Assembly (NCBI GenBank): GCA_028716045.1
Contig: JAQUQO010000001.1
Span: 192,942-256,941, forward strand
Length of the DNA: 64,000 nucleotides
Direction: 5' to 3'
DNA from: Patescibacteria group bacterium
Lineage (GTDB): Bacteria > Patescibacteriota > Patescibacteriia > JAQUQO01
In this document: positions 1 to 64,000 of the stretch, piece after piece
How positions within the stretch are numbered: position 1 is the first letter of the stretch
Layout of the letters: every line of letters starts with the position of its first letter
Notes under the pieces: model-generated
Database searches by the model: none
Told to the model about the DNA's origin: nothing
The model's input: the letters and a program-made list of their open reading frames with translations, nothing else
Translations under genes and position numbers: made by a program

Positions 1-492
1 GTTTGGAAATCAGCGTCTACGCCACGGTGGTTTACGAGATAAAATAGCTGATAGCTAACAGACTACCGACTACAGCTTATGAGTTTTAGATTTGAAAATT
101 TAGAAATTTGGCAATTAAGTCGTTCTTTTGCGGGAGAAATTTACAGAAAAACCAAGAATTTCCCCAAAGAAGAAATTTTTGGGTTAGTTTCTCAATTAAG
201 ACGTGCCGCCATTTCTATTGTTTTAAATATCGCAGAGGGGAGTGATAGAAAGTCGGATATGGAATTTATTAGATTTTTAAGAATATCCGTTGCTTCTTTA
301 GATGAGGTTATTGCCGCTTTGTATATTGCTTTAGATCAAGAGTTTATGATGAAAGATGACTTTGATGCGCTTTATGCAGAAGCAAATATGTTGGCGGCTA
401 AGATAAATGCTTTGGTAAATTCAATTAAGAAATAATTATATTGGTTAGCGGTTTTAGCTGTAGTCAGTAAGCCGTAGACCGTAAGCTTTTTT
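1..492. repeat. Imperfect inverted repeats built of GACTAC/GTCTAC units bracketing the four-helix-bundle ORF. Left arm (1-78) reads ...cgtctacgcc...agactaccgactacagc; right arm (436-492) reads gctgtagtcagtaagccgtagaccgtaagc.
   Basis: Read directly: the reverse complement of the right arm carries the same ordered GTCTAC ... GACTAC-GACTAC-AGC modules as the left arm. The same family recurs at 4975-5047. The left arm may extend beyond the window start. Confidence 0.5.
79..435 (+). CDS. Four-helix-bundle protein (family of the so-called 23S rRNA-intervening-sequence / 'S23 ribosomal' proteins)
   Basis: 118 aa with the characteristic N-terminus FxxLxVWQxS...SIxxNIAEG of the TIGR02436-type four-helix-bundle proteins. 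Nested between inverted repeats. Confidence 0.7.
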   Translation: MSFRFENLEIWQLSRSFAGEIYRKTKNFPKEEIFGLVSQLRRAAISIVLNIAEGSDRKSDMEFIRFLRISVASLDEVIAALYIALDQEFMMKDDFDALYAEANMLAAKINALVNSIKK

Positions 493-1767
493 ATGAAAAT
501 TAAACAAATCCATGCCCGCGAAATTCTCGATTCCCGCGGTAATCCCACTATATCTGTGAAAGTAATTTTAACTGACGGAACGGTTGGCGTTGCTTCGGTT
601 CCTTCGGGCGCTTCCACCGGAGTACACGAGGCCTTGGAATTGCGCGATGGTGATAAAAAAAGATACGGCGGTAAGGGCGTGTTAAGGGCGGTAAATAATG
701 TTAATAAGAAAATATTTCCCAGATTGAAAGGAATGAATATTATAAACCAGCGGGAAATTGACGAGAAAATACTCAAGCTTGACGGCACGAAAAACAAAAG
801 CCGACTGGGAGCTAATGCGATTTTGGGGGTGTCTTTGGCTTGCGCCCATGCGGGAGCTAATTATAAAAAACAGCCGCTCTATAGATATATTCGTGGCGTT
901 TACCGTTTAAAATATAAGGGCTGGAAATTGCCCGTTCCGACCATGAATATTATTAACGGCGGCAAACACGCGGATAACAATTTGTCCCTGCAGGAATTTA
1001 TGATTGTTCCGCTTGGCAAGAAGATGAAAGAGCGGGTGAGAGTCGGCGCCGAGATATTTCAGGCGTTAAAGAAAATTCTCAAATCCAAAAAGCAAGTGAC
1101 GGCCGTGGGTGATGAAGGCGGTTTCGCGCCGAATTTAAAAAGCAACGAAGCGGCGTTTGAACTCATTATCCAAGCGATTAAAAAAGCTGGCTATAAATTA
1201 GGCAAAGACGTGGCTACTGCCTGCGATGTGGCGGCTTCGGAATTTCATAATGATAAAACCGGCGGCTATCGCTGGGATAAAGCGGATTGGAATAAAACCG
1301 GCAAAGTCAGAGAATTGTTTTACAAAGATTTAATCGCTAAATATAAAGCGTGGCCGAAAAAATACGGCGTAATTTCCATTGAAGACGGGCTGGCGGAAGA
1401 CGACTGGGAAAATTGGCGGAAGATGACCAGCCAAATCGGCAAAAAAGTGATTTTGGTCGGCGATGATTTATTTGTGACCAATAGCGAGAGGTTGCGGCAG
1501 GGGATAAAGACGGGAGTGGCCAATGCCATTTTAATCAAAGTCAATCAAATCGGGACTTTATCGGAAACGATTGACGCGATAAAATTAGCGCAGAAGCATG
1601 GCTATAAAACCAGCATTTCCCATCGTTCGGGCGAGACAGCTGACACCACCATCGCTGATTTGGCCGTGGCAGTCAATTCGGAATTTATCAAAACCGGTTC
1701 GCTGTCCCGCAGTGAGCGAGTGGAAAAATATAATCGGTTAATGGAAATTGAGGAGGAATTAAGATAA
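493..1767 (+). CDS. eno: Enolase (phosphopyruvate hydratase)
   Basis: 424 aa. N-terminus [19 protein letters not shown] and overall enolase motifs. Confidence 0.95.
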
Positions 1768-1789
1768 TGCTTAAACAAGTATTTTAAAT

Positions 1790-2668
1790 ATGAAAGAAAA
1801 ACCCCAAGAAAGACCTGAACTTAATCCTTCGCCCGAGTTTGATGTCGGACAGGAATGTGAAAGAGCTGGTTTTAAAATTGAAGATTATCCGGATTTAGCA
1901 GAACGTCTTACTGAACTTAACCAGACCGAATATCCGCATTTCAAAGATGCGGTGATTATGTCAAGAATTATTAAAGCTCTGGCCCAGCCGCTCAATGAAA
2001 AACTTAGATTAAACCTCTCTCCGCAAAAACTTGAAATAACTGCCCTTCTCCATGATATCGGCAAAAGCGGGCCGGCTGACGCCAATTCCGAGGAACGTTT
2101 ATTCGTGGCCGGTGTTATGTTTAACAATAAAAAATTCACGGGGATGAAAGAACTAACCATTAAAGAAGCCTTGAAACGTGAAAAGATTAAATTAAGCCCC
2201 TCTGGCGGTTCTTTTTTCACCCGTTTGGGCATTGATATCGGCAAAGAAAAGATGCAAGAATTTTGGGCGCGCCATATTTATTGGACCTACGATATTTTAA
2301 AAGAGAACAAGATTTTGGAAAAGGGCAAAAGCAAGTGGTTAGATGAGGAAATTATCAATACTGCCGCTTCGCACCATTTGCTCGAAGGACATAATCCGGC
2401 CAAGATTAATTTGGAAGAAGGGCATGGCGGCGCGGCAGCCATTGAAAGCATTGACCGTTATCAGTTGCTAATTTTAGTTGATAAATACCAGGCCTTTCGG
2501 GAACGAAGTTCTCAAACTCACGAAGAAGCAATCAAGATTCTAAAATTTTTGATTAATCAAAAATTGTCAGATGGTATCATCACCCCAAAGATGCACGAAA
2601 CATATACGACAATTCTTGACCTTTTGAATAAAGAGAAGGACAAAATTATTCCGCTTGTCTTTCCCTGA
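1790..2668 (+). CDS. HD-domain phosphohydrolase-family protein
   Basis: ALLHDIGK motif typical of HD domains; 292 aa. Confidence 0.55.
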   Translation: MKEKPQERPELNPSPEFDVGQECERAGFKIEDYPDLAERLTELNQTEYPHFKDAVIMSRIIKALAQPLNEKLRLNLSPQKLEITALLHDIGKSGPADANSEERLFVAGVMFNNKKFTGMKELTIKEALKREKIKLSPSGGSFFTRLGIDIGKEKMQEFWARHIYWTYDILKENKILEKGKSKWLDEEIINTAASHHLLEGHNPAKINLEEGHGGAAAIESIDRYQLLILVDKYQAFRERSSQTHEEAIKILKFLINQKLSDGIITPKMHETYTTILDLLNKEKDKIIPLVFP

Positions 2669-2683
2669 TAATCTTTTAGTGTT

Positions 2684-2711
2684 TTGACATTTTTTAAAAT
2701 TGACGTATATT
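2684..2711 (+). promoter_or_regulatory. Sigma70-like promoter (TTGACA-16-TATATT) for the 2792 gene
   Basis: Read directly; followed by RBS gaaaggag 8 nt before the ATG. Confidence 0.5.
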
Positions 2712-2791
2712 AAGAGAGGAGAGTCAAAAAAGACGTTCTTTTATAAAGAAAATTTTGGAGAGAAATTATTTAAACCAGAAAGGAGAAGTCA

Positions 2792-3280
2792 ATGAAAGCT
2801 TTTAAGATGGTGGTTATTATCGTTAATTTGGCGATTATTATGCTTTTGATTCAAGGAAGCGTCGCCGTGCAATCCAAAACCCCCTCGCCTTTGCCCGAGG
2901 AAAAAGCCGAGGTAATGCTTGCCTTCGTCAGTTGCAATTTTGACACCGAAAGCGGCTGCCCGGGGAAAAACCAGATATGTTGCAGGGACTGGTGTGTGCC
3001 CAAAGATCAGTGTGCCAGTTTTTTAAACAGATTGGAGGGGTCAAAACAGAATCAGCAAGCAAGTAATTCGCAAGACAGTAAAATCGAGCAGGTTAAAAAT
3101 TTTGATTGCCAGCAGTTAAAAGAGATTATTGCTAACGATCCGGACATCCTGAAAAAAGTAACTAAGGCTATTGAAGCCAAAAAAAGCAAGTCTGCCGCTC
3201 CTACCAAGGAGGAGCAAAAGATGTCGCCTGACAGAAGTACCGGCTACTTTTGTAACGGCTGGCGATGCGAGTATCGTTGA
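2792..3280 (+). CDS. Small secreted cysteine-rich protein (signal peptide, 10 Cys)
   Basis: N-terminal hydrophobic signal peptide; Cys-rich mature region; no recognisable family. Confidence 0.5.
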   Translation: MKAFKMVVIIVNLAIIMLLIQGSVAVQSKTPSPLPEEKAEVMLAFVSCNFDTESGCPGKNQICCRDWCVPKDQCASFLNRLEGSKQNQQASNSQDSKIEQVKNFDCQQLKEIIANDPDILKKVTKAIEAKKSKSAAPTKEEQKMSPDRSTGYFCNGWRCEYR

Positions 3281-3303
3281 CAGTACATTTTGAGTTTATT
3301 AAA

Positions 3304-3340
3304 ACACCGCCCTTATTATAAACGGGCGGTTTTTATTTTT
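3304..3340 (+). terminator. Rho-independent terminator
   Basis: accgccc...gggcggt stem followed by a T-run. Confidence 0.6.
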
Positions 3341-3357
3341 GAAAAAATCGCTGATAT

Positions 3358-4968
3358 TTGCTATTATTCATTCATAATATGATTAAACGCGGAAAGATTA
3401 GAAAAAATAAGAACAATAGCCCGTTGGTTTTGATTATTCTTGACGGCTGGGGTTTATCTAAAGAAAAAAAGGGTAATGCCATTGCCTTGGCTAATCCCAA
3501 AAATTTCAATCATTTTTGGGATAATTATTGGCACACCACTTTGTTTGCTCACGGTAAAAACGTTGGCCTTTTGCCAAATCAAGAAGGCAATTCCGAGGCC
3601 GGTCATTTGAATATCGGCGCTGGCAGAATCGTCAAACAGGACGTGGTTTATATTAACGAAGCGATTAAGAACGGAACTTTTTTTAAGAATACCGCTTTTA
3701 AAGAGACCTTAAAATACGCGAAAAAACATAATAGCAAAGTTCATTTAATGGGTCTGCTTTCTAATGGTCAAAGCGCGCACGCTTATCCTTTACATTTATA
3801 TTCTTTATTGAAGTTAGTTCATGAGTCGGGTATAAAAAAAGTTTTTCTGCACCTTTTTACCGATGGGCGCGATACGACCCGCTTTGCCGCTCCGCGGCTG
3901 ATTAAAGAATTAAAACAACGGATGTTTCCAGAACAAAAAATCGCTTCCATCATCGGGCGTTTTTACGCCATGGACCGGAATAAATATTGGGAAAGAACTG
4001 AAGCCGCTTATAACGCTATGGTTTTAGGCAAGGGTCTTAAGGCAAAAAATGAAATGGAAGCTATCACTTCCGCTTATAATCGCGGAGAAACGGATGAGTT
4101 TATCAAACCGACAGTTATCGTTAACGCCGCCGGAAAGCCCTTGACAACGATTGGCGATAAGGACGCCGTAATATTTTTTAATTTACGAAGTGACAGGGCA
4201 AGACAGCTCGCCAAGCCGTTTGTGCAGGCGAATTTCGAAAAAAGTAATGGCCGGGTTTTCAAAAGAAAAAAAGTTTTAAAAAATATCCGTTTTTGCGCTT
4301 TGACTGATTTTGGTCCGGACCTAAATCACATTTGGACGGCTTTTCCAAGCCATAACGTGGAAAAAAGTTTGCCGTTTGTTTTGGGGAAAAATAGTTTAAG
4401 ACAGCTCTATATCGCTGAAAGTGAAAAATACGCCCACATCACTTATTTTATCAACGGTGGCCATGCTGACCCAATCGGTAAAGAAGAGAGAATGAGGATT
4501 CCTTCTCCCCATGTTGACAGTTATGATAAGATTCCAGAGATGAGTGCTTTTAAAATAGCCAGTCGGGCAGTGGGGGCTTTAAAGTCTGGCAAATATAATT
4601 TTATAGCGGTTAATTTCGCTAATCCGGATATGGTGGGCCATACAGGAAATTTAGCGGCCGCAGTTAAGGCCATAAAAGCGGTTGATGAATGTATTGGTAA
4701 AATTTCCCGTGAGGCGGTTAGCAACGGCGGTTTGGCAATTATTACCGCCGACCATGGAAACGCGGAGAGCATGTATGATAAAAGTAAAAAAGAAATTTTG
4801 ACGGAGCATTCAAGAAATCCGGTACCATTTATTTTGGCCGGCAAGAAATATAAATTTAAAAAGGGAAAGAAAATATCCAAAGGTATTTTGGCAGATATAA
4901 CACCGACTATTTTAAAGATTTTAAATATATCAAAACCAAGAGAAATGGCAGGGAAAAGTTTAGTCTAA
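3358..4968 (+). CDS. gpmI: 2,3-bisphosphoglycerate-independent phosphoglycerate mutase (iPGM), paralog 1
   Basis: LIILDGWGL...GNSEAGHLNIGAGRIV; 536 aa. Confidence 0.85.
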   Translation: MLLFIHNMIKRGKIRKNKNNSPLVLIILDGWGLSKEKKGNAIALANPKNFNHFWDNYWHTTLFAHGKNVGLLPNQEGNSEAGHLNIGAGRIVKQDVVYINEAIKNGTFFKNTAFKETLKYAKKHNSKVHLMGLLSNGQSAHAYPLHLYSLLKLVHESGIKKVFLHLFTDGRDTTRFAAPRLIKELKQRMFPEQKIASIIGRFYAMDRNKYWERTEAAYNAMVLGKGLKAKNEMEAITSAYNRGETDEFIKPTVIVNAAGKPLTTIGDKDAVIFFNLRSDRARQLAKPFVQANFEKSNGRVFKRKKVLKNIRFCALTDFGPDLNHIWTAFPSHNVEKSLPFVLGKNSLRQLYIAESEKYAHITYFINGGHADPIGKEERMRIPSPHVDSYDKIPEMSAFKIASRAVGALKSGKYNFIAVNFANPDMVGHTGNLAAAVKAIKAVDECIGKISREAVSNGGLAIITADHGNAESMYDKSKKEILTEHSRNPVPFILAGKKYKFKKGKKISKGILADITPTILKILNISKPREMAGKSLV

Positions 4969-4974
4969 TTAATC

Positions 4975-5047
4975 GCTAATAGCTAATGGACTACGAACTA
5001 CCGTCGAAACTGCTGCCGTAGTCGGTAGTCCATAAGCTCTAAGCTAA
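4975..5047. repeat. Empty copy of the GACTAC-unit palindromic element: gctaatagctaatggactacgaactaccg - loop - cgtagtcggtagtcc...
   Basis: Imperfect hairpin; the left arm is near-identical to the left flank of the four-helix-bundle gene (gctRatagctaa..gactacNgactac). Confidence 0.55.
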
Positions 5048-5050
5048 TCT

Positions 5051-6640
5051 ATGAATGAAGTAATAAAAATTCCAAAACCGATTGTTCTCATTATTCTTGA
5101 TGGTTGGGGAGTGGCTCCGCCGGGCGCGGGCAATGCCATTACCGAGGCCGATACCCCCAATTTTGATAAAATGGTTAATTCATATCCAGCCATGGTTTTG
5201 AAAGCTTCCGGCGAGGTGGTTGGCTTGGGTGAAGGGGAGGCGGGTAATTCGGAAGCCGGTCATGCTACTATCGGCAGCGGGCGGATTTTTTATAAAGATT
5301 TAGTACGGATTAGCAAAACGATAAGGGAAGGCGTTTTGTTAAAAAACAAAAAATTACTCGGCGCTTTTAAACATGCCGCAAAACATAATTCCGACCTTCA
5401 TTTAGTCGGGCTTTTAAGTGACGGCGGTAAGGAAAGCCACAAAGAACATCTTTACGCCCTTTTAGATATGGCGCGCTCCGTGGGTTGGCAAGGAAAAATT
5501 TTTATCCATGCGCTTTTAGATGGTCGGGATGTGGCTTTTAATTCCGGAGAAGATTTTATCAAGGAATTACTGCAAAAGATGCCGCCGGAAGCGAAAATCA
5601 CTTCTCTTTGTGGGCGTTCTTACGCCCTAGACCGCGATGGCCATTGGGAGAAAACCGAAAAAGCTTATCGGGCCATCAGCGAAGGGAAAAGCGAGAAAAA
5701 TTTCAACGACGCTATCTCCGCCATTGAAAATTTTTATGAAAATAAAATTTACGATGAAGATATCCCGCCAATTGTTTTTACTGATGCTCAGGGGACGCCG
5801 TTGGGAAAGATAAAAGATAATGATGCGGTAATTTTCTTTAATTTCGGAATTAGCCGTCTTGAACAATTAATAAAAGCGTTTGCTGATAAAAGATTCAACA
5901 GTTTTAAAAAACAGCCGTTAAAAAATCTTCATTTGGTTTCTTTTTGGAGCCGAGACAGGGGGCTGGCGCTTTCTTTGCCTTTCCCCCGTGAAGTCGCCAG
6001 ACATTATTTAGCCAAAGAATTAAACGAGGCTGGATTGAAGCAGCTTCATGTTGCCGAAAGCGAAAAGTACGCCCACGCCACTTATTATTTTGACGCTTTT
6101 AACGAGGAAAAGGTAAAGGGAGAGGAGTGGGAGCTAATTCCTTCCAAGGGTTCCACGTGTATTGAAGAGCCGGCGATGAGCGCTCGGGAAATAAAAGACA
6201 GAGTGATACGCGCCATTAACAAAGGAGAAGAGGATTTTATAGTTCTAAATTTTGCCAACGCCGACATGCTCGGCCATTACGGGGATTTGGAGGCGGCCAA
6301 AAAGGGGATTGAAGTTTTGGATAAATGCATCGGAGAAATAAAAGAAACAGTTTTATCTAAAGATGGGGTGTTATTTATTGTTGGTAGCCATGGCAATGCC
6401 GAAGAAATTTTACATAGCGGCACCGGCCAAACGAAAAAGACCCATACCGCCAATCCGGTTCCTTTTCTGATTGTCGGCGATGCTTACGAAGGCAGAACCG
6501 GCGGAGTGGAAGTGCCCGGTGGAGACCTTTCTTTGGTAAAACCAGTCGGGAGTTTAATTGACGTCGCCCCGACCATTTTGAAGGTGATGAATCTAAAAAA
6601 GCCGAAAGAAATGAAGGGCAAATCTTTACTTAATAAATAA
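5051..6640 (+). CDS. gpmI: 2,3-bisphosphoglycerate-independent phosphoglycerate mutase (iPGM), paralog 2 (more canonical)
   Basis: IVLIILDGWGVAPPGAGNAITEADTPNFDKM...GNSEAGHATIGSGRIF; 529 aa. Confidence 0.9.
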   Translation: MNEVIKIPKPIVLIILDGWGVAPPGAGNAITEADTPNFDKMVNSYPAMVLKASGEVVGLGEGEAGNSEAGHATIGSGRIFYKDLVRISKTIREGVLLKNKKLLGAFKHAAKHNSDLHLVGLLSDGGKESHKEHLYALLDMARSVGWQGKIFIHALLDGRDVAFNSGEDFIKELLQKMPPEAKITSLCGRSYALDRDGHWEKTEKAYRAISEGKSEKNFNDAISAIENFYENKIYDEDIPPIVFTDAQGTPLGKIKDNDAVIFFNFGISRLEQLIKAFADKRFNSFKKQPLKNLHLVSFWSRDRGLALSLPFPREVARHYLAKELNEAGLKQLHVAESEKYAHATYYFDAFNEEKVKGEEWELIPSKGSTCIEEPAMSAREIKDRVIRAINKGEEDFIVLNFANADMLGHYGDLEAAKKGIEVLDKCIGEIKETVLSKDGVLFIVGSHGNAEEILHSGTGQTKKTHTANPVPFLIVGDAYEGRTGGVEVPGGDLSLVKPVGSLIDVAPTILKVMNLKKPKEMKGKSLLNK

Positions 6641-6650
6641 TCAAATATTT

Positions 6651-7100
6651 ATGAAAGTTAAAGACATAATGAAAAATGACATTGTTTCTATCAAAGTGGG
6701 CGCTACGCTTAAAGACGTAGCTCAGACATTGTTTAAAAAGCAGATTAGCGGGATTTTAGTAATGGCTGGCGAAAAATTAGTTGGTTTTGTTTCAGAAAAA
6801 GACATTTATCGTTTGCTTTATCCGCAGTATAATGATTATTATGAAAATCCGGAATTATCTACTGATTACGAGGATATGGAGAGTCGCGCTCAAGCGGTTA
6901 AGGATAAAAAAGTGGAAGAATTTATGAAAACGCCGGTGATTACACTCCGCCCTGATGACGCAGTAATGAGGGCCGGAGCTATTATGCTTTCCCGCAAACT
7001 AAATCGTTTGCCGGTGGTTGACGAGGAGGGGAAAGTTTTAGGAATAGTGAGCCGTCGCGATATTTATCACGCGATATTTAAAAAAGAATTAGGGATATAA
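6651..7100 (+). CDS. CBS-domain pair protein
   Basis: Two CBS-like segments (ISGILVM..., LPVVDEEGKVLGIVSRRDI). Confidence 0.7.
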   Translation: MKVKDIMKNDIVSIKVGATLKDVAQTLFKKQISGILVMAGEKLVGFVSEKDIYRLLYPQYNDYYENPELSTDYEDMESRAQAVKDKKVEEFMKTPVITLRPDDAVMRAGAIMLSRKLNRLPVVDEEGKVLGIVSRRDIYHAIFKKELGI

Positions 7101-7123
7101 ATTTTTAAGTTCAATTTATTATT

Positions 7124-7984
7124 ATGCCGGAGCTTCCGGAAGTGGAAACTATACGCCGTGATTTAGATTTGAAGTTAAGGGGTAAAAAGATAAGGGATAT
7201 CGCCACCGATAATCCCAAAATGTTTACCCCCAATTTTAATTCTGTCAGAAGGAAGGTAAAGGGCCGTGAGATTAAAAAGATAGAAAGACGCGCTAAAATG
7301 TTGATTATGGGATTAAACGGCGGGATTTTTCTTCTTTTCCACTTGAAAATGACCGGCCAGCTGGTTTATGTCCGCCAAGCGAAAATTACCGCCGGCGGGC
7401 ATCCGATCACGGGGGAGAGAGATTTGCCGAATAAATTCACACACGCCATTTTTTATTTTAATGATAAAAGTATTTTGTATTTTAATGACGTGCGGAAGTT
7501 CGGTTATATAAAATTGGTGGACGGAAAAGGATCGGAAAAAATTGAGGCGGGGATAGGGATAGAACCATTGGAGAAAGAGTTCACTTTGAAGAAATTTATT
7601 GAGCTTGTAAAAAAATATCCCCGCGGAAAAATCAAGCAAGTTTTAATGAGGCAGGAGCTGATTGCCGGCATTGGCAATATTTATTCTGACGAGATTTGTT
7701 TTTTTGCCAAGGTGAAACCAGCGCGGACAGTGGCGAGTTTGTCGGCAGCGGATTTTAAAAAACTTTTTCAGGGCATAAAAAAGATTTTACAGTCAGCCAT
7801 TAAGAATCGCGGGACTTCTTTCAACACCTACGTAGACGCGAGAGGGGAAAAGGGTAATTTTGTGCCCTTGCTTAAAGTTTACGGGCGGGCCGGAGCCAAG
7901 TGCCGTCGCGGGGACGGGGGAGTCATTAAAAAAATAAAGCTAGGCGGCAGAAGCTCGTGTTTTTGCCCGGTTTGCCAAAAATAG
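7124..7984 (+). CDS. mutM: Formamidopyrimidine-DNA glycosylase
   Basis: N-terminal MPELPEVE and C-terminal zinc finger CRRGDGG...CFCPVCQ. Confidence 0.9.
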   Translation: MPELPEVETIRRDLDLKLRGKKIRDIATDNPKMFTPNFNSVRRKVKGREIKKIERRAKMLIMGLNGGIFLLFHLKMTGQLVYVRQAKITAGGHPITGERDLPNKFTHAIFYFNDKSILYFNDVRKFGYIKLVDGKGSEKIEAGIGIEPLEKEFTLKKFIELVKKYPRGKIKQVLMRQELIAGIGNIYSDEICFFAKVKPARTVASLSAADFKKLFQGIKKILQSAIKNRGTSFNTYVDARGEKGNFVPLLKVYGRAGAKCRRGDGGVIKKIKLGGRSSCFCPVCQK

Positions 7985-8007
7985 GAATGTTATTTTTGAA
8001 AAGAACC

Positions 8008-8045
8008 CCCGGGCGTTGACTAACGTCCGGATTTTTTATATAACT
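8008..8045 (+). terminator. mutM terminator hairpin whose loop (TTGACT) doubles as the -35 of the thiI promoter (TTGACT-17-TATAAC)
   Basis: ccgggcg-ttgactaa-cgtccgg then T-run; spacing to TATAAC read directly. Confidence 0.5.
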
Positions 8046-8050
8046 AAAAC

Positions 8051-9208
8051 ATGGTCAAACATATTTTAATACATTACAGTGAAATTGGGTTGAAAGGGGG
8101 CAATCGGGATTTTTTTGAGAAGAAACTAATCTGCAACATCCAAATGGCCCTCGGCGATTTTGATGTTAGGATTAAGAATATTTTTGGGAGATTGCTCTTG
8201 ACTGGAGAATGGCAAGATGAAACGGAAGTGAGTGAAAAGTTATCGCGCGTTTTTGGTATTGCTTATTTTTCTTTTGCTTATTTGGTTAGGTCCGATTTGG
8301 AATCTATTAAAAAAGAGTCGCTGCGTCTTTTAAAAAATCGGGATTTTAAAACTTTTGCCGTGCGAGCGCGGCGGGGTACTAAGAATTTCCCGCTGAAATC
8401 TTTGGAAATAGAGCGGGAAGTCGGCGGTTATATTTTTGAATCTCTTGGTGATAAAAAAGTTAATCTAAAAAATCCGGATATCACTTGTCATATAGAAATA
8501 GTCAACGATTACGTTTTTATTTATTTTGACAAAATAAAAGGTCCGGGCGGATTGCCTGTGGGTACCGCCGGCAAACTAGTTTCCCTTATTTCCGGAGGAT
8601 TTGATTCGCCCGTGGCCTCCTGGCAGATGATGCGGCGCGGGGCGGAAATTATTTTTGTCCATTTTCACAGTTACCCGAATACTTCCAAGGGTTCCTTGGA
8701 AAAAGTCAGAGAGTTGGTTAAAATTTTGAGCCATTATCAGTTTGGCGCCAAATTATATCTTGTGCCGTTTTTAGATATTCAAAAAGAGATTTTTGCCAAC
8801 GCGCCGGAAAAATTAAGGATTGTTTTATATCGCCGGATGATGTTGCGATTAGCCGAAGCCATAGCCCAAAAAGAAAAAGCTTTAGGGCTTGTCACCGGCG
8901 ATAATTTGGGCCAAGTGGCCTCGCAGACATTGGAAAATATGTTGGCCATCGGCGCGGCGGTGTCATTGCCGATTTACCGGCCGCTTGTTTCCTGGGATAA
9001 GGAGGAAATTATAAACTTGGCTAAAAAAATCGGCACGCACGATATTTCCGCCGAACCATTTGACGATTGTTGCTCGCTGTTCGCACCGCGCCATCCGGAA
9101 ACAAGAGCGGATTTGAAAGAAGTGGGAGGGGCGGAAAAAAATTTGAATATTAAAGAAATAGTTGAAAAAACAATAGGGGAGATAGAAATAAGAGATATTG
9201 GATATTAA
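8051..9208 (+). CDS. thiI: tRNA 4-thiouridine synthase (ThiI; THUMP + PP-loop)
   Basis: ISGGFDSPVA PP-loop and overall ThiI architecture; 385 aa. Confidence 0.85.
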   Translation: MVKHILIHYSEIGLKGGNRDFFEKKLICNIQMALGDFDVRIKNIFGRLLLTGEWQDETEVSEKLSRVFGIAYFSFAYLVRSDLESIKKESLRLLKNRDFKTFAVRARRGTKNFPLKSLEIEREVGGYIFESLGDKKVNLKNPDITCHIEIVNDYVFIYFDKIKGPGGLPVGTAGKLVSLISGGFDSPVASWQMMRRGAEIIFVHFHSYPNTSKGSLEKVRELVKILSHYQFGAKLYLVPFLDIQKEIFANAPEKLRIVLYRRMMLRLAEAIAQKEKALGLVTGDNLGQVASQTLENMLAIGAAVSLPIYRPLVSWDKEEIINLAKKIGTHDISAEPFDDCCSLFAPRHPETRADLKEVGGAEKNLNIKEIVEKTIGEIEIRDIGY

Positions 9209-9268
9209 AATTAGTTGGTTCAATCTTAAAGATTGAACCAACTACTGTAATTTAGCTGTAATTTTAAA

Positions 9269-9326
9269 CTTGACCCGTCGGTCGCGACCGACGGGTCTTG
9301 ACGAAATTGTCAAAATGTGATATATT
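9269..9326 (+). promoter_or_regulatory. Hairpin-promoter module, copy A: cTTGAC-[gacccgtcggtcgcgaccgacgggtc]-TTGACG-17-TATATT
   Basis: Perfect 26-bp palindrome 9272-9297; -35 at 9298-9303; -10 at 9321-9326. Confidence 0.6.
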
Positions 9327-9329
9327 GAA

Positions 9330-9935
9330 ATGTTTTGTACATTACAGCCTGGAGACGTGACAAGTCTGCGGAATTACAAAAAGCTTTCTGATGTTCGCAA
9401 GGTAGTTCGCGGTCAAGCAAAAATCGTGTCCAAGGAGCCTCGTTGGCGCGAAAAAGACGGCGTTATCTATTTCTCGGTGACCTCTGACGGCACAACCGGC
9501 GAAGAGTGGATTAGACGCTTGATAAAGAAAGGCTTCCGTGTGAGCAACTATGCCGAGGACGTGTTATGCTCGTCGGACTTTAAGCCCACAAAAGGCGTCA
9601 CGACCGAGATTGCGGTGCTCAGGGGAAGGCTGTTCAATGACAACGAGCGCTTCACGAAGAATATTTGCGCCGAGGCAGACCGCCGCCACCTGACCGAACC
9701 CAACGCCGAAATCGCCTGTCTCATCCGCGAGATGTTTACGGATGGGGAGCTGGAAGCCATGGGGTTTCGGTGGATTGTTGCCATGCACAAACCCATCAAA
9801 GATTCCTTTGGCATTCAGCGCCTTCTGAGTGTGCACCAGCACGATGATGGTTGTTGGTTGCGTACGTGCTCCGACAGTCGTGGCGACAAGTGGGGTCGTG
9901 ACGATGGTTTCGCGTTCGTTGTCCGCAAGTGGTAG
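9330..9935 (+). CDS. Hypothetical protein encoded in a GC-rich (~53% GC) island; probable horizontally acquired gene. Start uncertain.
   Basis: Sharp GC and codon-usage shift relative to the flanks; several spurious long overlapping ORFs on other frames. The ATG lies only 4 nt after the -10. Confidence 0.5.
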   Translation: MFCTLQPGDVTSLRNYKKLSDVRKVVRGQAKIVSKEPRWREKDGVIYFSVTSDGTTGEEWIRRLIKKGFRVSNYAEDVLCSSDFKPTKGVTTEIAVLRGRLFNDNERFTKNICAEADRRHLTEPNAEIACLIREMFTDGELEAMGFRWIVAMHKPIKDSFGIQRLLSVHQHDDGCWLRTCSDSRGDKWGRDDGFAFVVRKW

Positions 9936-9992
9936 TTCTTTGGGCTAGTTCTTTAGGCCCCTAATGCGCAGTTTAAAGAAGGAAAAATTTTA

Positions 9993-10030
9993 TTAAAAAA
10001 CCGCTTGATAATTTGAGCGGTTTTTATTAT
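9993..10030. terminator. Bidirectional rho-independent terminator
   Basis: A-run / aaccgct...agcggtt / T-run between convergent genes. Confidence 0.6.
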
Positions 10031-10038
10031 TTTATTTT

Positions 10039-10473
10039 TTATCTCAATAGCATCCACCAATAAGTGACGATAAATCCTAAGGCCAATCCGGCAGTGATTT
10101 CCAGCGGCGTATGGCCCAAGCGGGTGGTGATTTCCGGAAATTGACTTTTATCTCTGACGTCTGCGATTAATTTTTTAAGAACTATGCCGTGATAACCCAC
10201 GCGGCGGCGCAGTCCGGCGGCGTCGCGGATAACGAGAATGGCAAAAATCAGGGCAATGGCAAAGGTAGTGGAATTAAGGCCGTCGGCAATTCCTACCCCG
10301 GTGACCAGCGCTCCGACAAAAGCGGCGTGGGAAGAAGGCATTCCGCCGTAGACAAACGGGTCTTTCCAGGTTTTTTTGCCCTGGATTGTTTCAATTAAAA
10401 TTTTTAATACTTGCGCGCCGAAACCAGCGATTAAGGTGGCGATTAAAATGTCGTACATAATTAGTATTTTCAA
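10039..10473 (-). CDS. Divergent PAP2-family membrane protein (DUF212/YuiD-like)
   Basis: 144 aa, multi-TM, PSSHAA motif. Confidence 0.6.
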   Translation of the reverse strand: MKILIMYDILIATLIAGFGAQVLKILIETIQGKKTWKDPFVYGGMPSSHAAFVGALVTGVGIADGLNSTTFAIALIFAILVIRDAAGLRRRVGYHGIVLKKLIADVRDKSQFPEITTRLGHTPLEITAGLALGFIVTYWWMLLR

Positions 10474-11144
10474 TAATGTTTAAAAGTTTTTCTTAAGCAA
10501 CAAGCCGCGCCGACAACGATGGAGCCAAGGAGCAGCCAGTCAAAAATTTTCCACTGGCGGCCAAAATTAGGCGAGATGTAAGCCCCTAAAACGTTATTTT
10601 GTTTTTTAGTATTATTAATAAAGATGAAAGTGTCATTTTTTTGGGTAGAAGGTTTGGCAAAAATTTGAACCACCAAAATTGTTTGCTGGCCATCGATAAT
10701 ACCTTCAACTTTTGCAATTCCAGTTTCTTCAAATTCTGGGTTAAAGATATTTTGTTTATGAGCCGGACTATTAAGCCAGGTTTCCAGCAATTTATCTTCA
10801 GCGCGGAAATCCTGCGCTAAATTTTCTCCAGCTGATTCAAAATAATACTCTTCTTTTAATAGTTCATCAATGAAAGTTTGCCCTTTGGGCGATTGATGGG
10901 CGAAGTATTGCCTTTTAAACATATCTTCCGCCCGGGCCCGGGCGGCGCGGTTTAATTTTTCATTCTCTTGAAGCGGGGATAATCTGTTTTGGATTCTAAG
11001 GCCATTGATTGATGCCGTAAGATTTTGTTCTTTAACATCCGCTCTCGCGACTGGCGGGGATAAAAAAAGTATACCGCTTGAGTATACCAATAAGATTAGA
11101 GCAGGTAAAATTAATTTTAAAAATTGGCTGTTTTTGTTTTTCAT
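10470..11144 (-). CDS. CAP/SCP (PR-1-like, YkwD-type) domain protein, membrane-anchored
   Basis: GENLAQ...WLNSPAHKQNI CAP motifs; N-terminal signal and C-terminal TM. Confidence 0.65.
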   Translation of the reverse strand: MKNKNSQFLKLILPALILLVYSSGILFLSPPVARADVKEQNLTASINGLRIQNRLSPLQENEKLNRAARARAEDMFKRQYFAHQSPKGQTFIDELLKEEYYFESAGENLAQDFRAEDKLLETWLNSPAHKQNIFNPEFEETGIAKVEGIIDGQQTILVVQIFAKPSTQKNDTFIFINNTKKQNNVLGAYISPNFGRQWKIFDWLLLGSIVVGAACCLRKTFKHY

Positions 11145-11233
11145 TTTTGTTTTTTTATTCTTTCCCGCCGGATTCTTTGAATCTTTTTTGTTTTTCTATT
11201 ATAATTATAGCATAGCTAAGCCCAAAATACAAG

Positions 11234-12946
11234 ATGATTAATCAACAGCTGGCTCAAATTTTTTATAACGTCGCCGATTATTTAGAGATGGATGAAATAC
11301 CGTTTAAACCAAGGGCCTATGCCAAGGCCGCCCAGTTTTTAGAGTCCTTAGATGAAAGCGCGGAGGATGTTTATAACAGGGGCGGGGTTAAAGCGCTGGA
11401 AGCCCTGCCAGCCATCGGCGCGAGCATGGCTAGGAAGATTGAAGAATATATTAAAACCGGCAAGGTTAGGTATTATAATGATTTGCGTCGGCAGATACCC
11501 ATTAAAATTGAAGAACTTACTGCCGTTGAAGGCGTGGGGCCAAGGGTGGCCAAGGAGCTTTATCGTCGTCTAAAAATCACAGACCTTGCTTCGCTGGAAA
11601 AAGCGGCTCGGGCGGGGAAAATTCACCGCCTGCCGGGGTTTAAAGAAAAATCAGAAGAAAACATTTTGCGCGGTGTAGAATTTTTAAAAAAGAGCAAAGG
11701 GCGCAAGCTTTTGGGGCAGGCGTTGCCCTTGGCGAGAGAAATTGAGAGTCGTCTTAATAAATTAGGTTATGTTAAGAAAGCGGCCGTGGCGGGTTCAGTG
11801 CGCCGGCGCAAAGAGACTATCGGCGATTTTGATTTTGTCGCCGCTTCCGGCAATCCAGAAAAAGCGATGGATTTTTTTGTTTCTCTGCCAGAGGTGGCGG
11901 AGATTCACGATAAGGGTAAAACTTTGTCGTCCGTAAGATTAAATAATGGCCTGGATGCGGATTTGCGAGTAGTGCGGGAAAACCAGTATGGTTCAGTTTT
12001 ACATCATTTTACCGGTGATAAATACCACAATATCGCTTTGCGCAGTTTGGCTAAAAGCCGGGGCTTGAAAATCAGCGAGTACGGGGTGTTTCGCGGGAGC
12101 AAGTGTTTGGCGAGCAGAACTGAAAAAGATGTCTATGCCACCCTGGGTTTGCCTTATATTGAACCGGAATTGCGCGTGAATAACGGAGAAATAGAGGCCG
12201 CCGCTGCCGGCAAATTGCCCAAACTTATTTCCTATAAAGATATTCGCGGCGATTTACAGCTCCACACCAATTGGACCGACGGCCATAATTCTTTGGAAGA
12301 AATGGTGATGGCGGCGAAAAAAATCGGTTATGAATATATTGCCATCACCGACCATACCAAATATCTGGCCATGGCTAATGGGTTAGACGAGAAAAGAATT
12401 TTAAAATACATTGAGGCTATCAAGAAAATCAACCGGCGCTTGAGAGGGATGCGAGTTTTGGCGGGAGTGGAAGTCAATATTTTAAAAGACGGCAATTTGG
12501 ATATCGAGAATAGTGTGTTAAACAAATTGGATATAGTTTTAGCGGGAGTTCATTCGCATTTTAATCAAAGCGGAGAAGAGATGACCCGGCGGATGGAAAG
12601 AGCCATGCGTAATCCCAATGTTGATGTGATAGTTCATCCGAGCGGGCGAGTGCTTCAAAGGCGCGAGGGCTACGCGATGGACTGGCCGCGAGTTTTTAAA
12701 ACAGCCGAAAACACCGGAACGATTTTGGAAATCAACGCCCATTTTAACCGTTTGGATATGGAGGCGGAAAGAATCAGGGAAGCGGTGCGCGCTGGCGTGA
12801 AACTGGAAATCAGCACGGACGCTCATTCCGTTGACCATTTATGGTTTATGGAATTGGGCATCGCCGAAGCGCGCAAGGGCTGGGCGAGAAAAGAAGATGT
12901 CATTAATACTTATCCCTTGGGAGAAATGTTAAAATTATTAAAATAA
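11234..12946 (+). CDS. polX: DNA polymerase X family protein with C-terminal PHP phosphoesterase domain
   Basis: N-terminal Pol-beta-like HhH region, GDFDFVA nucleotidyltransferase motif, C-terminal PHP His cluster; 570 aa. Confidence 0.8.
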   Translation: MINQQLAQIFYNVADYLEMDEIPFKPRAYAKAAQFLESLDESAEDVYNRGGVKALEALPAIGASMARKIEEYIKTGKVRYYNDLRRQIPIKIEELTAVEGVGPRVAKELYRRLKITDLASLEKAARAGKIHRLPGFKEKSEENILRGVEFLKKSKGRKLLGQALPLAREIESRLNKLGYVKKAAVAGSVRRRKETIGDFDFVAASGNPEKAMDFFVSLPEVAEIHDKGKTLSSVRLNNGLDADLRVVRENQYGSVLHHFTGDKYHNIALRSLAKSRGLKISEYGVFRGSKCLASRTEKDVYATLGLPYIEPELRVNNGEIEAAAAGKLPKLISYKDIRGDLQLHTNWTDGHNSLEEMVMAAKKIGYEYIAITDHTKYLAMANGLDEKRILKYIEAIKKINRRLRGMRVLAGVEVNILKDGNLDIENSVLNKLDIVLAGVHSHFNQSGEEMTRRMERAMRNPNVDVIVHPSGRVLQRREGYAMDWPRVFKTAENTGTILEINAHFNRLDMEAERIREAVRAGVKLEISTDAHSVDHLWFMELGIAEARKGWARKEDVINTYPLGEMLKLLK

Positions 12947-12953
12947 TTAAGAT

Positions 12954-14456
12954 ATGAATCAAAAAGAATATTCAGCCGGAGCGGTTATTTTTAGAAAAGC
13001 CAATAGTCGGAGAAAATATCTGCTTTTGTATTCCACGAATGGCTATTGGAGTTTGCCACGTGGGCATATAGAAAAAGGGGAAACGGACGTGGTGGCGGCG
13101 AAAAGAGAAATTCAGGAAGAGACAGGTTTAAAAAATCTAAAATTCATTTCCGGGTTTAAAGTTCGCGGCGGCTTTGTTAATAAGCAGAAAAATATTAATA
13201 AAGACATTGTATATTTTTTAGCCGAGACCAAAGAAAAAAATATTACGGTTTCTCCGCCGGAACACAAGGGGTATATTTGGGTTGATTATAAAGAGGCGAT
13301 GAGAAGAGCCGGGTATTCTAATACTAAAAATTTATTAAGGCAGGCGGAAGATTTTTTGAATAATCGCCGCGGCCAAATGAAACTCGTGATTATGGCCGGC
13401 GGCGGCGGCACGCGCTTATGGCCCATTTCCCGCATAAATTCTCCCAAACAAATCCATCCTCTAATCGGCAAAGACACCTTGCTTCAGGCGACCTGGAAGC
13501 GCGTGGCTGGTGATTTTAAAAAAGAAGATATTTTTGTTTCTTCCAATATAAAATACAGAGAATATATAAAAAGGCAGCTGCCGAATTTACATCTGGTCAA
13601 CCTGATTTTGGATCCGGAGAGAAAAGACACGGCCGCGGCTATTGGGCTGGCCGCTTTGAAGCTTTATCATGATAATCCGCGCAATATTTTAGTGACAGTT
13701 AATTCCGACGCCCATATTAAAAACTCCAAAGAGTATGTCAGAATTTTAAAGTTGACTGAACGGGTGGCAAGCGAGAATCCGGAACGAGCTGTTCTCGTTG
13801 GCATTAATCCGAGTTATCCCGAGACGGGTTATGGTTATATCAAGCTCGGTCGGCAGTGGAGAAAAATCGGTCAGGATGCGGTTTTTTACGGAGAGAAATT
13901 TGTGGAAAAGCCGGATCTGGAAACGGCTAAAAAATATTTTAAAAGATGGGATTATCTTTGGAACCCGGCAATTTTTGTTTTCAGGGTTGACCATCTATTG
14001 GACCTTTATGAAAAGCATTTGCCGGAAATGTATAATATATTGATGAATATCTATAAGGCCCTGGGCGGTCAAGATGAAGAAAAAATTATCAGAGAAGAGT
14101 TTCGGAAAATTAAACCGATTTCCTTTGATTACGGCATTATGGAAAAAATCGGTCAAGAAATGCTGGTGATACCGGCGGATTTCGGTTGGTCGGACGTGGG
14201 TCATTGGCGGACAATCAGAGATATTTTAGCCAAAAAAGAGGGGGAAAATGTCGCGAACGGAGAATATATCGGGATTGACAGCGGCGGGAATCTCGTTTTA
14301 AGTTTTAGCAAAAAATTAATTGCCACAGTGGGAGTTAAAAATCATATTATCGTGGAAACCGGCGACGCCATTTTAATCTGTCCGCAAGAACGGGCGCAGG
14401 AGGTGAAAAAGGTGGTGGCAGAACTAAAAAAACAAAAACTTAAAAAATATTTATAA
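12954..14456 (+). CDS. Fusion protein: N-terminal NUDIX hydrolase + C-terminal mannose-1-phosphate guanylyltransferase-like nucleotidyltransferase
   Basis: Nudix box GHIEKGETDVVAAKREIQEETGL, then MKLVIMAGGGGTRLWPIS GMPP-type N-terminus. Confidence 0.75.
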   Translation: MNQKEYSAGAVIFRKANSRRKYLLLYSTNGYWSLPRGHIEKGETDVVAAKREIQEETGLKNLKFISGFKVRGGFVNKQKNINKDIVYFLAETKEKNITVSPPEHKGYIWVDYKEAMRRAGYSNTKNLLRQAEDFLNNRRGQMKLVIMAGGGGTRLWPISRINSPKQIHPLIGKDTLLQATWKRVAGDFKKEDIFVSSNIKYREYIKRQLPNLHLVNLILDPERKDTAAAIGLAALKLYHDNPRNILVTVNSDAHIKNSKEYVRILKLTERVASENPERAVLVGINPSYPETGYGYIKLGRQWRKIGQDAVFYGEKFVEKPDLETAKKYFKRWDYLWNPAIFVFRVDHLLDLYEKHLPEMYNILMNIYKALGGQDEEKIIREEFRKIKPISFDYGIMEKIGQEMLVIPADFGWSDVGHWRTIRDILAKKEGENVANGEYIGIDSGGNLVLSFSKKLIATVGVKNHIIVETGDAILICPQERAQEVKKVVAELKKQKLKKYL

Positions 14457-14463
14457 AATTTTT

Positions 14464-15465
14464 ATGAAGTTTTTAGCCAAGCTTGGGCGGATTATTTTTA
14501 TCTTCGCGGTTCTTTCCATCATTTACGGACTCATTTTAATTTATGCGCCGTCACGTCCCGGGGAGGAGGCAAGTTTTATGATTAAGGAAGGCAGCGGAGT
14601 TAACAAAATTAGCCAAGATTTAAGTAACGCTGGGCTTGTCAGAAGCAAGCTTGTTTTTGAATTTTTTATTTGGGCGAAGGGGTTGGAAACAAATATCCAG
14701 GCCGGCGAGCATCGCTTAAACAAGGGATTAAGCATAAAAGAATTGACCAGCAAATTGGTTTCAGGGAGTTCTTTAAGCAATGAGCGTGTCATCACTTTAA
14801 TTGAGGGCTGGACTTTGCGTGATATCGGAGAATATCTTGAAAAAGAAGGAATTTCCAGGGCAGAGGATTTTTATAAATCCGCAGAAGCTGATTTGAGCGG
14901 CGAGTATGATTTTTTATCAAGCAAACCCACGGGCGTGGGTCTGGAAGGATATGTTTTTCCGGATACTTACAGAATTTATAAAAATTCCTCCGCGGAAGAG
15001 GTTATTAAAAAAGCGCTTAATAATTTGGGGCAAAAATTAACTACGGAACTTCAGGGGCAAATAAAGAATCAAGGCAAAACCGTTCACGAAATTATGACGC
15101 TGGCGAGTATTATTGAAAAAGAAGTTAAAAGCGACGCGGATAAAAAAATGGTCGCTTATCTTTTTGGTCGGCGGTTAAAAATCGGTATGCCGTTGCAATC
15201 CGATGCCACCGTCAATTACATCACTCATAAAAATACGGAGAGGCCGACATACGATGATATTAATATCGCCTCTCCTTACAATACCTATCGTTATCGCGGT
15301 TTACCCCCGGGGCCGATTTGCAACCCGGGTTTAGCGGCCATTGAAGCTGCGATTAACCCGACGCCGAATGACTATTGGTATTTTTTAACGACGCCCGATG
15401 ACAAAGTTATTTACAGCGTCACTTACGAAGAGCACTTGGCTAATAAAAGTAGATATTTAAAATAA
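14464..15465 (+). CDS. mltG: Endolytic murein transglycosylase MltG (YceG family)
   Basis: N-terminal TM, PYNTYRYRGLPPGPICNPG motif. Confidence 0.85.
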   Translation: MKFLAKLGRIIFIFAVLSIIYGLILIYAPSRPGEEASFMIKEGSGVNKISQDLSNAGLVRSKLVFEFFIWAKGLETNIQAGEHRLNKGLSIKELTSKLVSGSSLSNERVITLIEGWTLRDIGEYLEKEGISRAEDFYKSAEADLSGEYDFLSSKPTGVGLEGYVFPDTYRIYKNSSAEEVIKKALNNLGQKLTTELQGQIKNQGKTVHEIMTLASIIEKEVKSDADKKMVAYLFGRRLKIGMPLQSDATVNYITHKNTERPTYDDINIASPYNTYRYRGLPPGPICNPGLAAIEAAINPTPNDYWYFLTTPDDKVIYSVTYEEHLANKSRYLK

Positions 15466-15477
15466 GGAGCTAGAATT

Positions 15478-15517
15478 AAAAAAGACCGCCGAATATTCGG
15501 AGGTCTTTTGTTTTTTG
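15478..15517. terminator. Bidirectional terminator
   Basis: aagaccgccgaa-tattcggaggtctt followed by a T-run. Confidence 0.6.
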
Positions 15518-15520
15518 AAG

Positions 15521-16981
15521 TTAAAAAGCGAAAAATGCCATTAGACGGAATTCTTTGGGCTGGAATTGATTTAAAAAATCAAGTCCTAGTGCCGCTTCAA
15601 GCATGGGCAAGTTTTTGGATATCTTGAAAAGCAATCTTGGCCCTAGTGTTCCGCTTATACCCCTGTCTTTTTCTTGGGCGAAAGGTGTCCAGTTGTTGCA
15701 GATGCCAAATCCGGCGGCAATTGGTGTGGTGAAAAAGTAGTGAAGAGCAAATTCTTGTGAGAGGGCGTGTTGTGCTTTTTCCTTAAAATTCAGAAAATAT
15801 TTGTTGATAGACCAGATATTCACCCCCTCTTTCTCTCCGATTATTTTAAATCCGGCTACTCCCGTATTAAGCGAGAGCTTTTCTTCTGTGCTGATTTTTC
15901 CGCCAATCTCCGGTTTAAACGAGAAACCGTTAACGGTAAATCGCGGTCCACCTAGCAAGTTTATTGAGTTTCCTGTGAGTTGAAAGGCGGCGTTAGTTTG
16001 CCATGATTTCTCGGAGTGCTCATATTGGAAAGACATGGCATTGCCATTGCCACTACCAGAAAACACGGTGGTGATTACATCGTCGGCATAGGCGAAGATG
16101 GGAGATAAAAGTGTTGAGAAAAGGGAAGTGACGGTTATTGCTGTACGGGCTTGAGTTTTTGCTAATTCGGGTACTTTAGTTGCTTCTTCAACAACTTTGT
16201 CAATTCTTTCTAATGGGACCCTTGCGATTTCTTCCGCTAACAAAACTTCTTCTTTGGAGCATCCCCACGGCAATTTGTCAGGGAACATTTTGCTTAATAA
16301 GGAGTTTATCTTTTTCTCTAAAGTCGGAGTTCCATCCGGGTAGAACGATAGCCCAAGTATCCAGACGATTGAAGCTAGCATAATCTTCTGCGGAGCCAGT
16401 ATTAGTTCTTCTTTCAGGGAATAGCGTTCAGAATAAAAAAGTCGGCAACAAAGTATCAGAAAAGCGAAAGGAATAAAACATAAATACCACCAGCCTATAG
16501 TTTTAAGTATGCCGTCGCTAACCCTCGGTACGATCTCTAGTTTTTCCCTTGCTATGGCAATGTCATTATACATTTTCCACCAGTTATTGCCATTCTCCAT
16601 AGAAGCCTCGTAATTTTTTTTAAGTCGGTCAAGGGAAGTATCCGCAAGATAATTTACATATGCTATAGATTTTTTGTAGTAGAGATTTCCCTGCGGTAGC
16701 GTCATGTAGCCCTCGAGGTATTTCAACTCACTTTCCGTTTTTCTCAGGTCGTAAATATCTTGAGCAAAAATTTCGGCAGTGTAACTTTCTTTTTTGACGT
16801 TATTTTGAACGCGCTCAAAAAGTTTTTCTGCCTGGATAATGGTTTCGCCGGCCTCGGCGATTTTTTCTTCGCGGATTTTTTGGTTTTCCTTTATACGATT
16901 CGAAATTTCACCCCAAGGAATCATAATTATAAGAAATATTCCAAACAAAATCCAGGAAACAATTTTTTCTTTTTGGTTCAT
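15521..16981 (-). CDS. Hypothetical membrane-anchored protein (N-terminal TM, coiled region, beta-rich C-terminus ending FFAF)
   Basis: ORF with good upstream context; no recognisable family. Confidence 0.5.
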   Translation of the reverse strand: MNQKEKIVSWILFGIFLIIMIPWGEISNRIKENQKIREEKIAEAGETIIQAEKLFERVQNNVKKESYTAEIFAQDIYDLRKTESELKYLEGYMTLPQGNLYYKKSIAYVNYLADTSLDRLKKNYEASMENGNNWWKMYNDIAIAREKLEIVPRVSDGILKTIGWWYLCFIPFAFLILCCRLFYSERYSLKEELILAPQKIMLASIVWILGLSFYPDGTPTLEKKINSLLSKMFPDKLPWGCSKEEVLLAEEIARVPLERIDKVVEEATKVPELAKTQARTAITVTSLFSTLLSPIFAYADDVITTVFSGSGNGNAMSFQYEHSEKSWQTNAAFQLTGNSINLLGGPRFTVNGFSFKPEIGGKISTEEKLSLNTGVAGFKIIGEKEGVNIWSINKYFLNFKEKAQHALSQEFALHYFFTTPIAAGFGICNNWTPFAQEKDRGISGTLGPRLLFKISKNLPMLEAALGLDFLNQFQPKEFRLMAFFAF

Positions 16982-17061
16982 TTCTCACCTCTTTATGTTG
17001 GTTGTTAAAGTTCAAGTTTCATTATATTTTGGCATAATAGTGAAATTTTGTCAACACCTTC

Positions 17062-17090
17062 TTGACATTTTTTCGGTTTTGGTATAAATT
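17062..17090 (+). promoter_or_regulatory. Promoter for the 17142 gene; embedded in palindrome TGTCAA-N7-TTGACA
   Basis: TTGACA 17062-17067; TATAAA/TAAATT about 16 bp downstream; strong RBS aaggaggg. Confidence 0.45.
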
Positions 17091-17141
17091 GTAGAGATTT
17101 CTTTGAAAATTGAATAACAATCAAAATAAGGAGGGTTAAGA

Positions 17142-18278
17142 ATGGAAATAGTCGTTAGAACTGCTTACGGTGAAAAGAAATTTGACGCTGTGTCTTTGGA
17201 AAATACCAACATTTTTGCTGTTATTAAGCCCCGGGCGATTAAAAACGGGGGAGAGACGATTGAGATAGGGCGGGGGACTATTTTAATACCAAATTTGGGT
17301 AATTATCAATTTTTTCCTTACGGAGCTTATGAGGCCTTACGCAGTAAGAGGACGGCGGTGATTGGTTATGGTAAGACAAAACTGAGCGGCGGAGAGAAGA
17401 AAGAATTGGGAGATATTATAAATGATTTACGCGAAGCGGTTGCGGATATTTTGCGATTTTCCTCGCTATCCGATGAAGAAAAAGAAAAAATCAATAAATC
17501 CATAGAGAATCTCTACCTCCGTCTGTCAAAATCCCGCAATCTTTTAAAGAATGAGGCGAGGGATTATATAGAAAAGAGCTTTGACGTAATTGACAGCTTA
17601 GGGAGAATTAATCCTTCGGCGACTAGCGCTAAACTTTCGGCGGCCCGGGCGCGTCTTGAAGCGAGAATCAAGGAAGTTTACCGAATCTCCGAAAAACTTC
17701 ATTTTTGGGAGACAATTCTTCTCCAAACCATTAAAGAGTCAGTCGGGGTTTTTGACGAAACCGAACAGTTTACTTCCCGCATCTTAAATTCCAAAGAAGC
17801 AGAATTTTTTTCCGGACAGAAAGAAATAATTGAGGATTTGAGAAAATTTAAAGCCCAGCTTGATAATATAAAAGTAGCGCCTTTTTCCGCTACTGCTTAT
17901 TATTGCGAACTGGATTTATCGGGGGCTTTATCAGCTTTTCTCAATGAAGATTACGAAGGATTCCGCCAGAAAATTTCTCTGACCCGCAATGGCGCGCTAT
18001 GCAAATTGCGCCAGCGCGATTTAGAACGGATAATCTGGTGGTTTAAGGGCGAGAATTTAAAGGGCATTGAAAACCGCAAAGAATTTTTTCTCCAAGCGAA
18101 AGAGAAAGTGAAAGAATTTGAAAAAGGAATCAAGGGCAAGATAAGCGACGAAGGATTTATAAAGAAAGTTTTTACAGTTTCTTTCTGGAACAGGTTTGAT
18201 TCCGTTTATGAATTTTTAAGCCAGCACGATTTTGAAACTGCTTACGGCTATCTCAAATCAATTTCCCACGACCTTTAA
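17142..18278 (+). CDS. Hypothetical cytoplasmic protein (378 aa)
   Basis: Strong RBS; no recognisable motifs. Confidence 0.55.
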   Translation: MEIVVRTAYGEKKFDAVSLENTNIFAVIKPRAIKNGGETIEIGRGTILIPNLGNYQFFPYGAYEALRSKRTAVIGYGKTKLSGGEKKELGDIINDLREAVADILRFSSLSDEEKEKINKSIENLYLRLSKSRNLLKNEARDYIEKSFDVIDSLGRINPSATSAKLSAARARLEARIKEVYRISEKLHFWETILLQTIKESVGVFDETEQFTSRILNSKEAEFFSGQKEIIEDLRKFKAQLDNIKVAPFSATAYYCELDLSGALSAFLNEDYEGFRQKISLTRNGALCKLRQRDLERIIWWFKGENLKGIENRKEFFLQAKEKVKEFEKGIKGKISDEGFIKKVFTVSFWNRFDSVYEFLSQHDFETAYGYLKSISHDL

Positions 18279-18285
18279 AAAACGC

Positions 18286-18322
18286 TAACCCCGTTGCCGA
18301 ATAAATTCGGAACGGGGTTTTA
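18286..18322 (+). terminator. Rho-independent terminator, immediately followed by metK promoter TTGACT-17-TAAGAT (18323-18351)
   Basis: ccccgtt..gccgaataaattcgg..aacgggg then T-run. Confidence 0.6.
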
Positions 18323-18385
18323 TTGACTTTTTTTTGAAGCCGGGTTAAGATGAACAGAAGTTTTTATTTATAAGCGAATATCTTT

Positions 18386-19432
18386 ATGTATTTAAAAACA
18401 GCGGAAAGCGTGACGGAAGGCCATCCCGACAAGGTTTGCGACCAGATATCCGACGCCATTTTAGACGCCTGTTTGAGGCAGGACCCGAACTCGCGCGTGG
18501 CGGTGGAAACTTTTGGCGCCCACGGTCTTTTGGTAATCGGCGGGGAAGTGACGAGTGAGGCGAATTTTAATCCAGAACAGATTGCTCGGGAGGTTTATAA
18601 AAAAATCGGTTATAACGATGAGCTGGAAGTTATTTCTCATATTGTTCAGCAGTCGCCGGAGATTGGTCGGGGGGTTGATTTTGGCGGAGCGGGGGACCAG
18701 GGGATTATGTATGGTTATGCGACCATGGAGACGGGGGAGTATTTGCCAAAGTCGATAATTTTAGCTCATAATTTAGCTCGCCGTTTGGCTTATTTGCGAA
18801 GAAATGACCCGGAGTTTTTTTGGTTACGGCCGGACGGGAAAACTCAAGCCACTTTTGCCGACGGGAAAATTAAAACAGTTTTGGTTTCCACCCAGCATGA
18901 AGATAATATGAGTCAGGGTGATATTAGAGAAAAACTAATCAAGGGTTTGATAGAGCCGTTAGTTGGCGATTTGTCCGAGATTGAAATTTTGATAAACCCC
19001 AGCGGCAGTTTTGTCACCGGAGGTTTTATGGCTGATACCGGACTCACTGGCAGAAAAATAATGGTAGATACTTACGGTGGGCTTTTGCCTCACGGTGGCG
19101 GGGCTTTTTCCGGCAAAGACCCCTCCAAGGTTGACAGAAGCGCCGCTTATATGTGCCGCTTTGCCGCTAAAAATATAGTGGCCAGTGGGTTGGCCAAAAG
19201 TTGTCTTGTTTCAGTAGCCTATGCTATCGGCAAAGAAGACCCTTTGATGCTTGTGGCTAAAACTTCCGGCGGCCAAGATTTGACGGAAGTTCTTAAGAAA
19301 AATTTTGACTTTAGGCCAAGAGCAATTATTGAAAGGTTAGGGTTAAGAAGACCAATCTATCAACCCACAGCCGCTTATGGCCACTTTACCAATGCGGCCT
19401 ATCCCTGGGAAGAAATAGTGGGATTAAAATAA
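18386..19432 (+). CDS. metK: S-adenosylmethionine synthetase
   Basis: TAESVTEGHPDKVCDQISDAILDA N-terminus; 348 aa. Confidence 0.9.
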   Translation: MYLKTAESVTEGHPDKVCDQISDAILDACLRQDPNSRVAVETFGAHGLLVIGGEVTSEANFNPEQIAREVYKKIGYNDELEVISHIVQQSPEIGRGVDFGGAGDQGIMYGYATMETGEYLPKSIILAHNLARRLAYLRRNDPEFFWLRPDGKTQATFADGKIKTVLVSTQHEDNMSQGDIREKLIKGLIEPLVGDLSEIEILINPSGSFVTGGFMADTGLTGRKIMVDTYGGLLPHGGGAFSGKDPSKVDRSAAYMCRFAAKNIVASGLAKSCLVSVAYAIGKEDPLMLVAKTSGGQDLTEVLKKNFDFRPRAIIERLGLRRPIYQPTAAYGHFTNAAYPWEEIVGLK

Positions 19433-19441
19433 GATATTACT

Positions 19442-19480
19442 AAAAAAATCTCCCCCGTTAAACGGGGGAGATTTTTTATA
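19442..19480 (+). terminator. Rho-independent terminator
   Basis: atctcccccg-ttaaa-cgggggagat then a T-run. Confidence 0.7.
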
Positions 19481-19519
19481 TTTTACCCTTGAACCCTTGA
19501 TGCTGAAAGTGTTCAGGGT

Positions 19520-19577
19520 CTTGACCCGTCAGTCGCGACTGACGGGTCTTGACAAATCCTTCAAAACATGCTATGAT
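19520..19577 (+). promoter_or_regulatory. Hairpin-promoter module, copy B: cTTGAC-[gacccgtcagtcgcgactgacgggtc]-TTGACA-17-TATGAT
   Basis: Perfect palindrome 19523-19548; consensus -35 and -10 with 17-bp spacing. Confidence 0.6.
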
Positions 19578-19583
19578 ATAACG

Positions 19584-19980
19584 TTATAGTGCCTGGAAAA
19601 TTTAGTTGGCTAAGATTAGCGGAAAGCACTCTTTTGGGATGAAAATTTGGCTATAAATAGAGAAAATATAGCTAAGTTTCCATCCCGAGAGGGATGCCCC
19701 TTCGGGGGTCAAAGCTTATGTTTTGTCTTTTCTGCTATTCAGCCTTTTCCGGCTCTATAACGGATTTGCACATTACTTAAGCCCACAAAATTTTCCCCCC
19801 GAGAAGGAGGGTCAAAATTTAGAAAAGAACGTAGAAAGAGAGTAAAAAAACAATATAGAAATTTAAAGGAAACATTTTTTCATGAGAGTTTTCTCTCACA
19901 AAAAAATATTTTAAGCTTTTTAAGCTTAATAGTTTCCCCTCCAAATTTCTCTTACTCTCCTTTTCCTCTACGTTCTTTTT
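19584..19980 (+). ncRNA. Candidate structured non-coding RNA of unknown class, driven by module B
   Basis: About 400 nt with no ORF of 60 aa or more on either strand. Consensus promoter directly upstream. Local hairpins with GNRA (catccc-GAGA-gggatg) and UUCG (cccc-TTCG-gggg) loops. Long inverted repeat 19815-19845 / 19945-19978. Confidence 0.3.
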
Positions 19981-19984
19981 CTTT

Positions 19985-20695
19985 TTATTTTATTTCTAAA
20001 CCAGCCACCATGTCTTCAAAAACTTTTTTATATCCCCGGTCGTCGCTGTCCAAAGCGCCTTCCATTATTTTGTCGGCCATTTTAAAGAAGTAGTGCGCGA
20101 AGATTTGGCCGTTTTTATTTTTATAAAATGCTTCCAGCCCGTCGAAACCATTAATAGTAATTTTTTCGCTGGAAGAAAGTTTCCAGTCCTTATTTTCGGT
20201 TAACAAGCTTTTTTCTGCCGCCTCCTCTAAACTTTTCTCCGGGCTGATAGTAAATTTTATTGTCCCCTCGCCCCCGATTTTTAATTTTGGATAAAATTCA
20301 GCGATAGTCTCCGGGTCAAAAGTGGAACTCGCGTAAGTCCAATTTTTTGGATATTGGACGGTGAATTTATAAATGTCATTGGTGTAAATTTGCGGAGCAT
20401 TTGAAGCGGAGTTATTAGTTGTCGGCTCTGCCAGTGTTCCGAGTTTTTTATTCTGTGAGTTAATATCTTTTTGCTGTTCGGAGTAGCGGGAGTAGTATTG
20501 CTCCGCAGTTTCGGCAAAATAATTAGAAACGATGTGAAGTTGTCTGGTGAGGAGCGCCATCCAAAAAAGCAGACCGATATTAAGCGCGATTAGAATGATA
20601 ATTGCTCCGCTGGTCAGAGAGATTTTTTTATTATTTTTTCCGGAGTTTAATTTTATTTTTTTGAAGATTTTCTTTCCGCCGCCTAGTTTCAACAT
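19985..20695 (-). CDS. Hypothetical membrane-anchored protein (N-terminal TM)
   Basis: 236 aa ORF; no family recognised. Confidence 0.5.
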   Translation of the reverse strand: MLKLGGGKKIFKKIKLNSGKNNKKISLTSGAIIILIALNIGLLFWMALLTRQLHIVSNYFAETAEQYYSRYSEQQKDINSQNKKLGTLAEPTTNNSASNAPQIYTNDIYKFTVQYPKNWTYASSTFDPETIAEFYPKLKIGGEGTIKFTISPEKSLEEAAEKSLLTENKDWKLSSSEKITINGFDGLEAFYKNKNGQIFAHYFFKMADKIMEGALDSDDRGYKKVFEDMVAGLEIK

Positions 20696-20823
20696 AGGTT
20701 TAATTTTATTTTTTAAAACGCAGGGTAATTATACCATATTTTATTATTTCTCCCAATAATACTGTGGATTATTTTATAATTGCTCCGCCGGCCGATAAAT
20801 GATATTATAACTAAATACTTTTT

Positions 20824-21369
20824 ATGTACGATTTGATACAAAAAGCCGTGAAAATTGCGGTGATGGCGCATGGCAATCAAAAAAGGAAAGACAACAAAAA
20901 GTTGCCATTTATTTTCCATCCGATTTCGGTGGGAATGATTTTATTAAAAGAAGGATTTAATGATAAAGTTGTGGCCGCGGGGATTCTGCACGATGTTTTT
21001 GAGGATACTAATTTTAGCAAAGAGGAAATGATAAAAGAAGTAGGGGAAGACGTTGTAGAAATAGTAGAATATGCTACCCATAACAATCGACTGTTTTGGG
21101 AGGAAAAAATGGAAGAATACATAAAAAAATTAAGGTTTGCTCCCAGCGGAGCCAAGGCGGTCGTGGCTGCCGACAAAATTCATAATTTAAGCTGTTTTTG
21201 CGAGACTTACAAAAAATCCGGTCAAAATTTATGGAAAAAATTTCACGGCGGGCGAAGTGCACAGATTAAATTTCATGAGAATGTTTATTTGTCTTTAAGC
21301 AATGAGTGGGGCCATCGTTTGCTCAGGGAGTATAAAAAGTTGATTCAGAAGTTTAAAAAGTTAAAATAA
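20824..21369 (+). CDS. Small alarmone hydrolase (SpoT/RelA-type HD (p)ppGpp hydrolase domain only)
   Basis: AHGNQKR...FIFHPISVGMILL...VVAAGILHDVFEDT matches the RelA/SpoT hydrolase HD signature; 181 aa. Confidence 0.75.
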   Translation: MYDLIQKAVKIAVMAHGNQKRKDNKKLPFIFHPISVGMILLKEGFNDKVVAAGILHDVFEDTNFSKEEMIKEVGEDVVEIVEYATHNNRLFWEEKMEEYIKKLRFAPSGAKAVVAADKIHNLSCFCETYKKSGQNLWKKFHGGRSAQIKFHENVYLSLSNEWGHRLLREYKKLIQKFKKLK

Positions 21370-21371
21370 TT

Positions 21372-22046
21372 ATGTCTATAAAGAAAAAGAAAAAATGGCT
21401 GTCGCATAGCGGACTTTCCGGCAAGGAACGTTGTCCTAGGTGTTTTTGGCTGCAATATAACAAAGGAATTTACCAGCCCGAAGGAATAGTTTCCCGTTTG
21501 GCTAACAGATTTGACAATGTTATTAAGAATTATTTTGACCTTTATCGGCCTTTAGGAGAATTGCCGCCGATGATTGAGGGGAAAGTGAAAGGTAAATTAG
21601 AAAATCCTTTTCAGGAGATATATTTTTATGATTATGATAATGATTATGGTTTTTACGGCAAGCTGGACGAATGTTTAGTCGGTAAGGACGGTAAATATAC
21701 GCCGGTGGACCACAAAACTTCCAGTTCCGACCCGCGCGAAAAAGAAACCTTGCCGGCTTATCAGGAGCAATTGGACGCCTACGCTTTTCTCTTGGAAAAA
21801 AACGGGAAACCGGCGAGCGGCATCGGTCATCTTATTTATTTCTATCCCGACCATAGTGAAAAACTGCACAATGGTTTCCCGATGATTATCCACGTGGAAA
21901 CACTAAAAACCAATACCAAAAATACTTTAAAGAGAATAGAGGAGGGGATTAAAATTTTACGCGGCCAGATTCCGGAGCCGTCTGCCGCTTGCCCCTTTTG
22001 TTCGTGGTACGATGCCTTGTCCAAAGAATTAAAAAATAAATTATAG
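21372..22046 (+). CDS. PD-(D/E)XK nuclease-superfamily protein (Cas4/RecB-like, with N- and C-terminal CxxC pairs)
   Basis: CPRCFW ... LDECLVGKDGKYTPVDHK ... CPFCSW; no cas genes or CRISPR array nearby. Confidence 0.5.
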   Translation: MSIKKKKKWLSHSGLSGKERCPRCFWLQYNKGIYQPEGIVSRLANRFDNVIKNYFDLYRPLGELPPMIEGKVKGKLENPFQEIYFYDYDNDYGFYGKLDECLVGKDGKYTPVDHKTSSSDPREKETLPAYQEQLDAYAFLLEKNGKPASGIGHLIYFYPDHSEKLHNGFPMIIHVETLKTNTKNTLKRIEEGIKILRGQIPEPSAACPFCSWYDALSKELKNKL

Positions 22047-22049
22047 TTT

Positions 22050-22391
22050 ATGAAATTATTTTTGCGCTGGATGATTTACGCCGCCGCCCTTATTTTAGCG
22101 GCTTATTTGATTCCCGGCGTGGCAGTAGCCAGCTTTTATTCGGCTTTGATAGCCGCCCTGATTCTCGGACTGATTAACGCGCTCATCCGGCCGCTGGTTA
22201 TTATTCTGACTTTGCCCATAAATATCTTGAGTCTGGGGATTTTTACTTTTATTATCAATGCCCTGATGTTGTGGTTAGCCAGCACTATGGTTAAAGGTTT
22301 TTATATAGCGGATTTTGGTTCAGCTCTGTGGGCGGCCTTGCTTTTGTGGATTATTTCTTTAGCTGTTAATTGGATTTTTAAAGAAGATTAA
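22050..22391 (+). CDS. Phage-holin-4_2 (DUF360)-like 4-TM membrane protein
   Basis: 113 aa; MKLFLRWMIYAAALILAAYLIPGV pattern typical of this family. Confidence 0.6.
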   Translation: MKLFLRWMIYAAALILAAYLIPGVAVASFYSALIAALILGLINALIRPLVIILTLPINILSLGIFTFIINALMLWLASTMVKGFYIADFGSALWAALLLWIISLAVNWIFKED

Positions 22392-22560
22392 AATTATTTG
22401 CCGTTGATTATGAAAAACCATTCGCGCCGAAATTTAAACAAAAAAGAGGTCGCTTATCGGATGCCGTCGCGTTTTTTGGCCAATAAGCCCCAAAAAGCGA
22501 GTTTGCCGGTTGAAGAAACACCGCACAAAGGGAGCAGAGAAAAGAAAGAGAGAATAAAAT

Positions 22561-23247
22561 ATGCCATCTAAAAAAGTAGTTATTTCCCTGGGCGGTTCTT
22601 TGGTGTATACCAAGTCGGGGATTGATGACAATTTTTTGAGAAAATTCAGAAATTTTATAGTTGCGCAAACTAAGAGAAACGTGAAATTCATTATTGTCGT
22701 CGGTGGCGGAGTTTTAGCGCGAAACTATCAGGAGGTTGTCAGAAAGATAAAAACCGCCAGCGATGTTGACCTTGATTGGGCGGGGATAATGGCGACGCGA
22801 GCCAATGCTTCGTTAGTGAAAATCGCCCTCGGTAATTTATGCGAAGACCAAATAGCCATTAATCTTAATGGCACGATAAAATGGTCTAAAAAAGTTTTGG
22901 TAGCCGCCGGCTGGAAACCGGGGTGGTCAACAGATTATGATGCCGTATATTTAGCAGACAAATTTAAAATTAAAACCGTTGTTAATTTATCCAATGTTGA
23001 TTTTATTTACGATAAAAATCCCCTGAAATATAAAACCGCCCGCCCCCAAAAAGAGTTGTCATGGAGAGAATATCTGAAAATAGTCGGGAATAAATGGGTG
23101 CCGGGGTCCAATCTGCCGTTTGACCCCATTGCCAGCCAGTTGGGGAAAAAGAAAAAAATAAGAGCGGTGTTTTTAAATGGCCGGAATTTTGTTAATTTAG
23201 AAAGATGTTTGGGCGGGAAAAGTTTCAAGGGGTCGGTAATTAAATAG
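22561..23247 (+). CDS. pyrH: Amino-acid-kinase-family protein, probable UMP kinase (archaeal-like)
   Basis: KKVVISLGGSLV ... IIVVGGG motifs; 228 aa. Confidence 0.5.
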   Translation: MPSKKVVISLGGSLVYTKSGIDDNFLRKFRNFIVAQTKRNVKFIIVVGGGVLARNYQEVVRKIKTASDVDLDWAGIMATRANASLVKIALGNLCEDQIAINLNGTIKWSKKVLVAAGWKPGWSTDYDAVYLADKFKIKTVVNLSNVDFIYDKNPLKYKTARPQKELSWREYLKIVGNKWVPGSNLPFDPIASQLGKKKKIRAVFLNGRNFVNLERCLGGKSFKGSVIK

Positions 23248-23315
23248 ATGACTGGTCGGGCGAAATTTAAGCCGGGGGTTGATTATAGCGTCTAAAATGA
23301 CGCTTTTTTAAATCG

Positions 23316-23400
23316 CTTGACCCGTTGGTCGCGACCGATGGGTCTTGACCAGTCAGTCGCGACTGACTGGTCTTGACAGATTTTTAGGGTTTGTTATAAT
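23316..23400 (+). promoter_or_regulatory. Hairpin-promoter module, copy C. Tandem double hairpin (23319-23344 and 23347-23372) sharing TTGAC units, then TTGACA-16-TATAAT.
   Basis: First hairpin preserved by two G-T wobble pairs on the + strand. Second hairpin perfect. -10 at 23395-23400. Confidence 0.6.
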
Positions 23401-23552
23401 AAGTTAAAAGTTAATAATTTAGTTAATTTTTAACCACAGACAGCGGGGTCCCGAGCGTTCGGGATTAAACCCAAACCCTGCCGAGGTTAGCAGAAGATAT
23501 TCTTAGTATCTGTGGTTTTTCCGCAGATTTTTTATTTTTAATCCATAAAAAT
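23401..23552 (+). promoter_or_regulatory. Probable L10 (rplJ) leader autoregulatory structure
   Basis: About 150-nt structured leader (ccacagaca...tatctgtgg outer stem with internal GC-rich hairpins) directly upstream of rplJ, as in known L10 leaders. Class assignment is by position, not by covariance model. Confidence 0.4.
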
Positions 23553-24068
23553 ATGCCCAAAACTAAACAAAAAAAACAGGAAATTTTAAAAAGTTTTAAA
23601 GATAAATTAGCCACCGCTAAAGCGGTTGTTTTTGCCAAATTTACCGGTTTAACCGTTAAGGACATAACTGATTTACGCAATAAATGCCGCAAGGAGGGGG
23701 TTTTTTACGGCGTAGCCAAAAAGACCTTGTTAAAGAAAGCTTTAGATGAGGCCGGCTTTAATCTTCCCTTAGACGGTGAAATTGCCGTGGCTTTTTCCGA
23801 AAAAGACGAAGTAGCCGCTGCTAAGATTTTAGACATTTTTGCCAAAGACCACGAGCAGGTTAAATTTTTATCCGGTATTTTAGAAAATAAGATTTTGACC
23901 GCCGAAGAAGTCAAAGGTCTTGCCAAGTTGCCTTCAAAGAAAGAATTATTGGCTAAAATGGTAGGCAGTATTCAGGCTCCGGTGAGCGGGTTTGTCAATG
24001 TTCTCGCGGGTAATTTACGCGGTTTAGCGAACGTGCTCAACGCTATTAAAAATCAAAAAACTAATTAA
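23553..24068 (+). CDS. rplJ: 50S ribosomal protein L10
   Basis: 171 aa, typical L10 sequence. Confidence 0.9.
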   Translation: MPKTKQKKQEILKSFKDKLATAKAVVFAKFTGLTVKDITDLRNKCRKEGVFYGVAKKTLLKKALDEAGFNLPLDGEIAVAFSEKDEVAAAKILDIFAKDHEQVKFLSGILENKILTAEEVKGLAKLPSKKELLAKMVGSIQAPVSGFVNVLAGNLRGLANVLNAIKNQKTN

Positions 24069-24094
24069 TCATATAATTAACTAACAAAAAACAT

Positions 24095-24499
24095 ATGAGC
24101 GAAGAAAAAAAAGAAGTTATTGTTCCCGAAAAGTTTAAATCTTTAGTTGGGGAAATCGAAAAAATGTCCGTTTTGGATTTAGCTGAGCTGGTTAAAATTT
24201 TAGAAGACAAGTTCGGCGTTTCCGCCGCCGCTCCGGTGGCGATGGTCGGCGCTATGCCGGGAGCCGCCGCTCCGGCCGTGGAAGAAAAAGATTCCTTTAA
24301 TGTGGAATTAACTGAATCTGGCGCCAATAAGATTGCCGTTATCAAGGCGGTTCGTGAAGTTACTGGTCTTGGTCTAAAAGATGCTAAAGATATGGTTGAT
24401 GGAGCCCCGAAGGTTGTTAAAGAAGGAGTCGCTAAAGCCGATGCTGAAACAATGAAGAAGAAATTGGAAGAAGCCGGCGCCAAAGTGGCCCTGAAATAA
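24095..24499 (+). CDS. rplL: 50S ribosomal protein L7/L12
   Basis: Ala-rich hinge, C-terminal [28 protein letters not shown]. Confidence 0.95.
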
Positions 24500-24519
24500 G
24501 ATTGTTAATAAAGTTTACA

Positions 24520-24560
24520 ATTCAAAAACTCTCCCGAATACTCGGGAGAGTTTTTGAATT
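24520..24560. terminator. Bidirectional terminator
   Basis: aaaaactctcccgaatactcgggagagttttt. Confidence 0.7.
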
Positions 24561-24562
24561 GG

Positions 24563-27115
24563 TTATTTTAAGTGAGTAGCATTAATACTGTAAATTTGCG
24601 TTCCGTTTAGCAGGTAGATTTTTTTTAATGTTTCATCAACGGTAAAATCTTTCAGGTCGTTAAATTTGTCGGAATAATATTGAACCGTCAGCTTTCCGTT
24701 TTTATCAAAAACAAGCAATCTTTTCTCTGGGGGTTCAAGAACATAGAGGTAGCTTGACTTTGCGGAAGTCCATAATTTAGAAGGATTGGCCCAAGCGGGG
24801 TCAGGCAGAGTTGGTTCAAATTTTTGTTTATAGCCGCTTAGAAATTTTAATATTTCGCCGTTATTTTTGAGTACATAGGCGCCGCCGTCTACCGCGAAAG
24901 AAACGAGGCCGTCAAGGTTTACCGTTTCATCTTTTATCCAGGCATTGCCGCGGGCGTATCCGTCCAAAGCTTCATTGTGGCGGAAAATCTGGCGATTAAA
25001 AGTATCCAATAAGTAAAGTCTATTATTATAGAGAGACATTTCTTTAATATCCGCGCTGCTGTTATTTAGGTTAATAGCTACATCTTTGAGGGTATTATCT
25101 TTGATGTTTAATTCTACGAGGCTGCGGTTACTGCGGTAAAAAAGGATTGTGTTTTCATTTTTATTTATAGCTAAATTAAGATGCCCGAGTGAAGTAGAGC
25201 TTTCTTTTAAAATATCAATCGTATTTTCCGCTCCGAGATTGAGCCGATAGATCACGTTATTAAAGGGGTTAAAAGTGAAAAGTTTATTGCCGCTGGCAAT
25301 AATTTTAAATAATTGAATCGTCGGGTCAACGGTTTTAAAATCAGCTACTACTATTGGGGCAGAGATGTTTTCCACCTTTCTCAATTTTTCCAATAAGACA
25401 TTTAGCTCATCAAGAAGATTAGATTTTGTTTCCCTTTGTTTTTTTTGCCCAGCAGGGAGGGTTTCAACCAATTTTTTCGCTTCCCAAAGCAAGCCCCGAC
25501 CCTTATTTTCGTCGTTATAGATGATACTTGCTTCGGCGGCGTTTTTCTTATTTTCTATTTCTTGCAATTGGTCATTGTAGGCGATTGCAGATTCTTCACT
25601 TTTTTGTTTTAAAGAAAGAACGGCGATACTGCTAATAAAGAGTATCCCCAAGACAATAGTTATGATAAGCAAAATTTGGCTGGTGCGCGGCAATTGTTTA
25701 AATTTAAATTTCAGGTAATACAGTAATCTTGCGAATTTTTCCCCAAATTCTTTAGTTTTCGTTTTTAATTTTTCATTGTCAATAATATGGGCCGGAGAGA
25801 ATTTTCTGATTTTTTCCGCATCAGCTGTTTTTTTAACGGTTTTTTCCATCCACAGCCAGCCATTAAAGAAAGAAATTTTTAAAAAGCCGGCCAGCTTAAA
25901 TAATCGGCCGTAGACGTTCCCACATAAAAGGGCAATTTTTCCGGGTTTATTCGGGAGAATTTCAGTCAGCTCGGGAATTATTTCCGTCGCTACCGCATCC
26001 GCAGTTATTTTTTGCTCCTCCCCGTCAATAGTGATTTTTTGACTTTGCTCTAAAATCAACATTTTCTTTTCTTCTTCAATTTTTCTTTGTTCCAAGAGCC
26101 ATTGCTGTTTTCGCAGTTGTCTGGTTTTTAATTTTTTTTGTCGGGCGGTGTGATATTCTTTTTTATATTCCTTGATTTTTTCCAGGAGTTTTTTCACGAA
26201 AATTTTGCTCCGCATATTTAAAATTCCAGATGTTCTAGATAAATTCCTCCGGATGTTCAACAATAGAGAGGGAGAGAGGAATTCTTTGGTTTTTTCTTCG
26301 GTGCCAAGGAGTTGGGCGATAGATGTCTGGGAGGTCAGTTTAGATGGCTGGTTTGAAGGTTTTTCCCTTTGGTCGCTTAATTTGGCCACAATCGCCGCCA
26401 CGCTTACATTGGGGTTTGCCTCGTTAAGCAGATTTTTCAATTGTTGAAGAGCCGAAGTGACAGTTAGGGTGGTGAGCGTAGTTTTAAGTTTTTCCAAAGA
26501 GAAATAATCCAGTAAAGCGGAAGTGCAAAACAGTAAAGAATCTTCAGAATTGATTTTCCCGCTGATTATATTGGAAAAAATTCGTATAAGGTTTAATCTT
26601 TCGCTTTCACTCGGCGCGCCTTCCAGGACATTAAGCATGATGTAATCGTCATTTTTCTTTTTATGAATTAAAAAAGCATTGGTTTGGCCAATGTTTGTAA
26701 AATAAAGATATTTATTTTTAATAACCCCGATAAGAGCATTTAATTTTTCCGGAACTAAATCGAGATTCTGCTCTTTTATCAAATGAGTTAATTTTTGATT
26801 TATCTTTTGCAGGGATTCTTCAAAAATTGTTTCTATATTTTCCAGCCCGTCCAAATAAAGTTGGGTCGCTCCTGCCGGTTGATTAAGCATCAATTTATTA
26901 AAGGTTCCATAATAAGCATTTTCCATTTCAGCGATTATAGTATTGATTATCTTTTGGCTGTCTTTGCTCTGATAATTGATTTCGATGATACCAAAAAGAT
27001 TCCCGAGAGAATTTTTTTCATCGGGAGTGATATTGGAAGTAAAAGCATAGCAAGTCGAACGACTTCGCGGGGAGGTGATAATTAAACGGTCAATTTGGAC
27101 AGCGGGTCTAATCAT
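24563..27115 (-). CDS. Large hypothetical membrane protein (cytoplasmic N-terminal domain, central TM, extracellular beta-rich C-terminal domain)
   Basis: 850 aa ORF with a single central hydrophobic helix (LLIITIVLGILFISSIAVLSL). Confidence 0.55.
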   Translation of the reverse strand: MIRPAVQIDRLIITSPRSRSTCYAFTSNITPDEKNSLGNLFGIIEINYQSKDSQKIINTIIAEMENAYYGTFNKLMLNQPAGATQLYLDGLENIETIFEESLQKINQKLTHLIKEQNLDLVPEKLNALIGVIKNKYLYFTNIGQTNAFLIHKKKNDDYIMLNVLEGAPSESERLNLIRIFSNIISGKINSEDSLLFCTSALLDYFSLEKLKTTLTTLTVTSALQQLKNLLNEANPNVSVAAIVAKLSDQREKPSNQPSKLTSQTSIAQLLGTEEKTKEFLSPSLLLNIRRNLSRTSGILNMRSKIFVKKLLEKIKEYKKEYHTARQKKLKTRQLRKQQWLLEQRKIEEEKKMLILEQSQKITIDGEEQKITADAVATEIIPELTEILPNKPGKIALLCGNVYGRLFKLAGFLKISFFNGWLWMEKTVKKTADAEKIRKFSPAHIIDNEKLKTKTKEFGEKFARLLYYLKFKFKQLPRTSQILLIITIVLGILFISSIAVLSLKQKSEESAIAYNDQLQEIENKKNAAEASIIYNDENKGRGLLWEAKKLVETLPAGQKKQRETKSNLLDELNVLLEKLRKVENISAPIVVADFKTVDPTIQLFKIIASGNKLFTFNPFNNVIYRLNLGAENTIDILKESSTSLGHLNLAINKNENTILFYRSNRSLVELNIKDNTLKDVAINLNNSSADIKEMSLYNNRLYLLDTFNRQIFRHNEALDGYARGNAWIKDETVNLDGLVSFAVDGGAYVLKNNGEILKFLSGYKQKFEPTLPDPAWANPSKLWTSAKSSYLYVLEPPEKRLLVFDKNGKLTVQYYSDKFNDLKDFTVDETLKKIYLLNGTQIYSINATHLK

Positions 27116-27185
27116 TTTTGGGGTGGTATTTGTTATTCACATTTATTTATATTATAATATAAATAGCTAAAAAGTAAAAGAATCT

Positions 27186-27833
27186 TTGTTAATATCTTAT
27201 TTTATGCTTGAACACTTATTTGGTTCAAAAGCCAGGGTGAAATTATTGCGCCTGTTTTTGAATAATCCGGATAAACCATTTTTTGTTCGGGAGCTTAGCC
27301 GTTATTTGAAATTACAGATTAATTCCATCAGAAGAGAATTGCAAAACCTAGAAACCATTGGCATCATTATGGTGGATAGGGGAGCGGCGGAAGAGTCGGC
27401 TCCGGGCAAGGGTAAAGGAAAGAAGGGAGGTAAAATAAAAAAGAGCCGCGCTAGCCAGAAGAAATTTTTTAAGGCGGACAGAAGTTTTATCCTTTACAAA
27501 GATTTAAAAAATCTTTTGGTCAAAGCACAGGTTCTTTTAGAGAATGATTTTATTAAAAAGTTAAAAAAATTCGGTAGCCTAAGTTATTTGGCTTTATCCG
27601 GAGTTTTTGTCGGGCAGGACAATTCCTCGACCGATATTTTGATTGTTGGCAAAATGGATAGAAGAAAATTGAAAAGATTAGTGCGAACATTTGAGAAGGA
27701 GCTGGGAATGGAATTGCGGGTGACACTGATGGCGGTGAAAGAATTTGAATATCGCCGTAATATAACGGATAGATTTTTATATGGTATTCTGGACGGCAAG
27801 AAGATAGTTTTAGTAGATAAGTGGGGCAAATAA
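27186..27833 (+). CDS. Winged-helix transcriptional-regulator-like protein
   Basis: N-terminal KARVKLLRLFLNNPDKPFFVRELSRYL wHTH-like segment; Lys/Gly-rich linker. Confidence 0.45.
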   Translation: MLISYFMLEHLFGSKARVKLLRLFLNNPDKPFFVRELSRYLKLQINSIRRELQNLETIGIIMVDRGAAEESAPGKGKGKKGGKIKKSRASQKKFFKADRSFILYKDLKNLLVKAQVLLENDFIKKLKKFGSLSYLALSGVFVGQDNSSTDILIVGKMDRRKLKRLVRTFEKELGMELRVTLMAVKEFEYRRNITDRFLYGILDGKKIVLVDKWGK

Positions 27834-27839
27834 AAAGCT

Positions 27840-28250
27840 ATGTTTTTATTTATTAATACAGCCGAAGAAGAGAGATTACTGGCGGGGCTGATTTCCGCTA
27901 CTGGAACAATTTTGAAAGCCGCGGAAATTAAGGAAGGTGCGGAGAGAAGGGAATCGTTGTTAGGGTTGGTTGATAAATTATTATTGGCCAGCAAATTTTT
28001 TTCCGAAAAAATAAAAGGAATTATCGTAGTGACCGGTCCGGGAAGATTTAGCCGTTTGCGGTCAGCTGTTGTTTTAGCCAATACTTTATCTTTCGCTTTG
28101 GGTATCCCCGTGGCTGGAATGAATTTGGAGGAAGTGAAAAATCAAAGCGGTCTTATTAAAAAGGGCATAGCCAAGATTAAAAAAGGAGGGGATACGGTAG
28201 TCGCCCCTTTCTACGGCAAAGAGCCAAACATCACCCGCCGGAAATCTTGA
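27840..28250 (+). CDS. tsaB: Short TsaB (YeaZ)-like protein (t6A biosynthesis partner)
   Basis: IIVVTGPGRFSRLRSAVVLANTLSFALGIPVAG matches the TsaB N-domain GPGSFTGLRIGI..A.GLA region. Confidence 0.55.
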   Translation: MFLFINTAEEERLLAGLISATGTILKAAEIKEGAERRESLLGLVDKLLLASKFFSEKIKGIIVVTGPGRFSRLRSAVVLANTLSFALGIPVAGMNLEEVKNQSGLIKKGIAKIKKGGDTVVAPFYGKEPNITRRKS

Positions 28251-28303
28251 CACGTCGGTCGCGACTGACGTGTCTTGACAAATTCAGCTTTTTATGCTAT
28301 ATT
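28246..28303 (+). promoter_or_regulatory. Hairpin-promoter module, copy D: cTTGAC-[gacacgtcggtcgcgactgacgtgtc]-TTGACA-17-TATATT. The tsaB stop codon lies inside the first TTGAC.
   Basis: Palindrome 28249-28274 closed by one G-T wobble on the + strand; -10 at 28298-28303. Confidence 0.6.
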
Positions 28304-28329
28304 ATTTATATAAATAATAAGTTAAAATT

Positions 28330-28695
28330 ATGAGTTTTGAATTTATGCCAAATAATAGTCAACAATCTTCAGGGTCAAGATCTGAAAGGCCAAGAATTGT
28401 AGAAGCCAAGCTTGAGCAATTATTACCTACGGCACAGGAGATGCTAGATGACCCCGATAAAATTGACACTTATATTAATATGAAGGTTGCTCAGTTAGAC
28501 CCTGTGACCAAGGGGTTACTTAGCGAGGAAACAGGTAAAACCGGCATAAAAAAAGAAGATAGGTTTAGAGAAGCTATACGACGCGCTCTGCCCACTCATT
28601 TAGAGTCCGTGGAGAACTATGGACAAACTAACGAGGCTTTCGAAAAAGCAGTAAACAACGTGATAAGGAAAACCATAGAGGGTTTCAAGATGTAA
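28330..28695 (+). CDS. Hypothetical protein (121 aa)
   Basis: ORF downstream of module D; no family recognised. Confidence 0.5.
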   Translation: MSFEFMPNNSQQSSGSRSERPRIVEAKLEQLLPTAQEMLDDPDKIDTYINMKVAQLDPVTKGLLSEETGKTGIKKEDRFREAIRRALPTHLESVENYGQTNEAFEKAVNNVIRKTIEGFKM

Positions 28696-28715
28696 GATTT
28701 ATTAGATAAAATAAA

Positions 28716-28757
28716 AAACACTCAAACTATTTTTACAGTTTGGGTGTTTTATTTTTT
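28716..28757. terminator. Bidirectional terminator
   Basis: aaaaacactcaaact...agtttgggtgtttt flanked by A/T runs. Confidence 0.6.
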
Positions 28758-29159
28758 GCATTCCAGTCGAATGTTTTTCAAAATGACACCCATATATTCC
28801 CGGGATTTTTCCTGGTCTTTTGTGGCAGTGATTTCTATTGTCAGGGCAATGCCAATGGAAATGGCCAAATCCTTGTTTATCTTTCCCCACTTTTCAAGTT
28901 CTCTCAGAAATTCCCTATAGAGATTTTTACCTTGGTTTTCTTTGTTGACCCGTTTACTCGTTTCTGGGGTTATGATAAGTTCGGTCGTTAAAATCCTTTG
29001 ATTTTTGATTTGTTCAAGGATTTTTAATAAACACAGCATCACTTCTGGTTTATTAACAAAACCTTTATCTAACAGCGCTTGGCTAAGGATTTCAAAGATT
29101 ACCGGATTTTCTACTTTGTACTTAGCCATTTCTTCCGCCACGTACTCGGTATTTCCCAA
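28749..29159 (-). CDS. Hypothetical protein (136 aa)
   Basis: ORF; no family recognised. Confidence 0.45.
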   Translation of the reverse strand: MGNTEYVAEEMAKYKVENPVIFEILSQALLDKGFVNKPEVMLCLLKILEQIKNQRILTTELIITPETSKRVNKENQGKNLYREFLRELEKWGKINKDLAISIGIALTIEITATKDQEKSREYMGVILKNIRLECKK

Positions 29160-29258
29160 TTCTTTCTCACCTCCTTTGTTGTCAAAAAGCTTGATTTTTA
29201 ACCCCTGATGGGGCTGGTTGGGTTATCCAACGCCTTAACTTATCATAAAAAATAGGAC

Positions 29259-30782
29259 TTGTCAAGAGCTTTGATTTTTGTTACATTTATTAGTGTTATG
29301 GCATTGACTGACAGGCAAAAATATCGTCTTTTAGAAATTTTCCCGGGAGCTCTGCTTTGGGGAGTTTTTATTTTATCAATCATCTTATCTTTTGTCAGGC
29401 CGATTTGGGTGGTTTACTTTATTATCGTTTTTACCGTTTACTGGCTTTTCCGCGTGACCTATTTTGTTTTTTACATGGTTTATTCTTGGCGGAGATATAA
29501 GTGCGAGGTGAATACCGATTGGATGGCCAAACTAAACGAACTTTCCAATTGGCGCGATTATTATCATATGATTTTTATTCCTACCGCCGGCGAGCCGCTG
29601 GAAGTTCTTCGGACCACCCTAAACAGTATCACCGCCAACGAGATGCCGCTTGATAAATTTATTCTTGTTTTGGCGGGCGAAGGTAGGAAGGCGGACGATT
29701 TTTTGCCCAAAGCCGAAATTTTAGAAAAAGAATACGGCCGCAAATTTTTTAAATTTATAGTGACGGTTCATCCCGACGGAGTGATTGGAGAAATCAAAGG
29801 CAAGGGTTCAAACGCCAATTATGCCGGCCGGGAATCTAAAAAAATTATTGACGGGTTGGGCATACCCTATGAAAAAATCATTGTTTCTTATTTTGATTGT
29901 GACACCTGCGTCCATCCGAAATATTTTTCTTGTCTGACTTATAAATACGCCACCCACCCCAATCCCACCCGCACTTCTTTTCAACCGGTAGCTCTCTATA
30001 ATAACAATATCTGGAATGCTTTGTTTTTCACTCGTATCACCGCTTTCGGCACTACTTTTTGGCTGATGACGGAGCTGGCTCGCCCCGACCGATTATTTAC
30101 TTTTTCTTCCCATTCCATGAGTTACAAGGCGTTGGTGGATGTTGGGTTCTGGCAGAAAGACATAGTTTCCGACGATTCCAGAATCTTTCTGCAATGTCTT
30201 ATACATTACGATGGAGAATATTCAGTCGCGCCGATGCACATTCCTATTTCCATGGATACGGTGATGGCGGGGAATATTTGGGAGAGCGTTAAGAATCTCT
30301 ACAAGCAACAGAGAAGATGGGCTTGGGGTATAGAGAATTTTCCTTTCATGGTTTATCATTTTCTGCGTAATAAAAAAATCCCGTTGTTTAAAAAGATAAA
30401 ATATACCTGGAATCAAACCGAGGGGATGTTTTCGTGGGCCAGCGCTCCGATTTTACTTTTTGTTTTAGGACGATTACCCTTGCTGGTGGCGTCAGAAACA
30501 ATTAAAACCGAGGCAATTATTCAGAATGCTCCTTTGGTCTTGGAAAAATTAATGGTCGCGGCTATGCTTGGTATTTTGGTTTCGGCGATTTTTGGGCTTT
30601 TGCTGATGCCGCCACCGCCGGCAGGAAAAGGCAGATATACTTATCTTATTCTGGCCCTGCAGTGGATTTTTTTACCGGTGACTTTGATAATATTCGGGTC
30701 TTTGCCGGCAATAGACGCGCAAACCCGCCTGATGTTTGGCAAGTATTTGGGATTTTGGGTGACGGAAAAAATACGAAAATAA
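29259..30782 (+). CDS. Processive family-2 glycosyltransferase, membrane-embedded (cellulose/chitin/hyaluronan-synthase-like)
   Basis: DCD motif (YFDCDT) and Q(Q/R)xRW motif (KQQRRWAWG) with multiple TM helices at both ends. Confidence 0.75.
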   Translation: MSRALIFVTFISVMALTDRQKYRLLEIFPGALLWGVFILSIILSFVRPIWVVYFIIVFTVYWLFRVTYFVFYMVYSWRRYKCEVNTDWMAKLNELSNWRDYYHMIFIPTAGEPLEVLRTTLNSITANEMPLDKFILVLAGEGRKADDFLPKAEILEKEYGRKFFKFIVTVHPDGVIGEIKGKGSNANYAGRESKKIIDGLGIPYEKIIVSYFDCDTCVHPKYFSCLTYKYATHPNPTRTSFQPVALYNNNIWNALFFTRITAFGTTFWLMTELARPDRLFTFSSHSMSYKALVDVGFWQKDIVSDDSRIFLQCLIHYDGEYSVAPMHIPISMDTVMAGNIWESVKNLYKQQRRWAWGIENFPFMVYHFLRNKKIPLFKKIKYTWNQTEGMFSWASAPILLFVLGRLPLLVASETIKTEAIIQNAPLVLEKLMVAAMLGILVSAIFGLLLMPPPPAGKGRYTYLILALQWIFLPVTLIIFGSLPAIDAQTRLMFGKYLGFWVTEKIRK

Positions 30783-30793
30783 AACGCGTCTTT

Positions 30794-31003
30794 TTAAGGC
30801 GCGTTAGTTATTTTTTTGATGGTTGAGAAAATAATGGATATACCGCCGATGGTTAGACCCAAAAAGATAAATCCTATGGGTATAACTATTAGGGGGTCGG
30901 TATTGCCAGGTAGAATTTCCCCTAGGCCAGTCGTAATCATTACCGTTCCCATGCCAGTCGTAATCATTAAAGACCCTATTAGTATTTTAAGTAAATCCTT
31001 CAT
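30794..31003 (-). CDS. Possible small membrane protein (69 aa) containing an internal 17-bp direct repeat
   Basis: ORF ends next to a terminator hairpin; repeat gccagtcgtaatcatta x2 at 30923-30969. Coding status uncertain. Confidence 0.3.
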   Translation of the reverse strand: MKDLLKILIGSLMITTGMGTVMITTGLGEILPGNTDPLIVIPIGFIFLGLTIGGISIIFSTIKKITNAP

Positions 31004-31056
31004 AATCCCTCCTTTGTAAAGGTGCGATAATTAGATTGTAGGAAAATCTTAAATAT

Positions 31057-32067
31057 ATGTCAATTAGTCCAAAAATATTAATAAGTTTAGTAACCTGGAA
31101 TAGTAAAAAATTTCTACCCTTTTGTTTACCCGCTATTTATAGCCAGACGTATAATAATTTTCAGTTAGTTGTTTTAGACAACGATTCTTCTGACGGGACA
31201 GCGGATTTTGTTTTGAAAAATTATCCAGAGGCGGAATTAATCAGGAACGGTAGAAACGAAGGATATGTGGCGCATAATAGAAATATAGAATATGGGCTAA
31301 GAAATATGGGAGAAGGATTTGAATATGTTTTAGTGATGAATCCTGATATTGTGATGGAGCTAGATTGTTTGGGTAAATTGGTGGAGGCGATGGAGGGAGG
31401 AGAGAAGTTGGGTAGTGTTGGCCCGAAGTTGAAGCGCTTTGAATTTGGCGAGGACTTGAAAAATATAGTTAAAACCGATATAATTGATTCTACTGGTTTA
31501 AAAATGTTCCGTTCTCGCCGAACCGTTGACCGTGGGGCCGGAGAAATTGATAATAGCCAATTTGATGGTCAAAAAGAGGTTTTTGGAATTTCCGGAGCCT
31601 TAGCGCTTTACCGTCTAAACGCCCTACAAGGGGTTAGGTTGGCTGAAGGAGAGTATTTTGATAAAGATTATTTTATGTATAAAGAAGATGTTGATTTGGC
31701 TTGGCGGTTGAAGAATAGGGGTTGGGGGGCGGAGTTGGTACCAAAAGCAGTTGCTTATCACTATCGCGGTGCCGCGGGTGGTGAAAAAGTTGGCGCAATT
31801 AATATTATTAAAAATAGAAAAGAAAAGTCAAAATTAGTTAATTATTATTCTTACAAAAATCACCTTTTGACTTTAGTAAAAAATGAGCGGTGGGGCGACT
31901 TTTTGAAAAATTTTCCTTTTATATTTTGGTACGAATTAAAAAAGTTTTTATATATTTTATTTTTTGAATGGCCGACTCTCAAAGCGATTCCCGAATTCTT
32001 TAGGCAATTGCCAAACTCTTTAGAAAAGAGAAGATTAATATTTTCGAAATATGCTAAAAATAAGTAA
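31057..32067 (+). CDS. Family-2 glycosyltransferase
   Basis: LVVLDNDSSDGTADFV ... typical GT-A fold motifs. Confidence 0.8.
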   Translation: MSISPKILISLVTWNSKKFLPFCLPAIYSQTYNNFQLVVLDNDSSDGTADFVLKNYPEAELIRNGRNEGYVAHNRNIEYGLRNMGEGFEYVLVMNPDIVMELDCLGKLVEAMEGGEKLGSVGPKLKRFEFGEDLKNIVKTDIIDSTGLKMFRSRRTVDRGAGEIDNSQFDGQKEVFGISGALALYRLNALQGVRLAEGEYFDKDYFMYKEDVDLAWRLKNRGWGAELVPKAVAYHYRGAAGGEKVGAINIIKNRKEKSKLVNYYSYKNHLLTLVKNERWGDFLKNFPFIFWYELKKFLYILFFEWPTLKAIPEFFRQLPNSLEKRRLIFSKYAKNK

Positions 32068-32704
32068 GATATTTTTTCCCCTGGCAGTGCTATTTCTAAT
32101 TGGGTCATTTTTTTGGTATGTGATGGCACCATTTTTTTATTTTATTTATAGAATTGATAAGTTTATATTTATATTAACAATTTTACTGGTGATAGTTTTT
32201 ATTTTTTTATTTATTAATAAGAATTGCAAACGATATGTGAGAGAAAACTTGGCCATATCAATATTGACAATATCATCAGTTATTTTGATATTTTTAACTT
32301 ATTCTTTTAGTAGCTACAATTATTTTACACGAGAAGTGGGCATCATAAGAAATGTCTTTCAGTATAATTTGTCAATTGCAAATTATATTCTTAATAATCA
32401 GACAAAATTGTTATATAATAATTATTTTCATACCGACATATTATTTAATAATTCTAGTCGTATTACCGATAATATGTCAGATAAATGTCAGTACAAGTTT
32501 TTGGTTACTCTTTCTAAAATGGAGGGGGCTAATAAAATTAATGATTCCATCCATTTTATATACAATTTATTAATGGGGTCGGGGTGGAATACTAATCAAA
32601 AAAAGAATGCTGACCTCGCCTCAGACCAATATTATGAAAGTTTTTTTAATGATATAAAAGAGATACAGAGTAATATATTGTATTTAACCGAAAATTGTCA
32701 TTAA
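32051..32704 (+). CDS. Hypothetical membrane protein in an extremely AT-rich segment
   Basis: 217 aa, N-terminal TM helices; GC far below the window average. Confidence 0.5.
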   Translation: MLKISKIFFPLAVLFLIGSFFWYVMAPFFYFIYRIDKFIFILTILLVIVFIFLFINKNCKRYVRENLAISILTISSVILIFLTYSFSSYNYFTREVGIIRNVFQYNLSIANYILNNQTKLLYNNYFHTDILFNNSSRITDNMSDKCQYKFLVTLSKMEGANKINDSIHFIYNLLMGSGWNTNQKKNADLASDQYYESFFNDIKEIQSNILYLTENCH

Positions 32705-32707
32705 ATT

Positions 32708-33520
32708 ATGGACCTCTCCATAGTAATTCTAAATTATAAAACCAGAGGATTTTTAAAGACCTGTATCCGCGGGATAGAGATGTTTAACCATGGGCTAAAT
32801 TATGAGATAATAGTAGTGGATAACGCCTCGGGCGACGGTTCGGCGGAAATGATTAAGGAAAATTTTCCCAATGTTAAGTTGATTGAAGCGCCGGTGAATT
32901 TAGGCCACGCCAAAGGAAATAATTTAGGAATAAAAGAAGCGCAAGGCAAATACATTTTACTTTTAAATACCGACATTGCTCCGCTTGAAGGAGGGGTAAA
33001 GAATCTGTATGACTTTTTGGAAAAGACGCCGGATATTGGTTTGGCCGGGGCTAAATTATTAAATCCCGACAAAACGCCGCAACAGTCCTGTTTGCGTTTT
33101 CCCTCAAAACTCACGCCGCTTTTCCGCCGCACTTTTTTGGGACGTTGGTCTTTTGCTAAAGCGGATATAAGTCGTTATGTTATGGCAGACTTTTGCCATG
33201 ATCGCAGCTGCCCCGTAGAATGGGTGATGAGCAGCGCCATTATGGTGAGGCGAGAGGCGATGAAGAAAGTTGGTTTGATGGATGAAAGGTTCTTTGTCTA
33301 TTTTGCTGACGTTGACTGGTGCCGCCGGTTTTGGGAAAACGGTTATAAGGTTTATTACGTGGCGGAAGCGCCGATGGTTCATTATCATCGCCGCGAGTCG
33401 GCGGAAAACAAGGGTTTGGCCTCTGTGTTTAACCCCCTTACCCGCATTCATATTAAAGATTGGATTAAGTATTTGAGAAAATATAAAAATAGCGATACTC
33501 CCCAAATCTATGGAAATTAA
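32708..33520 (+). CDS. Family-2 glycosyltransferase
   Basis: IVILNYKTRGFL...IIVVDNASGDGS. Confidence 0.8.
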   Translation: MDLSIVILNYKTRGFLKTCIRGIEMFNHGLNYEIIVVDNASGDGSAEMIKENFPNVKLIEAPVNLGHAKGNNLGIKEAQGKYILLLNTDIAPLEGGVKNLYDFLEKTPDIGLAGAKLLNPDKTPQQSCLRFPSKLTPLFRRTFLGRWSFAKADISRYVMADFCHDRSCPVEWVMSSAIMVRREAMKKVGLMDERFFVYFADVDWCRRFWENGYKVYYVAEAPMVHYHRRESAENKGLASVFNPLTRIHIKDWIKYLRKYKNSDTPQIYGN

Positions 33521-35555
33521 AGGAGATTTTTTAAGACGCCATTTGATTTTTCCTTGGCAGCGCCGGCGCAGAAAGTTTTTTCAAATTGTTAAAGCGTTTT
33601 TTTTAGCAGTCGTGATTATAATCATCGCCGGAGGATTTTTTATTTACCCCTTTATCGGCACGGCGCGGGATATCTATGCTTTAGCCAAAGAGGGGAGAAA
33701 TAATTTGGAGCAGGCCGAGGATTACGCCGGGAGATTAGATTTGGAAAATGCCGAAATTTTTTTAATAAAAGCGGAAAGCGACTTATCTGCGGCCCGGGAA
33801 AAATTTGCAAAGTTTTATCTTTTTAAAAAATTGCCGATTATCGGGAAACAAGTTTCCGCCCTGGACAATCTTCTGCTCACCGGCATAGAAACCACCTCGG
33901 CCGTTAAGGAAATCGTTTTGGTTGCGAAGGATATTTTTAAAACCGTTGAGATGGCTTCAATATTGAGCGGGCAGACTGATTTTGGCGAGGGCGATTTGTC
34001 TTTTGACAAAATTTCCAAAGAACAGAAAAAAAGAATTTTAAAAACTTTATTTGAGTCCTCACCGCAGCTTCAGGGCGCCAAAGCCAAGATAGACTTGGCG
34101 ATGCTTTCCTTTAACCAGATACCGGAAGATGAAATTTTTTATCCGTTTAAAAAAGCGATTGAACCGTTGCGCGATAAACTTCCGGCGTTGCAGGAAACAA
34201 TCAGTAAAGCCATTCCGGCTTCGGAAATTTTACCGCAGGTTTTGGGATATCCATATCCCAAGACATATTTATTTCTTCTGCAAAATAACCACGAAATTCG
34301 TCCCACCGGCGGATTTATCGGAACTTTTGGCATTGTCAAATTAGACAGCGGGGATTTGGTCACTTTTGCCACGGACAATATTTATAAATTGGATTTTTCG
34401 GTAATCAATACTTTGAAAGTTAATCCGCCCGAACCGCTTAAAAAATATTTATTGGGCCAGAACGGCTGGTTCTTGCGCGATTCCAATTGGTCGCCGGATT
34501 TTCCCACCAGCGCCCGTCAGGCAGAGTGGTTTTATAATCAAGAAATTCAGTCGCATCTTAATAAGGGAGAAGATGATATCTGGAAAGCGACGGTGGAGCC
34601 GAAAATTGACGGAGTGATTGCCATTACGCCCAATCTTATTCGAGACCTTTTAAAGTTGGTTGGACAGATTAAAATTGACGGGCAAATTTTTGACGCTGAA
34701 AATTTAGTGGAGGCCCTGGAATATCAGGTAGAAAAGGGTTATTACGAGCAGGGGGTACCGGATATCCAACGCAAGGAAATCGTAGGCAAACTGGCGGTGG
34801 AACTCAAAAAACGTTTATTTGAATTACCATCCTCGCGGTGGCCTGAGGCCCTGGATATCCTGAAAAAGAATTTAAACGAAAAGCAGGTTTTGGTTTATGA
34901 TAATAGCGCGGATTTGCAGATGCTTGTTGATGAGAACAATTGGGGCGGGGCGTTGGTAAAATATGACGGAGATTATCTCTCGGTCATTGATTCCAATATG
35001 GCCAGCTTAAAAACCGACCAGGTGATGGCTCGAAAAATAAATTATACCGTCAGCGTAGAAGGAGACGATTTGATTGCCGAAGCGGGAATCACTTATACCA
35101 ATAATGGCAATTTTAGCTGGAAGACAACTCGTTATCGCACGTATACTCGTTTTTATGTGCCGCAGGGGAGTGAGCTCATTGAAGTTAGGGGCGCAATGGA
35201 GAATGATAAAGTTAAAGATCCCGAAAGAAAACCAGGGCAAGCCGATGTTGGCGAAGAGTTAGGGAAAACTTATTTCGGAGCATTTGTTGCCGTAGAACCC
35301 GGAGAGACAAGGAGTTTAAGCGTGAAGTATCGTTTGCCCAAATGGGTAAAAACCAAATACGACCTGGGGCTGTATAAACTTTTTGTTCAAAAACAATCTG
35401 GCACGGAAGGACACAGTTTGACAATAGACCTTAATTTTGATAAAAAGATTAAGTCCTGGCTGCCGCTCGGATATTCTTCCCGCCAGCAAAGCGATAAGCA
35501 GATAAAGTTTATTTATACCCTGCGGCAAGACAGAGAATCCCTAGTGCAGTTTTAA
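33510..35555 (+). CDS. Membrane-anchored DUF4012-like protein
   Basis: 681 aa, single N-terminal TM; resembles DUF4012 proteins often found in polysaccharide loci. DUF assignment is from memory. Confidence 0.45.
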   Translation: MEIKGDFLRRHLIFPWQRRRRKFFQIVKAFFLAVVIIIIAGGFFIYPFIGTARDIYALAKEGRNNLEQAEDYAGRLDLENAEIFLIKAESDLSAAREKFAKFYLFKKLPIIGKQVSALDNLLLTGIETTSAVKEIVLVAKDIFKTVEMASILSGQTDFGEGDLSFDKISKEQKKRILKTLFESSPQLQGAKAKIDLAMLSFNQIPEDEIFYPFKKAIEPLRDKLPALQETISKAIPASEILPQVLGYPYPKTYLFLLQNNHEIRPTGGFIGTFGIVKLDSGDLVTFATDNIYKLDFSVINTLKVNPPEPLKKYLLGQNGWFLRDSNWSPDFPTSARQAEWFYNQEIQSHLNKGEDDIWKATVEPKIDGVIAITPNLIRDLLKLVGQIKIDGQIFDAENLVEALEYQVEKGYYEQGVPDIQRKEIVGKLAVELKKRLFELPSSRWPEALDILKKNLNEKQVLVYDNSADLQMLVDENNWGGALVKYDGDYLSVIDSNMASLKTDQVMARKINYTVSVEGDDLIAEAGITYTNNGNFSWKTTRYRTYTRFYVPQGSELIEVRGAMENDKVKDPERKPGQADVGEELGKTYFGAFVAVEPGETRSLSVKYRLPKWVKTKYDLGLYKLFVQKQSGTEGHSLTIDLNFDKKIKSWLPLGYSSRQQSDKQIKFIYTLRQDRESLVQF

Positions 35556-35573
35556 CATCAATTTCTAATTAAT

Positions 35574-36581
35574 ATGTTTATCAAAAAAATCGGAATAGAT
35601 TTAGGGACAACCAATGTTTTAGTCTATATTCCTAAAAAAGGCATCATTATTAATGAGCCATCGGTGGTGGCTATTTCTGTTGTTGATAAAAAGATATTAG
35701 CTGTCGGCAGTGAAGCCAAAGAAATGCTTGGCCGTACTCCCGATACTATTATCGCTTCTCGGCCGTTGAAAGACGGAGTTATTGCAGATTACAAAACTAC
35801 GGAAGCCATGCTCCGATATTTTATTAATAAGGCGCTTGGCGGAGTTCATCTTTTTCGGCCGGAAGTAATGGTTTCCGTTCCGGCGGGCATCACTTCCACC
35901 GAAAGACGCGCGGTGATTGACGCGACTATCGCCGCCGGAGCCAAAGCCGCTTATATTATTAAAGAGCCGATTGTGGCCGCTATTGGAGCGGATATTCCGA
36001 TTGGCAGTGCTTCCGGGCATATGATTATAGATATCGGCGGAGGAACGGCGGAGATGGCGGTGATTTCTTTGGGCGGGATTGTCGCTTCTGATTCCGTGCG
36101 CATCGGCGGCAACAAACTTGACCAAGCCATTTTGGAGTATGTGCGCCGCAAATTCGGCTTGGCTATCGGTGAACGCACGGCCGAAGATATAAAAATAAAA
36201 ATCGGTTCAGCCACACCCTTGGAAAATAAATTATCCATGGAAGTCAAGGGGAGAGATATGGTCTCTGGCCTTCCCAAAACAATTATTATCAACTCTGACC
36301 ATGTCACCGAAGCCATTCAAGACGAGTTAAACGGAATAATTTCCGCTTGCCGGGAAGTTCTTCATAAAACACCCCCCGAACTATCTGCTGATGTTATGGA
36401 AAAGGGGATGGTTTTGACCGGTGGAACAGCTCTGCTCCGTAATATAGATATTTTATTGTCGCAGGCGACCGGAGTGCCGGCCTATGTGGCTGATGATGCC
36501 TTGCTTTGCGTAGCCAAGGGTACAGGCGTTGCTTTAGAAAATTTGGAATCATATAAAAGGTCAATATTAGCGACAAGATAA
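35574..36581 (+). CDS. mreB: Rod-shape-determining actin homolog MreB
   Basis: IGIDLGTTN ... actin-fold phosphate motifs; 335 aa. Confidence 0.9.
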   Translation: MFIKKIGIDLGTTNVLVYIPKKGIIINEPSVVAISVVDKKILAVGSEAKEMLGRTPDTIIASRPLKDGVIADYKTTEAMLRYFINKALGGVHLFRPEVMVSVPAGITSTERRAVIDATIAAGAKAAYIIKEPIVAAIGADIPIGSASGHMIIDIGGGTAEMAVISLGGIVASDSVRIGGNKLDQAILEYVRRKFGLAIGERTAEDIKIKIGSATPLENKLSMEVKGRDMVSGLPKTIIINSDHVTEAIQDELNGIISACREVLHKTPPELSADVMEKGMVLTGGTALLRNIDILLSQATGVPAYVADDALLCVAKGTGVALENLESYKRSILATR

Positions 36582-37696
36582 TGCTCATCGGCATTGACGC
36601 TTCGCGCGCCAACAAAAAAGAAAAAACCGGGACCGAATGGTATTCTTACTATCTGATTCAAGAATTTAAGAAACTGAACTCCGAAGGGGATCAGTTTATT
36701 TTATATTCTAAAGAAGCTCTGTGTGACGGTTTAGAAAATTTGCCGCCTAATTGGCGTTCTAAAATTTTAACATCTTCTTTGCGCCGATTTTGGACGCAGT
36801 GGCGCCTGTCGTGGGAAATGATAAAAGACAAGCCGGATATTTTATTCGTTCCTGCGCACACCATACCGTTGATTCATCCTAAAAGAACCGTTACTACTTT
36901 ACATGACATTGGTTTTGAGAGATTTCCTGAAATTTATAATTTTCAGGAATTAGCTTACCATCGTTTTTCCGCCCGTTTTGCCATTAAACACGCCAAGCGC
37001 GTTATTACTGTTTCCAATTTTTCGAAACAAGAGATGATTGATATTTACGGCGCCGACCCGGAGAAAATTTCCGTTGTTTATAATGGATATAATTCTGATT
37101 TATATAAAAAATTGCCGAAAGAGGAAGCTAGTTCCATATTAGAGAAATACAATATCAGTCAACCATACTTTTTGTTTTTAGGCAGATTGGAAGAAAAGAA
37201 AAATGTGGCGGGACTGATAAGGGCTTTTAATCTTTTGATGCGAGATGAGAGGTTTGGCGATTATAAATTAGTATTGGTCGGTCGGTCCGGATATTTTGGT
37301 TATCAAAAAATAAAAGATGAAATTTTTCATTCTCCGGTTAAAGATAAAATTTTAGAGCTCGGTTGGGTGGAGGAGCAGGATTTGCCAGCTTTTTATAATG
37401 GCGCTACAGCTTTTATTTTTCCCAGTTTTTACGAAGGTTTTGGAATCCCGATTACAGAGGCCATGGCTTGTGGCACGCCGGTAGTTTGTTCTAACCGCGC
37501 GGCTTTGCCGGAGATTGCGGGCGGGGCAGGAATTTTAATAGAACCGGAAAATTTTGAGGAATTTGGCCGGAAGATGGGGGAAGTTGTAAATGATGAAAAT
37601 TTAAGAAGAACGCTTATTGAAAAGGGCCTGGAAAGGGCGAAATTATTTTCTTGGAAAAAATGCGCGGAGGAAACGATGAAAATTTTAAAGCAATAA
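36581..37696 (+). CDS. Family-4 (GT-B) glycosyltransferase
   Basis: EGFGIPITEAMACGTPVV motif. Confidence 0.85.
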   Translation: MLIGIDASRANKKEKTGTEWYSYYLIQEFKKLNSEGDQFILYSKEALCDGLENLPPNWRSKILTSSLRRFWTQWRLSWEMIKDKPDILFVPAHTIPLIHPKRTVTTLHDIGFERFPEIYNFQELAYHRFSARFAIKHAKRVITVSNFSKQEMIDIYGADPEKISVVYNGYNSDLYKKLPKEEASSILEKYNISQPYFLFLGRLEEKKNVAGLIRAFNLLMRDERFGDYKLVLVGRSGYFGYQKIKDEIFHSPVKDKILELGWVEEQDLPAFYNGATAFIFPSFYEGFGIPITEAMACGTPVVCSNRAALPEIAGGAGILIEPENFEEFGRKMGEVVNDENLRRTLIEKGLERAKLFSWKKCAEETMKILKQ

Positions 37697-37703
37697 TTAT
37701 TTT

Positions 37704-38381
37704 ATGGCAGGAGGGGATAAAAAGTTTAATCGCCAGTCGATTCGTTTAAAAAATTATGATTATAGTGAATCGGGATATTATTTCGTAACGATTTGCGTAC
37801 AAGGTAGTAAATGTTTATTTGGCGAGGTGGTTAATGGTGAGGTGATATTAAATAGTATTGGCGAAATGATTAAAAAATGGTGGCTGGAATTAGAAAATAA
37901 ATTTTTCCGCGTTGAATTAGATAAATTTATTGTAATGCCGAACCATTTTCATGGAATAATAAATATAACCATAGGGATTGTAGGGGCAGACCTGCGTGTC
38001 TGCTCTAATCTTAAAAAGGGCGAACACGTAGGTTCGCCCCTACACAATCGCGAACACGTAGGTTCGCCCCTACACAATCGCGAACACGTAGGTTCGCCCC
38101 TACACAATCGCGAACACGTAGGTTCGCCCCTACATGATATTGTAAAATGGTTTAAAACAATGACGACGAATGAATATATTAAAAATGTTAAACAAGGCGG
38201 TTGGCCGCCATTCGATCGGAGATTATGGCAGCGCAATTATTGGGAGCACGTAATCCGTACCGAAAAATCATTAAATAATATTCGTGAATATATACTGAGC
38301 AATCCCGAAAATTGGAGTGGCGAAGCGGAGGATTTTAATGTATTTGTGGGTAAATTTATTGTTAAATCCGCCGCTTTATGA
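37704..38381 (+). CDS. REP-associated tyrosine transposase (RAYT / IS200-like TnpA_REP) with an in-frame repeat insertion
   Basis: YYFVTICVQG ... MPNHFHGII (HuH) ... RNYWEHV (catalytic Tyr). Decapeptide HVGSPLHNRE repeated about 4 times. Confidence 0.8.
   Translation: MAGGDKKFNRQSIRLKNYDYSESGYYFVTICVQGSKCLFGEVVNGEVILNSIGEMIKKWWLELENKFFRVELDKFIVMPNHFHGIINITIGIVGADLRVCSNLKKGEHVGSPLHNREHVGSPLHNREHVGSPLHNREHVGSPLHDIVKWFKTMTTNEYIKNVKQGGWPPFDRRLWQRNYWEHVIRTEKSLNNIREYILSNPENWSGEAEDFNVFVGKFIVKSAAL
38021..38140 (+). repeat. 3.8 tandem copies of a 30-bp unit (cgaacacgtaggttcgcccctacacaatcg), each containing hairpin gcgaac-acGTAG-gttcgc, embedded in-frame in the RAYT gene
   Basis: Read directly; unit length 30 = 10 codons. 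Confidence 0.9.
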
Positions 38382-38394
38382 TAGAATTCTCTAT

Positions 38395-39405
38395 ATGATA
38401 CAGAAGGGGATACAATGGAACTGGAGGGTGATTGGCAATCGTAATATTGCCGATTTTTTACAAAATAACATTGCCAAAAACAATTTAGCTCACGCCTACC
38501 TTTTTGCCGGTCCGGAAAAAGTTGGCCGCAAGATTCTGGCCTATGAATTTATCTCTTCGTTATTTTGCGAGGATAAAAACGTGAAACCCTGTGGCAAGTG
38601 CCGGCAATGTCAGCAAATCGCCAAGGGAATCCATCCGGACGTTTATCATCTTTCTAAATTGGAAGAAAAAAAAGACATCATCATTGAGCAGGTGAGAGAG
38701 TTACAAAATAAATTAAGTTTAGGCTCCTTTTCTAACGGTTATAAAGTGGCGGTAATTGATGGCGCGGACTTATTGAATGAATCTTCGGCCAACAGTTTTT
38801 TAAAGACGCTGGAAGAGCCGACAGCCAAGACGATTATTATTTTGATAGCCGAGAAAGTTGATTTTTTGCCGGCAACAATTCTGTCGCGTTGTCAGATTTT
38901 AAAATTTTTACCAGTTAAAGAAAAAGAAATTTTTGATTATCTTTTATCCTTGGGCGCTCAACGCGCGGAGGCGGAAAATTTGGCGCACTTGTCCTTTGGC
39001 CGGCCGGGCCTAGCTCTTGATTTATTCCGCCAACGGGATTTGCTGGAAGAACATAATAAGAGAGTGAATGACTTTTTTCTCTTGTCTCAAGGCGAAATTT
39101 ATGAAAGGTTTGAAATCATAAATAATTTGGCCAATAGCAAGATAGAGAGAAATGTTTTGGTTAAAAATTTGGACAGTTCGCTCGGGATTTGGGCGTCGCT
39201 TTTAAGGGACATGGCCTATATCAAGAATGATTCTCTCGATTTTATCGCCAATTTGAATGTCAAGGAAAAATTACAAAAACTAGCGCAAAGATACTCTTTG
39301 GAGAAAATTGTGGAACTAATGGAAGAGCTTAACAAAACCAGGGATTATTTGGAAAGGAACGTGAATATCCGTTTGGCCCTGGAAAACTTTGTTTTAAATC
39401 TATAA
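38395..39405 (+). CDS. holB: DNA polymerase III delta-prime subunit
   Basis: AHAYLFAGPEKVGRK ... CGKCRQCQQIAKGIHPDV zinc module. Start chosen at 38395 to avoid overlap with the RAYT gene. Confidence 0.8.
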   Translation: MIQKGIQWNWRVIGNRNIADFLQNNIAKNNLAHAYLFAGPEKVGRKILAYEFISSLFCEDKNVKPCGKCRQCQQIAKGIHPDVYHLSKLEEKKDIIIEQVRELQNKLSLGSFSNGYKVAVIDGADLLNESSANSFLKTLEEPTAKTIIILIAEKVDFLPATILSRCQILKFLPVKEKEIFDYLLSLGAQRAEAENLAHLSFGRPGLALDLFRQRDLLEEHNKRVNDFFLLSQGEIYERFEIINNLANSKIERNVLVKNLDSSLGIWASLLRDMAYIKNDSLDFIANLNVKEKLQKLAQRYSLEKIVELMEELNKTRDYLERNVNIRLALENFVLNL

Positions 39406-39423
39406 ATTTTAAACATTATCCGT

Positions 39424-40482
39424 ATGTCCAGTAAAAAATTTTTTTTACTTTTCTCGGTTTTAACTATCTTTGTTTTATCCGGCGCCGGTTGCATCAGTTT
39501 TAAAAAATCCGGGAATGATTTGGGCGTTTTTAGAAGCGGTGACAAGGGCGATAATTGGCAGCAGAAAGTGTCGGTGGCGCACGTGGGCGTGGCAGATGTT
39601 TCCATTGCCGGAGTGAATATCAAAGATTTTGAAATTGATCCGTCGGACAGCAACGCTCTTTACGCTCTAAGCGAAGGTCAGGGTATTATCTATACTTACG
39701 ACAATGGAGACAGTTGGCAGTTGGTGAAATTTTTTTCCGGGAAAACAATTAATTCAATTGCCGTAGACAATAAAGATAAATGTAATCTTTATGCCGCGGT
39801 AGATAATAAGATTTTCAAATCCGATGATTGTAATCGCACCTGGAAGCTTATTTACGATGACCCGCGCGCGGACAATAAAATCAACGCCTTGGATTTGGAT
39901 TCTTTCAATACGCAGATTGTTTATGCCGGCTCATCGCAAGGGGATGTTCTTAAAAGTTTGGACGGAGGCAAAAGCTGGAAAGCGATTAATCGGCTAAAAA
40001 GCTCGGTGGAAAAAATTTTGATAAATCAAGCCAATGATACGCGCGTGGTCTTTGTGGCTACCCAGAAGAATGGTGTTTATAAAACCGCCAATGCCGGAGA
40101 GAGCTGGGAGGAATCGCAGGATATTTTAAGGACCTACGGCGGCGGTTTGGAATTTCGCGACATGGTTTATCAAAAGAATAGTTTAATTTTAGCCACCAAA
40201 TACGGCCTATTAAAAACTACGCTGGGCAATGAATGGCAGGCCTGGCAACCCATTAACTTGATTACTGCTCCGGGGACGGCTACTATTTATTCTTTGTCAG
40301 TTAACCCGCAGAATTCCGCGGAAATTTATTATGTGGCCGATAAAACATTTTATCGCACTGCGGACGGCGGGAAGACCTGGACAACCAAGGCGTTGCCGAC
40401 CACCGGCGCGGGGACGGCGTTACTTGTTAATTACGCCAACCCTAATATGTTGTATCTCGGAATTACCAAAATAAAGAAATAA
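39424..40482 (+). CDS. Secreted (possibly lipo-) protein with BNR/Asp-box beta-propeller repeats (Ycf48-like)
   Basis: Repeated S/D-x-D/N-G-G-x-S/T-W motifs (DKGDNWQ, DNGDSWQ, DGGKSWK, NAGESWE, DGGKTWT). Confidence 0.7.
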   Translation: MSSKKFFLLFSVLTIFVLSGAGCISFKKSGNDLGVFRSGDKGDNWQQKVSVAHVGVADVSIAGVNIKDFEIDPSDSNALYALSEGQGIIYTYDNGDSWQLVKFFSGKTINSIAVDNKDKCNLYAAVDNKIFKSDDCNRTWKLIYDDPRADNKINALDLDSFNTQIVYAGSSQGDVLKSLDGGKSWKAINRLKSSVEKILINQANDTRVVFVATQKNGVYKTANAGESWEESQDILRTYGGGLEFRDMVYQKNSLILATKYGLLKTTLGNEWQAWQPINLITAPGTATIYSLSVNPQNSAEIYYVADKTFYRTADGGKTWTTKALPTTGAGTALLVNYANPNMLYLGITKIKK

Positions 40483-40494
40483 GTTTTAAATACT

Positions 40495-41049
40495 ATGCAT
40501 CAATTAATCCAAAAACACGAGGGGGAATTCGCCCAAGCCCTTGAATTTATAAAAAAGGAAGTTTCCACTATCCAAACCGGCCGGGCCAACGCCGCGCTGG
40601 TGGAGGATATTTCGGTTGAGGCCTATGGGGTCAGGACACCCTTGAAACAATTGGCCAGCATTGGCGTGCCGGAAGCGAGAACGATTACCATTGAACCCTG
40701 GGATAAAAATATTGGCAAAGATATTGAAAAAGCCATTAGGGACTCCGGTCGCGGGCTGAATCCGATAAATGAAGGGGGGGTGGTCAGAATAAATATCCCG
40801 CAGATGACGGAGGAAACGAGAAAGGATTTATTGAAATTGCTTAATAAAAAAATAGAAGAGGGGAAGATAAAGCTAAGGGCGGTTCGCGAGAAAATTCGCG
40901 AAGAAATTATTGCCGCCGAAAAGAGCAAAGAAATTACCGAGGACGATAAATACGCTTTGCAGAAGGAGCTAGATGAGGTGACCGGGGATTATAATAAAAA
41001 AGTGGAAGAAATTACCAAAAAGAAAGAAGAAGAAATCACCACGATTTAA
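40495..41049 (+). CDS. frr: Ribosome recycling factor
   Basis: 184 aa, typical RRF sequence. Confidence 0.9.
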   Translation: MHQLIQKHEGEFAQALEFIKKEVSTIQTGRANAALVEDISVEAYGVRTPLKQLASIGVPEARTITIEPWDKNIGKDIEKAIRDSGRGLNPINEGGVVRINIPQMTEETRKDLLKLLNKKIEEGKIKLRAVREKIREEIIAAEKSKEITEDDKYALQKELDEVTGDYNKKVEEITKKKEEEITTI

Positions 41050-41052
41050 ATT

Positions 41053-42522
41053 ATGGCAAAAAATAAAAAAGAAGAAGCTCCCGTTTCCGCTCAAAACGGA
41101 AAGATGGAAAAGATTGTGTCTCTTTGCAAGAGGCGCGGTTTTGTTTTCCCGGGCTCGGAGATTTACGGCGGATTGGCCAATTCGTGGGATTACGGCCCTT
41201 ATGGCGTGGAGATGAAAAATAATATCAAGCAAAAATGGTGGAAATTTTTTGTGCAGGAACGCGAAGATATGGTGGGGATTGACGCCGCTCTGATTATGAA
41301 TCCTAAGGTTTGGGAAGCGAGTGGGCATTTGAAAGAGTTTTCTGACCCATTGGTGGAATGTAAAAATCAGAAATGTCATAAACGTTTTCGTTGGGATCAG
41401 ATAAAAGTTATGTACGAAGGGCCTCGAGCAGAATTAGATGAGCTTGGTCCAGATGAAGATATACTCGGTGCTTTTTGGATTTGTGAAAATTGTGGAACTA
41501 AAAACCTTGGCATTGAAACAAAAGGTAGAGAAGGTGATTTAAGAGGAAAATTTGATGTTAAACAATTTAATCTGATGTTTAAGACTTTTATCGGTCCGTC
41601 AGAGGAACAAGCGAATGTCGCTTATTTGCGGCCGGAAAACGCGCAAGGGATGTTCGTTAATTTTAAAAATGTTTTGAATACCACTCGTCGGCGTTTGCCT
41701 TTCGGCATTGCTCAAATCGGCAGGAATTTTCGCAACGAAATTACGCCCGGCAATTTTATTTTCCGCACGCGCGAATTTGAAATCGCGGAGCTGGAATATT
41801 TTATCAGACCGGAAGGTTGGGAAAAGAAATTTGAAATGTGGTTAGAGGACATCAAAATTTGGTGGCGAGATGTCATGCGGATTAATATGAATAATTTAAT
41901 CTGGCACGAAATCCCCGATGGAGAACGGGCGCATTATTCTAAACGCACAGTTGATATTGAGTATAAATATCCTTTTGGTGTAAAGGAACTGCATGGTATC
42001 GCTTATCGCACAGATTTTGATTTGCGCCGGCACGAGGAAGTTTCCGGGGAAGATTTAAAATATACCGACCCGGAAACGGGGGAAAAGATATTGCCGCACG
42101 TGATTGAGCCGACGTTTGGCGTGGACCGCATGTTGCTGGTTTCTTTGCTGGAAGCTTATCAGGAAGAAAGCGCGCCAACGGGCGAAGGGGAAGAGGATAC
42201 GCGCGTGGTAATGAAATTTCCCTCGTGGCTTGCGCCCATTAAAATCGCCATTTTACCTTTATCTAAAAAAGAGGATTTATCAAAACTATCGCACGAGATT
42301 TATAACGAACTGCGTAAAAATTATACGTGCGAATATGATGAGACCCAGTCCATCGGCAAGCGCTACCGCCGGCAGGACGAAATTGGCACGCCGTATTGCG
42401 TGACGGTTGATTTTGAAAGTTTAGAAGATAAAAAGGTGACCATCCGTGAGCGCGACAGTATGAAACAAGAGAGAGTTGATATTGCCGACTTGGTAAATAT
42501 TTTTCAAGATAAGTTAAAATAG
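41053..42522 (+). CDS. glyQS: Glycine--tRNA ligase (alpha2 dimeric type)
   Basis: FVFPGSEIYGGLANSWDYGPYGVEMKNN N-terminal signature. Confidence 0.9.
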   Translation: MAKNKKEEAPVSAQNGKMEKIVSLCKRRGFVFPGSEIYGGLANSWDYGPYGVEMKNNIKQKWWKFFVQEREDMVGIDAALIMNPKVWEASGHLKEFSDPLVECKNQKCHKRFRWDQIKVMYEGPRAELDELGPDEDILGAFWICENCGTKNLGIETKGREGDLRGKFDVKQFNLMFKTFIGPSEEQANVAYLRPENAQGMFVNFKNVLNTTRRRLPFGIAQIGRNFRNEITPGNFIFRTREFEIAELEYFIRPEGWEKKFEMWLEDIKIWWRDVMRINMNNLIWHEIPDGERAHYSKRTVDIEYKYPFGVKELHGIAYRTDFDLRRHEEVSGEDLKYTDPETGEKILPHVIEPTFGVDRMLLVSLLEAYQEESAPTGEGEEDTRVVMKFPSWLAPIKIAILPLSKKEDLSKLSHEIYNELRKNYTCEYDETQSIGKRYRRQDEIGTPYCVTVDFESLEDKKVTIRERDSMKQERVDIADLVNIFQDKLK

Positions 42523-43800
42523 ATGTACGAGAAAAAAGTTTTACCCAATGGAGCAAAATTGATTTTTATCCCTCAAAAAGAAACCAAAGCAGTCACCGCT
42601 CTGGTTCTTTTTCGTGTTGGCTCAAGATACGAATCCGGAGAGTTGAACGGCGTTTCCCATTTCATAGAGCATCTGATGTTTAAGGGCACCAAGAAGCGTC
42701 CGACGACGTTGGCCATTTCCCGCGACCTCGATTCCATCGGCGCGGATTATAACGCTTTTACCGCTAAAGACCATACGGGCTATTATATCAAAGCTAATAA
42801 AGAAAAAGTCGGCGTGGCCTTGGACGTTCTTTCTGACATACTCTGGCAGTCAAAATTCAGCGCCGGGGAATTGGAAAAAGAACGGGGCGTGATTATTGAA
42901 GAAATTAATATGTATGAAGATACGCCGATGATATATCTGGACGATCTATTTGAAAAGAATTTATACGCCGGAAACAAACTTGGCCAGCTGATTTCGGGCC
43001 CCAAAGAAAATATCCAGCGGCTGAAGAGGGAGGAAATACTGGGCTATAAAAATAAATTTTATTCTCCGGAAAATATGGTGGTGGCGCTGGCCGGCAATAT
43101 CGGCGGGGGAGACAGAAAGTTAGCGGAAAAATATTTTGGCAAAATTAAGGCCGGCGGTGAAGTCACGCCCACTTTTGAGAATTTTAAAATTTCACCAAAA
43201 AATTTCGCGGGTCCGGATGTGGCCATTTTTTACAAAGAGACTGAGCAGATTCATCTGGCTTTAGGGTGGCCGGCTTTATCGCATGATGACCCGAGAATTT
43301 ACGCCCTGAATTTACTTGGAATTATTTTGGGTGGGACAATGAGCTCGCGCTTGTTCATTAATATCCGCGAAAAGAAAGGCCTCTGTTATTATATCAGCGC
43401 CGGCGCGGAGACCTATGAAGATACGGGTCATTTCAAAATCCAGGCCGGGCTTGATAAATCCAGAATCAAAGAGGCGATTCCGTTGATTCTGGCGGAGGTG
43501 CGGAAAGTTCTCAACGCCGGAGTGACGGCCGCGGAACTTGTTCGCGCTAGAGATTATCTTAAAGGACGGACGATTTTGGCGTTGGAGGATTCCAGCGCGC
43601 TGGCGAGCTGGTTTGGCCGGCAGGAGCTTTTGTGTAAAGAAGTTTTAACGCCGGAAGAAAAATTTGCTAAGATAGACGAAGTGGGGAGTAATGATATTTC
43701 GGCTGTGGCGCGCGAGGTTTTTCAGCCGGATTTTTTGCGGGGCGCGCTGATTGGGCCGTTTAAAGATTTTGGAGAATTTCGCCCCTTGCTAAAATTTTAA
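42523..43800 (+). CDS. M16-family zinc peptidase (insulinase-like)
   Basis: HFIEHLMFKGT inverted zinc-binding motif HxxEH. Confidence 0.8.
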   Translation: MYEKKVLPNGAKLIFIPQKETKAVTALVLFRVGSRYESGELNGVSHFIEHLMFKGTKKRPTTLAISRDLDSIGADYNAFTAKDHTGYYIKANKEKVGVALDVLSDILWQSKFSAGELEKERGVIIEEINMYEDTPMIYLDDLFEKNLYAGNKLGQLISGPKENIQRLKREEILGYKNKFYSPENMVVALAGNIGGGDRKLAEKYFGKIKAGGEVTPTFENFKISPKNFAGPDVAIFYKETEQIHLALGWPALSHDDPRIYALNLLGIILGGTMSSRLFINIREKKGLCYYISAGAETYEDTGHFKIQAGLDKSRIKEAIPLILAEVRKVLNAGVTAAELVRARDYLKGRTILALEDSSALASWFGRQELLCKEVLTPEEKFAKIDEVGSNDISAVAREVFQPDFLRGALIGPFKDFGEFRPLLKF

Positions 43801-43812
43801 TCCTTAATTAAT

Positions 43813-44583
43813 TTGGTTATGAAAATTTTTTTTACTATCGCCAATTGGAAAATGAATTTAGGGTTAAAAGATTCGGTCAAGCTTGCCCGCGCTGTCATTA
43901 AAATTAAAAATAATCATAAAAAGAATAAAATAGTGCTTTGCCCGTCGTTCACCAGTTTGGAAAGGGTCGGAAGTTTGATTAAGCGCACGCCCCTAGAACT
44001 AGGCGCGCAGGATATGTTTTGGGAAGAAAGGGGAGCGTTTACCGGAGAAATTTCCCCGGCGATGCTCAAGGAGGCGGGGGTTAAATACGTAATTTTGGGG
44101 CATTCGGAAAGGCGGAATTATTTGAAGGAAACCGATAAAATAGTGGGGCTGAAAACCCGCGCGGCTCTAAAAAATGGCCTGATTCCAATTGTTTGTATCG
44201 GCGAAACCGCCGAAGAAAGAAGGGCGGGAAATTATTGGAGAGTTCTAAGCGGGCAAATCGCCGAGATTTTCAGAGACCTTAAACTTTCTCCGGGAGTCAG
44301 GATATTTGTGGCCTATGAACCAATTTGGGCAATAGGTACTGGGAAATTTTTAGATGCCGCCGCAGCCGCTGAAGCGCATCTGTTTATCAGAAAGAAAATT
44401 TCGGAAATTTTTTCATCCACTGTGGCGCGGAGTAATTTTACTATTATCTACGGCGGCAGTGTTGACAGTAAAAGCATTTTAGGGTTTACTAAAGAACAAG
44501 AAATACAAGGAGTGTTGGTAGGCGGGGCGGCGCAGAAGCTTGCCAGTTTTAAAGAATTAATAAAGAAATCGCAATGCTTATAA
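43813..44583 (+). CDS. tpiA: Triosephosphate isomerase
   Basis: ANWKMN, GHSERR, IAYEPIWAIGTG motifs. Confidence 0.9.
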   Translation: MVMKIFFTIANWKMNLGLKDSVKLARAVIKIKNNHKKNKIVLCPSFTSLERVGSLIKRTPLELGAQDMFWEERGAFTGEISPAMLKEAGVKYVILGHSERRNYLKETDKIVGLKTRAALKNGLIPIVCIGETAEERRAGNYWRVLSGQIAEIFRDLKLSPGVRIFVAYEPIWAIGTGKFLDAAAAAEAHLFIRKKISEIFSSTVARSNFTIIYGGSVDSKSILGFTKEQEIQGVLVGGAAQKLASFKELIKKSQCL

Positions 44584-45356
44584 ACATAAGTTTGATAATT
44601 TTGGGGGGTTGTCTTTTAATTTTAATTGTGATTGCCGTGAGAAAATTTCCCAACTTGGCGGCTATTGACGTCAAATCAATACCCGAGGAACAACAAGCGG
44701 AAAAGAAGGAGCAAATTTTGACCAGTCGATTTAAGGGATTACTCGGTAAAATTAAATCTTGGGGTAAAGAGCTTTTTGGGCCTACCAGCGATATTTTAAG
44801 GGAAAGTTTTTGGAGACTGCATAACAAGCTTTTAGATTTGGAAAAAAGATACAAAAAATCCTCTATGGTAACTGCGGAAAATGGAGAAAACATTGAGCAA
44901 AAAATCACTCATCTTTTACGCGAAGCGGAAGAATTAATTAAAGAAAAAAAGTTCATGGAAGCGGAGCAGAAATATATCACGATTATTAGTTTGGATATAA
45001 AAAATACCGAGGCCTACGAGGGGCTGGTAGGGATTTATATTGAGGGAAAGGAATACGAGCAAGCTCTTCAGACGCTTGATTATTTGATTAAAATCAATCC
45101 GCAAAATTTTGTTTATTATATTGAACTGGGAGAAATTTTTAAGATTCTGGGCGATAAGGAAAAATTATTGGCCAATGCCAAATTAGCGGTTAAATCTTCG
45201 CCCCATAACCCTCGCACGCTTGATTTCCTTTTAGAATCTGCTATAATAGGAGAAAATAAAAAATTAGCCGAGGATACTTTGAAAAAATTAGAAGAGGTAA
45301 ATCCAGAAAACGAAAAATTATCGGAATTTAAAGAAAGGATTAAGGAAATAAAATAA
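44574..45356 (+). CDS. Membrane-anchored TPR-repeat protein
   Basis: N-terminal TM then TPR-like helical repeats. Confidence 0.55.
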   Translation: MLINISLIILGGCLLILIVIAVRKFPNLAAIDVKSIPEEQQAEKKEQILTSRFKGLLGKIKSWGKELFGPTSDILRESFWRLHNKLLDLEKRYKKSSMVTAENGENIEQKITHLLREAEELIKEKKFMEAEQKYITIISLDIKNTEAYEGLVGIYIEGKEYEQALQTLDYLIKINPQNFVYYIELGEIFKILGDKEKLLANAKLAVKSSPHNPRTLDFLLESAIIGENKKLAEDTLKKLEEVNPENEKLSEFKERIKEIK

Positions 45357-45357
45357 T

Positions 45358-45470
45358 GCCGTTGTAGCCCGCCCGGCACGCCTACGGCGAAGCCGTGGCG
45401 GACGGGTTCAGTTGGTAGGGCGGGGCGAGCAGTTGGCTGACCAGCCTTTGGCTGGGACTAATATTTATTC
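45358..45470 (+). repeat. Partial 5' copy of tRNA-Thr(GGU) (gccgttgtagc ... tcagttggtag) interrupted by a 39-bp GC-rich imperfect hairpin
   Basis: The first 11 nt and the D-loop segment are identical to the tRNA at 45479. The insert cccgcccggcacgcctacggcgaagccgtggcggacgggt is about 75% GC. Confidence 0.55.
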
Positions 45471-45478
45471 GTTTATAT

Positions 45479-45551
45479 GCCGTTGTAGCTCAGTTGGTAG
45501 AGCAACTCCATGGTAAGGAGTAGGTCCGCGGTTCAAGCCCGCGCAACGGCT
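45479..45551 (+). tRNA. tRNA-Thr (anticodon GGU)
   Basis: Hand-folded cloverleaf: acceptor gccgttg/caacggc, anticodon loop aTGGTaa, T-loop ttcaagc. Confidence 0.75.
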
Positions 45552-45653
45552 CAGAGGCCTTTTTAAAAAATATTTTGTAGGTGCGATACCGCTGTCGCAC
45601 CTCTGTTTTAAGATAAAAGAGCGACAGTTTTGCCTGCCCGCCAGTCGCTAAGT

Positions 45654-45726
45654 GCCGAGGTAGCTCAGCTGGTAGAGCAGCAGTTTTGTAAACTGCGGGT
45701 CGCAGGTTCGAATCCTGTCCTCGGCT
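45654..45726 (+). tRNA. tRNA-Thr (anticodon UGU)
   Basis: Acceptor gccgagg/cctcggc, anticodon loop ttTGTaa, T-loop ttcgaat. Confidence 0.75.
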
Positions 45727-45759
45727 CTGGTTCAGTAAGTAAATCAATTGCTCCTTTTC

Positions 45760-45830
45760 GGTTTCCGCCAAAGGCGGACCCGGTCGGATGACCGGGCGAA
45801 TCCGACGGGTGGCTTCAGATTATTAATTAA
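45760..45830 (+). repeat. GC-rich nested hairpins (ccgccaaaggcgg; gacccggtcggatgaccgggcgaatccgacgggtgg) resembling an expanded version of the GTCGCGAC-core hairpin arms
   Basis: Arms gacccggtcgg / ccgacgggtgg read directly. Confidence 0.4.
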
Positions 45831-45840
45831 TTTTATTTTT

Positions 45841-45996
45841 ATGTCACAAGACAATCTCATTAAATTAGAATGCTCGGAATGCAAAAGGGTTACCCATTTT
45901 TCTAAGAAAAATAAAAAAACACTTAGAGAGCGTTTAGCGATGAAAAAATATTGCCGACATTGCAAAAAACACACACCGCATAAGGAAACAAAATAG
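45841..45996 (+). CDS. rpmG: 50S ribosomal protein L33
   Basis: MSQDNLIKLECSECKRVTHFSKKNKKTLRERLAMKKYCRHCKKHTPHKETK. CxxC...CxxC and KNxxxxPxRLELKKYC pattern of L33. Confidence 0.85.
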   Translation: MSQDNLIKLECSECKRVTHFSKKNKKTLRERLAMKKYCRHCKKHTPHKETK

Positions 45997-46026
45997 TCGA
46001 TGACTATAAGCCGATAGCTTATAGTT

Positions 46027-46097
46027 CTCGGGGGGTTCGTATAATGGTAGTACAGGGGTCTCACCCGTCAGTCGCGACTGACGGGTGTCTCCAAAAC
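46027..46097 (+). pseudogene. Partial 5' copy of tRNA-Trp (acceptor through anticodon loop) with a 25-bp GTCGCGAC-core hairpin (46063-46087) inserted in the anticodon loop
   Basis: ctcggggggttcgtataatggtagtacaggggtctc + acccgtcagtcgcgactgacgggtg + tctccaaaac; the flanking tc(tc) is duplicated. Confidence 0.6.
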
Positions 46098-46101
46098 TTT
46101 T

Positions 46102-46353
46102 ATGTATTATATTTATATTCTACATATAGAAGGGATTAAGGGTAAAAATTTTTATATTGGTTATACTGCGGATTTGAAAAATAGACTTAAGGAACATTTA
46201 CTAGGGAGAGTTAGAACAACCAGAGGTAGAAACCCAAAATTAATTTATTTTGAAGCTTATGGTGGTAAATATCTAGCTTTAAAAAGAGAAAAAGGTTTAA
46301 AAAATAGTGGTTCCGTTTATAATGCCTTGTTGAGACGTTTAAGTTTAAAATAA
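46102..46353 (+). CDS. Small GIY-YIG nuclease-superfamily protein (YhbQ/UPF0213-like)
   Basis: YYIYILH..GIKGKNFYIGYTADLKNRLKEH..G.....RGR.P.L.Y.E......AL..E..LK matches the YhbQ-type GIY-YIG pattern. Confidence 0.7.
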   Translation: MYYIYILHIEGIKGKNFYIGYTADLKNRLKEHLLGRVRTTRGRNPKLIYFEAYGGKYLALKREKGLKNSGSVYNALLRRLSLK

Positions 46354-46359
46354 AAACTC

Positions 46360-46433
46360 GGGGGGTTCGTATAATGGTAGTACAGGGGTCTCCAAAACCT
46401 CTAGCGTGGGTTCGATTCCTACACCCCCTGCCA
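46360..46433 (+). tRNA. tRNA-Trp (anticodon CCA), 3' CCA encoded
   Basis: Acceptor ggggggt/accccct (G1-U72), anticodon loop ctCCAaa, T-loop ttcgatt. Confidence 0.75.
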
Positions 46434-46448
46434 GAATTAATTAAAAGT

Positions 46449-46658
46449 ATGAATCGAGAAAATATTAATTCAAGCCCAGAACAAAAGAAAGAGTTAAGGA
46501 GGTATGTTTACACGGACCATAAGATTGAAAAGGTTATTTTTGAATGTGAAGCCGGGGATATTCTAGAAGCCGATGAGTTGTATAAAAAAGCCACTGGCAA
46601 TGATTCAAGTAAGCAAGCTTACGTTGGCATTCAGATTTTGGAAATAAAGAAAGAATAA
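46449..46658 (+). CDS. Hypothetical small protein (69 aa)
   Basis: ORF starting just after the tRNA; the track ORF 46374 would overlap the tRNA, so the later start was chosen. Confidence 0.4.
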   Translation: MNRENINSSPEQKKELRRYVYTDHKIEKVIFECEAGDILEADELYKKATGNDSSKQAYVGIQILEIKKE

Positions 46659-46708
46659 GAATTCGTTTTCCGGGCGTTTTTTAATATAGTTGAGTAAATT
46701 TTTTAAAT

Positions 46709-47656
46709 ATGTTCAAATCAACATTTGAAAAGCCCGCCAAGGGGGAGAAGCGACAGGAAAAATTTGCGGAGTTGATTAAGAATATCGCGGCGGAGACAAA
46801 TGAATATCTCAATCGCTTTATTGAAGACGAAAGGGGTAAAAATATCGTCGGGGAAGACGGGCATATTGAGATGCGTTCTTTTTGGACAAAAAAGGGCGGA
46901 CCGTTTGCTAAAACCGGAGAGGGGAGCGTAAGCGAAGACGAAGATTTTGTCTTAGAGCGCCGAAAAATTTTCAGCGGAATTTGGAATGATGACGGTAAGG
47001 AAGATAAAAACATTAAAGATTATTACCGCGATACTTTTAATTGTGGCACCGAAGAGGAAATGGTGAAACAGTGGAGCAAGAATCAGGAAAAAAGCTACGG
47101 GGCGTTGTTGGAAAAGGCGCTTTTGAGTATTTTATATAAGGCCCTGCGCAAGGATTTCATTGTGGTTCATTCCTCGGTTTACGACGATTATGCCAACGGC
47201 GTGGATTACGTGATTGTCAATAAAGAAACGGGCGATGTGGCTTGCGCTTTTGACGGGGTTAATGACGATAAGGGAGGGGAGAGATTTGAGAAAAAAATAA
47301 AAAAAATCAGGGATAAATCAAAAAAAGACGGAGCGGTATTGAAATACGGAATTACTTTTGAAAAATCTGATGGTGGGAAGAAGCTGGTTAAAAAGGAACT
47401 AAGCGGCATTCCGGTTTTTTGTCTGTCAATTTCCCGCGACGAACTGGATAAATTATTGGGCAAGATGAATTATGATTTATCCGGCGGTTTATCAGATGAG
47501 GAGGCAGAAGTTTTCGGTAATTTGATTGAATTGTTAAAATCGCAGACGGCGGATTTGGAACATGCCGGTTTATCGGAAAAAGTAAAAGATAATCTGGCGA
47601 AGTTTAAAATTTCTTTGGCTAAAATGGAGGAGTCAGCTGCGAAAAAGAGAAATTAA
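46709..47656 (+). CDS. Hypothetical Lys/Glu-rich protein (315 aa)
   Basis: ORF; no family recognised. Confidence 0.5.
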   Translation: MFKSTFEKPAKGEKRQEKFAELIKNIAAETNEYLNRFIEDERGKNIVGEDGHIEMRSFWTKKGGPFAKTGEGSVSEDEDFVLERRKIFSGIWNDDGKEDKNIKDYYRDTFNCGTEEEMVKQWSKNQEKSYGALLEKALLSILYKALRKDFIVVHSSVYDDYANGVDYVIVNKETGDVACAFDGVNDDKGGERFEKKIKKIRDKSKKDGAVLKYGITFEKSDGGKKLVKKELSGIPVFCLSISRDELDKLLGKMNYDLSGGLSDEEAEVFGNLIELLKSQTADLEHAGLSEKVKDNLAKFKISLAKMEESAAKKRN

Positions 47657-47798
47657 TTTTAGTATTATGAAAATAATTTTTTATTTAAATAGCGTTTTTT
47701 GAATATTAATAATCTAACCAACAGAGGGCAAAACAATGAGTGATGAAAGAGAAAAGAAAGGGCAAAATGGCTAGGAAAAACCGCCGGTAAGCGGAATC

Positions 47799-47984
47799 GT
47801 GATTGTGTATGGTTCCGATAGCAACGGCAATCCGCTTGGCAGCGATGAAGCCAAAAAGATACAAGGAATTCTTAATATACCAGAGGTGGCAGCAAAGATA
47901 TTTGTTTCCGATGAAGAGTACGAAAAAGAGTTGGATAAAAAATTTCGTAGGAAATTTCTGCCAAAAAATAACCAAACGGAATAA
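47799..47984 (+). CDS. Possible small protein (GTG start, 61 aa)
   Basis: ORF only. Confidence 0.25.
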   Translation: MIVYGSDSNGNPLGSDEAKKIQGILNIPEVAAKIFVSDEEYEKELDKKFRRKFLPKNNQTE

Positions 47985-48147
47985 ATCCATTGCCCAAAAC
48001 GGGGAGCATAACATTGCTTTCCGTTTTTTATTTTCCAGAAGATATTTTAGATGGCGAGAAACACCCTTGACTTATTATCCTTTTGGAGCTATTGTTAGAT
48101 TATATGAAATCATTTTTAAGATTAAAAAAATTAATAACAATAATAAT

Positions 48148-48212
48148 CCCGCCGGCGGATGGTAGTTTTGATTTGTCTTTTACCACCCGCCATTAAACCG
48201 GCGGGTTTTTTG
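48148..48212 (+). terminator. Extended hairpin terminator (cccgccgg ... ccggcggg then TTTTTT)
   Basis: Read directly. Confidence 0.55.
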
Positions 48213-48219
48213 TTTATAT

Positions 48220-48294
48220 TCTGGGGTAGTTTAACGGTAAAACGCTGCACTGTTAATGCAGTTAGTGGAGGTTCGACTCCTCCCCCCAGAGCCA
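48220..48294 (+). tRNA. tRNA-Asn (anticodon GUU), 3' CCA encoded
   Basis: Acceptor tctgggg/ccccaga, anticodon loop ctGTTaa, T-loop ttcgact. Confidence 0.7.
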
Positions 48295-48325
48295 GTTTAT
48301 TTGGTGTTGTGGATAACTTTTTTTA

Positions 48326-48385
48326 TTGACATATTAGCTTGACAACTTTACAATTAAGTCATAAACTATGATTTAAAAATCATAG
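48326..48385 (+). promoter_or_regulatory. Promoter TTGACA-17-TACAAT followed by a 9-bp perfect inverted repeat (ctatgattt-aa-aaatcatag, 48366-48385) in the 5' UTR / operator position
   Basis: Read directly; RBS aggagggtg follows. Confidence 0.45.
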
Positions 48386-48423
48386 AGTTCTTTTTAACTT
48401 TCAACTTAGTAAAGGAGGGTGAA

Positions 48424-48831
48424 ATGGCAAAAGAACACCGCGTCAGCAGTGCCGTGCCGTCGTTTGTCTATCTTGCCACAGTTCAGGTTTGTGATGTTGG
48501 TCAAATCATAAACAAAGATAATTTGCGGAAGTTTGTCGATAAGCTTTGCGAAGCGATTGAGATGAGAAAGATGCGCCAGAATCCGATCGTGGACGAGCTT
48601 CCCTCGGAAATTTTCGGGGTGAAGTCATATTCGGTCAGCCAACCGCTTATGACATCAATTCTAAGCTTGGACACTTGGCCGGAGGAAGACAGTTTTGTTT
48701 TACTCATTCATTCCTGCAAAGAGTTTGACCCGCAAATTGTGGCGAATACAATCACCGAATTTTTCAAGGGCGCGAAGATTTTCAAAGAATCTTTCATTGA
48801 CCGCACCCTTAGAAAGAGCGGGTCGCAATGA
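48424..48831 (+). CDS. S-adenosylmethionine decarboxylase (SpeH/class 1b)-like protein
   Basis: TSILSLDTWPEEDSFVLLIHSCKEFDP aligns with the ESHISIHTWPE...VDVFTCGDHVDP core of SpeH. Confidence 0.45.
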   Translation: MAKEHRVSSAVPSFVYLATVQVCDVGQIINKDNLRKFVDKLCEAIEMRKMRQNPIVDELPSEIFGVKSYSVSQPLMTSILSLDTWPEEDSFVLLIHSCKEFDPQIVANTITEFFKGAKIFKESFIDRTLRKSGSQ

Positions 48832-48874
48832 GACGTAAATTTAAAAAAGACAATGAAGGTTATGGCACTCTTCC

Positions 48875-48925
48875 GACCCCTGCATAAAAGCTCAACGTAG
48901 CATAGCAGGGGTCTTTTATTTTTTT
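48875..48925 (+). terminator. Rho-independent terminator
   Basis: gacccctgc...gcaggggtc then a T-run. Confidence 0.65.
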
Positions 48926-48976
48926 AAAGAATATGGTAAAATAGGTTAATGAGTTCTTTAAACAAAAGGAGGTAAA

Positions 48977-49192
48977 ATGTTTACATTTTTAATCGTTGTT
49001 TATCTGACAATCGGTTTGGCTGTCGGGTGGGGCTGGTTCCGAAAAAATAAACAGGGATTTGAAAATAATCCCTTGGAAGCAAAAATTTTCATCCCGGTCC
49101 TCGTTGGTCTTATTTGGCCCTTGCCTATGGTAATATGGATTTTCGAATATGGTGATAATTTATTGGCAAAGAAGAATATAACCCCGCCGTAG
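48977..49192 (+). CDS. Small membrane protein (71 aa, 2 TM)
   Basis: Strong RBS aaaaggaggt; hydrophobic. Confidence 0.5.
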   Translation: MFTFLIVVYLTIGLAVGWGWFRKNKQGFENNPLEAKIFIPVLVGLIWPLPMVIWIFEYGDNLLAKKNITPP

Positions 49193-49209
49193 TGGGGTTA
49201 TTTTAAATT

Positions 49210-49584
49210 ATGGGAAATGAAACTAAAAAATTTAAAGATATTTTAGAAGAATATGGCTCTGCGGATTTTAGTCAAGAAAAGGAGTTGGGAGAACTGGAAT
49301 ATAGAAAGAATCCGCGTCATTCTTTACATCCACCAATCGGAGCGGAGCTTGACCTCCACGGCCAGCGCGTTCGCGACGCCATTTTGAATCTAAAAATTTT
49401 TATTAAAGATTGCCAAAAGAGGGGAGTATCCAGAGTTTTAATTATCACTGGCAGAGGCGAGGGTATATTGCGGGAGGTTGTCGGAGAAAATTTGGCGGGG
49501 TTAAAAGATGACGGAGAGATTAGGTTATATAAAGCAGTAGTGGATAAATCGGGGGAGGCGGGCCCTTTTGATGTTAAACTTTGA
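49210..49584 (+). CDS. Smr (MutS2 C-terminal-like) domain protein
   Basis: LDLHGQRVRDA...LIITGRGEG motif. Confidence 0.75.
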   Translation: MGNETKKFKDILEEYGSADFSQEKELGELEYRKNPRHSLHPPIGAELDLHGQRVRDAILNLKIFIKDCQKRGVSRVLIITGRGEGILREVVGENLAGLKDDGEIRLYKAVVDKSGEAGPFDVKL

Positions 49585-49624
49585 ATTTGCTATAATTAGT
49601 TAAAGTTTAAAAATAATTATTTAT

Positions 49625-50356
49625 ATGAGTAATACCTTGAAGCCGTCGAAAGATAAGCGAGAAATTCTTGAAGAAATAAAAAGATTTCAGGCGCCGATGG
49701 AGCCGTTCACCAGCCAGGCCAGCTGGAAGATTTTTAAAATTATGGCCGAGTTTATTGAGGGGTTTGAATTTTTATCAAAACTAAAAAAAGAGGTGACGTT
49801 CTTCGGTTCGGCCAGAGTGACGGAATTTGATGAGGATTACAAAGACGCCCGCCAGCTGGCCTATAAATTAGGCAAGGCGGGATTCGCGATAATTACTGGC
49901 GGCGGGCCGGGCGTGATGGAAGCGGCTAACAGAGGGGCTTCCGAAGCCGGCGCCAATTCCATAGGCCTGAATATCCAGTTGCCGACAGAGCAGAGAATTA
50001 ATAAATACGTGAAAAGAGGAACAGGTTTTTATTATTTTTTTACCCGCAAAGTAATGCTTTCAATGTCCGCTCGCGCTTACATCTATTTTCCTGGCGGTTT
50101 TGGCACTTTGGATGAATTTTTGGAAATCATCACTTTAATTCAAACAAGAAAAGCGCCGCCGTTGCCAGTGGTGCTGATGGGCAAAGAATATTGGGAACCG
50201 TTTACAAAATTTATTAATGATACGGTTTATAGAAAATTTGGCGCCATAGAGAAAGCGGATATGGACATTTTTTATCTGGCGAAAAATGTTGATGACGCCT
50301 ATCATTATATTTTGAAAAATTCCAAACCAAGAAAGTTTTTTACGACTAGAGATTAA
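49625..50356 (+). CDS. LOG-family (TIGR00730) phosphoribohydrolase/Rossmann-fold protein
   Basis: TGGGPGVMEAANRGA ... FPGGFGTLDEF motifs. Confidence 0.8.
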   Translation: MSNTLKPSKDKREILEEIKRFQAPMEPFTSQASWKIFKIMAEFIEGFEFLSKLKKEVTFFGSARVTEFDEDYKDARQLAYKLGKAGFAIITGGGPGVMEAANRGASEAGANSIGLNIQLPTEQRINKYVKRGTGFYYFFTRKVMLSMSARAYIYFPGGFGTLDEFLEIITLIQTRKAPPLPVVLMGKEYWEPFTKFINDTVYRKFGAIEKADMDIFYLAKNVDDAYHYILKNSKPRKFFTTRD

Positions 50357-50380
50357 TTTCTTAAAATCGTTTTGTAAAAA

Positions 50381-50415
50381 GTGGGCGAGAATCCGAATTC
50401 TCGCCCACGTGTTTT
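50381..50415 (+). terminator. Terminator hairpin gggcgagaat-ccga-attctcgccc then a T-run (family shared with 50995-51022)
   Basis: Read directly. Confidence 0.6.
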
Positions 50416-50662
50416 TAAAAAAGAAAGCGCCATTTATTGGCGCTATTTAGATACGTTTACTTGGTTTTATGTTTTTGATATTTTTTTATTTGTCATTCTG
50501 AGCGTAATCCCGATTATTCGGGATGAAGCGAAGAATCTATATGCTTATTTTTAGAGATCCTTCGTCGCTCCGCTCCTCAGGATGACAAAGTGGGTTTTTA
50601 AAAAAAGAAAGCGCCGTTTTACTGGCGCTTTTTAGATTGGGTTACTTGGCTTTATTTTTTTT
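50411..50662. repeat. Two ~65-bp direct repeats (50411-50477; 50592-50662, about 85% identical, each holding hairpin gaaagcgcc...ggcgct) flanking a ~115-bp inverted-repeat-bounded structured insert (TIR ttgtcatYctgag)
   Basis: Read directly. Confidence 0.6.
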
Positions 50663-50851
50663 GACTTTGGGCGGTAAAACTTTGGGGCAACCCATTTCTT
50701 CCTGGGTCCATAATTTGTCCCAGGTATTCATAATTGCGTCCCCGTCGGCTTGGTCGGCTTTCGCCATTTCTTCATAAAGCTCCTCGCCTTCTTTTTTGAG
50801 CTCTTTGAGCTCTTTAGAAGTAAACCTTTTCTTTTTTAATTTCTCTGTCAT
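50642..50851 (-). CDS. Hypothetical small Lys/Glu-rich protein (69 aa)
   Basis: Good RBS (aaaggagaat); promoter module F upstream. Confidence 0.45.
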   Translation of the reverse strand: MTEKLKKKRFTSKELKELKKEGEELYEEMAKADQADGDAIMNTWDKLWTQEEMGCPKVLPPKVKKNKAK

Positions 50852-50927
50852 GGTATTCTCCTTTGTTAAAAATCATCTTTTTAAACCATGGAGAGAAGTA
50901 TAAAACCGCAAAAACCAAGTATATTTC

Positions 50928-50988
50928 ACAATATCACAAACTTAGAAATTTGTCAAGGCCAGTCAGTCGCGACTAACGGGTCAAGCCC
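50928..50988 (-). promoter_or_regulatory. Hairpin-promoter module, copy F (minus strand; degenerate hairpin, TTGACA-17-TATTGT)
   Basis: Reverse complement reads cttgacccgttagtcgcgactgactggccttgacaa...; weaker -10. Confidence 0.4.
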
Positions 50989-50994
50989 TTGTAT

Positions 50995-51022
50995 GAAGGC
51001 GAGAATTCGAATTCTCGCCTTC
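50995..51022. repeat. Hairpin gaaggcgagaat-tcga-attctcgccttc (second member of the gcgagaat family, with compensatory flank changes)
   Basis: Read directly. Confidence 0.5.
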
Positions 51023-51078
51023 ATATTTTGGAACGTTTCCAACCCCAGCCCCTTGTCAGGGGGCCAAAAAGGTCTATC

Positions 51079-52032
51079 TTACCTTGTTTCTTTCAAAATT
51101 TTTTCCAGTTCTTTTAATGTGGATATTTTAACCAATTTTTCTCTTAATTTTTTTGCGCCCAGGACGCCTTTAAAATATTGTACCAAGTGCTTGCGGAAGG
51201 TGAGAATTTTGTCTTGGCCGTAAAATTTTAAGTGGAGTTTGGCGTGTTCTAAAACTATTTTTTTAATTTCTACAGCGGTTATTTTTTGGGGAACGATATT
51301 TTTATTCAGCAAATTTTTGGTTTGCCGGAAAATCCAAGGATTGCCAATGGCGCCGCGGGCAATCATAATGCCGTCACAGCGGGTTTGTTCAAGTGCCCGT
51401 TGGGCGTCTTCAGCGGAGAAGATGTCGCCGTTTAAAATCACGGGGATTGCCAATTGTTTTTTTACTTCACCGATTATTTGCCAATTGGCTTTTCCACTAT
51501 ACCCCTGTTTTTTTGTCCGGCCATGGATAGTAATTAAATCCCCGCCGGCTTTTTCAATTATTTTTGAAAATTCCAAAATTTCTTTTTCGTCGCTCCAGCC
51601 GGTTCTCGTCTTTACTGATACTGGAACACTCACCGTTTTTTTTACTTCCCGAATAATTTCAGCGGCCAGCTTTGGGTCGCGCATGAGCGAAGCGCCGTTA
51701 AAATCAGCAATGATTTTTTTAGCGGGACAGCCCATATTAATGTCAATGCCGTCCGGTCTAAATTTTTTTGCGATGATTTTAGCGGCTCGCGCCATCACTT
51801 GCGGGTCTTTGCCAAAAATTTGCTGGATAATCGGGCGTTCGGATTTTTTGAATTCGCACATTTTTAAAGTTTTTGCCGAGCCGCGGACAATTGCTTCGGC
51901 CGAAACCATTTCGCGAAAAATCACTTCCGCCCCCATTTTTTTACAAATCAAAGAGAATGGCTCGTCGGTAATGTCAGCCATGGGAGCCAGAGCGATAATT
52001 GGTTTTTTTATTTTTCGCCAATCTAAAATCAT
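51079..52032 (-). CDS. dus: tRNA-dihydrouridine synthase
   Basis: ALAPMADITDEPFSLICKKMGAEVIFREMVSAE...INMGCP motifs. Confidence 0.85.
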   Translation of the reverse strand: MILDWRKIKKPIIALAPMADITDEPFSLICKKMGAEVIFREMVSAEAIVRGSAKTLKMCEFKKSERPIIQQIFGKDPQVMARAAKIIAKKFRPDGIDINMGCPAKKIIADFNGASLMRDPKLAAEIIREVKKTVSVPVSVKTRTGWSDEKEILEFSKIIEKAGGDLITIHGRTKKQGYSGKANWQIIGEVKKQLAIPVILNGDIFSAEDAQRALEQTRCDGIMIARGAIGNPWIFRQTKNLLNKNIVPQKITAVEIKKIVLEHAKLHLKFYGQDKILTFRKHLVQYFKGVLGAKKLREKLVKISTLKELEKILKETR

Positions 52033-52160
52033 AGTTTTTATATTATAGTATATTTTTATGTTTATACACAGTTGAGTGCCTGCTAAAAAACTAAAAAAAT
52101 GGTATAATATAAGGGATTTTTAAGAGCGGGCGAATAGGGAAAATTGAGAAAAAACATTTT

Positions 52161-53108
52161 ATGTTTGATAATCTTGGAATTTTTGCTTTAATAGCCGTTT
52201 TATTTTATCTTTTGGGCCGGTCGGCTGATTTAGTCGTGATTAATTTAAGGCGCGTGGGAAAGGGATTAAACGTTTCTTTATTTTTTTTGGGAATTTTTCT
52301 CGGAGTATTTACTACCTTGCCGGAATTTGTTTTGGGTATCAACGCTTTGATAAGCGGGGTGGGGGAAATTTCTTTCGGCAACTTGGTGGGTGGGATTGTT
52401 GTTTTACTTGGTTTAATTTTAGGGGGTAGCGCGATTTTAAACAGGAAGATAGCCGCCAGCGGAGAGCTATCATCTTTTTTGTCAGCTTTAGCGATTCTTT
52501 TTATACCTCTGCTTTTGGGTCTAGATGGCAAAGTGGATTGGGCTGATGGTGTTTTTATGATATTGGCTTATTCCGCGGCAGTATTTTATTTATATTTGAG
52601 AAACAAAAAAAAGGAACCAACATTCCCGTCCGTTGAGATAACCAATACCCGAAAGATAATAAAAAATATTTTTGGCGTCATTATCGGAGTGGCTTTGGTA
52701 GCGATTATCGCCAATTTAATCATGAGATATACTTTTATTGTTTTGGAACGTTTGGATTTGCCGGCATTTTTTGTGGGCCTGTTGGTTTTTTCTTTGGGAA
52801 CAAATTTGCCGGAGATTATCGTTTCTTTAAGGGCTTGGCGGCGACACGTGGAGGAATTGTCGTTAAGTAATATTTTAGGTTCGGCAATCGCCAATGTTCT
52901 TATCATTGGAATTTTATCCGTATTTAAGAATATCGGGGTGTCAGTGAATAGCTCTTATTATTTATTGTTTATAATTTTTGGAGTGTTATTTCTTCTTTTG
53001 GCGATTTTTTACAGAACCGGACGGCAATTGACAAACAGAGAGGGCGCGGTGTTAGTTTTGATTTACGCGGTTTTCGTGATTGCCCAGTCATTTATCTTAG
53101 CAAGATAG
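52161..53108 (+). CDS. CaCA-family cation (Na+/Ca2+) antiporter
   Basis: Two alpha-repeats (GTNLPE..., TTLPEFVLG...), about 10 TM. Confidence 0.65.
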   Translation: MFDNLGIFALIAVLFYLLGRSADLVVINLRRVGKGLNVSLFFLGIFLGVFTTLPEFVLGINALISGVGEISFGNLVGGIVVLLGLILGGSAILNRKIAASGELSSFLSALAILFIPLLLGLDGKVDWADGVFMILAYSAAVFYLYLRNKKKEPTFPSVEITNTRKIIKNIFGVIIGVALVAIIANLIMRYTFIVLERLDLPAFFVGLLVFSLGTNLPEIIVSLRAWRRHVEELSLSNILGSAIANVLIIGILSVFKNIGVSVNSSYYLLFIIFGVLFLLLAIFYRTGRQLTNREGAVLVLIYAVFVIAQSFILAR

Positions 53109-53113
53109 AAAGT

Positions 53114-53578
53114 ATGTTTAGAGAGAAGTTTTACGTAATCGCCCACAACATCAGGAGTTTGTATAATGTCGGGACTATTTTTAGGACGGCTGATGCTCTC
53201 GGAATTTCTAAAATTTTTCTCACCGGCTATACCGGCCAGCCGCCGAGAAAAGAAATCAGCAAGGTGGCTTTGGGAGCGGAAAAAACGGTTGCTTGGGAGC
53301 AACAAAAGAGAGTTGGGGTGGTTATAAATAAATTAAAAAAGGAGGGGGTGAAGATAATCGCGCTGGAAACCGGAAGCAAGGCGACGGATTATAAAAAATT
53401 TAAGCCGAAATTTCCCCTAGCCCTTATTCTCGGTAATGAAGTGGCTGGCATTTCCGGTGGTCTTTTGCAAAAAACTGATAAAGTAATATCTTTGCCCATG
53501 GCCGGAGAGAAAGAATCATTAAATGTCGGAGTGGCCATGGGCGCCGCTGGCTATTATCTGAATAATTTTAGAAAATAA
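53114..53578 (+). CDS. SpoU/TrmH-family (SPOUT) RNA 2'-O-methyltransferase
   Basis: 154 aa; LILGNEVAGIS...NVGVAMG motifs. Confidence 0.75.
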   Translation: MFREKFYVIAHNIRSLYNVGTIFRTADALGISKIFLTGYTGQPPRKEISKVALGAEKTVAWEQQKRVGVVINKLKKEGVKIIALETGSKATDYKKFKPKFPLALILGNEVAGISGGLLQKTDKVISLPMAGEKESLNVGVAMGAAGYYLNNFRK

Positions 53579-53587
53579 TTTAAATAT

Positions 53588-54049
53588 ATGCCGGAAAAAA
53601 TTTTAACAAACATCAACTGGGGGCGTTGGCTGATTTCTTCCCTCGTTTTTGCCGTTTTGGCGCAGATTGTTCACACGGTTGGCGCTATGGTCAGTATGAA
53701 GTATTATTTAGACCCGCAGTACTTTGCGGTGTGGAGCAAATTGATGATGCCGGAAGCCGGTCCGCCGCCGACTTCTTTCATGTATTACTCTTTTATTTTT
53801 TCTTTTATCGGGGCGTTGATATTCACCGGGCTTTATATTTTTTTAAGAAATAAAATTTTCGGAGAAGTTTCCAAAACCAAGAGCGGATTATTTTATGGCG
53901 CAATGTATTTTTTGGCGGCAGTTATTCCTTATTCCCTGACAATGGTTCTTCTGATAAATCTGCCAGCGGGTTTACTTATTTGTTGGGCGGCGGAGTCCGT
54001 TATTGTTTATCTTTTAGGCGGGATGTTGGCGGCTGTTATTAATAAATAA
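53588..54049 (+). CDS. Hypothetical membrane protein (4 TM)
   Basis: Hydrophobic ORF. Confidence 0.5.
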   Translation: MPEKILTNINWGRWLISSLVFAVLAQIVHTVGAMVSMKYYLDPQYFAVWSKLMMPEAGPPPTSFMYYSFIFSFIGALIFTGLYIFLRNKIFGEVSKTKSGLFYGAMYFLAAVIPYSLTMVLLINLPAGLLICWAAESVIVYLLGGMLAAVINK

Positions 54050-54054
54050 TTCAT

Positions 54055-54951
54055 ATGCTTTGGCTGTGGACCTCTTTTGTCGGGTATTTTTTTAATGCCG
54101 TTTCGTCTGTTATAAATAAGATACTATTGGGCAGGTCAATGCCTAACCCCCGGATTTACGCTTTTCTAGTGGGCGTTTTAGGGCTCTCGGGGTTTATTTT
54201 AGCTCCCTGGGGTTGGTCTTTGATTTCTGGGTATTGGATGCTTATTTCTTTAGTCACTGGCGCTTGTTTTATAATTGCTTTGTTGCTTTTTTTCACGGCT
54301 TTAAGAAAAGACGAGGCCTCGCAAATGGTGACTTTGGTCGGGGCGACGCAGGCAATAATTATTTTTGTTCTGGCTTTTATCTTTTTAGGGGAGCGCCTTT
54401 CAGGATGGCAGATTGCCGCTTTTTTGTTATTAGTGCTCGGAGGAATTTTTATAAGCATTGACCCTACTGGTCGGGGGAAAAGCGGTCAAAGTGGCGGAGT
54501 TATTTTAGCTTTGTCCGCCGGCATATTTTTCGCCCTGTTTTATATTTTGACTAAATATATATTTAACAATTTGAGTTTTGTGGATGGGTTTATCTGGCCA
54601 CGCCTCGGCTCTTTTATCGCCGCTCTGTTTTTATTGTTTGACGTTGAAACGAGAAAGAATCTTTTTAGCGGCGGCCAGGAGATGACTGCCAAGGTTTATC
54701 TGATTTTTTTAGGCGGGCAAATTTTAGGCGCTTTAAGTTTTGTTTTTATAAATTACGCCATTTCTTTGGCCAGCGTCACTTTGGTTAATGCTTTGCAGGG
54801 GGCGCAATATGCCTTTGTCTTTATTTTGGCGTTGTTGCTGATGTCTCGCTTTACCAATCTTTTGAAAGAGCAAATGGCCCCCCGGGTTATCTTACAGAGA
54901 GTCATTGCCATTGTTATAATAGGCGTAGGAATTGCCATAATAAATTTTTAA
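54055..54951 (+). CDS. EamA/DMT-family transporter
   Basis: 10-TM duplicated-domain pattern. Confidence 0.65.
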   Translation: MLWLWTSFVGYFFNAVSSVINKILLGRSMPNPRIYAFLVGVLGLSGFILAPWGWSLISGYWMLISLVTGACFIIALLLFFTALRKDEASQMVTLVGATQAIIIFVLAFIFLGERLSGWQIAAFLLLVLGGIFISIDPTGRGKSGQSGGVILALSAGIFFALFYILTKYIFNNLSFVDGFIWPRLGSFIAALFLLFDVETRKNLFSGGQEMTAKVYLIFLGGQILGALSFVFINYAISLASVTLVNALQGAQYAFVFILALLLMSRFTNLLKEQMAPRVILQRVIAIVIIGVGIAIINF

Positions 54952-54954
54952 AAA

Positions 54955-55959
54955 ATGAACAGATTAAAAAATATAATTTTTGGCGTAATTTTCATAATTC
55001 TAGCGGGAGCGGTGGCGGTTTTAGTTTTTCTCTACGCCGTTAGTTTGCCGCTGGAAAAACAACCACTGGAATGGGGAGTTTCTTTTTCTTGGGACTATGC
55101 CAAGTATCTTGGGCTTAATTGGCAGGAGGCCTATTTAGCCGTTTTAGATGATTTAAAAGTAAAGTGGGTAAGGATACCGGTTTATTGGGACGATTTAGAA
55201 TTGAAAGAAGAGAATTTTAATTTTTCCAAGATTGATTGGCAGGTAAGCGAGGCCTCCAAACGGGGAGTGAATATCCAATTGGCTATAGGATTGCGTTTGC
55301 CGCGCTGGCCGGAATGCCGCGCGCCCGGCTGGTGGTGGGGGTTGGGAGAGAAAGAGAGGCAGGATAAAATACTTACAATGTTGAGAGAAATCGTAGAGAG
55401 ATATAAAAGGGAGCCGGCTTTAAAATATTGGCAAGTGGAGAACGAGCCATTTTTAGACGTTTTTGGCGAGTGTCCGCGGCTGGATAAAAAGTTTTTTGAA
55501 GAAGAAGTAAAGTTAGTTAAATCTTTGGATGGAACGAGACCGGTAGTGGTTACTGACAGCGGGGAGTTGTCCAGTTGGCGTAGAATTGCTAAAATATCCG
55601 ATATCTTGGGGGTGAGTATGTATCGGGTGGTTTGGAACAAGAGATTTGGTTATTTTGAGTGGTTTGTGCCCCCTTCTTTTTACCGTATTAAGGCCTATTT
55701 AGTGAGAAATCACGTGCAAAAGGTAATAAACACGGAGTTGCAGTTAGAACCTTGGTTACCTTCGGGTTCGGCGTTAAATACGCCCTTAAGCGAACAAAAA
55801 AAATCAATGAATCTTGAGCAAATGAGGAAGAATGTCCGCTTTGCCGAAGAGGTTGGTTTTTCCCCGACTTTTATTTGGGGGGCGGAATGGTGGTACTGGA
55901 TGAAAAATATAAAAGAAGATGCTTCTTTTTGGGAAGAAGGGCGCCGCCTTTGGCAATAA
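54955..55959 (+). CDS. Membrane-anchored clan GH-A (GH5-like) glycoside hydrolase
   Basis: WQVENEPF catalytic NEP motif; N-terminal TM. Confidence 0.5.
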   Translation: MNRLKNIIFGVIFIILAGAVAVLVFLYAVSLPLEKQPLEWGVSFSWDYAKYLGLNWQEAYLAVLDDLKVKWVRIPVYWDDLELKEENFNFSKIDWQVSEASKRGVNIQLAIGLRLPRWPECRAPGWWWGLGEKERQDKILTMLREIVERYKREPALKYWQVENEPFLDVFGECPRLDKKFFEEEVKLVKSLDGTRPVVVTDSGELSSWRRIAKISDILGVSMYRVVWNKRFGYFEWFVPPSFYRIKAYLVRNHVQKVINTELQLEPWLPSGSALNTPLSEQKKSMNLEQMRKNVRFAEEVGFSPTFIWGAEWWYWMKNIKEDASFWEEGRRLWQ

Positions 55960-55981
55960 TTTCAAATTAAATTATAAAAAT

Positions 55982-57775
55982 ATGTTTAAAAATCAGGAAG
56001 GTAAAACTTCTTTTAGTAGTTTGATATTAGGATTTTTAGTTATTGTTCTTTTGGGGATAGTGGTCTTACAGGTAAAAGAGAACATTGATTTGAAAGTTTC
56101 TTTAAAGAATAATGAAGAGCAGGCGTCAACCAGTGAAAAGATTACTCCTTTGGCGCTTAATTTGTCCTGGCAGCAGGGTAAGGTTTTTGTTGAAGAACCG
56201 GGGGCGGATTTTACCACCGTGGAAACGGGCGTGCTATTGAAAGAGGGTTGGGCGATAAAATTAGATAAGAACGCGCGGGCGATTTTGGAGTTTGCCAGCG
56301 GCGGGGTTTTGAGATTGGACGGCGGGGCAGAGATTGTCTTAACTAAATTAAGTAAGGAAGAAATTGTTTTGACTCAAATCAGCGGTTCTTCTTATCATCG
56401 GGTTATTGTAGACGAAAATGGTGTATACAAAATTGATTCACTCGGCCAGACGATTGTCGCCTTAGGAACGGCGTTTAACGTCGCTTGCGATAAAGACGGA
56501 GGCGCTCTTAAAGTGGATGTGATAGAGAATAAGGTTAAGGTGGAAATCAAAAAAGAGGGGAAAGTTAAAGAAGAGAAAACCGTGGAGGCCGGTCAGGGGG
56601 CCAAAGTGGACAGCGCCAAAGAATTAGCCGAAGTGGCCAAGTTGACGGAAGCTGACTTAAAAACGGATTGGTATTTATGGAACAAGGAAGAAGATAGTAA
56701 AAAATCTTATGAGTTAGGAGTGTTAAAGGATATTAAGAAAGATGAGGAGTTAAAAGAAGAAGAAAATGAGGAAGATGAGGGGGCGGGGAGCAGTGCGGAG
56801 GAAAATAAAAAAAGCGAATATCTTACTCTTTGGGGTACGGCGCAAGATGACGGTATTCATCTTTCCTGGACGCCTTATGCCGGCGATAATTTTTCTTATT
56901 ATAAAATCGTGCGTTCGGAAAATAATCCCGATTTAAAATATCCCGCTGACGGATATATTAAAGTTTCTTCGGATAAAAGTTTTTCTTCTTCTATTGACTC
57001 CACCGCTAAAAAGGGGGCGGAGTATTATTATCGCATTTGCGCTAAGATCGGAGAGGAAATAAAATGCGGAAACGTGATTCAAAGAACGGCTGTCAACGAG
57101 AGTAAAGAAGAGGAAACGGAGAAAAAAGACGAGGCAAAGAACACTTTCACATTGGTTGAAAATGCCCTGAATTTGAGCGTTGAAGCCAAGACCGACGGCA
57201 TTCACCTTTCCTGGACGCCTTATGCCGGTACGGATTTTTCTTATGGTAAAGTCGTGCGTTCGGAAACCAACGCTAATTTATATTATCCGAATGACGGTTA
57301 TATTAAGGTTTTAAATGATAAGGAATCGGTCGCTTACCTTGATTCTTCGGCTAAGGGCGGTACGGATTATTATTATCGCATTTGCGTTAAAACAAGTTCG
57401 GGTGAAGTTAAGTGCGGCAATGTCATGAAAATAAAAGCTGCCACGGCCGGCGGAGAGGAAACATCCCAGACTGAAGGGTTTAAGGCTATCACGGGTGAAC
57501 TTCAGCTTTCTGTTTCCAAGGCCAGCGACGGCGTGCATCTTTCCTGGACGCCGCGCGCCGGAGAAGGTTTTATGTATTATAAAGTCGTGCGTTCGGAAAC
57601 CAATCCGGACCTGTATTATCCCAACGATGGTTATATTAAATATTCAACGAAAAGAACTTTTAATTCTTATCTTGATGCTGACATAGCCGCTGGAAAAACC
57701 TACTATTACCGAGTTTGCAGTAAAGAGGAAAGCGGGGAGGTGTGGTGCGGCAATGTCGTGACGGTTAATAATTAA
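55982..57775 (+). CDS. Membrane-anchored surface protein with three tandem ~100-aa FN3-like repeats
   Basis: Repeat GxHLSWTPxAGxxFxYYKxVRSExNxxLxYPxDGYIK...YYYRxCxK...CGNV three times. Start set at 55982 to avoid overlap. Confidence 0.6.
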   Translation: MFKNQEGKTSFSSLILGFLVIVLLGIVVLQVKENIDLKVSLKNNEEQASTSEKITPLALNLSWQQGKVFVEEPGADFTTVETGVLLKEGWAIKLDKNARAILEFASGGVLRLDGGAEIVLTKLSKEEIVLTQISGSSYHRVIVDENGVYKIDSLGQTIVALGTAFNVACDKDGGALKVDVIENKVKVEIKKEGKVKEEKTVEAGQGAKVDSAKELAEVAKLTEADLKTDWYLWNKEEDSKKSYELGVLKDIKKDEELKEEENEEDEGAGSSAEENKKSEYLTLWGTAQDDGIHLSWTPYAGDNFSYYKIVRSENNPDLKYPADGYIKVSSDKSFSSSIDSTAKKGAEYYYRICAKIGEEIKCGNVIQRTAVNESKEEETEKKDEAKNTFTLVENALNLSVEAKTDGIHLSWTPYAGTDFSYGKVVRSETNANLYYPNDGYIKVLNDKESVAYLDSSAKGGTDYYYRICVKTSSGEVKCGNVMKIKAATAGGEETSQTEGFKAITGELQLSVSKASDGVHLSWTPRAGEGFMYYKVVRSETNPDLYYPNDGYIKYSTKRTFNSYLDADIAAGKTYYYRVCSKEESGEVWCGNVVTVNN

Positions 57776-57777
57776 AT

Positions 57778-58758
57778 ATGAACAAAAAGCAGATAATTTT
57801 TTTAGCCATTTTTGTTCTCTTGGTAATTTCGGGCATTTTTTTCCTGGCGATTTTTGAGAAAGCAAACGTTAAAGAACAAAAATCAGAAGAAAAAAAATTA
57901 CGAGTGGTGACGACCGTTTTACCGCTCTATGCTTTTACAAAGAATATAGTCGGTGACAAAGCGGAGGTGGAAAATCTTCTGCCGGCGGGCGCCGGTTGCG
58001 CTCACGATTATTCTTTTACTCCCGCTGACGTAATTAAAATTTTTAAAGCCGATGTGGTGATAAAGAACGGCGCTCATCTTGACGATTGGGTGGATGAAAT
58101 TATAGAAAGTGCCGGCAGGGGAAATTTAAAAGTTATTGACGCGAGCGAAGGGATAGAACTTTTAGGCGTGGTCGAATCAGCTAAAAAACCAGAGGAAGAT
58201 GAGCACGCTCATAGCGAGGAGGGGAACCCGCACGTTTGGCTTGACCCTCTTTTAGCCGTTAAGGAAGTGGAAAAAATCGGCGGGGGGCTGATGGAGGCCG
58301 ACCCGGGAAACAAAAGCGTTTATTTGGAAAATTCCATAGCTTACATAAGAAAATTGCGGGATTTGGATAAAGAATTAGAATTGGGACTTCAAGATTTAAA
58401 AACAAAAAATTTTATCTCTTTCCACGCGGCCTTTGATTATTTTGCCAAACGGTATGGTTTGAATCAGGTAGCGGTGCTTGAAGAGTCCCCCGGCAAAGAG
58501 CCTGGAGCGCAATACATTGCCAATCTAATAAATTTAATAAAAAAATATAAAGTACCGGCCTTGTTTACCGAACCGCAATACTCTCCCAAACTTATGGAAA
58601 CTTTGGCGGCTGATTTGAAATTGCCGGTTTTTGAGCTTGACCCTCTGGTCACCGGCGAGTTTACTTTGGATTTTTACGAAAAAGGCATGAGAAAGAACAC
58701 GGAAATTTTAAAAGAGGCCTTGGGAGTGAAAAACGAAGAGAATAATACTGAAAAATAA
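57778..58758 (+). CDS. znuA: Zinc/metal ABC transporter substrate-binding protein (TroA/ZnuA family) with a His/Glu-rich loop
   Basis: LPAGAGCAHDYSFTPADV...EEDEHAHSEEGNPHVW. Confidence 0.8.
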   Translation: MNKKQIIFLAIFVLLVISGIFFLAIFEKANVKEQKSEEKKLRVVTTVLPLYAFTKNIVGDKAEVENLLPAGAGCAHDYSFTPADVIKIFKADVVIKNGAHLDDWVDEIIESAGRGNLKVIDASEGIELLGVVESAKKPEEDEHAHSEEGNPHVWLDPLLAVKEVEKIGGGLMEADPGNKSVYLENSIAYIRKLRDLDKELELGLQDLKTKNFISFHAAFDYFAKRYGLNQVAVLEESPGKEPGAQYIANLINLIKKYKVPALFTEPQYSPKLMETLAADLKLPVFELDPLVTGEFTLDFYEKGMRKNTEILKEALGVKNEENNTEK

Positions 58759-58762
58759 TTGT

Positions 58763-60589
58763 ATGTGCGGAATAATCGCTTACATCGGAGATAAGGAGGC
58801 CTTGCCGATTTTAATTAATGGGCTTAGGCGTTTGGAATATCGCGGTTATGATTCCGCCGGCGTGGCTTTATTTTTTAACGGCGAGATGAAAAGGGTCCGG
58901 GCGGTCGGCAAAATTGATAATCTAGCCGAGAAAATTAAGGGCGAAAATCTGGCGGGTTCGGTCGGTATTGCTCATACTCGCTGGGCGACTCACGGCGGAG
59001 TGAGTGAAGCCAACGCGCATCCGCACAGCGCCTGCGCCGACGATATCATGATTGCCCACAATGGCATCATTGAAAATTATCGCGAACTCAAAAGACAGTT
59101 TTTATCCGAACATCAAATAAAATCCGAAACCGATACGGAAATTTTAGCTCATCTAATAGAAGTTTTTTATGACGGCGATTTGTTAAAAGCCGTACGCCGG
59201 GCTTTAGCCGAAGTGCGGGGCACTTACGGCTTGGTGGCCATGCACGTTGCCGAACCGGATAAAATTGTGGCGGCGAGAATGGGAAGCCCCTTGGTGATCG
59301 GCGTGGGGGAGGGGGAATATTATATTGCTTCAGACACCTCGCCGATGCTGGCCTACACTAAGAAAGTTATTTTTCTGGATGATGGCGAGCTGGCGGTCAT
59401 CGAGAAAAGCGATATGCGGATTTATAATATTAATGCCGAGACGATTGAAAAACACGTGGAACAAATAGACTGGGATGAAGCGCAGGCGCAGAAACAGGGT
59501 TTCCCGCATTTTATGCTCAAAGAAATTTTTGACCAGCCGAAAGTGATACAGGATGCCCTGCGCGGTCGCTATAATTTAGAAGAAGGTACGGCGCATTTGG
59601 GAGGTCTGAATATGAGCGAGGAAGAAATGCATCGGGTAAAAAAAGTGGTATTTCTGGCGTGCGGTACGGCTTATTACGCCGCTCTGGTCGGCAAATATGC
59701 CTTTGAAAGATTGGCCGGATTACCCGCGGAGGCGGATGTGGCGAGCGAATTCAGATATCGGGACCCAATTATAGACAAAGAGACGTTGGTATTTGGGATT
59801 TCGCAATCCGGGGAGACAGCCGACACCCTGGCCGCTTTAAGGGAGGCCAAGCGCAAGGGCGCTTATGTGCGCGGTATTGTCAATGTGGTGGGTTCTACGA
59901 TTGCTCGTGAGACAGATGGCGGCACTTATATCCACGCCGGTCCGGAATTAGCCGTGGCATCCACCAAGGCCTATACCAACATGGTGGCGGTTCTAATCCT
60001 CTATGCTTTGCAATTCGGACGTCTGAATCGCGTGTCTTTGGCTACTGGCCAGCGCTTGCTTAACGCTCTGACGGAAATCCCTCAAAAGATGGAAGGGTTT
60101 TTAAAAAATAACAACGAGGGGATAGCGGCCCTGGCGGAGAAATATCAAAATTTTAAGAATCTTCTTTTTTTGGGGCGAGGTATTAATTATCCGGTGGCGC
60201 TGGAGGGGTCGCTGAAGCTGAAAGAAATCACTTATATTCATAGCGAGGCCTATCCGGGCGGGGAGATGAAACACGGGCCAATCGCGCTTTTGTCGGAAGA
60301 TTTTCCGGTGGTGGCGATTATGGCCAAGGACCAGCTTTACGACAAAATGAGAAGTAATGTTGAGGAAATTCGCGCCCGAAAAGCGCCGCTGATTTTAATC
60401 GCGACTGAAGGCGATGCCAAAGCCGCAGAGCTGGCCGAAGAAGTGATTTATGTTCCGGAAACAATGGAGCTTCTACAACCCCTGCTTAATGTTTTACCTT
60501 TGCAATTATTGGCTTATCATATAGCCGCGGGATTGGGGCGGGACGTTGACCGGCCGAGAAATTTGGCCAAGAGCGTCACGGTGGAATAA
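58763..60589 (+). CDS. glmS: Glutamine--fructose-6-phosphate aminotransferase
   Basis: MCGIIAYIG N-terminal nucleophile; two SIS domains; 608 aa. Confidence 0.95.
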   Translation: MCGIIAYIGDKEALPILINGLRRLEYRGYDSAGVALFFNGEMKRVRAVGKIDNLAEKIKGENLAGSVGIAHTRWATHGGVSEANAHPHSACADDIMIAHNGIIENYRELKRQFLSEHQIKSETDTEILAHLIEVFYDGDLLKAVRRALAEVRGTYGLVAMHVAEPDKIVAARMGSPLVIGVGEGEYYIASDTSPMLAYTKKVIFLDDGELAVIEKSDMRIYNINAETIEKHVEQIDWDEAQAQKQGFPHFMLKEIFDQPKVIQDALRGRYNLEEGTAHLGGLNMSEEEMHRVKKVVFLACGTAYYAALVGKYAFERLAGLPAEADVASEFRYRDPIIDKETLVFGISQSGETADTLAALREAKRKGAYVRGIVNVVGSTIARETDGGTYIHAGPELAVASTKAYTNMVAVLILYALQFGRLNRVSLATGQRLLNALTEIPQKMEGFLKNNNEGIAALAEKYQNFKNLLFLGRGINYPVALEGSLKLKEITYIHSEAYPGGEMKHGPIALLSEDFPVVAIMAKDQLYDKMRSNVEEIRARKAPLILIATEGDAKAAELAEEVIYVPETMELLQPLLNVLPLQLLAYHIAAGLGRDVDRPRNLAKSVTVE

Positions 60590-60609
60590 AGAAATATTTT
60601 TAAGATATT

Positions 60610-61320
60610 ATGCCGTTTTTTGAGGCAAAAAATTTAACTGTCAGATATGGAGACGCCGTTATTTTAGACAAACTTTCTTTTTCTATTGATGACGGTGATA
60701 TCGTCGCTATCATCGGTCCGAATGGTTCCGGCAAGACGACTTTGGTTAAGGCCATCCTTGGTCTGATAAAATATGACGGAGAGATAAAATGGGCCCGCGA
60801 TGTGAGTTTTGGTTATGTCCCGCAGAAACTGGAATTTGACCGCAGTTTTCCCATCACCGTCAGGGAATTATTTTTTTTAAGATTGCCAAACGTGTTTTTC
60901 GGTTCCGGCAAGAAGCGGACTACGGAGAAAGTAAGATTTCTTCTTTCCCGCGTCGGCGCCGAAAAATTATTGGAAAAACAAATTGGCAGTTTGTCGGGAG
61001 GGGAGTTGCAAAGGGTGCTGGTGGCTTACGCTCTGGTCGGCCGTCCGCAAGTTTTATTTTTTGACGAGCCGTCGGCCGGCATTGATATCGGCGGAGAAGA
61101 AACTATCTATAATCTCATTCACCAGGTCTGCCACGAGGAACGATTGACTGCCTTCTTCGTTTCCCATGATTTGGATGTGGTTTTTGACCATGCTGACAAA
61201 GTGGTTTGCTTAAATAGGAAGCTCATTTGCCAGGGGATTCCGCAGAAAGTTTTAACCGGCAGAAAATTAGAAGAGATTTACGGCCACGGGGTGGCGACCT
61301 ACGAACATCATCACGAATAA
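60610..61320 (+). CDS. znuC: Metal ABC transporter ATP-binding protein
   Basis: Walker A GPNGSGKTT, signature LSGGELQR. Confidence 0.85.
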   Translation: MPFFEAKNLTVRYGDAVILDKLSFSIDDGDIVAIIGPNGSGKTTLVKAILGLIKYDGEIKWARDVSFGYVPQKLEFDRSFPITVRELFFLRLPNVFFGSGKKRTTEKVRFLLSRVGAEKLLEKQIGSLSGGELQRVLVAYALVGRPQVLFFDEPSAGIDIGGEETIYNLIHQVCHEERLTAFFVSHDLDVVFDHADKVVCLNRKLICQGIPQKVLTGRKLEEIYGHGVATYEHHHE

Positions 61321-61331
61321 TTTTTTTACCC

Positions 61332-62147
61332 ATGTTTGAATTTCTCGCCTATTCTTTCATTCAGAGAGCCCTGATTGCGGGCGTTATTATCGGCATTATC
61401 ACTGCCGTGCTTGGCGTTTTCGTTATTCTGCGCAAGATGTCTTTTTTTTCCGACGCCATTGCCCATTCCAGCTTGACCGGCATCGCTCTCGGCGCGCTCC
61501 TGAATTTTGACCCGCTTTTAGGCGCGGTGGTTTTTTGTATTTTGGTCGCTCTGGGCATTGCTTTTTTAAATAAAAAAAGCGTCCTTTCCATAGACGCCAT
61601 CATCGGCGTATTTTTTTCCGCTTCCGTCGCTTTGGGCGTGGTAGTCATCGGATTTCTGCGCGGTTATCGGGTGGATTTATTTAAATTTTTGTTCGGCGAT
61701 ATTTTAGGGGTGACCAGCTGGGATATTATTATTATTTCCGTTTTGGGAATCGCCGTGCTGGCTTTAGTGGCTTTTTTATTTAAAGATTTTGCCAAAATCG
61801 CTTTTCATCGGGACTTGGCCGAAGTTGAGGGACTGGCCGTTGATTTTTACGATTATCTTTTTATGTTTATTCTGGCGCTCACGGTGGCGGTAGGATTAAA
61901 AATTGCCGGCGCCATTCTTATCGGCCCTTTGCTTATTATTCCCCCGGCCACGGCGAAAAATATGGCTATTAATCTGAAAGAGATGCTGGTGTTTTCGGTG
62001 ATTGTCGGCGTTTTGTCAGCTCTTATCGGCATTGTCGCCTCTTATTATCTAAATACCGCCTCCGGCCCGACCATTGTTTTGGCCAGCTCGGTTATTTTTA
62101 TCTTTAGTTTATTTTACAGAAGATTTGTTTTGGGCAGTTCTTTGTGA
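61332..62147 (+). CDS. znuB: Metal ABC transporter permease
   Basis: MFEFLAYSFIQRAL...; start chosen at 61332 rather than the track's overlapping 61227. Confidence 0.8.
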   Translation: MFEFLAYSFIQRALIAGVIIGIITAVLGVFVILRKMSFFSDAIAHSSLTGIALGALLNFDPLLGAVVFCILVALGIAFLNKKSVLSIDAIIGVFFSASVALGVVVIGFLRGYRVDLFKFLFGDILGVTSWDIIIISVLGIAVLALVAFLFKDFAKIAFHRDLAEVEGLAVDFYDYLFMFILALTVAVGLKIAGAILIGPLLIIPPATAKNMAINLKEMLVFSVIVGVLSALIGIVASYYLNTASGPTIVLASSVIFIFSLFYRRFVLGSSL

Positions 62148-62252
62148 TAAAGCGGAAATTTTTGTAAGGATAGCGGGGCTTGAAGAAAATTTAATAATAT
62201 ATTAGTATAAAACTATATAATTGTTGTTTAACATTTAACAAGGAGGATACAA

Positions 62253-62432
62253 TGGATGGAGAAAACATGGGAGAAAGCGCAGGAAGGGCATCGGAAGCCC
62301 CAAAAAAGAAAAGGAGAAAACTGACACCAGAGGAGAAAGAGGAAATTATGAAAGCATATCTTAGAGATAAAGATATTGAAGCGTGGCAATCCGCAAGCGA
62401 TCAACTATTAAAACCTAAACAAAAAGATTAGC
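62253..62432 (+). CDS. Possible small basic protein (59 aa; KKKRRKLTPEEKEEIMKAYL), perhaps a transposase HTH-type N-terminal remnant
   Basis: Strong RBS caaggaggatacaATGG; below the 60-aa track cutoff. Confidence 0.3.
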
Positions 62433-62457
62433 ATGTTCTTTCGCCAAAATAATTAGG

Positions 62458-62485
62458 GTAGAGTATAATCTCTACCTTTTTTATT
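62458..62485 (+). terminator. Terminator hairpin gtagag-tataat-ctctac then a T-run
   Basis: Read directly. Confidence 0.5.
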
Positions 62486-62787
62486 TGTTCTAAGTATTTT
62501 CAATTTCCACACTTGATTGGAAATAATTAAAGGGACGGACGGTGGATTTCACTATTCGTCCTTTTGGTTGGTTAGCGGCGATTGGGCCCTGCAGAAGTAG
62601 AGGAACGCTCAAGAGAGGGAAAAGACCCGGAATTTCTGGCTTTTGAGAGAAAGACACGTTGGAATCTTCTTTCCGTCTTAAAGAAGAAAAAGTGAGGGCT
62701 ATGTTTATTCAAAATCCACCGCTATTAAGCAGTGGATTTTTTATTTTTATTAATTCTCCCCTTAAGATAAGGGGAGGGGAGGAGGGG

Positions 62788-63588
62788 TTAGGATTTTAAG
62801 AGGGGGGTTTCTACTACCACCATTATTTTCTGCCCGGTGTAGATATTTTCTTTTGTGCCGTTCCAATCGTGAACGGCATTCAAAAGATTATCATATTTAT
62901 ATTTAAACCCCTCGCCACGCTTGGTGCCCGGGTCATTGGTGATAAACTCGTTGCGGTCATAGCCGCGGATGACAAGCATATGATAAGCCGGTCCTTCGCC
63001 GGAGAAATAGGGATTGTCCAAAAGCCGCCCGGCAGTGGGGACGATGATTAAATTGCCCTTGTTTAATTCCTCCTTGATTTTATCCGCGGATACTTCTTTT
63101 GAGGTCCGCGCTTTGACATTATAATATTTATCCAAAATTTCCACGACATTCTCGGCCGTGGAATCTTCCCAAAAGCCGAAATAATTTTTTTCCCATTCCA
63201 CTAATTTTAATATCTCGTCATTCATTATATTTTTATCCAGCGGTTCGTCCTTGAAGTATTTGGCCGCCATAATAATACTGGCTTCTTCGCAGGCCTCCTG
63301 ATAAGGCATCCCCCAGTCGGCGAATGGCGCTTGGGGGGCGAAGGGGACGGGGATGTCTAAAGTTGTTTTGATTTGGATAATTTCTTCCGGAGCGGCCGGC
63401 GGGGTTTCTATTGGTGGTTGGTCTTCCGGCTGGGCTTCGGCAGGCGGAAGCTCCTCTTCGGAAAAATTCCCCGAGTCCGTCTTTTGCTCGGGTTGATTAA
63501 GATTTTGTTCCGGCTCGGAAGGTTTTGTGAAATCACAGCCGCCCAGAAACAAGGTTATTATTACAATAAGAGGTAAAAGTCCGCGCAT
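62788..63588 (-). CDS. Lipoprotein with papain-like peptidase C39-like (C39_2) domain
   Basis: Lipobox LFLGGC; Pro/Glu-rich linker; C-terminal domain with candidate Cys (CEEAS) and His (AYHMLVIRGYD). Confidence 0.45.
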   Translation of the reverse strand: MRGLLPLIVIITLFLGGCDFTKPSEPEQNLNQPEQKTDSGNFSEEELPPAEAQPEDQPPIETPPAAPEEIIQIKTTLDIPVPFAPQAPFADWGMPYQEACEEASIIMAAKYFKDEPLDKNIMNDEILKLVEWEKNYFGFWEDSTAENVVEILDKYYNVKARTSKEVSADKIKEELNKGNLIIVPTAGRLLDNPYFSGEGPAYHMLVIRGYDRNEFITNDPGTKRGEGFKYKYDNLLNAVHDWNGTKENIYTGQKIMVVVETPLLKS

Positions 63589-63713
63589 AAAATTGGCAAT
63601 TTAGTTTTTAGCTCGTAAACAATTTAATTATAAGACCATGGTTTAATAAAGGCAACGGTTGGTGGCGTGGTTTTTCAAATATGATATAATAGAAACATCT
63701 AATAAAAAAAACT

Positions 63714-64000
63714 ATGAATAAAAAATTATTAAAGAAGAAGCTGGCGGGATTTACCCTGATTGAACTTTTGGTAGTTATCGCCATTATCGTTATTCTTTTC
63801 GCGGTGATTTTGGTGGCCGTGGACCCGGCTAAGCGCATTGGTCAGGCGCAGGACGCGGTCCGGCGCCAGGATGTGCGCGATATTTCAGAAGCGATTCAGG
63901 AATACATCGTGGACAATAATGGTTCTTTCCCGTCCGGTTTAATTGCCGATGGCAGTTATAAAATGCTTGGCGCTTGTTCAAGCGGAGCCAGTTGCGTCGC
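63714..64000 (+). CDS. Type IV pilin-like protein (N-terminal class III signal/prepilin motif), truncated by the window end
   Basis: KKLAGFTLIELLVVIAIIVILFAV; -10 TATAAT at about 63685. Confidence 0.75.
   Translation, partial: MNKKLLKKKLAGFTLIELLVVIAIIVILFAVILVAVDPAKRIGQAQDAVRRQDVRDISEAIQEYIVDNNGSFPSGLIADGSYKMLGACSSGASCV

Follow-up and report, generated by a model that had tools for sequence, protein, structure and literature searches.

[quoted passage not shown] CPR bacteria have 23S_rRNA_IVP ORFs at several different insertion sites in rRNA (PMC11270868), and a mobile or selfish nature of 23S IVSs has long been suspected (PMC4990558, PMC11270868). The four-helix-bundle (4HB) proteins of the S23p family have been reported to form homopentamers (PMC4990558), and the S23p ORF of rRNA intervening sequences has been without a known function since the early 1990s. 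A second puzzle is posed by heptanucleotide repeats, namely the cyanobacterial STRRs and the TAACTGA heptamers, direct repeats found in Beggiatoaceae, Cyanobacteria and Bacteroidetes (PMC4679880; bioRxiv 10.1101/2022.06.06.494920). These repeats are taxonomically patchy, their horizontal spread has been suggested with "no mechanism evident", and the authors postulated a binding partner, as yet unidentified (PMC4679880; 10.1101/2022.06.06.494920). Neither the origin nor the binding partner of the heptanucleotide repeats in cyanobacteria, giant sulfur bacteria and Bacteroidota is known so far.

Here we describe an IVS-type cassette that lies outside rRNA, beside an ORF-less sibling, in a 64,000-nucleotide stretch of DNA (the window) from a Patescibacteria group bacterium. 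A survey of further loci joined the 4HB protein family, inverted heptad arrays and a presence/absence polymorphism of whole units between related genomes, and the two puzzles can be combined into one testable hypothesis.

A 4HB gene and two sets of heptad arms

The features of the window that bear on the cassette are the following.

1-47, + strand: 3′ end of the SIMPL-domain gene (PF04402; gene calls), stop codon TAG at 45-47; context, outside the cassette
39-77, + strand: left (upstream) arm, from inverted repeat, motif searches and co-fold energy versus shuffles
79-435, + strand: 4HB protein gene, 118 aa, with matches to PF05635, TIGR02436, PDB 2GSC and PHROG Avd
456-494, + strand: right (downstream) arm, from inverted and direct repeat, a period-14 tandem repeat at 456-486, and co-fold
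493-1767, + strand: enolase gene, directly downstream of the cassette; context
3358-4968, + strand: iPGM paralog 1; context
4975-5044, + strand: palindrome without an ORF, built of units from the same family, from inverted repeat, RNA fold, shared motifs and absence from the spacer of relative L153
5051-6640, + strand: iPGM paralog 2; context

By profile matching, the product of the ORF at 79-435 is a member of the Avd-like S23p or "23S rRNA intervening-sequence protein" family. PF05635 was matched with an E value of 2.7e-34 (118 bits, cutoff 33.8), residues 6-110 aligning to profile positions 1-105 of 106, and TIGR02436 with an E value of 8.4e-34 (116 bits, cutoff 24). Among 73 homologs, 21 residues were invariant in the alignment, and the window protein has every one of them. 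Its closest solved structure was 2GSC, a stand-alone Xanthomonas protein (five chains; sequence match over residues 5-117, E 3.6e-19), and PHROG Avd gave a weak match (E 4e-5). The charge of the protein, as counted from the sequence, was near-neutral. No catalytic motif and no known mobility function were attached to it; phage genomes searched by tblastn with the protein yielded no match, nor did a search for defence systems with PADLOC.

The gene is enclosed by two arms of 39 nt each (39-77 and 456-494), which form an inverted repeat with 72% complementarity; a 118-aa 4HB ORF inside palindromic GACTAC-type arms had been proposed by the initial annotation and was corroborated here by the profile matches and the arm coordinates. 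The arms remained unchanged when 9.9 kb of sequence 5′ of position 1 was included, and no better arm partner was found there. Read in register (47-77), the left arm consists of the units GCTGATA GCTAACA GACTACC GACTACA (47-74), followed by GCT (75-77). A single nucleotide separates the arm from the ATG of the 4HB gene, and the four 7-nt units of the arm stop 4 nt short of that codon, an arrangement comparable to that of the Coxiella IVS (PMC4990558). The right arm (456-486 in register) starts with AGC (456-458) and continues with TGTAGTC AGTAAGC CGTAGAC CGTAAGC (459-486), then TTTTTTAT. The innermost 10 nt of the arms pair perfectly, and co-folding of both arms gave -28.8 kcal/mol, compared with -16.0 +/- 3.0 kcal/mol for 500 shuffles, none of which (0/500) was as good. 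The complementarity is enough for an imperfect stem of ~35 bp around the ORF, as in an IVS, and at the foot of this stem lie the stop codon of SIMPL and the start codon of enolase: the left heptad array starts on the TAG at 45-47, and the stem base overlaps the start codon at 493. Within 1-520, the heptad arms were the only repeats apart from short chance matches, and no target-site duplication was seen around the full cassette.

A cargo-free copy of the element, suspected initially near 4975, was indeed found at 4975-5044, in the 82-nt spacer between the two iPGM genes. This 70-nt palindrome has arms of 27 nt (4975-5001 and 5018-5044) that are 81% complementary and 16 nt apart. Its left units are GCTAATA GCTAATG GACTACG AACTACC (4975-5002), its loop spans 5003-5017, and its right units are GTAGTCG GTAGTCC ATAAGCT CTAAGC (5018-5044); the predicted RNA fold had an energy of -30.4 kcal/mol (z = -5.9). 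Two motifs are common to both sites: GACTACNRACTAC occurs three times in the window (0.10 expected), exclusively at the cassette and the palindrome, and ATAGCTAAYRGACTAC is found exactly at 51 and 4979. The window contains intergenic arrays of the STRR/TAACTGA type at 47-74, 459-486, 4975-5002 and 5018-5044; the distance from array end to start codon is 4 nt for the ATG at 79 and 6 nt for those at 493 and 5051. In the 74 kb of the source genome that were scanned (812-kb contig), the element family was represented by these two copies. TAATC stands on both sides of the solo palindrome (4970-4974 and 5045-5049), and the matching empty site in L153 reads TTAATTTTATG.

Rfam gave no match at the cassette or the palindrome. 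Terminator-like calls were absent from both elements, no T-run followed the hairpins (the tails being ATAAGC... and the hairpin base itself), and a consensus scan found no promoter-like site at either element; we therefore infer that the cassette is read through in the operon transcript. An RNase III signature motif was not found within the window. An rRNA match search detected no rRNA gene in the window either, and the cassette is located between SIMPL and enolase instead of in a helix of a 23S or 16S rRNA gene.

The surrounding operon is conserved. In the two closest relatives, whose enolases are 86% and 83% identical to that of the window, the gene order S2-Ts-PSP1-GAPDH-PGK-SIMPL-enolase is kept, and the SIMPL-enolase spacers measure 18 and 27 nt and contain no 4HB gene. 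Neither hairpin nor 4HB gene was present in relatives at either orthologous site (SIMPL-enolase in two, the iPGM spacer in L153). Because SIMPL abuts enolase in two relatives and the iPGM genes are only 4 nt apart in one (TAAttttATG in L153, with no hairpin), both the cassette and the ORF-less palindrome are probably insertions. With SIMPL identities of 68-71%, the window and the relatives L152 and L153 stand at about equal distances from one another, and a gain in the window is therefore favoured by parsimony only. The idea that the hairpin had mediated or marked the iPGM duplication had to be abandoned: the paralogs are merely 41% identical and have separate orthologs in L153 (74% for paralog 1, 61% for paralog 2), where the hairpin is missing. 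Since the pair is that old, the hairpin was not the maker of the duplication.

4HB loci in other genomes

We sampled 74 metagenomic 4HB loci, chosen by protein similarity only, and used 157 ORFs as controls. The flanks of the 4HB genes had a median self-match of 34 at lag 7, compared with 21-23 at lags 5, 6, 8 and 9, and the controls had 24 at the heptad lag and 23-24 at the others. In 68% of the 4HB genes, upstream/downstream complementarity exceeded the 95th percentile of the controls. Percentile-based tests were used in place of lag-7 thresholds and duplex energies, whose power to tell 4HB loci from controls was low, owing to the shortness and degeneracy of the arms and to solo arrays that adjoin some control genes. 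The arms had a median length of 39 nt, ending 15 nt before the ATG and beginning 13 nt past the stop codon. Among plasmid-borne 4HB genes of named organisms, including Nostoc, Calothrix, Geminocystis, Stanieria, Picosynechococcus, Riemerella and Azospirillum, ~12 of 14 had heptad arrays on one flank or, in most cases, inverted arrays on both. Genes of the 4HB family with heptad arms beside them occurred in Cyanobacteriota, Bacteroidota, Alphaproteobacteria and many CPR lineages, and this architecture surrounds most of the sampled 4HB genes in several bacterial phyla. Nostoc punctiforme, Riemerella anatipestifer and Picosynechococcus PCC 7003 are cultivable carriers of such cassettes.

The sequence of the units varied together with the protein. 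Flank 6-mer sharing rose from 3.9 for pairs with <40% protein identity to 15.3 for pairs with >=60%, even when the outer flanks were non-homologous. As unit sequence tracks protein similarity at unrelated insertion sites, gene and arms are, judged from these comparisons, one unit. Two cassettes on one contig can have different units, as seen at two loci. Moreover, the polarity of the arms is fixed: G exceeded C in the upstream arm in 28/37 loci (p 0.003), and GACTAC was located upstream in every GACTAC-type case examined. ORF-less copies with the unit of a nearby cassette were found at six loci in addition to the window palindrome. Same-unit k-mer clusters elsewhere in the loci numbered 76, compared with a null mean of 39 and a null maximum of 74; since this search was noisy for AT-rich units, we cite clear examples alone. 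One-sided arrays, and one cassette with direct instead of inverted arrays, were seen among three loci.

Two tests for selected pairing were negative. Sense and antisense duplex energies tied in a G·U test (38 to 38), giving no support for selected pairing, and in 24 solo palindromes of the GACTAC type the left arm showed no excess of complementarity to its own right arm (14.8 versus 15.3 for the right arms of foreign elements). We also considered that heptads, with a period that is not a multiple of 3, act as three-frame stop arrays. As a general explanation this was rejected: the excess of stops was mild and only ~30% of arms stop all three frames.

A probable cassette or independent hairpins

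We interpret the locus as an IVS-type cassette in an mRNA operon together with an ORF-less derivative, the arms and the 4HB gene making up one self-contained cassette (39-494), and assign this reading a probability of roughly 0.6. Most likely, the cassette was gained as a unit in the short SIMPL-enolase spacer of the conserved glycolytic operon, and 4975-5044, which lacks an ORF but belongs to this unit family, was most likely gained where a spacer of 4 nt had stood between the ancient iPGM paralogs. The cassette most likely represents the type of element known from the ORF-bearing IVSs of 23S rRNA. As for the rRNA members, its stem may be an RNase III substrate and/or a clamp on the flanks of the host RNA, and it would be because the stem is cut or clamps the flanks that such insertions are tolerated in tight operons as well as in rRNA. 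The 4HB protein is the only candidate for a trans-acting factor that might spread or maintain full and ORF-less copies, and the heptad arrays are putative recognition sites of this presumed pentameric ring protein of the cassette itself.

From this we derive a tentative proposal, which we regard as possible rather than probable: the 4HB pentamer may be the sequence-specific partner of bacterial heptamer arrays, the protein of each cassette recognising its own 7-nt unit. The ring could bind one unit with each subunit, in the way that TRAP binds triplet repeats. ORF-less arrays before start codons (STRRs, TAACTGA repeats and the solo palindrome at 4975) would then be dispersed targets or offspring of the protein, and the pairing of 4HB protein and heptads would constitute a protein-repeat system like RAYT/REPIN on an Avd-like fold. 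If true, such a partnership would explain both the S23p ORF of rRNA IVSs and the origin of heptanucleotide repeats. The cassettes are frequent passengers in tight operons (glycolysis, nusG/rplK, CRISPR-cas), which matters for annotation and for the reading of "accessory" genes in these loci.

Alternatively, the heptad palindromes might be independent host elements (hairpins for RNA stability, processing or regulation, of the STRR type) with a loop that is targeted by the 4HB gene as a separate insert; the arms would then belong to the target and not to the cassette, 4975 being an unoccupied target. In line with this, at least 24 solo palindromes of the GACTAC type were found in other genomes in 8-kb stretches that contain no 4HB gene, seven of the matches coming from one Wolfebacteria assembly; the one-sided arrays also fit, and arrays of heptamers 5′ of start codons have been described without a link to 4HB genes (PMC4679880; bioRxiv 10.1101/2022.06.06.494920). 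Yet the arm sequence follows 4HB protein similarity over unrelated insertion sites, the units of two cassettes on one contig can differ, and the polarity of the gene relative to the arms is fixed, which a symmetric target would not impose. The relatives contain neither hairpin nor gene at either site, and therefore no empty target was seen there. We thus consider independent host hairpins unlikely.

It had also been suggested that the arms are REP-like GTAG hairpins and substrates of the following gene.

37704-38381: RAYT-like Y1_Tnp-type ORF (PF01797, 25.2 bits, cutoff 23)

REPIN/RAYT systems have inverted REPs on both sides of the RAYT gene. If the arms had been made and moved by this Y1 transposase, the 4HB gene would have been trapped between two REPs, and both the GTAG in the arms and the presence of a Y1_Tnp-type ORF in the window agree with that view. 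Against it, not a single GACTAC unit was found within 9 kb of the RAYT-like gene, which lies 7 nt from its upstream gene and overlaps the downstream ORF, so that there is no room for REPs at its flanks. Furthermore, the gene has a different, unrelated hairpin repeat of its own, GTAGGGGCGAACC, in four copies, and the arms travel with 4HB genes of Cyanobacteriota, Bacteroidota, Alphaproteobacteria and many CPR lineages rather than with Y1 transposases. An origin of the arms from this gene is hence very improbable, and the suggestion was dropped.

Even less credible is the assumption that the 4HB gene supplies Avd, the accessory protein, to a diversity-generating retroelement or its remnant, with the repeats as template/variable relics. 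PF05635 does comprise a family resembling Avd (PMC10053308), and the weak PHROG match points the same way, but no reverse-transcriptase Pfam match was on record for the genes called in the 10 kb on either side (several were without any match), the flanking repeats are 7-nt tandem units instead of a 100-nt template/variable pair, and both the lack of phage matches and the stand-alone 2GSC as closest structure speak against it. Finally, fortuitous palindromes or ordinary intrinsic terminators or attenuators unrelated to the 4HB gene deserve next to no weight: intergenic hairpins are common, but the over-representation of the shared motif, the strongly negative fold z-scores and the missing T-runs and terminator-like calls at both sites disagree, and the recurrence of the architecture in most of the 74 metagenomic and 14 plasmid 4HB loci already contradicts the notion.

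Comparison with known systems

The solo palindrome resembles a MITE in being short, non-coding, palindromic and intergenic, and a relative lacks it at the orthologous site. It differs from MITEs by its internally repetitive heptad arms; its target-site duplication (TAATC on both sides) is uncertain, and no transposase is known. With Avd of diversity-generating retroelements, which binds nucleic acid and a polymerase partner, the 4HB protein shares a homologous, presumably pentameric four-helix-bundle fold. Unlike Avd, which is strongly basic, the window protein is near-neutral, and neither a reverse-transcriptase match nor template/variable repeats were seen nearby.

The similarity to REP/REPIN-RAYT systems lies in the architecture: a small protein gene between inverted short repeats, gene-less palindromic copies, a repeat type that matches the protein lineage, and an intergenic location. 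REP/REPIN-RAYT systems reach tens to hundreds of copies per genome; the heptad element was seen twice in the 74 kb scanned. However, where RAYTs are HUH/Y1 enzymes, the cassette protein is a four-helix bundle, and where a REP is a single GTAG-plus-hairpin module, the arms consist of tandem 7-nt units in variable number; no biochemical link is known between the 4HB protein and its repeat.

The closest match is to the ORF-bearing 23S IVSs of Coxiella burnetii, Leptospira and Xanthomonas, and the analogy that had been drawn to them holds, the Coxiella S23p ORF likewise being situated in a stem with heptameric repeats (PMC4990558). Both IVS and cassette encode PF05635 proteins (S23p in the former), with the ORF in the loop of an inverted-repeat stem and in sense orientation to the host transcript; both have tandem heptameric repeats directly 5′ of the ATG, in a copy number that varies between strains, and ORF-less versions of both exist. 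In contrast to the 23S IVSs, the cassette occupies an intergenic spacer of a protein-coding operon and not helix 25/45 of 23S rRNA, and its 4HB protein is well conserved and not decaying; excision by RNase III is assumed from the rRNA members. The published IVS descriptions that we found mention neither inverted heptads as a family-wide trait nor the co-variation of unit and protein.

STRR and TAACTGA heptamers share with the cassette arrays the tandem 7-nt units (2-14 copies), the intergenic location and the frequent position a few nt before a start codon. They have been described as direct arrays without an associated gene, whereas the arrays described here form inverted pairs that enclose a 4HB gene or derive from one. 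The plasmid-borne 4HB genes of Nostoc, Calothrix, Geminocystis, Stanieria and Riemerella are flanked by heptad arrays that resemble STRRs and TAACTGA repeats.

The window cassette and its ORF-less sibling

The element at the start of the window is a real, well-delimited IVS-type four-helix-bundle (4HB) cassette with heptad-repeat arms, residing in an mRNA operon and accompanied by an ORF-less sibling. Gene calls placed it in a co-directional cluster (S2, EF-Ts, PSP1, GAPDH, PGK, a SIMPL-domain protein, the 4HB ORF, enolase, an HD protein, a hypothetical protein, two iPGM genes and a CBS protein); no rRNA gene was found within the window. The 118-aa product matched PF05635 ('23S_rRNA_IVP', E 2.7e-34) as well as TIGR02436 ('four helix bundle protein'), and among solved structures 2GSC, a pentamer from Xanthomonas, came closest (E 3.6e-19). 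As proposed in the initial annotation, the ORF was bracketed by inverted arms of GACTAC-type units (39 nt, 72% complementary), and a cargo-less member of the same unit family lay between the iPGM genes.

Features of the full and solo elements (window positions; units read in register for the full element)
39-77: upstream arm, four 7-nt units, GCTGATA GCTAACA GACTACC GACTACA GCT
79-435: 4HB ORF
456-494: downstream arm, four 7-nt units, AGC TGTAGTC AGTAAGC CGTAGAC CGTAAGC
4975-5044: solo palindrome, 70 nt, GCTAATA GCTAATG GACTACG AACTACC, loop, GTAGTCG GTAGTCC ATAAGCT CTAAGC

The SIMPL stop codon (TAG, 45-47) marks the start of the left arm, which ends 1 nt short of the 4HB ATG; the right arm extends into the start codon of enolase at 493. 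The two arms are able to pair as a long imperfect stem that has the SIMPL stop codon and the enolase start codon at its base; their co-folding energy of -28.8 kcal/mol was reached by none of 500 shuffles (-16.0 +/- 3.0). Adding 9.9 kb upstream of position 1 left the arms as they were. The solo palindrome fills the iPGM spacer and folds at -30.4 kcal/mol (z -5.9). In a window search, GACTACNRACTAC occurred three times against 0.10 expected, always at the full and solo elements, which also share the identical 16-mer ATAGCTAAYRGACTAC; by direct reading, the left arm of the full element was about 81% identical to each solo arm. Within the window we found neither a second 4HB paralog nor further heptad arrays of the GACTAC type, other period-7 rows being short AT-rich runs, and neither element carried promoter-like or terminator-like sites.

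The two closest relatives (L152 and L153, found via enolase at 86% and 83% identity) keep the window gene order, with SIMPL-enolase spacers of 18 and 27 nt that contain no 4HB gene. The full cassette is missing from the orthologous site in both, and the solo palindrome from the iPGM spacer of L153, where the two genes lie 4 nt apart (TAAttttATG). Judged from these sequence comparisons, both window elements are probably insertions. Since the window genome, L152 and L153 lie at roughly equal distances from each other (SIMPL identity 68-71%), a gain in the window lineage is parsimonious, not proven. The initial annotation had also considered the hairpin as maker or marker of the iPGM duplication. 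This idea was rejected: each window iPGM has its own L153 ortholog (74% and 61% identity), the window paralogs are only 41% identical to each other, and the L153 junction is 4 nt long, so that the pair is older than these lineages and the hairpin came later. The cassette-less spacers themselves look 7-periodic (L152 6983-7000, CCTATAA CCTATTC; L153 2484-2510, AACATAA AACAAAT AACATAA AATATAT) and could represent arm remnants or independent heptad arrays. A TAATC direct repeat flanks the solo palindrome (4970-4974, 5045-5049), the empty orthologous site in L153 reading TTAATTTTATG; it may be a 5-bp target-site duplication or a coincidence.

A second, unrelated palindrome family, cTTGACcc-GTCAGTCGCGACTGAC-gggtcTTGACa, was also present in the window (6 matches vs 0.03 expected), at 9277-9292, 19528-19543, 23324-23367 (two copies), 28254-28269, 46067-46082 and 50962-50977. 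At least four copies show a TATAAT-like hexamer 17 nt after the right-hand TTGACA, which places the palindrome over the -35 box of strong promoter-like sites; one example lies immediately before the L10 leader at 23416. The family may serve a global regulator as its operator, or act as a bidirectional -35 element.

Heptad arms across the 4HB family

We judged the generalisation across the 4HB family to be more interesting than the window element itself. A degenerate half-site pattern scan of one genome per species, the source genome not being among them, returned 68 stretches. At least 24 were solo palindromes, defined as GACTAC-type units, a short loop and then two or more in-phase complementary units; they came from many CPR lineages (Wolfebacteria, Saccharibacteria, Daviesbacteria, Levyibacteriota and others) and in some cases from MAGs labelled Gammaproteobacteria. 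In four scanned loci (L010, L046, L067, L071) an arm adjoined a 4HB gene, with GACTAC always upstream of the ATG. The Chloroflexaceae matches were mostly long one-sided arrays. Such GACTACN-type arrays without a nearby complementary arm (L004 1380-1500, L018, L027 2100-2230, L059, L040, L048, L053, L054, L033) were hosted by Chloroflexaceae, Chloroflexota, Acidimicrobiia, Planctomycetota, Clostridia and Kapaibacterium MAGs, and in some the unit type switches (e.g., GACTACC to ACTGGTC in L033).

For an unbiased sample, 80 metagenome loci were fetched on 4HB protein similarity alone (37-66% identity). Nearly all 4HB genes had an array of 7-nt units upstream and an array of complementary units downstream, with units varying by locus (GACTACN, GACTTCN, GACTATA, TTAATGG, GGATAGT, GAGAGTT, GGAAGTN, CAGACTN and others). 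The summed best-window self-match of the flanks had a median of 34 at lag 7 vs 21-23 at lags 5, 6, 8 and 9; 157 control ORFs from the same loci gave 24 vs 23-24. Complementarity between the two flanks exceeded the control 95th percentile in 68% of the 4HB genes. The arms had a median length of 39 nt, ending 15 nt before the ATG and beginning 13 nt after the stop codon.

Named, cultured organisms showed the same pattern. A plasmid tblastn search with the 4HB protein yielded 26 records, mostly from Nostocales, and about 12 of the 14 genes fetched were flanked by heptad arrays on at least one side; the Calothrix PCC 7716 gene had none.

Heptad units at plasmid 4HB genes
Nostoc edaphicum: GGGAACA / TGTTCCC
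N. punctiforme and Nostoc ATCC 53789: GTCAGGA
Calothrix brevissima: GGGTGTA / TACACCC
Geminocystis: GGGAAAA / GGGAAGA
Stanieria and Nostoc PCC 7120: CTCTGCC, mainly downstream
Riemerella: GGTTCAA / TTGAACC
Picosynechococcus PCC 7003 (L160, 386-742): GGAGATA / TATCTCC
Azospirillum: GGACAGA / TCTGTCC

The Pseudanabaena galeata gene (L159, 392-751) carries direct, not inverted, arrays (about 14 x AAAGCTA upstream, about 10 x AAAGCCA downstream). Two of the plasmid cassettes lie inside CRISPR-cas operons, between cas6 and cas4 in L159 and between cas10/cmr2 and cmr3 in L160. 4HB genes are associated with heptad arms family-wide, and inverted arrays appear to be a hallmark of PF05635 4HB proteins across phyla.

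Gene and arms as one unit

Gene and arms behave as one unit, and heptad unit and protein co-vary. Flank 6-mer sharing rose with protein identity from 3.9 (<40%) through 8.0 (50-60%) to 15.3 (>=60%), a trend that holds for pairs with non-homologous outer flanks, i.e., different insertion sites. Two contigs (L087, L105) each contain two 4HB genes with different units, showing that the unit is cassette-specific and not simply genome-specific. The polarity of the arms relative to the gene is fixed: the upstream arm was richer in G than C in 28 loci vs 9 (p 0.003), and all GACTAC-clade cases examined had the GACTAC strand upstream. Near their cassettes, L067, L078, L088, L110, L122 and L123 contain ORF-less palindromes or arrays of the cassette's own unit, as does the window. 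The 6.3-kb metagenome contig L148 holds two 4HB genes and several arrays or palindromes, all of the CTGACTA/CTGATTA unit, with full and ORF-less copies clustered locally (1263-1810, 2995-3345, 4242-4348, 6250-6326). Tight operon spacers house 4HB cassettes; in eight CPR contigs (L072, L073, L074, L076, L079, L080, L082, L088) the nusG/rplK spacer is apparently occupied, the flanking genes being read from terminal codons without a profile search. Units there are of GACTAC or GGCTTTC/GACTTC type, both arms having changed together at the subtype level.

That the hairpins are independent host structures targeted by the 4HB gene is unlikely, as three observations agree poorly with it: heptad unit and protein co-vary, one contig can carry two different units, and the relatives have no hairpin at the sites. 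The initial annotation had further suggested the arms as REP-like substrates of a RAYT. This origin found no support: the Y1_Tnp-like ORF (37704-38381, PF01797, 25 bits) has no GACTAC units nearby, no free flanks and an unrelated hairpin repeat of its own. The latter is an in-frame, perfect 30-nt x 3.8 tandem repeat (38020-38134) encoding NREHVGSPLH four times; each copy carries the GTAGGGGCGAACC hairpin motif, with a diverged inverted copy at 37979-38006, and the whole gives the impression of a REP-like hairpin that has expanded within the transposase gene. Avd, a protein of diversity-generating retroelements, is similar to PF05635 (PMC10053308). A role of this kind is unlikely here: among the genes called within 10 kb on either side, several of which have no Pfam hit, none has a reverse-transcriptase hit, and template/variable repeats are lacking. 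Chance or terminator origin is contradicted by the GACTACNRACTAC count, the flank complementarity and the lack of terminator-like sites at either element.

Mechanism and known relatives

By analogy with the rRNA members, the cassette would be read through within the operon transcript, and its stem might be processed by RNase III and/or clamp the flanks of the host RNA, which would make insertion tolerable in operons and rRNA. The ring-shaped protein encoded by the cassette is predicted to bind the tandem units. Three observations temper an RNA-stem view: one-sided and direct arrays occur, sense and antisense duplex energies revealed no strand asymmetry from G.U pairs (38 to 38), and no covariation of own arms beyond the family consensus was found. 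They would fit a reading in which the arrays serve mainly for recognition and merely face each other as mirror images; the stem would then be a by-product open to use by host and element alike.

In the Coxiella burnetii 23S rRNA IVS, the S23p ORF likewise lies in the loop of an inverted-repeat stem, which is cut by RNase III; two to three tandem heptameric repeats (GACAGAT), their number strain-dependent, precede the ATG, and the S23p family forms a homopentameric toroid (PMC4990558). According to an old hypothesis, the IVS is a mobile element, with mobility as the function of its ORF (PMC4990558). CPR bacteria carry 23S_rRNA_IVP ORFs at several scattered 16S and 23S insertion sites (PMC11270868). 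Intergenic heptamer direct repeats have been described in Beggiatoaceae, Cyanobacteria and Bacteroidetes with 'no mechanism evident' (PMC4679880). PF05635 is mentioned neither there nor in the second heptamer-repeat paper (10.1101/2022.06.06.494920), and our literature search found no paper joining the protein family to heptamer repeats beyond the single Coxiella observation. The family-wide association suggests, and does not prove, that the partner so far missing for the heptanucleotide repeats of bacteria is the 4HB protein.

What the first reader, a model, noticed from the sequence alone, without database searches (positions are those of the whole stretch)
9330..9935. GC-rich (~53%) foreign-looking gene driven directly by a hairpin-promoter module
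A 606-bp ORF with GC content and codon usage sharply different from its neighbours; the flanks are ~38-40% GC.

It is bounded by module A upstream and a bidirectional terminator downstream. It produces several spurious overlapping ORFs, which is typical of a GC-shifted segment.

The product has no motif I can recognise. The ATG lies only 4 nt after the -10, so the mRNA would be leaderless or the true start is internal.

This looks like recent horizontal acquisition, with the promoter supplied by the mobile hairpin module.
Basis: seen in the sequence. Interest (0 to 1): 0.65.

Follow-up and report, generated by a model that had tools for sequence, protein, structure and literature searches.

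The report
Stand-alone DGR variable-protein gene
The GC-rich ORF is a real gene from a large Patescibacteria family whose C-terminal tips are hypermutated by diversity-generating retroelements; this copy sits alone without its retroelement, and its GC excess is shared by the whole family, so it does not indicate recent import.

Summary
ORF 9330-9935 is the most GC-rich of 61 ORFs in the window (GC 0.53, GC3 0.64; means 0.42 and 0.44). A strong sigma70-type promoter precedes it and a bidirectional terminator follows it.

It is not an RNA gene. It belongs to a very large Patescibacteria protein family (2,226 clusters at 50% identity) with no Pfam or NCBIfam model. The family is a target of diversity-generating retroelements (DGRs). 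In 43 of 83 copies from other genomes, a template repeat lies about 330 nt downstream, usually with Avd and reverse transcriptase (RT) genes beside it. Of 764 repeat mismatches, 679 lie at template adenines.

The window copy shows the same adenine-site scrambling in its last ~42 codons. However, it has no template repeat, RT or Avd within 64 kb, it lacks the family's conserved 3' flank, and it has a 1-nt deletion at the repeat end. It is most likely a stand-alone, fixed copy. A remote active target is not excluded.

The GC excess is a family trait: 86 of 86 loci, mean +13 points, tracking host GC, while Avd and RT in the same cassettes are host-like. It therefore does not indicate recent import. 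It comes mainly from a preference for C-ending codons, which remains unexplained.

The parts
9212..9244 (.). Inverted repeat (15-bp stem) directly after the thiI stop codon; terminator-like end of the upstream gene
   Evidence: terminator-like site on both strands; 8051-9208 = ThiI
9272..9297 (.).
   Evidence: 5 sites in the window against 0 expected. Substitutions are symmetric, which keeps the palindrome intact.
9298..9326 (+). Sigma70-type promoter TTGACG - 17 nt - (TGa)TATATT
   Evidence: 10 of 12 matches plus the TG extension. The same -35/-10 layout follows the palindrome at 19525 and 28251; at 23321 only the palindrome and TTGAC are within the aligned stretch.
9330..9935 (+). Protein-coding gene, 201 aa, member of a Patescibacteria family of DGR variable (target) proteins
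   Evidence: 773 and 2,226 homologues; 55-67% identity; homologues linked to TR, Avd and RT; no RNA family; fold z-score -0.14
9330..9443 (+). N-terminal segment (residues 1-38), variable in the family and about 24 residues shorter than in the closest homologues; start codon uncertain (ATG 9330 or GTG 9357)
   Evidence: alignment; start candidates; low pLDDT for residues 1-20
9444..9800 (+). Conserved core (residues 39-157) with motifs TSDGTTG, NAE(V/I)ACLIRE and MHxPI
   Evidence: invariant and near-invariant columns; pLDDT 93-98
9801..9928 (+). Equivalent of the DGR variable repeat (VR), residues 158-199, carrying the footprint of adenine-directed mutagenesis
   Evidence: at 29 columns where TRs have A, the window keeps A at 13 (45%). 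TRs keep A at 93%, DGR-linked VRs at 45%. At conserved non-A columns the window matches the consensus at 55 of 66.
9918..9935 (+). Aberrant 3' end. A 1-nt deletion relative to the family consensus GTC-TCG-CAA-GT turns the tail ...VVSQV... into ...VVRKW-stop
   Evidence: gap in the window row at the VR end
9936..9995 (+). 3' flank that lacks the conserved sequence found downstream of DGR-linked family members (the position of the known DGR target-recognition hairpin)
   Evidence: best hit to any DGR-linked flank is 19 bits; shuffled controls give mean 20, maximum 28; only a weak hairpin.
9996..10025 (.). Bidirectional intrinsic terminator shared with the convergent DUF212/PAP2 gene (10039-10473, minus strand)

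Best explanation
The ORF encodes a soluble ~23-kDa protein of a very large Patescibacteria-specific family. The family serves as the variable (target) protein of diversity-generating retroelements (DGRs).

How the family works (shown in other genomes). The last ~128 nt of the gene form the variable repeat (VR). A template repeat (TR) lies about 330 nt downstream, followed by avd on the opposite strand and a reverse transcriptase (RT). TR RNA is reverse-transcribed with errors at adenines, and the cDNA replaces the VR. This rewrites roughly 16-20 codons (my count from the TR consensus) on an otherwise constant scaffold, presumably a ligand-binding surface.

The window copy (shown). It has the scrambled-adenine VR, and it has its own strong promoter and terminator. 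It has no TR, RT or Avd within 64 kb. It also lacks the conserved 3' flank and has a 1-nt deletion at the VR end.

Inferred (about 60%). This copy is no longer a DGR substrate. It is a fixed, expressed variant.

GC excess (shown). It is a property of the whole family and specific to the target gene. About 40% comes from amino-acid composition and about 60% from a preference for C-ending codons. It is not a mark of recent import. The cause of the codon preference is unknown.
For: Real gene and large family:
- 773 homologues at E<=0.01 with 55-67% identity.
- 2,226 clusters at 50% identity in 1.84 billion representatives.
- Core motifs are invariant.
- The AF2 model is confident with a deep alignment (pLDDT 87.4, pTM 0.80).

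DGR link:
- The best non-self homologue is P0002 (61% identity). Its VR 6533-6660 and TR 7006-7133 differ at 21 positions, all at TR adenines, and bAvd and RVT_1 lie next door.
- 43 of 83 non-redundant copies have an adjacent TR. Of 764 mismatches, 679 (89%) are at TR adenines.
- tblastn with the L001 RT and Avd detects RT in 33 and Avd in 43 of the 86 loci examined; where both are found the order is constant: target(+), TR(+), avd(-), RT(+).

Window VR is diversified: A is retained at 13 of 29 TR-A columns. TRs retain 93% and linked VRs 45%.

Window copy is stand-alone:
- No repeat of the gene or VR anywhere in the window.
- No RT or Avd by tblastn. The only weak hit is YceG.
- The 3' flank scores at random level.
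- 1-nt deletion at the VR end.
- The sequence, including the VR, is identical in the MAG and in assemblies of two separate sequencing runs, and contigs pass through the VR.

GC is a family trait.

Not viral: 1 locus in IMG/VR and none in GenBank phages.

Literature: targets of the Patescibacteria DGR clade typically have no recognisable domain or transmembrane segment (PMC8144416). Efficient homing needs an IMH (the homing-initiation sequence at the VR 3' end) and a hairpin just downstream of the VR (PMC3240598).
Against: - Only 64 kb of an ~812-kb contig could be read, so a DGR elsewhere in the genome that acts on this copy is not excluded.
- The DGR target-recognition element has never been defined experimentally for Patescibacteria DGRs. 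Absence of the conserved flank is therefore indirect evidence of inactivity.
- The three identical assemblies come from one study and are clonal (0 differences in 9.2 kb). Consensus assemblies also hide minority VR variants.
- The C-type-lectin-like fold expected of a DGR variable protein was not demonstrated. The best Foldseek hits have E of 0.03-0.19 and TM-scores of at most about 0.27.
- The GC and codon signature has no tested explanation.
Confidence: 0.75

Rival explanations
1. The window copy is an active remote target. A DGR (TR, Avd, RT) elsewhere on the ~0.8-Mb chromosome, more than 9 kb upstream or more than 54 kb downstream, still rewrites 9801-9928 in trans.
For: - The ORF is intact, with its own strong promoter and terminator.
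- The VR is scrambled to the same degree as DGR-linked VRs.
- 27 of 37 stand-alone family copies keep the 3' flank typical of DGR-linked copies.
- In one MAG (VMFZ01), the stand-alone copy L074 matches the TR of the DGR-linked copy L081. All 17 mismatches in the VR body are at adenines.
- Non-adjacent and remote targets are known for other DGRs (PMC5758913).
Against: - The window copy is among the 10 of 37 stand-alone copies whose 3' flank has no similarity to DGR-linked flanks.
- It has a 1-nt deletion at the VR end.
- Its match at conserved non-A columns is lower than usual (83% against 92%).
- The VR is identical in three assemblies.
- In the 2018 survey, CPR DGRs tended to have a single target, and remote targets more than 100 kb away were seen only in another lineage (PMC5758913).
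Confidence: 0.3
2. One reading: the gene was recently acquired from a GC-richer donor and was placed behind, or captured by, a mobile hairpin-promoter element.
For: - It has the highest GC and GC3 in the window.
- The family has no conserved synteny.
- The N-terminus is about 24 residues shorter than in the closest homologues, and the promoter abuts the ATG, as expected after a rearrangement.
- The non-coding 3' flanks of some family members are up to 98% identical between MAGs labelled as different candidate phyla. This hints at lateral spread within the radiation.
Against: - The GC excess is seen in 86 of 86 loci and tracks host GC.
- avd and RT in the same cassettes are host-like or more AT-rich.
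- The bias is codon-specific: NNC is raised, GGG and GCG are lowered, and GAA/GAG is unchanged. It is not a uniform GC shift.
- The closest relative is only 61% identical and comes from another AT-rich Patescibacterium.
- The flanking genes are ordinary housekeeping genes, with no integrase or transposase.
Confidence: 0.07
3. The ORF is spurious, and the GC-rich segment is a structured non-coding RNA gene between a promoter and a terminator.
For: GC-rich islands with a promoter directly in front and a terminator behind are typical of RNA genes in AT-rich genomes. Several overlapping ORFs are present.
Against: - No Rfam family matches, even at permissive thresholds.
- The folding energy equals that of shuffled sequence (z = -0.14).
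- Hundreds of protein homologues show an amino-acid-level conservation pattern.
- The structure model is confident.
Confidence: 0.01

Closest known systems
DGR variable proteins with a C-type-lectin fold (Mtd of Bordetella phage BPP-1, TvpA of Treponema denticola, archaeal AvpA, Thermus TaqVP)
   Same: - The VR covers the last ~40 codons of the gene.
- A TR lies nearby with adenine-only mismatches, with Avd and RT next to it (family level).
- The variable codons derive mostly from AAC/AAT/GAC in the TR.
- The lists of weak Foldseek hits are dominated by C-type lectin domains.
   Different: - No sequence similarity to the Pfam families that cover these proteins or to any PDB chain of that kind.
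- The fold match is not significant.
- The protein is small (~200 aa), soluble and single-module, and is neither a phage tail fibre nor a lipoprotein.
- The window copy has no TR, RT or Avd nearby.
Targets of the Patescibacteria-restricted DGR clade ('clade 2' of Roux et al. 2021, PMC8144416; 'CPR set' and unclassified VR classes UVR1-6 of Wu et al. 2018, PMC5758913)
   Same: Same host group; cellular rather than viral; no recognisable domain or transmembrane segment; a single adjacent target in the typical cassette.
   Different: - I could not map this family to a named UVR class or protein cluster, because the supplements are not held.
- Those surveys start from the RT, so they do not list stand-alone copies such as this one. 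In my sample, at least 30 of 83 copies have no TR although 2 kb or more of downstream sequence is available.
Non-adjacent or remote DGR targets (Treponema denticola and others; PMC5758913)
   Same: A family member located away from any RT or TR. One same-genome pair in this family (L074 and L081) fits a shared TR.
   Different: For the window copy no cognate TR is known, and the 3' flank that accompanies DGR-linked copies is missing. Activity in trans is therefore doubtful.

Membership tests
DGR variable (target) protein family | Full-length homology to proteins whose 3' end is a VR paired with a TR | tested here: met
   61% identity over 96% of its length to P0002. P0002's VR and TR differ at 21 positions, all at TR adenines. 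43 of 83 family copies have such a TR.
DGR variable (target) protein family | VR sequence shows adenine-directed diversification | tested here: met
   The window keeps A at 13 of 29 columns where TRs have A. TRs keep 93%, linked VRs 45%. It matches the consensus at 55 of 66 conserved non-A columns.
Functional DGR target locus (this copy) | A cognate TR with differences only at adenines | tested here: inconclusive
   None within the 64-kb window. The rest of contig JAQTRY010000001.1 could not be read. The genome is not in the searchable genome collection.
Functional DGR target locus (this copy) | DGR reverse transcriptase and Avd accessory gene | tested here: not met
   tblastn with the family-typical RT and Avd finds nothing in the window. 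These proteins are 54-70% identical to the L001 query across the family's cassettes. The only weak hit is YceG. This applies to the window only.
Functional DGR target locus (this copy) | IMH at the VR 3' end followed by a hairpin/cruciform element (PMC3240598) | tested here: not met
   The 3' flank has no similarity to the flanks of DGR-linked copies (19 bits, equal to shuffled controls). There is a 1-nt deletion at the VR end. Only a weak hairpin lies before the terminator. Caveat: this element has not been defined experimentally for Patescibacteria DGRs.
C-type-lectin-fold DGR variable proteins | CLec fold that carries the VR | tested here: inconclusive
Recently transferred (foreign) gene | Composition deviates from the host while the family elsewhere matches its hosts; donor-like near-identical copies exist | tested here: not met
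   The deviation is family-wide (86 of 86 loci) and tracks host GC. The nearest relative is 61% identical.
Structured non-coding RNA | Match to an RNA family, or folding energy beyond shuffled controls | tested here: not met

The most novel reading that the evidence does not exclude
The C-ending-codon and GC signature is confined to the target gene. It is absent from avd and RT in the same cassettes and absent from the host's ribosomal-protein genes. It may therefore be a functional requirement or by-product of being a DGR target in Patescibacteria, for example selection on the target's DNA or mRNA rather than on its protein. If so, it would give a composition-based way to find DGR targets without an RT.

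Stand-alone copies that have lost the recognition flank, like this one, would then be 'frozen' DGR-selected variants, kept and expressed from a promoter type that this genome also uses for rplJL. That would be a route from hypermutation to a fixed binding protein.
Probability: 0.2. Interest if true: 0.55.

Novelty: new member of a known kind. Interest (0 to 1): 0.35.

Why it matters
- It turns a "foreign-looking hypothetical gene" into an identified element: a DGR variable-protein gene in a group where such proteins are thought to mediate interactions with hosts or phages.
- It shows that a GC island in an AT-rich Patescibacteria genome need not indicate horizontal transfer.
- Surveys that start from the RT miss a sizeable class of stand-alone copies. 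At least 30 of 83 copies here have no adjacent template repeat.
- About a quarter of the stand-alone copies have also lost the 3' flank that accompanies active cassettes.
- The family (more than 2,000 clusters at 50% identity) has no Pfam or NCBIfam model and would merit one.
- The target-specific codon signature is an open question that can be tested on existing data.

Tried and rejected
- RNA-gene hypothesis: Rfam at gathering and permissive thresholds and folding against shuffles were all negative.
- Curated protein libraries: Pfam, PHROGs, NCBIfam and PADLOC gave nothing.
- PDB by sequence: the only hit is a repeated ~35-aa beta-hairpin motif in a phage Ig-like protein (9ncf_S). Each repeat has an individual E of 0.04 or worse. 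I treat it as a weak lead, not homology.
- Structure: the first AF2 model from 25 sequences was unusable (pLDDT 49.7). The second, from 115 sequences, was good.
- Cognate TR: a degenerate VR-derived pattern found nothing in the species-representative genomes, not even the VR itself, so the genome is not in that collection.
- Hairpin-promoter module: no match in JGI metagenomes.
- Candidate RT: the weak tblastn hit at 14719-15024 is YceG.
- Adenine avoidance across the whole gene: rejected. A3 and T3 are reduced equally outside the VR.
- Plain GC pressure or GC-biased gene conversion: disfavoured, because GGG and GCG are depleted and GAA/GAG is unchanged.
- Host-optimal codon usage: not supported. 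In this window rplJ/rplL and enolase have an NNC fraction of 0.26-0.30 against 0.59 for the target.
- Phage origin: 1 locus in IMG/VR and none in GenBank phages.
- Literature: Paul et al. 2017 (PMC5436926) and the Wu et al. supplements are not held.

Full report
**1. The observation**

The ORF 9330-9935 (+, 201 aa) is present as described.
- Its GC is 0.533 against 0.413 for the window.
- It has the highest GC and the highest GC3 of 61 ORFs of at least 100 aa (z about +2.9 and +3.3).
- Four alternative-frame ORFs of 47-92 aa overlap it.
- Upstream lies a 26-nt perfect palindrome (9272-9297). It abuts a promoter, TTGACG-17-(TGa)TATATT (9298-9326), the best promoter match in the region.
- Downstream, the hairpin 9996-10025 has an A-run before it and a T-run after it. 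It serves the convergent gene pair.
- The neighbours are housekeeping genes: Fpg and ThiI upstream; DUF212/PAP2, a CAP-domain protein and PolX downstream.

**2. It is a protein gene, not an RNA**

A GC island between a promoter and a terminator in an AT-rich genome could be an RNA gene.
- Rfam finds nothing, even at permissive thresholds.
- The segment folds no better than shuffled sequence (z = -0.14).
- In contrast, the translation has 773 homologues at E<=0.01 with 55-67% identity.
- A profile search of 1.84 billion representatives finds 2,226 clusters at 50% identity, 777 of them below 1e-30.
- Sources that name an organism call them Patescibacteria: Parcubacteria/Paceibacteria lineages such as Taylor-, Falkow-, Nomura-, Uhr-, Wolfe-, Vogel-, Harrison-, Azam- and Moranbacteria.
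- The alignment shows a variable N-terminus of about 35 residues and a conserved core from W39 to F196. Core motifs are TSDGTTG, NAE(V/I)ACLIRE, MHxPI and GFAF.
- No curated library has a model for the family.

**3. What the family is**

The genomic context of the best non-self homologue (P0002, 61% identity) shows a bAvd gene and an RVT_1 reverse transcriptase (RT) next to it. The last 128 nt of that gene are repeated 473 nt downstream at 84% identity. All 21 differences lie at adenines of the downstream copy. This is the defining signature of a diversity-generating retroelement (DGR): the template repeat (TR) is copied into the variable repeat (VR) with errors at adenines.

I then collected 80 further loci from species-representative genomes.
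- 43 of 83 non-redundant copies have a TR about 330 nt downstream of the stop codon.
- 679 of 764 TR/VR mismatches (89%) are at TR adenines.
- tblastn with the L001 proteins detects RT in 33 and Avd in 43 of the 86 loci examined. Where both are found the order is constant: target(+), TR(+), avd(-), RT(+).
- Apart from RT, Avd and the TR, no neighbouring gene family recurs in more than 7 of 82 loci. The chromosomal position is therefore not conserved.
- The family is essentially absent from viral collections.

This fits published descriptions. One DGR clade is restricted to Patescibacteria, and its targets typically have no recognisable domain or transmembrane segment (PMC8144416). Several CPR VR classes remain unclassified (PMC5758913).

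**4. The protein**
- No 19-residue window is hydrophobic enough for a signal peptide or membrane helix (maximum Kyte-Doolittle 0.64). Only 2 of 115 family members have such a window.
- With a 115-sequence alignment, AlphaFold2 gives a confident model (pLDDT 87.4, pTM 0.80). It has a small alpha/beta part (residues 39-108), then two to three helices and a beta-sheet. The sheet's last strands (163-171, 174-181, 192-198) carry the VR.
- Foldseek against PDB and BFVD gives no significant match (best E 0.19 and 0.03; TM-scores at most about 0.27). The weak hits are overwhelmingly C-type lectin domains.
- A PDB sequence hit to a phage Ig-like protein rests on a short repeated beta-hairpin motif and is only a lead.

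**5. The window copy**

Its VR equivalent is 9801-9928 (residues 158-199).

| Sequence class | A retained at the 29 TR-A columns | Match at conserved non-A columns |
|---|---|---|
| TRs | 93% | 93% |
| DGR-linked VRs | 45% | 93% |
| Stand-alone VRs | 43% | 92% |
| Window | 13 of 29 (45%) | 55 of 66 (83%) |

(All values.) The window VR therefore bears the footprint of adenine mutagenesis. However, several features set this copy apart.
- The window has no second copy of any part of the gene, and no RT or Avd. The one weak hit is YceG.
- The window tail reads GTT GTC CGC AAG TGG TAG. Relative to the family consensus ...GTC TCG CAA GT..., one base is missing. The usual tail ...VVSQV... becomes ...VVRKW-stop.
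- In DGR-linked copies the 110 nt after the VR are conserved, with short hairpins such as GGGAC-TTCA-GTCCC. Of the 37 stand-alone copies that could be scored, 27 share this flank (30-168 bits) and 10 do not. The window is one of the 10 (19 bits; shuffled controls give mean 20, maximum 28).
- In the Bordetella phage system, a homing-initiation sequence (IMH) and a hairpin just downstream of the VR are needed for efficient homing (PMC3240598).
- The gene and 9.2 kb around it are identical in the NCBI MAG (GCA_028711565.1, contig JAQTRY010000001.1) and in assemblies of two separate sequencing runs. Contigs run through the VR without breaking.

Together these points favour a copy that was diversified in the past and is now fixed. 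This is an inference, which I put at about 60%. The alternative is a remote target of a DGR elsewhere on the ~0.8-Mb chromosome. It cannot be excluded, because only 64 kb could be read and the genome is not in the searchable collection. One same-genome pair in the family (L074 VR against L081 TR) fits a shared TR: all 17 mismatches in the VR body are at adenines. Remote copies tied to a DGR therefore do occur in this family.

**6. The GC excess**

It is not peculiar to this genome.
- In all 86 loci the gene is GC-richer than its flanks (mean +12.9 points, range 1.7-23.6).
- In 32 complete cassettes the non-VR part is +11 points and the VR +19 points. The avd and RT genes a few hundred bases away are -3 and -4 points.
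- Target GC tracks host GC (r = 0.61, slope 0.75, intercept +0.21). RT GC tracks it without a positive offset (r = 0.83).
- For the window gene, host coding GC is 0.421. The amino-acid sequence with host codon usage would give 0.464; the observed value is 0.535. About 40% of the excess is therefore amino-acid composition (rich in R, D, C, W, T) and about 60% is synonymous.

The synonymous part is codon-specific.

| Measure | Target, non-VR part | Flanking ORFs |
|---|---|---|
| Third-position C | 0.40 | 0.21 |
| NNC over NNT (two-fold codons) | 0.62-0.80 | 0.27-0.47 |
| AAG / (AAG+AAA) | 0.62 | 0.30 |
| GGG among Gly codons | 0.06 | 0.16 |
| GCG among Ala codons | 0.10 | 0.27 |
| GAG / (GAG+GAA) | 0.39 | 0.36 |

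- GGC, GCC, CTC, CCG and CGT are also raised.
- In the VR, third-position A falls to 0.045. This is expected, because invariant codons of a TR must avoid adenine.
- Outside the VR, A3 and T3 fall equally, so adenine avoidance does not explain the rest.
- A uniform GC pressure (foreign origin or GC-biased conversion) does not fit the depletion of GGG and GCG.
- Host-optimal codon usage is not supported. In this window rplJ/rplL and enolase have an NNC fraction of 0.26-0.30 against 0.59 for the target.
- Nucleotide identity between loci is higher for the target core (73%) than for the RT (61.5%) in 336 of 351 pairs. This is consistent with constraint at synonymous sites.
- The cause remains unexplained.

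**7. Promoter and start codon**

The palindrome-plus-promoter module occurs at five sites in the window (0 expected by chance), with symmetric substitutions that preserve the palindrome. The sites are:
- before this gene;
- before an ORF-less ~270-nt stretch at 19580-19850;
- in tandem before the L10 leader and rplJL;
- before a 121-aa ORF with no Pfam hit;
- 17 nt before a small GIY-YIG ORF that precedes tRNA-Trp.

It is therefore a recurrent promoter element of this genome. I could not test whether it is mobile; the pattern has no match in JGI metagenomes.

With the -10 ending at 9326, transcription would normally start near 9332-9334. This estimate rests on general knowledge of sigma70 promoters. 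That position is at or just past the ATG at 9330. The next in-frame start, GTG 9357, has GGAG only 2 nt upstream. Homology with P0002 and P0088 begins at residue 9, so both starts are compatible with the alignment. The window protein is about 24 residues shorter at the N-terminus than those homologues, which would fit a rearrangement that put the promoter directly in front of the gene. TSS mapping is required.

**8. Verdict**

The gene is identified as a DGR variable-protein family member, which is a known kind of system, in an unusual stand-alone and probably fixed state. The interpretation as recent horizontal acquisition is not supported by composition, because the composition is a family-wide, target-specific trait.

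Novelty is modest. This is a new member of a known kind, with two by-products worth following up: the size of the stand-alone class and the unexplained target-specific codon signature.

Noticed in passing
window 9272-9326, 19523-19580, 23300-23392, 28249-28300, 46062-46101: A recurrent module: a 26-nt perfect palindrome (GACCCGTCRGTCGCGACYGACGGGTC) joined to TCTTGAC and a -10 box 17 nt further on. There are five sites, one of them tandem, and substitutions are symmetric. It precedes the DGR-target gene, an ORF-less stretch, the L10 leader/rplJL, a 121-aa ORF and a GIY-YIG ORF. It could be a regulator binding site or a REP-like element. It has no exact match in JGI metagenomes, and Logan contigs break in this spacer.
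   Followed up: partly
window 19580-19850: About 270 nt driven by a copy of the promoter module, with no ORF longer than 40 aa and GC-rich hairpin-like stretches. No Rfam family matches. It is a candidate unannotated non-coding RNA.
   Followed up: partly
window 46102-46353: An 83-aa GIY-YIG domain ORF starts 17 nt after a degenerate copy of the palindrome and lies immediately upstream of tRNA-Trp. Here the '-10' of the module falls inside the ORF's first codons.
   Followed up: no
window 32051-32704: ORF of 217 aa with GC 0.257, the low-GC outlier of the window (about 3.9 sd below the mean).
   Followed up: no
L021 8001-8585, L060 8001-8486, L077 560-1105: In these cassettes the target gene's 3' end runs straight into the sequence that normally follows the TR and then into avd. 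No separate TR is present. A retention at TR-adenine columns is 0.64-0.66 in L021 and L077, between VR-like (0.45) and TR-like (0.93); L060 is VR-like (0.38). These are probably VR/TR recombinants that deleted the spacer, leaving single-repeat DGRs.
   Followed up: partly
L065 325-993 and 2577-3293: Two paralogues 1.6 kb apart, next to nusG-rplK. The second has a divergent N-terminal half (40% identity to the window protein) and defines a subfamily of its own (283 hits). Their C-terminal halves are similar to each other without adenine bias.
   Followed up: partly
L015, L066, L079, L016, L019, L045 (about 110 nt after the target gene): The non-coding 3' flank of the target gene is 94-98% identical between MAGs labelled as different candidate phyla. 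This is far above the coding identity of the neighbouring RT. It implies either strong functional constraint (a target-recognition element) or recent lateral spread of cassettes.
   Followed up: partly
window protein residues ~30-60 (9417-9509): The beta-hairpin motif G-x-I-x-F-x-V-T-S-x-G-T-T-G-E-x-W resembles a motif repeated four times in a phage 'immunoglobulin-like domain protein' (PDB 9ncf chain S). The summed E-value is 2.6e-8, but each repeat alone scores E of 0.04 or worse.
   Followed up: partly
window 4761: A single-base difference between the window and the NCBI MAG contig JAQTRY010000001.1 over 19.9 kb compared.
   Followed up: no

Follow-up and report, generated by a model that had tools for sequence, protein, structure and literature searches.

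A candidate lineage-specific structured small RNA gene between metK and a convergent orphan gene in a Patescibacteria genome

In a MAG of Patescibacteria, we identified a candidate gene for a small, structured and lineage-specific noncoding RNA (ncRNA) on the plus strand of the interval that follows metK (19582-19762; positions are those of the window, i.e., the whole 64-kb stretch of DNA that was analysed). The locus is known from this one genome, and we put the probability of this reading at about one half. A sequence-only reading of the same DNA had proposed a single promoter-driven, ORF-free and structured transcript of about 400 nt. By the tools used here, these three properties hold for the plus-strand segment named above, which matches no Rfam family and is about 180 nt long rather than 400, and the 3' third of the proposed transcript reads better as an element of the other strand. 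Four alternative readings were weighed as well, in descending order of weight a cis-antisense regulator, a fold-back relic, a type I toxin-antitoxin system or small protein, and a 6S RNA.

Mechanistically, we posit that a consensus sigma-70 promoter would start a plus-strand RNA at about 19583 as a self-contained unit, and that its first 181 nt would lock into a very stable four-way junction in which the 5' part pairs with the 3' end. An end-to-end closing helix combined with long, near-perfect helices would suit an RNA that works as a stable folded particle, for instance by binding protein or serving as a scaffold; long perfect helices can also come from palindromes at the DNA level. Patescibacteria are ultra-small and host-dependent and have lost many regulators, and an abundant RNA particle of one lineage would therefore offer a lead to lineage-specific regulation. 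If the reading is right, this would be such a particle, highly expressed and very stable. A bolder version, which we regard as a long shot, would make the 181-nt segment (domain 1) the first-seen member of an RNA class of the Patescibacteria lineage, namely a 180-nt four-way-junction particle with a translation-machinery-type promoter and a housekeeping role (e.g., in place of a 6S-type polymerase regulator, which is not known to have been reported for this phylum), or would join it with the minus-strand hairpin described below in a new convergent RNA-RNA control module.

Genomic setting

The gene-free gap spans 552 nt (19433-19984) between metK and a convergent 236-aa ORF (Table 1). On the left it is insulated by the metK terminator, in which a terminator scan counted 16 pairs over 35 nt and which forms the left boundary of the unit, and bidirectional terminators flank the unit on both its left and its right side. 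On the right, the 236-aa ORF is an orphan, with no homolog but itself among 5.8 billion clusters, and the block as a whole may have been inserted recently, given that this neighbour is an orphan too. Searches of the neighbouring genes for a defence or partner-protein context (PADLOC, NCBIfam and Pfam) returned nothing linked to the element; the domains that they found were a Cas4-like PD-(D/E)XK nuclease, a SpoT-like HD domain and a UMP kinase.

Table 1 Features of the metK downstream region, with positions in the window.
Feature	Position	Strand	Description
metK	18386-19432	+	left neighbour of the gap
metK intrinsic terminator	19443-19477	bidirectional	perfect 17-bp palindromic stem, 100% complementary; A/T runs on both sides
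Palindromic promoter module	19516-19553	+	GGGTCTTGAC-CCGTCAGTCGCGACTGACGG-GTCTTGAC; downstream TTGAC is the -35 box
Sigma-70-type promoter	19549-19577	+	TTGACA / 17 nt / TGc-TATGAT; 11/12, TG extension present
Domain 1	19582-19762	+	181 nt, 71 bp, predicted four-way junction
Domain 1, P1	19582-19625 / 19729-19762	+	closing helix, about 32 bp
Domain 1, P2	19626-19697	+	29 bp, 11-nt loop AAUAGAGAAAA
Domain 1, P3	19698-19707	+	C(UUCG)G hairpin
Domain 1, P4	19710-19725	+	hairpin on 3' side
Candidate 28-aa peptide	19695-19781	+	ORF
Candidate 40-aa peptide	19723-19845	+	ORF
Domain 2	19788-19820		short hairpin AAAUUUU-CCCCCC-GAGAA-GGAGGG-UC-AAAAUUU
Domain 3	19823-19979	-	157-nt hairpin, three-way apex, 64 bp; adjacent to ORF stop
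Candidate 41-aa peptide	19944-19819	-	ends ...MFPLNFYIVFLLSFYVLF; inside domain 3
236-aa ORF	19985-20695	-	right neighbour, convergent; membrane-anchored; weak PsbP_2 match (1e-6)

A riboswitch or other cis-regulatory leader was considered and rejected. The next gene is convergent and no plus-strand ORF follows, so the RNA would have no downstream gene to act on as a leader or riboswitch, and no Rfam riboswitch model matched. On the other side of metK, the leader of metK itself is only 107 nt long here (18279-18385) and has no Rfam match, and a SAM-I riboswitch lies directly upstream of metK in nine of 16 related Patescibacteria loci (L003, L004, L007, L008, L009, L013, L014, L015 and L164).

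Promoter and palindromic module

The promoter fits the sigma-70 consensus at 11 of 12 positions, which agrees with the TTGACA-17-TATGAT motif that the sequence-only reading had recognised and adds a TGn extension to it; transcription is predicted to start at about G19583 to A19586. Sites scoring at least 11/12 number seven in the 64 kb, against a mean of 2.4 in block shuffles. The -35 box is itself the downstream arm of a palindromic module with the general form GTCTTGAC-CCGTCAGTCGCGACTGACGG-GTCTTGAC, copies of which precede the leader of L10 (rplJ; 23316-23378, two in tandem), the ORFs that start at 9330 and 28330, and a 69-aa ORF on the minus strand (50851-50642). Since the module recurs before the L10 leader and real ORFs, the promoter ahead of domain 1 belongs to a family that drives genes.

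Across the window, a 22-bp palindrome, CCCGTCAGTCGCGACTGACGGG, with flanking direct GTCTTGAC repeats is present at five promoter sites (9268-9302, 19516-19553, 23316-23378, 28245-28283 and, on the minus strand, 50948-50985). A sixth copy (46063-46086) is without TTGAC, lies within a duplicated fragment of tRNA-Trp and has GTCTC on its flanks; the palindrome may bind a regulator, or it may be a tiny palindromic insertion with duplication of the target. The tRNA-Trp gene (46360-46433) has its 5' half duplicated at about 46028-46066, and an 83-aa GIY-YIG nuclease ORF (46102-46353; Pfam 3e-11) sits between the copies, so that 46028-46433 looks like a homing-endonuclease-type insertion into the tRNA-Trp gene. 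We also considered whether another promoter copy precedes a second ORF-free transcript and rejected this, as the minus-strand promoter sites at 50959 and 31063 drive small ORFs with Shine-Dalgarno (SD) sequences. Both products look unannotated: a consensus promoter leads to a membrane protein of about 68 aa with the SD sequence AAAGGAGGG at 30783-31063 (minus), and another to a 69-aa lysine-rich protein at 50642-50959 (minus).

A stable four-way junction on the plus strand

Energetically, the plus strand of domain 1 reaches -82.4 kcal/mol over 19582-19762 and -84 kcal/mol over 19580-19765, the latter with a z-score of -9.4 relative to dinucleotide shuffles, and most pair probabilities exceed 0.9. 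The minus strand reaches only -61.1 kcal/mol (z -6.95), and the plus-strand fold contains seven G·U pairs against one A·C mismatch, which is a weak strand statistic (p = 0.07). When the minimum free energies of 2840 windows of 181 nt across the 64 kb were regressed on GC content, 19582-19762 on the plus strand was the top outlier, with a residual z of -5.4. The closing helix starts where transcription is predicted to start, and the 5' and 3' ends pair with each other.

Several structural details that had been picked out from the sequence alone can be placed in this fold. The UUCG tetraloop appears in it as the C(UUCG)G hairpin of P3, with a pair probability of about 0.75, and the repeated gggtcaaa motif is indeed there, with copies at 19706 and 19809. 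The GAGA that had been taken for a second tetraloop is instead part of the 3' strand of the 29-bp P2 helix, where pair probabilities approach 1; a fold made to contain the CAUCCC-GAGA-GGGAUG hairpin is less stable by about 10 kcal/mol.

Among known RNAs, domain 1 is like 6S RNA (ssrS, RF00013) in being noncoding, about 180 nt long and under its own promoter, with paired ends and a long apical stem, and it has the dimensions of the 6S rod (about 150-200 nt with a closing and an apical stem). A highly divergent 6S RNA, which would mimic open promoter DNA and sequester RNA polymerase, is nevertheless a very improbable identity for it. The 181-nt length, the paired ends with their long closing stem, the long apical stem and the strong housekeeping-type promoter all suit that identity, as does the ability of the 3' strand of lower P2 to refold into the CAUCCC-GAGA-GGGAUG hairpin, which recalls the rearrangement that 6S RNA undergoes on pRNA synthesis; in addition, our literature search for 6S RNA in Patescibacteria (CPR) found no paper on it. 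The central bubble, however, is missing. Domain 1 has in its place a four-way junction that is paired throughout and carries two small hairpins on its 3' side, the 5' side runs directly from P1 into P2 with pair probabilities near 1, and freeing the 5' strand in an alternative fold costs about 10 kcal/mol. Rfam likewise gave no 6S match at the gathering score or, in searches with 651 nt and with 193 nt, at E<=10.

Also comparable are the orphan structured sRNAs of reduced genomes, such as the Mycoplasma MCS RNAs in Rfam, which share with our candidate a species-restricted distribution, an intergenic position and their own promoter and terminator. Domain 1 differs from these in being unusually large and stable (71 bp, z -9.4) and in being known here from sequence alone.

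Two further stretches of the window drew attention for their folds. The segment 37936-38161 ranks with the most stable 181-nt windows for either strand, though it is coding (the junction of the ORFs 37704-38381 and 38317-39405). On the plus strand, 62490-62745 is another ORF-free stretch, which follows a small SD-bearing ORF and closes with a clean terminator (about 62711-62740); it is only mildly unusual in its fold (z -2.4) and has no Rfam match.

A minus-strand hairpin and the extent of the transcript

Downstream of domain 1, domain 2 resembles a partial duplicate of 19674-19718 and includes an SD-like GAAGGAGGG with no ORF behind it. Read on the minus strand, it resembles a terminator (site 19811-19795), with -11.5 there versus -9.1 on the plus strand.

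Domain 3 begins five bases past the stop of the 236-aa ORF, and in the 181-nt window scan only domain 1 is a stronger outlier. Its minus strand reaches -62.9 kcal/mol (z -9.95) with nine G·U pairs, and its plus strand -47.6 kcal/mol with none, an asymmetry with a binomial p of 0.004. The basal stem comprises 13 perfect bp (19823-19835 / 19967-19979) and continues into further arms (19835-19850 / 19947-19962), which together account for the 30-bp inverted repeat that had been noted near the end of the proposed transcript. An A tract and a U tract flank this stem in both orientations: on the plus strand, positions 19980-19998 are T-rich, and the minus strand has UUUU-CUAAAUUUU. The segment 19823-19979 thus presents what is looked for in an intrinsic terminator, i.e., a stable stem and then a U tract at the 3' end of a gene.

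That these 157 nt fold far better on the minus strand is what tells against a single structured transcript of about 400 nt, and we read domain 3 as probably lying outside the functional fold of the plus-strand RNA. Because of its minus-strand G·U bias, its adjacency to the ORF stop and the A/U tracts in both directions, domain 3 seems to fit best as a 3'-UTR hairpin of the 236-aa gene that may double as a shared bidirectional terminator, also ending the plus-strand transcript. Like bidirectional terminators between convergent genes, it lies between convergent units and has A/U tracts around its basal stem both ways; unlike ordinary ones, it is 157 nt long with 64 bp and a three-way apex, several times the size of the 35-nt metK terminator, and is optimised for one strand. 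For genome scanning, the lesson is that G·U versus A·C asymmetry resolved what had seemed a single 400-nt "RNA" into one plus-strand and one minus-strand element.

The plus-strand transcript lacks a good terminator of its own and would most likely read on to this 157-nt hairpin. With its 13-bp basal stem and the T-rich tract that follows, the hairpin would then serve both directions. If the plus-strand RNA reads into domain 3, the 3' ends of the convergent transcripts would therefore share about 160 nt. Such an overlap invites an unlikely but, of the alternatives, the least unlikely reading, in which the plus-strand RNA is there mainly to read into the 3' end of the convergent 236-aa gene and, as its cis-antisense regulator, forms a duplex of about 160 nt with that mRNA across 19823-19979 and acts by RNase III cleavage or transcriptional interference, with domain 1 only stabilising the 5' end as a structure. 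The convergent layout with a strong plus-strand promoter is what one would look for in such a regulator, no convincing plus-strand terminator precedes domain 3 (there is only the weak domain 2 hairpin), and the overlap is far longer than that of an ordinary shared terminator. But the extent of read-through on which the duplex depends is itself inferred, the overlapping region is shaped for the minus rather than the plus strand, and the most stable strand-specific fold of the window, 181 nt that lie outside the overlap, would be left without explanation.

Coding potential and known RNA families

The longest ORF with a start codon in the region encodes 41 aa, and the longest stop-to-stop frame, of 74 aa, is without a start codon, so the claim that neither strand holds an ORF of 60 aa or more stands. 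No gene was predicted in the gap by the gene caller. Six-frame fragments gave nothing significant against Pfam, where the best match, DUF7815 (E = 0.065, 13.6 bits), fell far below the curated cutoff, and nothing by tblastn against 164 related loci; a frameshifted pseudogene, which had been named as one way in which the RNA reading could fail, therefore left no signal in these six-frame searches.

The short ORFs that are present bear on a rather improbable reading, namely a convergent pair like a type I toxin-antitoxin system, or a hidden gene for a small protein, in which either the plus-strand RNA or the minus-strand hairpin RNA would encode a short hydrophobic peptide from a start site concealed by structure, with the transcript of the other strand as antisense antidote. 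Among 3'-overlapping type I systems are bsrG/SR4, txpA/RatA and par of pAD1 (RNA I/RNA II), and the locus would be like them in having two predicted convergent structured transcripts that share a terminator region, unequal promoters (strong on one side and a weak promoter-like site on the other) and candidate short hydrophobic ORFs whose starts are buried in helices. Both RNAs would be extremely structured; pairing within the hairpin takes in the UUG start of the 41-aa ORF and an SD-like AAGGAGAG, and a terminator-like hairpin lies just past the stop codon of that ORF. Where the locus departs from such systems is in having no credible ribosome-binding site or peptide family, and in a minus-strand hairpin that lies directly 3' of a normal 236-aa gene. 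The 41-aa ORF has an SD-to-start spacing of 12 nt and starts with UUG, and the two plus-strand candidates are without a usable ribosome-binding site. The minus-strand promoter-like site (AAGACA-18-TAAAAT, 20016-19987, 9/12) is at chance level, 1.7 such sites being expected. No homolog of the 41-aa peptide was found among 1.84 billion representatives; its single match (E = 3e-4) was to a 601-aa protein that aligned in nine separate stretches. Type I toxins often have no detectable homologs, and hydrophobic peptides are the expected translation of any U-rich arm. The absence of both a significant Pfam match in any frame and a predicted gene also weighs against a coding role.

With regard to known RNA families, the earlier failure to recognise RNase P RNA, tmRNA, SRP RNA or 6S RNA in the region was confirmed by Rfam and ARAGORN. 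An Infernal scan over the whole window, the check that had been suggested, found no family in the region at the gathering score; at E<=10, three sub-ranges returned only junk, mainly generic-hairpin matches to models of miRNA precursors. ARAGORN found no tmRNA, and inspection of the sequence for the hallmarks of SRP RNA, RNase P RNA and tmRNA found no helix-8 GNAR/AGCA motif, no P4 core and no tRNA-like end.

Distribution and origin

The small RNA candidate had no detectable relative in any set of loci that we searched. Among 160 metK-linked loci from GTDB genomes and JGI metagenomes (with at most 69% identity), the spacer showed no similarity by nhmmer or blastn, and about 167 related loci, from Patescibacteria and other metK or HD_4 contexts, gave no nhmmer, blastn or covariance-model match. 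In the MetK relatives that came closest in the protein database (80, 75 and 72% identity), metK is followed by a short spacer of unrelated sequence. A single-sequence covariance model of domain 1 matched only itself in 68 loci plus the window, and nothing meaningful came from a pattern scan of viral contigs or from distant blastn searches of phages and plasmids. In the papers searched with a general ncRNA query, we found no description of ncRNAs in Patescibacteria (CPR). Target prediction with RNAduplex against all start regions yielded only long gapped duplexes and was uninformative.

An orphan of this kind might also be a relic at the DNA level, that is, a palindromic insertion of the fold-back or MITE-like kind, or selfish DNA in decay, whose place behind a promoter is accidental and which does nothing as RNA. 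We consider this unlikely, and slightly more so than cis-antisense control. Terminal inverted repeats of 18 nt, CGTTATAGTGCCTGGAAA and TTTTCCGGCTCTATAACG, enclose the 181-bp unit (19582-19599 / 19745-19762; 83% complementary), as they would in a MITE; the window also contains other small palindromic modules and the GIY-YIG insertion, and both the element and its right-hand neighbour are orphans that are absent from relatives. Against these observations, the element is present in a single copy within the 64 kb and all fetched loci, its flanks show no target-site duplication, and its fold is a nested four-way junction rather than a simple fold-back. The decay of a neutral palindrome, moreover, predicts no bias of G·U over A·C, whereas here each domain shows one, on opposite strands.

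On the HD_4 side of the comparison, one of three relatives carries unrelated sequence, and in the other two the contig breaks about 100 nt upstream of the HD_4 gene. The contig ends concerned, from the two closest HD_4 relatives (Logan), are L165 1-80 and L166 1-117, and these assembly breaks may fall at a position that matches the orphan block of this genome.
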